Program-made: the position numbers and the translations under genes
Shown: positions 1 to 10,664 of the stretch, piece after piece
Layout: each line of letters begins with the position of its first letter
Position numbering within the stretch: position 1 is the first letter of the stretch
The notes under the pieces: generated by a model
Databases searched by the model: none
Told to the model about the DNA's origin: nothing
The model's input: only the letters and a program-made list of their open reading frames with translations
From: a virus
Taxonomy: Duplodnaviria; Heunggongvirae; Uroviricota; Caudoviricetes
Length of the DNA: 10,664 nucleotides
IMG/VR virus record: IMGVR_UViG_2667527789_000015
Direction: 5' to 3' (one strand)

Positions 1-543
1 ATGAAACGTTCAATTATTGCTGCCGCTGTCTTTTCTTCTTTTTTTATGAGCGCTGGAGTATTTGCTGCAGACGTTGATACCGGAACATTAACTATTAAGG
101 GGAATATTGCAGAATCTCCGTGTAAATTCGAAGCGGGTGGTGATTCAGTAAGTATTAATATGCCGACTGTACCAACCACTGTCTTTGAAGGTAAAGCTAA
201 ATATTCTACCTATGATGATGCAGTCGGTGTAACCAGCAGAATGTTAAAAATTAGCTGCCCGAAAGAAGTTGCTGGTGTAAAACTCTCGTTGATTACCAAC
301 GATAAAATAACCGGTAACGATAAGGCGATAGCCAGTAGCAACGATACCGTGGGTTACTATCTCTATTTAGGTGATAACAGCGATGTCCTGGATGTTTCTG
401 CACCTTTTAACATTGAGAGTTATAAAACAGCGGAAGGTCAATATGCTATTCCGTTTAAAGCAAAATACCTGAAACTGACAGATAACTCAGTGCAATCAGG
501 TGATGTGTTATCTTCTCTGGTTATGCGTGTGGCGCAGGATTAA
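1..543 (+). CDS. yehD: Fimbrial major subunit (chaperone-usher pathway), YehD-like
   Basis: 180-aa ORF with an N-terminal signal peptide (MKRSIIAAAVFSSFFMSAGVFAADV), one Cys pair and size typical of a fimbrial subunit. Sits first in a subunit-chaperone-usher-adhesin operon. Gene order and the adjacent rcn genes match the E. coli yeh locus from memory. Confidence 0.8.
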   Translation: MKRSIIAAAVFSSFFMSAGVFAADVDTGTLTIKGNIAESPCKFEAGGDSVSINMPTVPTTVFEGKAKYSTYDDAVGVTSRMLKISCPKEVAGVKLSLITNDKITGNDKAIASSNDTVGYYLYLGDNSDVLDVSAPFNIESYKTAEGQYAIPFKAKYLKLTDNSVQSGDVLSSLVMRVAQD

Positions 544-577
544 TAAATAAAATTGTAAGTTTCTCCAGGTAATAAAC

Positions 578-1297
578 ATGGCCGCTATCCCATGGCGGCC
601 TTTTAATTTAAGAGGCATTAAAATGAAAGGATTATTATCTTTACTCATTTTTTCTATGGTCCTTCCTGCACATGCCGGAATTGTTATCTACGGGACGCGC
701 ATTATTTACCCGGCAGAAAATAAAGAAGTTATGGTGCAGTTGATGAACCAGGGAAACCGTTCTTCGCTGCTGCAGGCGTGGATTGATGATGGCGATACGT
801 CGTTACCACCAGAAAAAATTCAGGTTCCTTTCATGTTAACGCCACCAGTGGCAAAAATAGGGGCAAATTCCGGGCAGCAAGTAAAAATCAAAATTATGCC
901 GAATAAACTGCCCACTAATAAAGAAAGCATTTTTTATCTGAATGTTCTGGATATTCCACCAAATAGTCCAGAGCAAGAAGGCAAAAATGCACTGAAGTTT
1001 GCGATGCAAAACAGAATTAAGTTGTTTTACCGGCCAGCGGGTATTGCTCCGGTAAATAAAGCGACCTTTAAAAAGTTACTGGTAAATCGCAGTGGCAATG
1101 GATTGGTGATAAAAAATGACTCAGCTAATTGGGTGACGATTTCGGATGTCAAAGCTAATAATGTTAAAGTCAATTATGAAACTATTATGATTGCCCCCTT
1201 AGAAAGTCAGAGTGTTAATGTCAAAAGTAATAATGCAAATAACTGGTATCTGACCATTATCGATGACCACGGCAACTATATTAGTGACAAAATTTAA
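578..1297 (+). CDS. yehC: Periplasmic fimbrial chaperone (PapD-like), YehC-like
   Basis: ORF translation carries PapD-like chaperone features and a signal peptide starting at the internal Met (MKGLLSLLIFSMVLPAHA). The in-frame ATG at 623 has an AAGAGG Shine-Dalgarno 8-9 nt upstream and is probably the true start; the ATG at 578 is the maximal ORF. Confidence 0.8.
   Translation: MAAIPWRPFNLRGIKMKGLLSLLIFSMVLPAHAGIVIYGTRIIYPAENKEVMVQLMNQGNRSSLLQAWIDDGDTSLPPEKIQVPFMLTPPVAKIGANSGQQVKIKIMPNKLPTNKESIFYLNVLDIPPNSPEQEGKNALKFAMQNRIKLFYRPAGIAPVNKATFKKLLVNRSGNGLVIKNDSANWVTISDVKANNVKVNYETIMIAPLESQSVNVKSNNANNWYLTIIDDHGNYISDKI
580..609 (+). terminator. GC-rich hairpin (GGCCGC-N9-GCGGCC) followed by TTTTAATTT; possible attenuator between major subunit and chaperone genes
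   Basis: Seen directly: 6-bp all-GC stem at 580-585 and 595-600, 9-nt loop, then a T-rich run at 601-609. Partial terminators after the major subunit gene are common in chaperone-usher operons. Confidence 0.35.
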
Positions 1298-1312
1298 TTG
1301 CAGGAGCTGCCT

Positions 1313-3793
1313 ATGTTGAGAATGACCCCACTTGCATCAGCAATCGTAGCGTTATTGCTCGGCATTGAAGCTTATGCAGCTGAAGAAGCCTTTGATACCC
1401 ATTTTATGATAGGTGGAATGAAAGACCAGCAGGTTGCAAATATTCGTCTTGATGATAATCAACCCTTACCGGGGCAGTATGACATCGATATTTATGTCAA
1501 TAAGCAATGGCGCGGGAAATATGAGATTATTGTTAAAGACAACCCGCAAGAAACATGTTTATCAATAGAAGTTATCAAGCGGTTAGGCATTAATAGCGAT
1601 AACTTCGCCAGCGGTAAGCAATGTTTAACATTTGAGCAACTTGTTCAGGGTGGGAGCTATACCTGGGATATCGGGGTTTTTCGTCTCGATTTCAGTGTCC
1701 CGCAGGCCTGGGTGGAAGAACTGGAAAGTGGCTATGTTCCACCGGAAAACTGGGAGCGGGGTATTAATGCGTTTTATACCTCTTATTATGTGAGTCAGTA
1801 TTACAGTGACTATAAAGCGTCGGGTAATAGTAAGAGTACATATGTACGTTTTAACAGCGGGTTAAATTTACTGGGGTGGCAACTGCATTCTGATGCCAGT
1901 TTCAGTAAAACAAATAACAATCCAGGGGTGTGGAAAAGCAATACCCTGTATCTGGAACGTGGATTTGCCCAACTTCTCGGCACGCTTCGCGTGGGTGATA
2001 TGTACACATCAAGCGATATTTTTGATTCTGTTCGCTTCAGCGGTGTGCGGTTGTTTCGTGATATGCAGATGTTGCCTAACTCGAAACAAAATTTTACGCC
2101 ACGGGTGCAGGGGATTGCTCAGAGTAATGCGCTGGTAACTATTGAACAGAACGGTTTTGTGGTTTATCAGAAAGAGGTTCCTCCTGGCCCGTTCGCGATT
2201 GCAGATTTGCAGTTGGCCGGTGGTGGAGCAGATCTTGATGTCAGCGTGAAAGAGGCGGACGGCTCGGTAACCACCTATCTGGTGCCTTATGCAGCAGTGC
2301 CAAATATGCTGCAACCCGGCGTATCGAAATATGATTTTGCGGCGGGTCGTAGCCATATTGAAGGGGCGAGCAAACAAAGTGATTTTGTCCAGGCGGGTTA
2401 TCAGTATGGTTTTAATAATTTATTGACGCTGTATGGTGGCTCGATGGTCGCGAATAATTATTACGCGTTTACTTTGGGGACTGGCTGGAATACACGCATT
2501 GGTGCCATTTCCGTCGATGCCACGAAGTCGCATAGTAAACAAGACAACGGCGATGTGTTTGACGGGCAAAGTTATCAAATTGCCTACAACAAATTTGTGA
2601 GCCAAACGTCGACGCGTTTTGGTCTGGCGGCCTGGCGTTATTCATCGCGTGATTACCGGACATTTAATGATCACGTTTGGGCAAACAATAAAGATAATTA
2701 TCGCCGTGATGAAAACGATGTCTATGACATTGCCGATTATTACCAGAACGATTTTGGCCGTAAAAATAGCTTCTCTGCCAATATGAGCCAGTCATTGCCA
2801 GAAGGCTGGGGGTCTGTGTCCTTAAGTACGTTATGGCGAGATTACTGGGGGCGTAGCGGCAGCAGTAAGGATTATCAGTTGAGTTATTCCAATAACTGGC
2901 GGCGGATAAGCTATATCCTCGCGGCAAGCCAGGCGTATGACGAGAATCATCATGAAGAGAAACGTTTTAATATTTTTATATCGATTCCCTTTGATTGGGG
3001 TGATGACGTTACGACGCCTCGTCGGCAAATATATATGTCTAACTCAACGACGTTTGATGATCAGGGGTTTGCCTCAAATAATACGGGATTATCAGGAACC
3101 GTTGGAAGCCGGGATCAGTTTAACTATGGGGTCAACCTGAGTTATCAGAATCAGGGAAATGAAACGACAGCTGGGGCGAATTTGACCTGGAACGCGCCGG
3201 TTGCGACAGTGAATGGCAGTTATAGTCAGTCGAGTACTTATCGACAGGCTGGAGCCAGTGTTTCAGGGGGCATTGTCGCCTGGTCGGGGGGCGTTAATCT
3301 GGCGAACCGTCTTTCAGAAACGTTTGCTGTGATGAATGCGCCAGGAATTAAAGATGCTTATGTCAATGGGCAAAAATATCGCACAACAAACCGTAATGGA
3401 GTGGTGGTATACGACGGAATGACACCTTATCGGGAAAATCACCTGATGCTGGATGTGTCGCAAAGCGATAGCGAAGCAGAATTACGTGGCAACCGGAAAA
3501 TTGCCGCCCCTTATCGCGGCGCGGTTGTACTGGTTAATTTTGATACCGATCAGCGCAAGCCCTGGTTTATAAAAGCGTTAAGAGCGGATGGGCAACCATT
3601 AATGTTTGGTTATGAAGTCAATGATATCCATGGTCATAATATTGGCGTTGTCGGTCAGGGAAGCCAGTTATTTATTCGCACCAATGAAGTACCGCCATCG
3701 GTTAATGTAGCAATTGATAAGCAACAAGGACTTTCATGCACAATCACCTTCGGTAAAGAGATTGATGAAAGTAGAAACTATATTTGCCAGTAA
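1313..3793 (+). CDS. yehB: Outer-membrane fimbrial usher (FimD/PapC family), YehB-like
   Basis: About 826-aa ORF with a signal peptide (MLRMTPLASAIVALLLGIEAYA), a long beta-barrel-like Tyr/Asn/Ser/Gly-rich body and a C-terminal Cys pair typical of ushers. ATG at 1313 is preceded by AGGAG at 1302-1306; the ORF-track start at 1298 is a TTG immediately after the chaperone stop and is less likely. Confidence 0.88.
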   Translation: MLRMTPLASAIVALLLGIEAYAAEEAFDTHFMIGGMKDQQVANIRLDDNQPLPGQYDIDIYVNKQWRGKYEIIVKDNPQETCLSIEVIKRLGINSDNFASGKQCLTFEQLVQGGSYTWDIGVFRLDFSVPQAWVEELESGYVPPENWERGINAFYTSYYVSQYYSDYKASGNSKSTYVRFNSGLNLLGWQLHSDASFSKTNNNPGVWKSNTLYLERGFAQLLGTLRVGDMYTSSDIFDSVRFSGVRLFRDMQMLPNSKQNFTPRVQGIAQSNALVTIEQNGFVVYQKEVPPGPFAIADLQLAGGGADLDVSVKEADGSVTTYLVPYAAVPNMLQPGVSKYDFAAGRSHIEGASKQSDFVQAGYQYGFNNLLTLYGGSMVANNYYAFTLGTGWNTRIGAISVDATKSHSKQDNGDVFDGQSYQIAYNKFVSQTSTRFGLAAWRYSSRDYRTFNDHVWANNKDNYRRDENDVYDIADYYQNDFGRKNSFSANMSQSLPEGWGSVSLSTLWRDYWGRSGSSKDYQLSYSNNWRRISYILAASQAYDENHHEEKRFNIFISIPFDWGDDVTTPRRQIYMSNSTTFDDQGFASNNTGLSGTVGSRDQFNYGVNLSYQNQGNETTAGANLTWNAPVATVNGSYSQSSTYRQAGASVSGGIVAWSGGVNLANRLSETFAVMNAPGIKDAYVNGQKYRTTNRNGVVVYDGMTPYRENHLMLDVSQSDSEAELRGNRKIAAPYRGAVVLVNFDTDQRKPWFIKALRADGQPLMFGYEVNDIHGHNIGVVGQGSQLFIRTNEVPPSVNVAIDKQQGLSCTITFGKEIDESRNYICQ

Positions 3794-3806
3794 TAGTCAG
3801 GTGGTT

Positions 3807-4841
3807 ATGAATATTCGTATAATGTTATTTATAGTAATGATGATGGTTATGCCTGTGAGCTATGCGGCATGTTATAGTGAGTTATCTGTTCAGCACAATT
3901 TGGTTGTTCAGGGGGATTTTGCACTTACTCAAACACAAATGGCGACATATGAGCATAATTTTAATGATTCGTCATGCGTGAGTACAAATACTATCACCCC
4001 TATGAGCCCGTCGGATATTATTGTTGGACTTTATAACGATACCATTAAATTAAATTTACATTTTGAATGGACCAATAAAAACAACATCACGTTATCAAAT
4101 AATCAGACCAGTTTCACCAGTGGTTATTCGGTAACGGTGACACCTGCGGCCAGTAATGCAAAAGTGAATGTTTCTGCGGGGGGCGGCGGTTCAGTGATGA
4201 TTAATGGAGTTGCGACATTATCCAGTGCTTCATCATCGACACGCGGGAGTGCCGCAGTACAATTTCTACTGTGTTTATTAGGTGGCAAGTCATGGGATGC
4301 ATGTGTAAATAGCTACAGAAATGCATTGGCACAAAATGCAGGTGTCTATTCCTTTAATCTGACATTGTCATACAACCCGATAACCACAACCTGCAAACCG
4401 GACGATTTATTAATTACTTTAGACAGTATTCCCGTTTCACAATTACCAGCCACAGGTAACAAAGCAACAATAAATAGTAAACAAGGGGATATTATTCTGC
4501 GTTGTAAAAATTTATTAGGTCAACAAAATCAAACATCACGGAAAATGCAGGTGTATTTATCAAGTTCTGACTTGTTAACCAACAGCAACACAATACTGAA
4601 AGGTGCGGAAGATAATGGCGTAGGATTTATTCTTGAAAGTAATGGTTCGTCAGTCACACTTTTAAATATCACTAACAGCAGTAAAGGATACACAAATTTA
4701 AAAGAAATTGCGGCAAAGTCAAAACTTACAGATACAACGGTTTCAATTCCGATAACTGCCAGTTACTACGTCTACGATACAAACAAAGTTAAATCTGGCG
4801 CACTGGAGGCAACCGCATTAATCAACGTGAAATACGACTAA
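3807..4841 (+). CDS. yehA: Fimbrial tip/adhesin-like subunit, YehA-like
   Basis: ORF in the last operon position with a signal peptide (MNIRIMLFIVMMMVMPVSYA) and a Ser/Thr/Asn-rich mature region with several Cys. The ATG at 3807 gives 344 aa; the upstream part of ORF-track 3714..4841 overlaps the usher 3' end and is probably not translated. Confidence 0.75.
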   Translation: MNIRIMLFIVMMMVMPVSYAACYSELSVQHNLVVQGDFALTQTQMATYEHNFNDSSCVSTNTITPMSPSDIIVGLYNDTIKLNLHFEWTNKNNITLSNNQTSFTSGYSVTVTPAASNAKVNVSAGGGGSVMINGVATLSSASSSTRGSAAVQFLLCLLGGKSWDACVNSYRNALAQNAGVYSFNLTLSYNPITTTCKPDDLLITLDSIPVSQLPATGNKATINSKQGDIILRCKNLLGQQNQTSRKMQVYLSSSDLLTNSNTILKGAEDNGVGFILESNGSSVTLLNITNSSKGYTNLKEIAAKSKLTDTTVSIPITASYYVYDTNKVKSGALEATALINVKYD

Positions 4842-4897
4842 TAACAAGCAAGACGAGCAAGTGGCTAATAATAAAAAATAACAAGGTGTCTGCATTT

Positions 4898-4924
4898 CCC
4901 CCTCATGATGAGGGGGCTTTTTTT
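4898..4924 (+). terminator. Rho-independent terminator after the fimbrial operon
   Basis: Seen directly: near-perfect palindrome CCCCCTCAT-G-ATGAGGGGG at 4898-4916, followed by C and a 7-T run at 4918-4924. The T run overlaps the rcnB stop codon on the opposite strand. Confidence 0.65.
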
Positions 4925-5261
4925 AGCGATGATAAAAAATCTCACCGTCGTAGGCTTTAATGATTTTACCGTCGGTGTCGCTGATCAACACGTACGCGCC
5001 ACCCATATAGGTCCAGTGCGTCCCGGCATCAGGCGCGGGCAGGTTACGTAACTGCCACTGCTTAATGTTGTACTCATCGGTGCGGTACATCTCTGGGACG
5101 GTATCGCCTGGTTTGAAATGCTTAAAGTCAGCAATGAAACTGCTTAACTCATACTTAGAAATTCCCGAGGTATTGGTCGAACCCGCGGTGGCTGGTGCGG
5201 CCCAGGCGGCACTGGTAACCAGCAAAAGCGCACCCAGCAACATCTTATTTTTAATGGTCAT
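4923..5261 (-). CDS. rcnB: Periplasmic nickel/cobalt homeostasis protein RcnB (YohN-like)
   Basis: Minus-strand ORF. The internal Met at 5261 gives 112 aa with a signal peptide (MTIKNKMLLGALLLVTSAAWAAP) and a GGAGAG Shine-Dalgarno just upstream. The position next to rcnA matches the rcnAB operon. The longer ORF-track start at 5441 has no signal peptide and is probably artefactual. Confidence 0.8.
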   Translation of the reverse strand: MTIKNKMLLGALLLVTSAAWAAPATAGSTNTSGISKYELSSFIADFKHFKPGDTVPEMYRTDEYNIKQWQLRNLPAPDAGTHWTYMGGAYVLISDTDGKIIKAYDGEIFYHR

Positions 5262-5376
5262 AAACTCTCCACTTTGGGGATCTGTAATATCAGTCGCATA
5301 TCTTTCCTGCCATACAATATAACTGACAAGCGATATTTTGTTAGTGATCCCATGATTTCGTAAAAAGTGTAAATGA

Positions 5377-5399
5377 AAGGATGCCCTAAAAGCATCCTT
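5377..5399 (-). other. Intercistronic stem-loop between rcnA and rcnB (AAGGATGC-N7-GCATCCTT)
   Basis: Seen directly: 8-bp inverted repeat with a 7-nt loop in the 218-bp rcnA-rcnB spacer. Could be an mRNA processing or stability element or a partial terminator; function not determinable from sequence. Confidence 0.3.
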
Positions 5400-5479
5400 A
5401 GCGAGCAGAGAGTCAGCGGAAATAGCTGATTTAAGAATCATCCTGGGCTGAAGATAACATGCAAGCCTAAAGGATTGAG

Positions 5480-6304
5480 TTATCGCATTATGCCCATGAA
5501 GCCATGTACGCCCATATACACACCGACTAAGCCAATCAACAGACTGGAAAAATAGGGGGCGCGTTTAGCGAGAGTGTTAAATCCGCTCCAGCGTTTTGCG
5601 ACCTGCTGAACGCTGATTGCTGCGCCAACGCCTACGGTGATAAGCGTTAACGCCAGGCCAATGCTGAAACTGACGACCAGTGTTGCGCCCAGTGTCAGGG
5701 CTTTCAACTGAATGCATATCAACAGCACGGTAATTGCTGCCGGGCAGGGGATAAGGCCACCGGTTAAGCCAAATAACAAAATTTGCCAGTTGGTGACCTC
5801 TCTACCATCAAAGCGTCGTTTAATGTCATTGGCATGGGCTCGTGCATGGGCATCCTGATACTCGACATGTTCGTGATGGTGATGATGTCCATGGTCGTGG
5901 TGATCTTCGTGATCGTGGTGATGATGTTCATGATCATACTCGTGCATATTCTCCAGCCAGTTGCGTTCGCCGCGCCAGGTACGCCAGAACATCCAGAACG
6001 CGGTGCCAATAATGATCACTGCGGAAATCAGCTGGAGCCACGGTTCTGCTGATTGAGCAGTAAAGCGCTTGCTGATCACCATCCCGCCAAAGGCAATTAA
6101 CCAGACCACTGCGGTATGCGAAATAGTTGCTGCCAGTCCGAGCATCACCGCTTGTTTAATGGTGCCTTTGATGGCGATGATAAACGCCGCCATCATCGTT
6201 TTTGAGTGCCCTGGTTCCAGGCCATGAAGCGCACCAAGTAAGATGGCGCTGGGGATGAAGAACCAGGCGTTTCCTTGCTGAAGAAGAGTTGTAAATTCGG
6301 TCAT
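5480..6304 (-). CDS. rcnA: Nickel/cobalt efflux permease RcnA
   Basis: 274-aa membrane protein with multiple hydrophobic segments and the characteristic histidine-rich cytoplasmic loop (HEYDHEHHHHDHEDHHDHGHHHHHEH). N-terminus MTEFTTLLQQGNAWFF matches RcnA as I recall it. Confidence 0.9.
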   Translation of the reverse strand: MTEFTTLLQQGNAWFFIPSAILLGALHGLEPGHSKTMMAAFIIAIKGTIKQAVMLGLAATISHTAVVWLIAFGGMVISKRFTAQSAEPWLQLISAVIIIGTAFWMFWRTWRGERNWLENMHEYDHEHHHHDHEDHHDHGHHHHHEHVEYQDAHARAHANDIKRRFDGREVTNWQILLFGLTGGLIPCPAAITVLLICIQLKALTLGATLVVSFSIGLALTLITVGVGAAISVQQVAKRWSGFNTLAKRAPYFSSLLIGLVGVYMGVHGFMGIMR

Positions 6305-6341
6305 GATAATAATTCTTAGTATTAATTCGGCAATCTGATTC

Positions 6342-6376
6342 TACTCCCCCCCAGTACCTGATACTACCCCCCAGTA
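6342..6376. promoter_or_regulatory. Two RcnR operator sites (TACT-G6-N-AGTA type) in the rcnA-rcnR divergent intergenic region
   Basis: Seen directly: TACTCCCCCCCAGTA at 6342-6356 and TACTACCCCCCAGTA at 6362-6376, which are the C-tract complements of the described RcnR G-tract operator. Established knowledge of the RcnR operator motif. Confidence 0.75.
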
Positions 6377-6424
6377 GATTAATAGTGCTATGATTTTTCA
6401 TATTCTTGTTAACAAGGTGTTGCC

Positions 6425-6697
6425 ATGTCTCATACAATCCGTGATAAACAGAAACTGAAAGCGCGTGCCAGTAAGATTCAGGGCCAGGTCGTGGCGCTCA
6501 AGAAAATGCTCGACGAGCCGCACGAATGCGCTGCAGTTTTACAACAGATTGCTGCTATCCGTGGCGCGGTAAACGGTCTGATGCGGGAAGTGATTAAAGG
6601 TCATCTGACGGAACACATCGTTCACCAGGGGGATGAGCTAAAACGTGAAGAAGATCTGGATGTCGTTCTGAAGGTGCTGGATTCATATATCAAATAA
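6425..6697 (+). CDS. rcnR: Ni/Co-responsive transcriptional repressor RcnR (CsoR/RcnR family)
   Basis: 90-aa ORF beginning [22 protein letters not shown] with the His/Cys metal-binding residues of the family (H3, C35, H60, H64 pattern). Transcribed divergently from rcnA with operators in between. Confidence 0.9.
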
Positions 6698-6783
6698 TTT
6701 ATTAACGCGATTGTAAAACTGCCGTTTTTCCTCGTTTACAACGCGTGCGCTGGACATTACCATCCTCCTCTGCGATTTATCAT

Positions 6784-6838
6784 CGCAACCAAACGACTCG
6801 GGGTGCCCTTCTGCGTGAAGGCTGAGAAATACCCGTAT
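6784..6838 (+). promoter_or_regulatory. Truncated 5' portion of the thiM TPP riboswitch (THI-box) aptamer
   Basis: Sequence AACCAAACGACTCGGGGTGCCCTTCUGCGTGAAGGCTGAGAAATACCCGTAT matches the 5' half (P1 5' strand, P2, P3, CUGAGA motif) of the E. coli thiM aptamer as I recall it. The native continuation (CACCTGATCTGGATAATGCCAGCGTAGGGAA, P4/P5) is absent; the sequence after 6838 is unrelated. Confidence 0.6.
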
Positions 6839-6932
6839 TTTCTCATTTAGTGTTTTTTGCGGTTCGGGGGTGTTCGTGGTTGTTTGTGTATGTATTTGAT
6901 ATTAAATGAATTATTCTGTTTTCTTGTTTGTT

Positions 6933-6990
6933 GTTGTTCGTCGTTGTTCGTAGAGCTTCAACAAAATGTGTGGTCAGTTGTGTGGTCAGT
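6933..6990 (+). repeat. Short direct repeats upstream of the integrase gene; candidate integrase arm-type binding sites
   Basis: Seen directly: GTTGTTCGT at 6933-6941 and 6943-6951, and a perfect tandem TGTGTGGTCAGT at 6967-6978 and 6979-6990, lying between the junction and the integrase start. Confidence 0.4.
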
Positions 6991-7026
6991 TTTTTGAGGC
7001 TGGAGGACTGAAAAGAGGATCTGATA

Positions 7027-8247
7027 GTGGGAAAAGCACTAAACAAACTGAGCGATTCGACGTTAAAAAAATTGGCGGCTGTCCAGGCAGAAAAAGAGCG
7101 TTTTTACTCCGACGGGGGCGGGCTGGAGATTAAACACTCAAAAGGCGGCAAATTAACCTGGTATTTTCGGTACCGAACGGGAGGCCGTGAGGTCGCCGCA
7201 GAGCGGTTAAAGCTGGGGGCTTACCCTGAGCTGTCGCTGAAAGCTGCTAGGGAAAAACGCACACAGTGCCGGTCATGGCTGGCTGAGGGTAAAAATCCCC
7301 GTTATGAGTTGTGCGCCACAGTACAGGAAGCATTAAAACCCGTTACGGTGAAGGAGGCGATTAACTACTGGCTGGAGGAATACGCGAAGGATAATCGCAA
7401 AGACTACATAAAACTGGTGCAACGTATGGATAAGCACATCATTTGCCATATAGGGGCAATCCCTCTTGATAAATGCGATACAAGGCAGTGGATCGCATGT
7501 TTTGACCGTGTACGAAAAAAAGCACCAGTAGCAGCAGGGCACGTCATGCAAACCTGCAAACAGGCGCTAAAGTTCTGCCGCAGGAGGCGCTACGCGTTCA
7601 GTAATGCCCTGGACGATTTGATCGTCAGCGATGTGGGTAAGAGAGCAGAAATTCGCGAGAGGGTACACAGTAACAGCGAATTAAAGGAAATTTTACGCGC
7701 TATCGATGGTGATGTGTTCGCGCCTTACTACAGCACGTTAATGCGCTTGCTGATTGTGTTCGGGTGCAGAACGGCAGAGGTCAGACTTTCAGAGATCAAA
7801 GAATGGGATCTGAAAGAAATGTTGTGGACAGTGCCAAAAGAGCACAGCAAAACGAAGGTAACGATATTCAGGCCAATCCCCGATGGCATTTTGCCGTTCA
7901 TTCAGAAGCTGGTGGAGCAGAACCGACATACAGGGTTATTGCTCGGAGAACTGAAAAAAGATACCACGGTAGCGCAATATGGGCGAAATGCGCATAAGCG
8001 GCTTAACCAGGAACACTGGACGCTGCATGACTTTCGCCACACGTTTACAACGATGCTGAACGATTTAGGTATCGATCCGCATATCGTGGAGCACATCACA
8101 GCGCATCAGATGCCCGGTCAGCAAAAAACCTATAACCATTCACGCTATTTACAGGCGAAACGGGACGCTCTGAATCTATGGGTTGAGCGTCTCGATGTGC
8201 TGGCTGGAAATCATGAAAATATTGTTATGCTGAAGGTGGCTAAATGA
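7027..8247 (+). CDS. int: Tyrosine site-specific integrase, P4-type (phage integrase family)
   Basis: 406-aa ORF with a GTG start and AAGAGG 10 nt upstream. N-terminal arm-binding-like region (LKKLAAV...GGGLEIKHSKGGKLTWYFRYR) and C-terminal catalytic signatures (FGCRTAEV box I Arg, HDFRHTF H-x-x-R, KTYNHSRY Tyr region) typical of tyrosine recombinases. Confidence 0.9.
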   Translation: MGKALNKLSDSTLKKLAAVQAEKERFYSDGGGLEIKHSKGGKLTWYFRYRTGGREVAAERLKLGAYPELSLKAAREKRTQCRSWLAEGKNPRYELCATVQEALKPVTVKEAINYWLEEYAKDNRKDYIKLVQRMDKHIICHIGAIPLDKCDTRQWIACFDRVRKKAPVAAGHVMQTCKQALKFCRRRRYAFSNALDDLIVSDVGKRAEIRERVHSNSELKEILRAIDGDVFAPYYSTLMRLLIVFGCRTAEVRLSEIKEWDLKEMLWTVPKEHSKTKVTIFRPIPDGILPFIQKLVEQNRHTGLLLGELKKDTTVAQYGRNAHKRLNQEHWTLHDFRHTFTTMLNDLGIDPHIVEHITAHQMPGQQKTYNHSRYLQAKRDALNLWVERLDVLAGNHENIVMLKVAK

Positions 8248-9038
8248 AAGATTTTCCTCGTATATATTATACTTTGCCTATGGCAGCAAAAAAACTCGGC
8301 TGCACGGTGGATGATATTCTACATCTTGGGGCAACCAATAGACTTGAAATATGTGCATATATTGGTGAAAACGACTTATTAATAAGTGAGAATAAGTGCT
8401 CTGCTAGAGTGATTTTTGAAGATGATAGCGAAAGTTATTATGTTGAACAGATAAAAGAACGAAATGTAATAGATAGTGATATGTATAAGATATCTTATCT
8501 TCATTACAATGATGATTATGTTGAGGATACCGACACAGGGATATTCAGACTGCCAGGTTGGTATGCAAATTATTTAAAGGGTTTTTTTGCAATTCCGTCG
8601 CAGTATCTTGTGGATGTTGAATTATCAGGTCCGCACAATGCTGTTGACGTCAAACCACAACATCTTTACACCATAAAAGCACATTACAAAAAGCTATATT
8701 TAGCTGGAATTTGGGGGTTGTTTATTCCGGAGGAAAGATTAGTCGTTTTCGAAAATGAACTTTCGAATTTTGATTATGCGGCAAAACCTGTATATGGCGG
8801 AGGTGATAGAGAATCTCCGAAAACCATAGCTAAAAAAGCCGAGATAATACCTGCACTCATAAAACTGATTCCTGAGATGCAGGATGTGGATTTGGAGGAG
8901 ACACCAGTAACCAAAATTGCAGAAATGATAGAGGTTATCGCTGCGCAAAGAGGGGTTGAGCTACCCAGCACTCACAGGCAGACATGGCAGAAATATTTGG
9001 GGCGTGATATTGGTGACGTTCCGAAACGTCAAAAGTGA
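8244..9038 (+). CDS. Hypothetical 264-aa protein, AT-rich cargo gene; N-terminus resembles an excisionase/MerR-type HTH, C-terminal domain unknown
   Basis: ATG at 8244 overlaps the integrase TGA (ATGA, 8244-8247) with AGGTGG upstream, indicating translational coupling. Composition is visibly more AT-rich than the flanking integrase. N-terminal TLPMAAKKLGCTVDDILHLGATNRLEI resembles HTH_17/excisionase helix-turn-helix patterns by eye; no catalytic motif recognised in the rest. Confidence 0.65.
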   Translation: MKDFPRIYYTLPMAAKKLGCTVDDILHLGATNRLEICAYIGENDLLISENKCSARVIFEDDSESYYVEQIKERNVIDSDMYKISYLHYNDDYVEDTDTGIFRLPGWYANYLKGFFAIPSQYLVDVELSGPHNAVDVKPQHLYTIKAHYKKLYLAGIWGLFIPEERLVVFENELSNFDYAAKPVYGGGDRESPKTIAKKAEIIPALIKLIPEMQDVDLEETPVTKIAEMIEVIAAQRGVELPSTHRQTWQKYLGRDIGDVPKRQK

Positions 9039-9066
9039 TATCACGTACCGATAGTGTGATATCACA
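9034..9066. promoter_or_regulatory. Pair of perfect 10-bp palindromes GTGATATCAC (12-bp with flanks), centres 21 bp apart; putative operator
   Basis: Seen directly: GTGATATCAC at 9035-9044 (overlapping the ORF264 TGA stop) and at 9056-9065. Two helical turns between centres is typical of dimeric HTH repressor operators. Confidence 0.5.
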
Positions 9067-9094
9067 CAAACGGCGTTTTACCACCGTCTAGAAT

Positions 9095-9129
9095 CGTCCT
9101 CGTTCGGCAACGTTCGAGGACGTTTTTTT
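9095..9129 (+). terminator. Hairpin plus T7 run; intrinsic terminator after int-ORF264 and/or leader attenuator of the AlpA-family gene
   Basis: Seen directly: CGTCCTCG at 9095-9102 pairs with CGAGGACG at 9115-9122 (8 bp, 12-nt loop), then TTTTTTT at 9123-9129 immediately before the ATG at 9130. The GAGGA at 9117-9121 that would serve as the alpA Shine-Dalgarno lies in the 3' arm of the stem. Confidence 0.5.
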
Positions 9130-9354
9130 ATGAATCAAAATACACAATTTCAATCACTATCAGATCGCGTAATCCGTGAGGATGAATGTCGTAAGTTAAC
9201 TGGAGTATGTCGTACTACACGCTACGAACTGGAGAAAAAAGGGCGATTTCCGTCACGCCTTAATCTGGGCGGTCGTTCTGTAGGTTGGCTGCTGTCCGAG
9301 GTTATGGAATGGGTTAAAAGCCGGGATCGCATTAATTCAGGTAAGGCAGCGTAA
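9130..9354 (+). CDS. alpA: AlpA-family phage transcriptional regulator / excisionase-like DNA-binding protein
   Basis: 74-aa ORF with the family pattern: basic region, HTH (LTGVCRTTRYELEKKGRFPSRLNLGGRSVGW) and acidic/W tail (SEVMEWV). Position just downstream of a P4-type integrase is typical. Confidence 0.75.
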   Translation: MNQNTQFQSLSDRVIREDECRKLTGVCRTTRYELEKKGRFPSRLNLGGRSVGWLLSEVMEWVKSRDRINSGKAA

Positions 9355-9367
9355 AGGGGAGCATATG

Positions 9368-9401
9368 ACACATAAAACAAAGGCGACCGGGGGCGGTCGC
9401 C
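9368..9401 (-). terminator. Hairpin GGCGACCG-GGGG-CGGTCGCC with T-rich tail on the minus strand; terminator for the minus-strand gene 9490..9792
   Basis: Seen directly: perfect 8-bp GC-rich inverted repeat at 9382-9401; on the minus strand it is followed by TTGTTTTAT (complement of 9373-9381). Confidence 0.45.
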
Positions 9402-9489
9402 AATGGGAAAACACTAAACATAAGCCCGAACATCATAGCGATTTGCTGGCTGGTGGGCAATGTGATCAGTGTGGTGGTTTGCTGGTGGA

Positions 9490-9792
9490 TTATTCCGCTT
9501 CTTTGGCCTTGCGACGCTGGAGTTCTTCGCGTGCAACGGTGACAAGTTGCCCGATTTCTTCCGCTGCTTTGATGCCGATTTGTTCGACCTTAGCCAGAGC
9601 ATCCAGTGAAGACACAAGGGGATTTTCTCCGCTGCCTTCTGCCTGGCGGCGTGCTATTTCTCCGCGCATGGCGGTTACGATAAATCCTGCATTGCTCTCG
9701 CCGTCCAGCTTAACGGATTCCATGCCTTGCATGACATCGTGAGGGACTCTGAGCGTTGTCATTTGAGATTTTGCGTTTTTGTATACGGACAT
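9490..9792 (-). CDS. Hypothetical ribbon-helix-helix-like DNA-binding protein (putative repressor), 100 aa
   Basis: Minus-strand ORF with a plausible protein composition. Residues 12-45 (TTLRVPHDVMQGMESVKLDGESNAGFIVTAMRGEIARR) fit the beta-strand/helix/helix pattern of Arc/CopG-type RHH domains by eye. Divergently transcribed from a repeat-rich promoter region. The overlapping plus-strand ORF 9365..9742 looks like a Ser/Ala-rich shadow frame. Confidence 0.55.
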   Translation of the reverse strand: MSVYKNAKSQMTTLRVPHDVMQGMESVKLDGESNAGFIVTAMRGEIARRQAEGSGENPLVSSLDALAKVEQIGIKAAEEIGQLVTVAREELQRRKAKEAE

Positions 9793-9810
9793 AATTAATC
9801 ACCAGTTTAT

Positions 9811-9913
9811 TGTGTGTATATCACTATACAGTAAAGTGAGATATAAAAAAACTTGAAATGTATATCACATCAATGTAACGTGTATCTCACATGATGATTA
9901 TGTGTATCTCATG
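9811..9913. repeat. Array of GTGTAT(A/C)TCAC repeats (four direct, one inverted) in the divergent promoter region
   Basis: Seen directly: GTGTATATCAC 9814-9824, GTATATCACAT 9860-9870, GTGTATCTCAC 9880-9890, GTGTATCTCAT 9902-9912, and the inverted copy GTGAGATATA 9836-9845. Spacing of about 21-22 bp between the last three. They share the TATCAC half-site with the palindromes at 9035-9065. Confidence 0.5.
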
Positions 9914-9989
9914 TACGAAAAGACGAAACCCCGCAGTGCTGGAACACATACGGGGCTTCTAACCACAAACACTATAGAGAGGTAAATTT

Positions 9990-10184
9990 ATGGTTGCCGT
10001 AAATCATACTCCACGACTAGCACACACACAAACGGCCTTTGTGTGGCGTTTTCTGGCCCTGAGTGCCGGAGAATCTCAAATCATCCACGTAACCGCCTGG
10101 ACGGAACGCGAAGCGCGTAACCGTTGCCCGTCCGGTTGTGTTGCTGTATTTGCCGCCCGTATTCGCCAGGGGGTAGGCTTATGA
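9990..10184 (+). CDS. Small protein resembling Icd-like host cell division inhibitors (P1 Icd / P4 Kil type)
   Basis: 64-aa ORF with GAGAGG Shine-Dalgarno 8 nt upstream. Sequence pattern (HTPRLAHTQTAFVWRFLAL...TEREARNR...VAVFAARIRQG) resembles, from memory, Icd-like proteins annotated in P4-like elements. First gene of the rightward operon. Confidence 0.5.
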   Translation: MVAVNHTPRLAHTQTAFVWRFLALSAGESQIIHVTAWTEREARNRCPSGCVAVFAARIRQGVGL

Positions 10185-10414
10185 GCCAGGAAATCACACT
10201 ACAACAGGCAGCAGAACGCGCCCACCAAATCGAAGTTATTTGCGCACTGGCAGAGGATTACCCTGGCATGATGACCGACAGCGAATCAGGGGCAATCATC
10301 GGCTTACTTAAACGCCTTAGCGGTGAGGTCTGCGTATTCCTGAGCGATGAACAGGAAAGAAGAACGCTTATTTCTAACGAAAAAAAATGCGGAGGGGTAC
10401 ACCATGTGCAATAA
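10181..10414 (+). CDS. Hypothetical small protein (77 aa), translationally coupled to the preceding ORF
   Basis: ATG at 10181 overlaps the upstream TGA (ATGA at 10181-10184). The longer ORF-track start at 10124 lies inside the previous gene. No recognisable family. Confidence 0.45.
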   Translation: MSQEITLQQAAERAHQIEVICALAEDYPGMMTDSESGAIIGLLKRLSGEVCVFLSDEQERRTLISNEKKCGGVHHVQ

Positions 10415-10664
10415 CATCCGTCCGGACGCAACCGCCGCCGCGCTCACTACGCTGATGCTCGCGCTTATTGATATTTCTGTTATTGCTGACATGGCGCATA
10501 AGCACGCCACCAGTGAAACAGAATATGCAGGGGCTGTCGTTCCTCATTCGCTGGCGGTTATGCAACTTAGTGCGGATATGGCGCTGAATGAGGCCAAAGC
10601 CATCCTGATTGCTGATTGTGAAAATGGGGGGGGGTTATGCGTGATGATCGTTTTAATTCCCTGA
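10404..10664 (+). CDS. Hypothetical small protein (86 aa) with a hydrophobic central segment
   Basis: ATG at 10404 with a strong GGAGGGG Shine-Dalgarno at 10391-10397; overlaps the previous ORF by 11 nt. Stop TGA is the last codon of the window. The ORF-track start at 10347 is upstream of the Shine-Dalgarno and less likely. Confidence 0.45.
   Translation: MCNNIRPDATAAALTTLMLALIDISVIADMAHKHATSETEYAGAVVPHSLAVMQLSADMALNEAKAILIADCENGGGLCVMIVLIP

Follow-up and report, generated by a model that had tools for sequence, protein, structure and literature searches.

A phage satellite attachment site inside the thiM thiamine pyrophosphate riboswitch of Escherichia coli

Introduction

What becomes of a riboswitch when a mobile element uses it as an attachment site? 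Integrases favour tRNA and tmRNA genes because these are conserved; P4, for example, integrates at leuX, and CP4-57 at ssrA. The locus examined here lies on a stretch of 10,664 nucleotides from the virus record IMGVR_UViG_2667527789_000015 (IMG/VR), referred to throughout as the window, which runs from chromosomal genes into the leader of thiM and from there into an integrase gene. The original prediction, made from the letters alone, was that an integrative element is inserted inside the thiamine pyrophosphate (TPP) aptamer of thiM, and it raised the question of whether the riboswitch is intact at the far junction. The answer given by related genomes is that integration destroys the aptamer and does not regenerate it, and that a functional aptamer is present at neither junction. 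The explanation developed below is very probable as a whole: the window contains the left junction (attL) of a phage satellite of the PICI family, capsid-forming and about 15 kb long in its closest relatives.

The left junction

Ahead of the thiM leader, the window carries yehD-yehA, rcnB and rcnA (minus strand), and rcnR. The last of these is named 'frmR' in the 2018 PICI table (PMC6092414, Table S1). The features around the junction are as follows.

6425 to 6697, plus strand: rcnR, chromosomal flank upstream of the thiM leader, so annotated in every matching E. coli genome
6735 to 6763, plus strand: sigma-70-like promoter TTTACA-17-TACCAT, the probable native thiM promoter
6789 to 6838, plus strand: 5' half of the thiM TPP aptamer, identical to K-12 (L001, 1890-1939) and placed by the Rfam structure lines
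6825 to 6838, plus strand: att core AGAAATACCCGTAT, a 14-bp direct repeat at both element ends, from alignments of attL, attR and attB
6839 to 7026, plus strand: P' arm of the att site, conserved in all attL junctions compared, Salmonella included, with presumed arm-type integrase binding repeats
6924 to 6994, plus strand: 71-bp block with a second copy in the right-end P arm, in direct orientation and with 4 mismatches in 71
7027 to 8247, plus strand: tyrosine integrase of 406 aa, with a GTG start and a GAGGA ribosome-binding site 8 nt upstream

In a megablast search of 5426 complete E. coli genomes, K-12-type genomes match window positions 6400-6838 with 99.8% identity, and the alignment ends at exactly 6838, a base that we take to be U54 of the aptamer. 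The empty site of K-12 reads ...GGCTGAGAAATACCCGTAT followed by CACCTGATCTGG... (read further, GGCTGAGAAATACCCGTAT followed by CACCTGATCTGGATAATGCCAGCGTAGGGAAGTC), and the window at the same place reads ...GGCTGAGAAATACCCGTAT followed by TTTCTCATTTAGTG...; 6838 is the last K-12-like base, and the DNA from 6839 onwards is foreign. The breakpoint inside the aptamer, after ...ACCCGUAU, was to be fixed by just such an alignment, and the earlier description of 6784-6838 as the 5' half of the riboswitch, followed by abrupt divergence, proves accurate to the nucleotide. What remains at 6789-6838 is the pyrimidine-sensor arm: the 5' strand of P1, P2, P3, the CUGAGA of J3-2, the 3' strand of P2, and the GUAU of J2-4.

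Covariance searches agree with a broken aptamer. The gathering cut-off of the Rfam TPP family (RF00059) is 54.3 bits, and the empty site of K-12 (attB) scores 71.2 bits. A search of the whole window returned no Rfam family at gathering score; at permissive thresholds TPP is placed at 6789-6894 with 19.9 bits (E = 0.15), below the cut-off, and only the 5' part of this alignment is convincing (5' strand of P1, P2, P3, CUGAGA and ACCC). Such a partial match near 6838, with no full-length aptamer, had been expected. P4/P5 and the closing helix P1 are not completed here; element DNA follows 6838, and P4/P5 are found at attR in the relatives. A cryptic aptamer at attL, as the nominally 'full-length' alignment might suggest, was considered and rejected, its 3' portion consisting of a 38-nt unaligned insert and G-U-rich chance pairing.

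There are no tRNA or tmRNA genes within the window. The thiM riboswitch is contiguous in 5338 of 5425 E. coli genomes (87 are without it), which provides the empty-site counterparts that an insertion calls for and excludes chance as the source of the junction.

The right junction and the fate of the aptamer

As the window ends at 10664, inside the element, its own right junction has to be read from relatives. The nearest genome is that of strain S19-141, with 98.8% identity over 94% of window positions 6700-10664; no database genome is identical. The right end was studied in four related occupied genomes (L002, L005, L006 and L007), and in each of them it reads ...AAATTAGTAAGAAATACCCGTAT followed by CACCTGATCTGG..., then the native expression platform, thiM and thiD. 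The anticipated layout of the far end, a direct repeat of the core (AGAAATACCCGTAT) followed by the 3' half of the aptamer and thiM, is found in all four.

On the Rfam structure line, the core spans the last bases of the J3-2 CUGAGA, the 3' strand of P2 (ACCC) and J2-4 (GUAU); these are presumably aptamer nucleotides A41-U54. In the numbering of the crystal structures of Serganov and of Edwards, both from 2006, G40, G42 and A43 reportedly form the pyrimidine sensor and G60, C77 and G78 the pyrophosphate sensor. Since only 14 bp of the target are carried by the element, the aptamer is cut between its two sensor arms.

One might expect the far junction to regenerate the riboswitch, as islands that target tRNA genes do with theirs; thiM would then keep its TPP control, and integration would be regulatorily silent. 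Regeneration is what DUF4102 integrases usually bring about at tRNA genes, and an unrelated island family at this very locus does keep two aptamer copies (see below). At the right junction of L002, the one that was scored, there is nevertheless only the 3' half of the aptamer, with 34.6 bits against the cut-off of 54.3; AU-rich element DNA stands in place of P1, P2 and P3, and CUGAGA has become GUAAGA. The same attR sequence occurs in the other three occupied genomes, the shared core is just 14 bp, and the PGAP annotation of L002, L005, L006 and L007 has no riboswitch at this position. With the 3' half alone at attR and no annotated riboswitch in these four relatives, the riboswitch is split, not regenerated, and its two halves lie either side of elements of ~11-15.6 kb. 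For the relatives examined, a regenerated riboswitch is refuted by this half-aptamer below the Rfam cut-off, and silent integration is almost certainly not what happens with this element. The question posed about the far junction is thereby answered in the negative.

The integrase and its attachment arms

Between 6838 and the start of int lie 188 nt of repeat-rich DNA on the same strand, including tandem TGTGTGGTCAGT at 6967-6990 as well as repeats of the GTTGTTCGT type. The tandem TGTGTGGTCAGT is present in each copy of the 71-bp block, and the blocks in the two arms are, judging by their sequence, likely arm-type sites for the N-terminal domain of the integrase. An ORF of 67 aa with a TTG start (6843-7046, minus strand) overlaps the repeats of the P' arm; it is probably not a gene.

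The integrase has the architecture foreseen for a P4-type enzyme, namely Arm-DNA-bind_3 (PF13356, 65.5 bits) and Phage_integrase (PF00589, 61 bits), and matches phrog_1 (integrase). Candidate catalytic motifs in its translation are GCRTAE, HDFRH, TAH and KTY, the R/H-R/H/Y residues being assigned by eye only. An E. coli cluster with 588 member sequences shares 98% identity with it. Identity to integrases in the phage collection is 51% at most, and ~31% to those of phi80 and Stx phages; a scan of contigs with the integrase protein gave 26 pattern stretches, none of which was confirmed by tblastn. The closest integrase in the phage collection (51% identity) belongs to LR881103.1 (Escherichia phage vB_KppS-Ant, 16,548 bp, 'induced prophage'), which, going by its size, may be a capsid-forming PICI deposited as a phage.

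The nearest relatives of this integrase subclade (67% identity) adjoin either a LysR-family regulator gene or a cold-shock-domain gene, and their sites appear to be the published lysR-smrA and cspD-clpS PICI sites (PMC6092414, Table S1). As this related clade uses other non-tRNA intergenic PICI sites, the integrase subfamily targets short conserved non-tRNA sites generally. The initial premise, a usual preference of this integrase family for tRNA or tmRNA genes, thus holds for P4-like DUF4102 enzymes in general, but not for this subclade.

Gene content and satellite class

Downstream of int, the window contains the following genes of the element.

8244 to 9038, plus strand: 264-aa accessory protein in the variable slot between int and alpA, function not assigned by any match
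9130 to 9354, plus strand: AlpA-family regulator/excisionase (PF05930, 60.1 bits; phrog_2790), the hallmark regulator of Gram-negative PICIs
9490 to 9792, minus strand: YlcI/YnfO-family small protein (phrog_6522), with the same annotation in relatives
9990 to 10184, plus strand: Icd-like cell-division inhibitor or repressor-like protein (phrog_1743, phrog_29966), annotated in relatives, at the start of the regulatory/replication module

With int at its left end and AlpA in a unidirectional layout that runs rightward from there, the element is arranged as PMC6092414 describes for PICIs. In sister elements the int-alpA slot is occupied by a DUF6387 protein (e.g. L006, 17545-18399); neither this nor the 264-aa protein has a PADLOC, Pfam or PHROG match, and the slot may hold accessory or anti-phage cargo.

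The complete elements of S19-141, JNEC-KY202 and SMS-3-5 measure 15.2-15.6 kb. Their cargo includes a primase or RepA (helicase), SSB, PerC (in two of the three), major capsid protein, HK97 protease, portal, head-closure/connector proteins, HNH, TerS and TerL; tail and lysis genes are absent from all three. The SMS-3-5 element had been flagged 'PICI? HNH; terL' in Table S2 of PMC6092414, and the architecture of capsid-forming PICIs has been described in PMC10085698 and bioRxiv 10.1101/2025.02.11.637232. It is seen in three of the four occupied relatives (L002, L005 and L006). In the fourth, OSUCMP42NDM (L007), this int/att module sits on an element of 11 kb that has a replication module too but another capsid module, which indicates an integration module common to mosaic satellites. 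Consistent with mosaicism, at least 80% of a right-end query from JNEC-KY202 was matched in only 5 genomes, and the left junction occurs in 72-76. Some relatives have frameshifted or partial genes.

Distribution and mobility

The attL junction of this satellite is present in ~76 of 5426 complete E. coli genomes. In practical terms, where the thiM riboswitch is 'missing', as in ~1.5% of E. coli genomes, the usual cause is an integrated satellite, and not an error of assembly or annotation. Integrases with 71-76% identity are found in Salmonella at the same nucleotide of the Salmonella thiM aptamer, downstream of yeh fimbrial genes and rcnB, with an upstream flank that differs from that of E. 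coli. A 17-mer around the core, CTGAGAAATACCCGTAT, lies within TPP aptamers of many genera of Enterobacterales, including Enterobacter, Pantoea, Serratia, Erwinia, Edwardsiella, Yersinia, Hafnia and Brenneria. The spread of this 17-mer fits the idea that the constraints of ligand binding probably keep the attachment sequence invariant across genera, and the shared core may explain why one satellite attachment site works in both Escherichia and Salmonella.

The excised element would be expected to carry the attP sequence …TTAGTAAGAAATACCCGTATTTTCTCATT…. Exact searches found no such junction in IMG/VR or in JGI metagenome contigs, and a shorter 19-mer probe of both returned only some ten Escherichia-type attL junctions besides chance matches. 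Together with the frameshifted or partial genes of some relatives, this absence from viral and metagenome collections could mean that the junction did not come from active site-specific integration, but is an old rearrangement or a remnant that has decayed and become fixed. Several observations make such a history very unlikely. The integrase ORF is intact; the junctions are nucleotide-identical in a capsid-forming PICI and in an 11-kb PICI, and again in Salmonella at 71-76% integrase identity; and occupancy is sporadic (76 of 5426 genomes) against a background of abundant empty sites. Identical junctions in mosaic elements and in Salmonella, along with this sporadic occupancy, point to repeated independent integrations, and the same features of the intact int and its sites indirectly support present-day mobility. 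For Gram-negative PICIs as a group, the section of Fillol-Salom 2018 (PMC6092414) that deals with mobility gives excision and circularisation amplicons as well as integration of int-attPI plasmids, the tested elements being left unnamed there.

Proposed mechanism of integration

In the model favoured here, the DUF4102-type tyrosine integrase recombined the 14-bp core AGAAATACCCGTAT of the satellite with the identical sequence in the DNA of the thiM aptamer. The integrase would read double-stranded DNA; an aptamer that is near-invariant across Enterobacterales could then serve as a stable attachment site shared between genera. Integration leaves the pyrimidine-sensor arm and the presumed native promoter at attL, facing int, and places the pyrophosphate-sensor arm, the expression platform and thiMD at attR, ~15 kb away as in the relatives. 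At attR, where the 5' strand of P1 is gone, the anti-anti-SD would be free to pair with the anti-SD, leaving thiM ON and TPP-blind, with thiMD transcripts supplied by read-through or by a weak promoter in the right arm. Transcription of int in the integrated state may, in turn, draw in part on the native thiM promoter.

Consequences for the expression of thiMD and int

The promoter at 6735-6763 is the only promoter-like site in 6600-7150, and it now faces through attL and the P' arm to int, with no terminator-like site between the two.

In the published model of thiM regulation (PMC2018614), the anti-anti-SD comprises nucleotides 83-86, the anti-SD 108-111, and the SD 126-129, and the 5' strand of P1 must pair in order to free the anti-SD for the SD. 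All three elements lie 3' of the break and are kept at attR; the 5' strand of P1 is left at attL. The ON-state helix (GCGUAGGGAAG with CUUCUUCACG) is present in every fold of the attR leader, for several 5' ends. The first three SD bases are unpaired with a probability of ~0.4-0.95, the highest values (~0.65-0.95) being obtained for leaders that start <=60 nt from the core. These folds and the loss of the P1 5' strand suggest that translation of thiM is constitutively permitted and TPP-insensitive. By thermodynamic folding and the published model, thiMD is hence predicted to be TPP-blind and translationally locked ON, but without its native promoter.

Where transcription would come from is less obvious. 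The right arm has no outward sigma-70 match of >=9 of 12 positions, only weak ones of 7-8 of 12, and no plus-strand terminator. With the native promoter left at attL and no strong one in the right arm, transcription of thiMD probably relies on read-through from the rightward satellite operon or on a weak promoter in the arm. A harsher outcome would be that integration silences thiMD, the native promoter being lost and unreplaced, and that lysogens depend on external thiamine. The presumed native promoter does stay at attL, the conserved right arm has no convincing outward promoter, and in L002 the annotated gene nearest to attR on the element side runs the other way. Yet the annotation shows thiM and thiD as intact genes at each of the four occupied loci, which speaks against a relaxation of selection, and ThiD is needed for de novo thiamine synthesis; no plus-strand terminator-like site separates the rightward satellite operon from thiM, and the attR leader is predicted to be translationally open. 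Silencing is therefore possible but rather unlikely. Expression that continues without TPP control is the preferred reading, and it would make the locus a natural test case in which carriage of a mobile element is predicted to rewire the feedback of a vitamin cofactor.

A second integrase family at the same aptamer

The satellite described so far (class A) is not the only element associated with this riboswitch. In E. coli GPEC1035 (L004, 12269-20097), a 7.7-kb island lies between rcnR and thiM, with its int directly downstream of the left aptamer copy. The island is flanked by two aptamer copies (61.3 and 67.2 bits), both above the Rfam cut-off. The segment shared by the junctions of this class B is ~82 bp and ends near GCGUAGGG; the break falls close to GCGUAG(GG), within the aptamer's 3' part. 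As the island carries ~82 bp of the aptamer, both of its junctions keep an aptamer that passes the Rfam threshold.

The class B integrase (435 aa) has PF00589 only and no BLASTP match to the integrase of the window; together with the left aptamer copy it is found in 123 of 5426 E. coli genomes. Homologues in Enterobacter, Pantoea and Mangrovibacter share 58-90% identity among themselves, and a TPP aptamer copy precedes them at a distance of 100-150 nt; they, too, have no BLASTP match to the integrase of the window. That two unrelated integrase lineages converge on the same 80-nt aptamer, with different crossover positions, is the strongest argument that the choice of the riboswitch is not accidental. 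Further class B loci, each with a tyrosine recombinase of 430-460 aa, are L038, L041, L042, L055, L096, L105 and L115. One subgroup has an inverted repeat, TGGATAATGCCAG..CTGGCGATTATCCA, after the aptamer copy; in another, pairing of CUCUUUUUG with CAAAAAGGG could mask the SD of the integrase.

Other inserts occur at or near the locus. A break at window position 6695 in O157:H7 genomes was considered as the same element and dismissed; it is an unrelated insert upstream of an intact riboswitch. In O157:H7 strain 2149 (L003, 20299-22571), this insert of ~2.2 kb lies between rcnR and the intact thiM riboswitch. The final gene of the insert, WP_000141034 (240 nt), seems to correspond to WP_000141032 at the right end of the GPEC1035 island, going by position, length and adjacent accession numbers and not by alignment, and the insert as a whole could be what is left of a decayed island of that family. 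In some O157 strains the class A satellite is also present in the riboswitch (matches H210-H213).

In Brenneria populi (L035, ~3654-4823) and in L107 (~4902-6071), AT-rich DNA interrupts the TPP aptamer after GGATAAT, in the P5 loop; next comes a 292-aa protein of unknown function, and no integrase adjoins. These loci may represent a third type of insertion at this aptamer. In species representatives of Pantoea and Enterobacter (L051, L090, L092 and L096), aptamer copies give way to unrelated sequence right after GCGTAGG(G), and L090 has two copies 1.3 kb apart, which suggests more insertions or remnants at this position.

Taken to its widest, the case would be that the thiMD TPP riboswitch serves several unrelated integrase lineages throughout Enterobacterales as a general hotspot of integration, much as tRNA genes do, and that regulatory consequences follow: in class A, TPP-blind thiMD and an int behind the thiM promoter, and in class B, a complete aptamer leading the island's own integrase. 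This generalisation is doubtful. If it were true, the integration state of the satellite would be coupled to the host's expression of thiamine salvage in class A, and expression of the class B integrase could respond to TPP. A metabolite-sensing mRNA aptamer does, at this locus, take the part of a conserved target, otherwise known from tRNA and tmRNA genes, for at least two unrelated integrase families, one of which destroys the sensor.

Comparison with known systems

Use of this attachment site is already known. Table S1 of Fillol-Salom et al. (2018, ISME J; PMC6092414) lists the PICI EcCI224 of E. coli Ecol_224 (CP018948.1:1961620-1972242, 10.6 kb) with the att core AGAAATACCCGTAT and the att gene 'frmR-thiM', and the core derived here from junction alignments equals the published one. 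EcCI224 also shares with the window element the rcnR-thiM locus, the AlpA regulator, the unidirectional layout, and an int/att module with ~92% DNA identity over the int region (match H219). It differs in being a classical 10.6-kb PICI, as opposed to the 15-kb capsid-forming relatives of the window element, and in having another gene in the int-alpA slot.

The location of the site within the TPP aptamer appears to have gone unremarked in searchable papers. The word 'riboswitch' does not occur in PMC6092414 or its supplements, and literature searches (thiM/PICI, rcnR/thiM/integrase, riboswitch/attachment site) found no paper that describes a riboswitch as an att site. The view that such a site would be unusual accordingly needs qualifying; the att core is published, and what seems unreported is that it lies in a riboswitch. 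What is new, and extends known biology, is that the att site is the ligand-binding core of the thiM riboswitch, that the sensor is destroyed on integration, and that the aptamer also serves a second integrase family.

A site within another structured RNA has been described for phage phiEf11; according to the part of PMC12540744 that concerns this site, its attB lies in ffs (4.5S RNA), so that the core att site is likewise inside a structured RNA that is not a tRNA. Host and integrase are different, and the target there is an RNA gene and not a riboswitch.

With regard to satellite class, L002, L005 and L006 resemble capsid-forming PICIs in their modules (integrase, AlpA, primase/RepA, capsid, protease, portal, connectors, HNH, TerS and TerL) and in their size of ~15 kb. 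The replication and morphogenesis modules lie beyond the window end at 10664, and the membership of the window element in this class is drawn from these relatives.

The class B islands use the same aptamer and likewise have int after the left copy; they duplicate the aptamer, whereas the window element splits it, and the crossover position is different. The closest parallel in mechanism is that of the P4-type (DUF4102) integrases of tRNA and tmRNA genes. These share the PF13356 and PF00589 architecture, an int that abuts attL, arm-type repeats on both sides of a short core, and a target that encodes a highly conserved structured RNA. The difference lies in the fate of that target: a tRNA or tmRNA gene is regenerated, whereas here a cis-regulatory mRNA aptamer is destroyed.

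Follow-up and report, generated by a model that had tools for sequence, protein, structure and literature searches.

We propose that the gene lying between the integrase gene and alpA in a phage satellite island of E. coli, referred to here as X, encodes an optional, integrase-coupled transcription factor controlling the alpA induction switch, a reading to which we give a probability of about 0.55. Tandem palindromes downstream of X and a hairpin in the alpA leader, both missed by the original prediction, suggest a regulator of alpA transcription. The sequence analysed (the window) is the 10,664-nucleotide stretch of IMG/VR record IMGVR_UViG_2667527789_000015, in which the relevant features are:

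6825-6838, no strand assigned: attL core AGAAATACCCGTAT, left island end inside the thiM TPP riboswitch, defined by aligning attL and attR with the empty site
6967-6990, plus strand: doubled 12-mer, TGTGTGGTCAGT twice, probable integrase arm-type site (repeat family D19)
7027-8247, plus strand: integrase, P4-type tyrosine, 406 aa, with Pfam Arm-DNA-bind_3 and Phage_integrase
8244-9038, plus strand: gene X, 264 aa, three-domain protein of an unnamed Enterobacterales family
8244-8378, plus strand: X N-terminal domain, residues 1-45, conserved, predicted excisionase/MerR-like winged helix
8379-8783, plus strand: X middle domain, residues 46-180, variable, AT-rich, alpha/beta
8805-9008, plus strand: X C-terminal domain, residues 188-255, conserved, with helices 192-206, 222-235 and 245-251
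9035-9044, no strand assigned: palindrome 1, GTGATATCAC, a putative operator that shares bases with the X stop codon
9056-9065, no strand assigned: palindrome 2, GTGATATCAC, a putative operator at a distance of 21 bp from the first and 69 nt ahead of the start of alpA
9089-9094, plus strand: -10-like hexamer TAGAAT, directly 5' of the hairpin and with no -35 partner, inferred alpA promoter element
9095-9129, plus strand: hairpin CGTCCTCG-N12-CGAGGACG plus a seven-T run, terminator-like, its 3' arm covering the alpA Shine-Dalgarno
9130-9354, plus strand: alpA, 74 aa, Pfam Phage_AlpA at E 2e-16

The island carrying X is a ~15.2-kb capsid-forming PICI satellite inserted in the thiM TPP riboswitch. 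Similarity to island-free genomes ends at 6838/6839, and an identical island is found in NZ_CP075640, whose RefSeq annotation, read against the cf-PICI gene criteria of the literature including PMC10085698, comprises int, alpA, replication genes, capsid, protease, portal, connectors, HNH, TerS and TerL, without tail or lysis genes. The TGTGTGGTCAGT doublet recurs near attR in another locus (L001). AlpA is the activator of the satellite cycle, a role shown in EcCICFT073 and EcCIEDL933. An Rfam search for a C4/isrK-type immunity RNA returned none, its sole signal being SymR-like and sub-threshold.

Direct reading of the sequence confirms the 264-aa ORF and the overlap of its ATG (8244-8246) with the integrase TGA (8245-8247) as ATGA. 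The AAGGTGG Shine-Dalgarno of X sits within the final int codons, and the overlap fits the translational coupling that had been proposed. An ATGA or TAATG overlap is also present in most homologous loci, the exceptions being L040, with a 95-nt gap, and L037, where the upstream gene has no identification. X is a real gene: intact homologues are detectable down to ~20-30% identity across the family (389 cluster representatives at E<=0.001). As noted earlier, it is more AT-rich than its neighbour (whole-gene GC 0.385 for X vs 0.491 for int; 0.345-0.357 over 8201-8800 vs 0.48-0.51 within int). This contrast is present in 11 of 11 loci measured, with GC of 0.32-0.39 for X and 0.44-0.53 for int; AT-richness is therefore a trait of the family rather than, as was suggested, the mark of a recent separate acquisition.

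On sequence grounds, X is a protein of three parts, a conserved N-terminal domain, a variable middle and a conserved C-terminal domain. Conservation over all classes is highest in the first, which carries the motif RxYYPLxxAAKKLGCxxxDxxHxGA. The ~45 residues of this domain display the sequence pattern and, by prediction, the beta-alpha-alpha-beta layout of the excisionase/HTH_17/AlpA/MerR superfamily, and the predicted fold resembles those of Xis, RdfS and AlpA-type excisionases, which supports the excisionase-like HTH read there originally. Profile methods place it below threshold: X and its N-terminal 50 aa have no Pfam match at E<=10, HTH_17 (PF12728) is hit by one of 122 X relatives at E 0.0026, under its cutoff, X does not reach the curated cutoff of the Phage_AlpA (PF05930), HTH_17 or excisionase profiles, and hhalign of the N-terminus against AlpA gives a probability of 0.2%, with no relation found. 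The C-terminal domain, with the motif PKTxAKKxEIIPALIKLIPE...GVELPxTHxQTWQKYLGR and three helices, is a candidate reader of the putative operators; neither it nor the whole protein matches any known DNA-binding family. A structural match for the middle domain, a candidate signal receiver, was sought and none found. More widely, Pfam, NCBIfam, PHROGs and PADLOC scans with X, its three domains singly and the 122 relatives gave nothing usable, and a profile search of PDB sequences returned nothing at E<=10, so X is indeed uncharacterised. No enzymatic, catalytic or nucleotide-binding motif was detected, in line with the earlier observation that P-loop and nuclease signatures are lacking. Comparison of identities among relatives shows that the N-terminal and middle modules exchange independently of the C-terminal module: over the three parts in order, the window X is 96/92/66% identical to P0002 and 74/41/93% identical to P0003.

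The two exact GTGATATCAC palindromes are conserved in 13 independent loci, in contrast to the 11-12-nt spacer between them and the flanking sequence, which diverge. The centre-to-centre distance of the palindromes is 20-22 bp, and from the centre of the second site to the alpA start there are 67-69 nt in 16/17 cassettes. When the bare double palindrome was scanned against IMG/VR, 11 loci were recovered; an X-family ORF ends on palindrome 1 in eight of these, and two are coding tandem repeats. X relatives with other C-terminal classes mostly carry other palindromes. At the equivalent place, three independent loci with another C-terminal class (L036, L038 and L164) have GGAAATTYCC, L039 has GTAATATTAC, L037 has CCGAATTCGG, and L015 together with L033-35 have a TGGGAATTCCCA-like site, each of these also with an other C-terminal class. 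These non-class-1 operator classes comprise 1-4 loci each, and the class-2 site falls within coding sequence. Degenerate-pattern scans for further non-class-1 loci added a single locus at best, and the reciprocal scan of IMG/VR with the class-5 motif gave zero matches. The class-4 motif has more than 120 metagenome matches, none with an X gene near; paired palindromes are therefore not unique to X and the motif is not diagnostic. Moreover, as the C-terminal coding region adjoins the palindromes, their co-occurrence could partly be linkage. AlpA was considered as the palindrome binder and rejected, since a 90%-identical AlpA is encoded in islands without the sites.

Alternatively, the palindromes could act as RNA, folding into a hairpin where the int-X message ends and serving in stability, processing or termination, with X having an unrelated function. 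In the read-through RNA, the two copies are indeed predicted to pair over 11 bp, and in L007 each copy (GTGAAATCAC and GTGATTTCAC) is the exact reverse complement of the other. Such a hairpin needs no palindromy of each arm, yet each arm is itself palindromic in at least four sequence classes, with a chance of ~1 in 1000 for each arm. In loci where the nearby alpA hairpin covaries freely, the sequence of the arms stays fixed, and the degenerate copies in L010 and L013 do not compensate. We therefore regard this explanation as very improbable.

The hairpin of the alpA leader covaries strongly. Over 13 loci, 95.7% of the cells are paired and compensatory changes are found in six of nine pairs, values reached by 0/500 shuffles; its fold energy is -17.7 kcal/mol. 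Its form suggests a terminator of int-X transcription. According to predicted folding, the read-through RNA is structured whereas an RNA started near 9101 is unstructured. A sigma-70 consensus scan before alpA detected no full site. Islands lacking X, with AlpA 90% and Int 93% identical, have neither the palindromes nor the hairpin.

These elements can be assembled into a model of X as the regulator of alpA. Owing to the overlap of its start codon with the stop codon of int, X would be co-produced with the integrase. The C-terminal three-helix domain would bind the two 10-bp palindromes, the likely arrangement being a pair of dimers on the same side of the DNA, and X bound there would govern the alpA promoter, in which a -10 but no -35 is apparent. 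Transcripts of int-X would end at the hairpin and T-run in front of the alpA ATG. These two elements would also mask the ribosome-binding site of alpA, so that alpA would be expressed only from a transcript starting inside the 5' arm of the hairpin. AlpA, a helper-dependent activator, starts excision, replication and packaging of Gram-negative PICIs (PMC6092414); X would therefore gate induction of the island. The fast-evolving middle domain would receive a signal, most plausibly a helper-phage protein. We infer DNA binding by X, the alpA promoter and its start point, the regulatory sign and the signal. As to the sign, we lean slightly towards a repressor with immunity-group-like specificity classes over a signal-dependent activator near -41 and -62. 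It counts against the regulator model that a constitutive X co-made with Int must still have a switching signal.

The family is restricted to Enterobacterales, and the order int, X, alpA is kept in every locus examined, down to 20-30% identity. These loci span several att sites and both classical and capsid-forming PICIs, and X is also found in STEC/O157:H7 islands. A tblastn search of 50,697 phage and 72,556 plasmid records yielded no homologue, and the family was found solely at the int-alpA junction. The allele of the window is present in 11/5426 complete E. coli genomes, and at least 67 complete E. coli genomes bear its class of C-terminal/operator module.

The place of X between int and alpA is indeed a variable slot, as had been supposed, and the region between integrase and regulator has been named as a site for PICI accessory genes (PMC10085698). 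Near-identical integrases and AlpA proteins exist in islands without X: behind integrases 93% identical at the same cspD-side att site, the slot holds X in L019 and a 420-bp non-coding spacer in L018 and L020, and in other E. coli islands an unrelated DUF6387 gene fills it. The swapped cassette begins in the final ~20 codons of int and ends in the first ~6-11 codons of alpA. The 420-bp spacer was examined as a decayed X and rejected, tblastn giving nothing better than E 0.013.

It is conceivable, although we judge it unlikely, that X is accessory cargo whose job has nothing to do with island regulation; it would be, for example, a single-gene anti-phage, anti-satellite or interference factor, or a DNA-binding protein directed against helper or competitor phage genomes. 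The polymorphism of the slot, the rarity of X in E. coli, its AT-rich sequence and the fast evolution of its middle domain agree with such a role, as does a P2-like prophage region (L025) that has the same double palindrome without X. The hairpin of X loci is also found 3' of the DUF6387 gene; since PICIs work without X and the DUF6387 slot keeps the hairpin, the latter may be a mere terminator and X may be cargo. On the other hand, the defence or anti-defence function originally envisaged finds no support: X matches no family of PADLOC-DB 2.0 at E<=1, the lone PADLOC signal in a relative being a 27-residue mad1 match at E 0.015, and it has no catalytic or nucleotide-binding motif. Defence genes usually turn up in many contexts, while the X family keeps to one junction. 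The fixed distance between the conserved sites and the alpA start is also hard to reconcile with action elsewhere.

The N-terminal domain raises another question, namely whether X belongs with the recombination directionality or integrase accessory factors, as an oversized member whose Xis-like N-terminus would act on att DNA by bending it, or on Int by contact, and so decide between integration and excision. The predicted resemblance of this domain to Xis, RdfS and AlpA-type excisionases, its conservation above that of the other domains and the strict int/X start/stop overlap in most loci would suit this function. However, 93%-identical integrases at the same cspD-side site do without X, and AlpA already supplies a protein of the excisionase family, to which profile comparison finds no relation of the X N-terminus. 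The X-linked palindromes are not near attL or attR: within 36.8 kb, GTGATATCAC occurs only at the X stop (9035-9065), 2.2 kb from the att core, and the candidate arm-type repeats are another motif. From the earlier idea of a large DNA-binding recombination factor, the Xis-like N-terminus is retained while the recombination role is weakened, and we find this function quite improbable.

Returning to X as a regulator of alpA, its properties recall those of several known systems. Like SaPI Stl and Rpr of Gram-positive PICIs, X adjoins int in a phage satellite, lying between int and the regulatory or replication genes in all loci, and combines a DNA-binding N-terminus, predicted in the case of X, with divergent domains in many specificity variants. 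As proposed for X, these repressors are made in the quiescent island and hold the switch pending a signal from the helper. A match between them and X was found neither in sequence nor in fold, and X is dispensable in close relatives. Stl acts at a divergent promoter (PMC6092414), whereas X and alpA are transcribed in the same direction, X being co-directional with its putative targets and the sites lying 3' of its stop. The divergent promoter region of the island (9793-9989) is that of a YlcI/YnfO-like gene. Repeats TGTATATCACA / TGTATCTCACA at 9800-9915 were considered as extra X sites and rejected; they vary with the YlcI/YnfO allele, do not track X and show no difference between X-plus L019 and X-minus L018.

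With lambdoid CI immunity groups, X shares tandem palindromes about two helical turns apart and classes of protein and operator that change together; lambda CI at OR2 contacts RNA polymerase from about -42, and one putative X site is placed likewise. Nevertheless, X belongs to an unrelated family and has no RecA-cleavage domain, its half-sites are just 5-6 bp apart inside a 10-bp palindrome, and any immunity role of X is hypothetical. It differs from the excisionase/HTH_17/AlpA/MerR proteins by its size of 264 aa with two extra domains, by scores below Pfam thresholds, by the lack of sites near att and by the separate AlpA encoded next door. DUF6387 (PF19924) of E. coli PICIs occupies the same slot with the same int-stop overlap, followed by the same hairpin and alpA, yet is unrelated in sequence and is not followed by tandem palindromes; its profile does not match X, nor do the X-domain HMMs match the DUF6387 proteins of L162 and L163. 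In P4, the alpA homologue Vis is transcribed from the late promoter PLL, which needs an upstream-bound activator (delta/Ogr), the downstream operon being insulated by termination (PMC10111431). A factor bound upstream of the alpA promoter is likewise proposed for X, but in P4 the activators are zinc-finger proteins of small size, with genes elsewhere and other sites, whereas X is unrelated, encoded upstream and in the same direction.

The 2018 description of Gram-negative PICIs left the existence of a repressor unclear and the inducer not identified (PMC6092414); among later publications, we found no paper settling either point or mentioning X. A tentative extension of the regulator model, which we hold as possible rather than probable, is that X is the missing helper-phage sensor and master repressor of a subset of Gram-negative PICIs, with a new family and middle-domain fold: it would shut alpA via class-specific operators and be released by a helper protein acting on the hypervariable middle domain. 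If so, the operator/C-terminal classes would be satellite immunity groups, and middle-domain shuffling would record an arms race with helper phages. Class-specific protein/operator pairs, if real, would provide compact orthogonal regulator parts. Given its presence in STEC/O157:H7 islands and capsid-forming PICIs, X may affect the mobilisation of these gene-transfer elements. The model can be tested cheaply, with one protein, two 10-bp sites and one promoter, and natural X-plus and X-minus islands sharing integrase, AlpA and att site are ready-made controls. Should X be plain cargo, the int-alpA slot, with X, DUF6387 or nothing, would still be a defined hotspot worth mining. Bro-N, ANT, AntA and KilA-N Pfam domains are absent from X and its 122 relatives; Bro-N/KilA-N/ANT-type genes occur 3' of alpA in related islands.

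Gene X, which lies between the integrase gene int and alpA, belongs to a real gene family that has no name and whose middle domain is unrecognised. X and the elements downstream of it, including the two palindromes considered here as putative operators, are placed in the window as follows:

8244-9038, plus strand: gene X, product of 264 aa
9035-9044: palindrome 1, exact GTGATATCAC, overlapping the X stop codon
9056-9065: palindrome 2, exact GTGATATCAC
9095-9129: hairpin preceding alpA
9130-9354, plus strand: alpA

The original prediction was correct in all its descriptive points. The X ATG overlaps the int TGA, with a Shine-Dalgarno within the last int codons; X is AT-rich relative to int (GC 0.385 vs 0.491); and X falls outside every named family, having no match in Pfam, NCBIfam, PHROGs, PADLOC or PDB sequences. 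The reading of AT-richness as a mark of recent acquisition did not hold, since X genes were AT-rich at each of the 11 loci measured, and AT-richness is thus a family trait.

A word-seeded search gave 22 X clusters, all from Enterobacterales and none of them named. An exhaustive profile search retrieved 389 cluster representatives at a cutoff of E<=0.001, of which 93 reached E<=1e-10 and 42 reached E<=1e-30, with named members, all labelled hypothetical, in Escherichia, Salmonella, Citrobacter, Klebsiella, Enterobacter, Cronobacter, Serratia, Yersinia, Erwinia, Kosakonia, Buttiauxella and Pluralibacter. No homologue was found in the phage or plasmid collections searched. Among 5426 complete E. 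coli genomes, the window allele occurs in 11 and the window-type C-terminal/operator module in at least 67, many being O157:H7 or other STEC. According to an AlphaFold model (pLDDT 81.7) and alignments, X is composed of three parts connected through a disordered linker; residues 188-255 fold as three predicted helices whose motifs are strongly conserved. Pairwise identity averages 0.61 in the N-terminal, 0.38 in the middle and 0.59 in the C-terminal part. The N-terminal and middle parts form a module which swaps independently of the C-terminal one: in the same order, window X is 96/92/66% identical to its relative P0002 and 74/41/93% to its relative P0003.

In every readable locus the gene order is int, X and alpA (or an HTH_17 gene in its place), and the X start nearly always overlaps the int stop. 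This order holds across different att sites, in classical as well as capsid-forming PICIs, and down to members with just 20-35% identity. Comparison of islands nevertheless indicates that X is dispensable. At the cspD/yljB site, an O157:H7 island carries int-X-alpA, whereas islands of two other strains, with a 93% identical integrase and an AlpA 90% identical to that of the window, contain a 420-bp AT-rich spacer instead of X. Sequence comparison with X ruled out that this spacer is a decayed copy. The swapped segment takes in the last ~20 codons of int and ends ~6-11 codons into alpA, so that the unit exchanged is the entire region upstream of alpA. In other E. coli PICIs (loci L162 1483-2325 and L163 1369-2364) the slot is occupied by a gene for an unrelated DUF6387 protein (PF19924, without match in a PADLOC search), which overlaps the int stop by 4 bp, as X does, and has the same hairpin and alpA downstream. 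The int-alpA slot is a three-state hotspot (X, spacer, DUF6387). This polymorphism and the DUF6387 alternative sustain the idea that X is unrelated cargo, e.g. for defence or interference, which we consider unlikely. A role as Int accessory or directionality factor is quite improbable, as integrases without X exist and att-proximal sites are absent.

The GTGATATCAC pair is retained in 13 independent loci with diverged spacer and flanks, and the island part of the window contains no further copy, even with two mismatches. When IMG/VR was scanned blind, the double palindrome turned up in 11 loci: in eight an X-family ORF ends on palindrome 1, the remaining three being two coding tandem repeats and one P2-like region. 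Centre-to-centre spacing is 20-22 bp, and in 16 of 17 cassettes site 2 precedes the alpA start by 67-69 nt. X members of different C-terminal sequence classes bear different palindromes at the same position, all of about 10 bp with an AT-rich centre and differing outer triplets.

Palindromes associated with X C-terminal classes; classes other than class 1 rest on small numbers of loci.
Class 1 (window): GTGATATCAC x2; 13 independent loci
Class 2: TGGGAATTCCCA-like, within the 3' coding end and hence coding sequence; loci L015, L033-35
Class 3: GGAAATTCC / GGAAATTTCC; loci L036, L038, L164
Class 4: CCGAATTCGG x2; locus L037
Class 5: GTAATATTAC / GAAATATTAC; locus L039

The N-terminal domain is conserved across all palindrome classes. 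Recognition of the sites by the C-terminal domain would predict this pattern; since this domain adjoins them, linkage contributes to the co-occurrence. Further cautions are the small numbers beyond class 1, the coding position of the class-2 site and the frequency of the class-4 pair in metagenomes that lack a nearby X gene. X is the best candidate binder. AlpA is an unlikely one, because near-identical AlpA proteins exist in islands without palindromes. Int arm sites are also unlikely, the palindromes lying 2.2 kb from the core, which another doubled motif (TGTGTGGTCAGT x2) flanks on both arms. That the palindromes act purely as RNA is possible at very low odds and leaves the palindromy of each arm in several classes unexplained.

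Similar pairs are found elsewhere. In a P2-like prophage contig (L025, 2165-2195), GTGATATCAC-N11-GTGATATCAC, spaced as in the X sites, lies immediately behind a Rha-like gene, where X is absent; chance, the operator of another protein or a phage-genome target for X-like proteins could each account for it. In environmental metagenomes (contigs L042-L121), the class-4 pair CCGAATTCGG-N11-CCGAATTCGG was counted more than 120 times with varied spacers, far above chance for 20 fixed bases, and no X-family ORF was found near these pairs; another widespread system appears to use it. A 16-nt motif, CACACAAACGGCGTTT, just after palindrome 2 (9063-9078), recurs with 15/16 matches inside the Icd-like gene (10025-10040), where the copy gives a small hairpin, CACACAAACGGCCTTTGTGTG; cassettes of other types do not conserve the motif.

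The interval from site 2 to alpA contains an AT-rich -10-like hexamer (TAGAAT in the window) without a -35, and a consensus scan detected no full promoter there. The hairpin directly follows, its 3' arm containing the alpA Shine-Dalgarno, with a T-run 3' of it in most loci. It is 95.7% paired over 13 loci, with compensatory changes in 6 of 9 pairs, values that no shuffle or slid control approaches. Folding predicts a terminator-like hairpin in RNA reading through from X, and an unstructured leader in RNA begun about 7 nt past the -10, within the 5' arm.

X is tied to a conserved cis-regulatory cassette preceding the satellite's master activator. It is best filed as a putative mobile-element regulator with cognate operators, all functional steps of which we infer. 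In the quiescent island, the int promoter would yield X together with Int, and X would sit on both sites, one at about -41 and one at about -62, of a putative alpA promoter lacking a -35; the hairpin would terminate int-X transcripts and, on read-through, leave alpA untranslated. AlpA is the activator of these islands, and its helper-dependent expression starts the cycle (PMC6092414); X would thus be an optional gatekeeper of induction. We favour a repressor over a signal-dependent activator at roughly 60:40. Diversification of the operator/protein classes in the manner of immunity groups and X expression in the quiescent state favour the former, the lack of a -35 and site positions of -41/-62 the latter. 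By analogy with SaPI Stl, the variable middle domain may receive a helper-phage signal. X makes the repressor/inducer question of PICI biology directly testable.

The window is E. coli chromosome (yehDCBA, rcnB, rcnA, rcnR) followed by the mobile island, an identical copy of which is carried by strain S19-141 (NZ_CP075640). There it spans ~15.2 kb from the rcnR end to thiM, with int, X, alpA, YlcI/YnfO-like (opposite strand), Icd-like, small ORFs, DUF4222, RepA helicase, SSB and PerC, and a complete head/packaging set (capsid, protease, portal, head closure, connector, HNH, TerS, TerL). No tail or lysis genes were found in this copy, and the gene content is that of a capsid-forming PICI by the literature definition.

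The integration point is inside the thiM TPP riboswitch (window 6789-6838; comparison loci L032 1290-1386 and L001 31716-31834). attL keeps ~50 nt from the start of the 97-nt aptamer, separated from thiM; at attR island DNA substitutes for them, and the hybrid scores 34.6 bits against an Rfam cutoff of 54.3 and is not annotated as a riboswitch in RefSeq. Carriers of the island may have altered TPP control of thiMD. The doubled 12-mer TGTGTGGTCAGT x2 lies at 6967-6990, ~146 bp inside attL, and again at about 31685-31708 of L001, ~84 bp before the attR core. These doublets are probably integrase arm sites, their geometry resembling the 'doubled motif' around attP of helper-embedded PICIs (PMC10111431).

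Downstream of alpA, the minus-strand YlcI/YnfO-like gene diverges from the Icd-like operon (9490-9989). The 197-bp divergent region is rich in repeats (TGTATATCACA, TGTATCTCACA, GTGAGATA), which in other islands change with the YlcI allele (GTGCGATTCA, TGTGCGCACA, TGTAAG.CA); it looks like a second repressor/operator module over the replication operon. A conserved minus-strand hairpin, CCCCGCAGTGCTGGAACACATACGGGG (9922-9995), overlaps the Icd-like start codon and is followed by a T-rich tract on that strand. It gave a SymR-like Rfam match below threshold (32 bits, E 0.006) and no C4/isrK match, and may act as P4 CI or P1 C4 do, as an antisense immunity RNA. Directly 3' of alpA, a truncated Icd-like frame (9365-9487), a pseudogene according to RefSeq in the identical island, hints at an earlier rearrangement that placed the YlcI module within an alpA-icd junction.

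Follow-up and report, generated by a model that had tools for sequence, protein, structure and literature searches.

The window analysed here, the whole of a 10,664-nucleotide stretch from a Caudoviricetes record of IMG/VR (IMGVR_UViG_2667527789_000015), consists of two parts: a chromosomal part with yeh fimbrial genes, rcnAB and rcnR, followed by the left end of an integrated element. A copy of that element, 99.8% identical, lies between rcnR and thiM in Escherichia coli S19-141. RefSeq annotation of the S19-141 copy gives the order: integrase, a hypothetical protein, an AlpA-type regulator, a YlcI/YnfO-family protein on the opposite strand and an Icd-like protein; then small ORFs, DUF4222, a RepA-type helicase, SSB and PerC; finally major capsid, protease, portal and head-completion proteins, HNH and terminase. 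The annotation thus combines int and alpA with a replication module and the element's own capsid, portal and terminase, with no tail genes, in about 15 kb. Because of this gene order we assign the window, from annotated sequence, to the left end of a capsid-forming PICI-type phage satellite of E. coli.

Such elements are common: 1328 of 5426 complete E. coli genomes, about a quarter, contain sequence related to this region. Neither a DNA search with 9790-10190 nor tblastn with the YlcI-like protein found a match in a phage collection; at that search sensitivity, therefore, the module seems to be confined to satellites and islands.

The features considered are collected in the table. The two genes that flank the region of interest are as the original prediction described them, a 100-aa minus-strand ORF and an Icd-like ORF that is the first of a rightward operon. 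Between integrase and alpA, the 264-aa ORF has no Pfam, PHROG or meaningful NCBIfam match; a homologue occupies the equivalent place in an island of E. coli O157:H7 (strain M1300706002, locus L088, 1742-2515). Immediately after alpA, RefSeq records an Icd-like pseudogene fragment (window 9365-9487, equal to 12066-12188 of L001, the 24.9-kb locus that holds the complete island), and the terminator-like hairpin of the YlcI-like gene falls within it. This arrangement suggests that the YlcI gene and its putative operators were inserted as a cassette into an older alpA-icd layout.

Table. Coordinates of genes and predicted regulatory features in the window
Feature	Position	Strand	Remarks
Integrase gene	7027-8247		
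264-aa ORF between integrase and alpA	8244-9038		
alpA	9130-9354		Pfam Phage_AlpA, E 2e-16
Terminator-like hairpin and T-run, downstream of YlcI-like gene	9382-9401	minus	
YlcI/YnfO-family gene, 100 aa, proposed repressor	9490-9792	minus	NCBIfam NF041551, 68 bits
Putative operator site O1	9814-9824	plus	GTGTATATCAC; over predicted start region of leftward promoter; position kept in all long-form lineages
Predicted -10 of leftward promoter P_L	9823-9828	minus	TATAGT; TATACT in relatives
Putative operator site O2, inverted copy	9836-9846	minus	TTATATCTCAC; in predicted leftward promoter spacer
Predicted -35 of rightward promoter P_R	9853-9858	plus	TTGAAA; CTTGAC/CTTGCA in relatives; same offset in all lineages
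Putative operator site O3	9858-9868	plus	ATGTATATCAC; abuts predicted -35, fills upstream half of rightward promoter spacer
Predicted -10 of P_R	9876-9881	plus	TAACGT, 17 bp after -35; TAAnnT at same place in relatives
Putative operator site O4	9880-9890	plus	GTGTATCTCAC; over 3' end of predicted rightward -10 and predicted +1
Putative operator site O5	9902-9912	plus	GTGTATCTCAT; about +15 to +25 of predicted rightward transcript
Predicted SymR-like cis-antisense RNA, ~78 nt	9918-9995	minus	Covers Icd-like ribosome-binding site and start codon
Terminator hairpin of predicted antisense RNA	9925-9959	minus	Followed by U-rich tail
Hairpin 1 of predicted antisense RNA	9961-9995	minus	Anti-Shine-Dalgarno loop
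Icd-like gene, first of rightward operon	9990-10184	plus	NCBIfam NF033153, 65 bits; RefSeq annotation of L001
Putative -10 of antisense RNA	10003-10008	minus	TATGAT; 7 nt before predicted +1 at 9995

The repeat array and its conservation

A search of the window for GTGTATMTCAC with at most one mismatch finds four plus-strand matches (O1, O3, O4 and O5), where chance predicts 0.28 for the whole window; in 200 shuffles a count of four was never reached. The start-to-start distances of these direct copies are 44, 22 and 22 bp. An inverted copy, O2 (GTGAGATATAA, which reads TTATATCTCAC on the other strand), has two mismatches with the TATCTCAC core intact; at 9836-9846 it takes the exact middle of the 44-bp gap, and all five sites share one 22-bp grid. 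The array of four direct copies and one inverted copy that had been predicted between the divergent genes is therefore real, and so is its phasing, though a figure of about 21-22 bp for three of the copies described too loosely a spacing that is exact for all five.

Each site occupies an 11-bp frame, GTG-N5-CAC, that is partly palindromic. The 9-mer core TGTATMTCA is confined in the same way: all four exact matches in the window, together with the inverted copy, fall within 9815-9911; elsewhere in the window there are seven scattered one-mismatch matches, about the background number (5.0 expected). The motif search was extended to the complete island, where the L001 locus holds, besides the array, one isolated one-mismatch match and no further copy.

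Related islands were collected from E. coli genomes, from IMG/VR (80 loci) and by exact-protein look-ups of diverse homologues, to a total of about 100; the diversity comes from the last two sources, since a profile search of genome contigs with the protein alignment returned two loci only. All of these islands have a YlcI-like gene and an Icd-like or related operon transcribed away from each other, with about 190-200 bp between them, and a conserved CTTGA(C/A) is found about 63 nt from the YlcI-like start codon. In every long-form lineage the sites are offset from that start codon by about 24, 46, 68, 90 and 112 nt, and O2 keeps its inverted orientation across the long-form classes where it could be scored. 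The repeat sequence itself is lineage-specific; what homologous islands conserve is the array as a feature.

Selection on the sites can be seen where the sequences have diverged enough for comparison. Between the window and locus L073, whose YlcI-like proteins are about 46-58% identical, the four sites that can be compared without gaps are 86% identical and the spacers 51%, a signature expected if the sites themselves are under selection.

The YlcI/YnfO-family protein and its covariation with the repeats

The protein encoded to the left of the array is a member of the YlcI/YnfO family: residues 8-49 score 68 bits against NF041551, a 42-residue N-terminal profile with a curated cut-off of 30, and the RefSeq name agrees. 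A literature search found no paper that gives a function to YlcI/YnfO and no characterised member of the family; it found nothing relevant on PICIs with ribbon-helix-helix (RHH) proteins, nor on SymR with Icd. A preprint describes the gene that follows alpA as variable, its function unknown (bioRxiv 10.1101/2025.02.11.637232). The putative repressor of the EcCIMP1 paper is a PerC-like protein, unrelated to the YlcI-like gene.

Several weak hints point to a possible RHH fold. The AlphaFold (AF2) monomer model, built from a 28-sequence alignment with a mean pLDDT of 80, is extended at the N-terminus as far as residue 17, followed by two helices (18-27 and 34-52) and a long third one (58-99); a monomer model cannot show the beta-sheet, and this one looks as an RHH monomer would without its partner strand. 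A Foldseek search of the PDB with the model returned nothing, and a sequence-profile search of the PDB returned no RHH protein. Pfam PF07704, which we take to belong to the RHH clan, is weakly matched by 22 of the 29 homologues, and UniRef names two of the homologues 'Arc-like DNA binding domain-containing protein'. In an hhalign comparison with P22 Arc, KSQMTTLRVP falls on KMPQFNLRWP, with marginal similarity, and M11, T13 and R15 align with Arc Q9, N11 and R13, which are the base-contacting residues in the Arc-operator structure; the same comparison with Mnt gave no informative alignment. A helix-hairpin-helix in the C-terminal half was considered and rejected: residues 47-86 weakly match the HhH of Hef (LDALAKVEQIGIKAAEEI; E 0.014), and AF2 gives one long helix there.

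The alignment of the 29 homologues divides the protein. Positions 2-5 and 11-14 are variable; N6, S9, R15, P17 and most of the C-terminal half show little or no variation. The conserved C-terminal half (window 9490-9650) has as candidate roles oligomerisation, contact with the DNA backbone, or a site for a partner.

The variable positions change together with the repeats. The window protein is 92-93% identical to those of L002-L004, and it differs from them mainly within the first 18 residues (MSVYKNAKSQMTTLRVPH versus MATANKNAKSQLTTVRVPL), that is, in the N-terminal arm and predicted beta-strand (SVY..QMTTLRVPH versus ATAN..QLTTVRVPL); outside that segment one position close to the C-terminus varies, and L002 and L004 have single substitutions. 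The corresponding repeats are TGTAT(A/C)TCA in the window and TGT(G/A)TTTCA in L002-L004. Eight further beta-strand classes, for about ten in all, each have a motif of their own on the same grid: GTGTGATTCA with KQISIRI, TGGTATTCA with QQLNARF, GTGTAGKCA with QMISTRV and GTGTAAG with QSLTARI, for example. A 59-aa short form (strand QTVAARV), which lacks the C-terminal helix, has instead three perfect GTGTTYAACAC palindromes around the same promoter, differently spaced. Pairs of strand and motif recur across genera: KQISIRI is shared by E. coli and Yersinia, QLTTVRV by E. coli and Photorhabdus. The hypervariable positions thus change in step with the repeat motif in an otherwise conserved protein, a correlation in which the lineages are related, with fewer independent events than loci, and in which part of the 'code' depends on small differences, classes a and b being one or two bases apart at each site.

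With this covariation added to the individually weak matches of fold and sequence, the best reading of the N-terminal 50 residues is a predicted DNA-binding domain of RHH type (Arc/Mnt/CopG). The mosaic structure of the islands is in keeping with a specificity unit: one breakpoint lies inside the YlcI-like gene just after the segment for the N-terminus (about 9782-9792), another at about 9918, before the conserved stem-loop. The breakpoints are sharp: matches to many E. coli islands either run through the YlcI-like gene as far as about 9782 or begin at 9918, and the repeats between are covered by three records only. With breakpoints on either side, the N-terminal codons and the putative operators behave as one cassette that appears to be exchanged separately.

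A different view takes the repeats to be bound by AlpA, by the Icd-like protein or by a protein of the helper phage, perhaps one shared with the palindromes upstream of alpA. There are reasons to entertain it: the PHROG families matched by the Icd-like protein are labelled 'transcriptional repressor', AlpA activates PICI genes in EcCICFT073 (PMC6092414), and the half-site TATCAC is common to the array and the palindromes. Two perfect GTGATATCAC palindromes are indeed present, 21 bp apart, at 9035-9044 and 9056-9065. Yet each is a 10-bp perfect inverted repeat, in contrast to the 11-bp frame of the sites in the array; they are absent from 20 loci that have the same operator type and nearly the same beta-strand; and they recur, with the leader hairpin and a 95% identical alpA downstream, in the O157:H7 island L088, where both the YlcI/YnfO protein (a 60-aa form) and its putative operators (TGGTACGTACCA palindromes) are unrelated to those of the window. 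The single regulator that had been proposed to coordinate array and palindromes finds no support in this distribution; the palindromes travel, as far as these sequences indicate, with alpA and not with the array. The candidate proteins fare no better: L004 and L005 have identical AlpA-like proteins and different repeats, and each of the three Icd-like start-region classes occurs with several operator classes, so that the two kinds of class are shuffled relative to each other. Binding by another regulator is accordingly a decidedly unlikely account of the repeats.

Some features of these neighbouring segments may be recorded for themselves. After the GTGATATCAC palindromes, a terminator-like hairpin at 9093-9127, followed by seven T residues, lies just before the alpA ATG at 9130, and its 3' arm contains the alpA Shine-Dalgarno sequence (GAGGA). 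The entire leader accompanies alpA in the O157:H7 island as well (L088, 2510-2608) and may be a place where alpA expression is controlled. In L088 the two perfect TGGTACGTACCA palindromes (within 2970-3200) precede the gene for the 60-aa protein, which has the same position as the YlcI-like gene here; the Icd-like ORF called by RefSeq in L088 overlaps that gene.

A predicted antisense RNA over the Icd-like start

Immunity in P1 and P4 suggested another level of action for the repeats, as targets of RNAs of the c4/CI type; pairing within transcripts is a further form of this idea. O5 and part of O4 would be transcribed in the rightward leader; C4 and isrK immunity RNAs are described in the 'Bro zone' of Gram-negative PICIs (PMC10111431); and one relative, the island of E. 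coli 94-3024 (L005), carries both, isrK with 61.8 bits and C4 with 75.4 bits (4201-4277 and 4299-4386), above the Rfam gathering scores. These lie between a YlcI-type operator region and an Icd-like gene, inside an 'ash family' pseudogene, from which it follows that immunity modules of the protein and RNA kinds coexist, by sequence match, in some relatives. To that extent the analogy with P1 and P4 holds; in the window itself, it does not. Rfam searches of the window found neither C4 nor isrK, even at E values up to 1, and the search for a complementary small RNA found no complement or other copy of the repeat in window or island. Three of the sites, O1 to O3, precede the predicted start of the rightward transcript. 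Between classes a and b, sites 4 and 5 have opposite orientations at the same positions, a flip that would be neutral for a symmetric DNA-binding dimer and would alter an RNA; and the plus-strand leader is not unusually structured (z = -1.1). Action of the repeats as RNA is thus extremely improbable. Action on DNA, as sites that a protein encoded by the island would bind, is the most plausible of the levels proposed.

A small RNA of another kind is predicted next to the array. Folded as the minus strand, the 81 nt from 9996 to 9916 form two clean hairpins (-31.7 kcal/mol, z = -5.8). The two-hairpin shape recurs in 32 distinct sequences from at least ten lineages, the minus strand always being the more stable; for the stem-loop at 9925-9959, RNAalifold gives -22.4 kcal/mol on the minus strand versus -11.3 on the plus. 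In an alignment of 13 sequences, four pairs show compensatory changes, and many G-U pairs would be A-C mismatches on the plus strand. The Rfam family SymR (RF01809) matches 9995-9922 with 32.2 bits (E 0.006), below its gathering score of 61, and sub-threshold matches of 26-34 bits are found at the equivalent place in five other lineages. When the region is aligned with symR of E. coli K-12 (54% identity), symE and the Icd-like gene have their start codons in register, and the +1 of symR falls at 9995. A TATGAT, the putative -10, keeps its 7-nt distance from hairpin 1 in all three classes of Icd-like start region.

On the strength of the minus-strand fold, the compensatory and G-U pairs, the SymR match, the shared register and the TATGAT, we propose a SymR-like cis-antisense RNA that would mask the ribosome-binding site of the Icd-like gene; RefSeq does not annotate one, although about a quarter of complete E. 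coli genomes have related sequence. The predicted structure has the parts of SymR: two hairpins antisense to ribosome-binding site and start codon, a start just inside the ORF and an intrinsic terminator. The predicted RNA resembles that of K-12 in size (about 77 nt) and in a predicted +1 that lies 3 nt inside the ORF; the differences are the score, 32 bits against a gathering score of 61, the target, a satellite Icd-like gene in place of the SymE toxin, and the status of the RNA, which in the satellite is a prediction. With the c4 and CI systems of P1 and P4 the region would share the immunity control of an icd-type gene; those RNAs are absent from the window, and the repeats are not their targets. 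The antisense RNA would add another layer of regulation; it has no complementarity to the repeats and does not belong to the array.

Proposed control of two divergent promoters

A scan for consensus sigma-70 promoters called none in the intergenic interval. The promoters P_R and P_L are proposed instead from -35- and -10-like hexamers conserved across lineages, among them TTGAC(G/C) in relatives at the -35 position of P_R; the earlier placement of the repeats in a divergent promoter region, between the RHH-like gene and the Icd-like operon, gains support from them. P_L combines a good -10 with a poor, T-rich -35, and the -10 of P_R is weak. Relative to these elements O3 begins at the last base of the P_R -35 and O4 reaches the predicted +1 (about 9888), O1 lies over the predicted +1 of P_L (near 9816) and O2 in its spacer, and O2 and O3 are mirror-placed around the back-to-back -35 regions. 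As would be expected of operators for RHH repressors, then, five short sites cover predicted -35, -10 and +1 elements of both promoters.

The main conclusion is that the repeats are most likely operators of the adjacent RHH-type YlcI/YnfO protein, to which we assign a probability of about 0.7. The reasons are the 22-bp grid, the conservation of the sites, covariation with this protein and not with AlpA or the Icd-like protein, the hints of fold, and the overlap with the promoters.

It may be asked whether the YlcI-like protein, bound at these sites, would serve chiefly for activation or as a Cro-like switch instead of being the maintenance repressor of the island. Weak promoters often need activators, and AlpA-dependent activation is the only control that has been published (PMC6092414). 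But sites inside spacers and over the start points of both promoters are typical of repression, and no site lies upstream of a -35, the usual position for an activator; we regard this version as unlikely.

Arrays of RHH sites need not control promoters at all: they could be iterons or a partition-type centromere, as for ParR on parC and TraM on sbm, with the protein serving replication, segregation or packaging. Here, however, the sites coincide with -35- and -10-like elements of two divergent promoters in every lineage, and even the 59-aa short form has its three palindromes around the same promoter. By position the repeats do not look like replication iterons: in RefSeq annotation of L001 the helicase/primase genes are 1.5-3 kb downstream. 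The island has no annotated partition ATPase, and the published account of PICIs places their origins after the rep gene (PMC6092414). A role as iterons or centromere is very unlikely on these grounds.

For repression by the YlcI-like protein the following scheme can be drawn, in which we infer promoter positions, binding, oligomeric state, cooperativity and the sign of regulation alike. One RHH dimer would bind each 11-bp site; the 22-bp spacing, two helical turns, would place all dimers on one face of the DNA, and the C-terminal helices could join adjacent dimers, so that some 100 bp would be covered cooperatively. With O3 and O4 occupied (spacer, -10 and +1 of P_R), and O5 just downstream, the Icd-like/replication operon would be off; with O1 and O2 occupied (+1 and spacer of P_L), the repressor gene's own promoter would be off as well. 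Occupancy of these promoter elements would thus both shut off the early operon and make the repressor autoregulated. The N-terminal arm, the beta-strand and the operators would together form an exchangeable specificity, or 'immunity', cassette.

The nearest precedents are Arc and Mnt of phage P22, small RHH proteins in which an N-terminal arm and a beta-strand read the bases. In P22 immI the operator lies between and over the divergent promoters Pant and Pmnt, and one protein represses both and autoregulates. The resemblance here consists of the alignment with the base-contacting residues of Arc and of sites placed between divergent promoters. The differences are substantial: Arc binds one 21-bp operator as a tetramer, in contrast to five sites at 22-bp spacing; Arc has no counterpart of the 50-residue C-terminal helix; and the marginal similarity does not reach membership at the level of Pfam. 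Other RHH proteins act on repeat arrays, omega of the inc18 plasmid pSM19035 on heptads, ParR of R1 on parC and TraM of F-like plasmids on sbm sites, and serve copy control, partition and transfer. Their repeats are contiguous or otherwise spaced, unlike those of the window, which have 11-bp non-conserved spacers and sit on promoter elements of a phage satellite.

In genetic layout the closest likeness is to the Gram-positive PICIs (SaPIs), where the gene for Stl or Rpr is leftward and divergent from the excision/replication operon and both promoters are controlled (PMC6092414). Stl proteins, however, are large HTH repressors relieved by helper-phage proteins, in contrast to the RHH-type protein of 100 aa predicted here. 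For Gram-negative PICIs, AlpA is described as an activator and no repressor has been reported, its very existence being called unclear (PMC6092414). The kind of switch envisaged is thus an ordinary, conventional one; it has not been described before for these islands.

A wider proposal can be offered tentatively, and we would sooner bet against it as a whole than for it. It supposes that the YlcI/YnfO RHH protein is the missing maintenance repressor of many Gram-negative PICIs and cf-PICIs; that the cassette defines at least ten immunity types; that the C-terminal helix is the point at which helper phage or AlpA-dependent expression lifts repression; that the SymR-like RNA is a second lock on the Icd-like gene; and that the chromosomal symE/symR control region shares ancestry with the satellite module.

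Phage-inducible islands of Gram-negative bacteria are common, and they mobilise virulence and defence genes. A repressor with a readable operator code would give the YlcI/YnfO family a function. If the protein is such a repressor, the variable gene downstream of alpA would be explained as an immunity determinant and cross-repression among islands would become predictable; natural specificity swaps, such as M11L with the change of TAT to TGT, would then be available for the study of RHH-DNA recognition.
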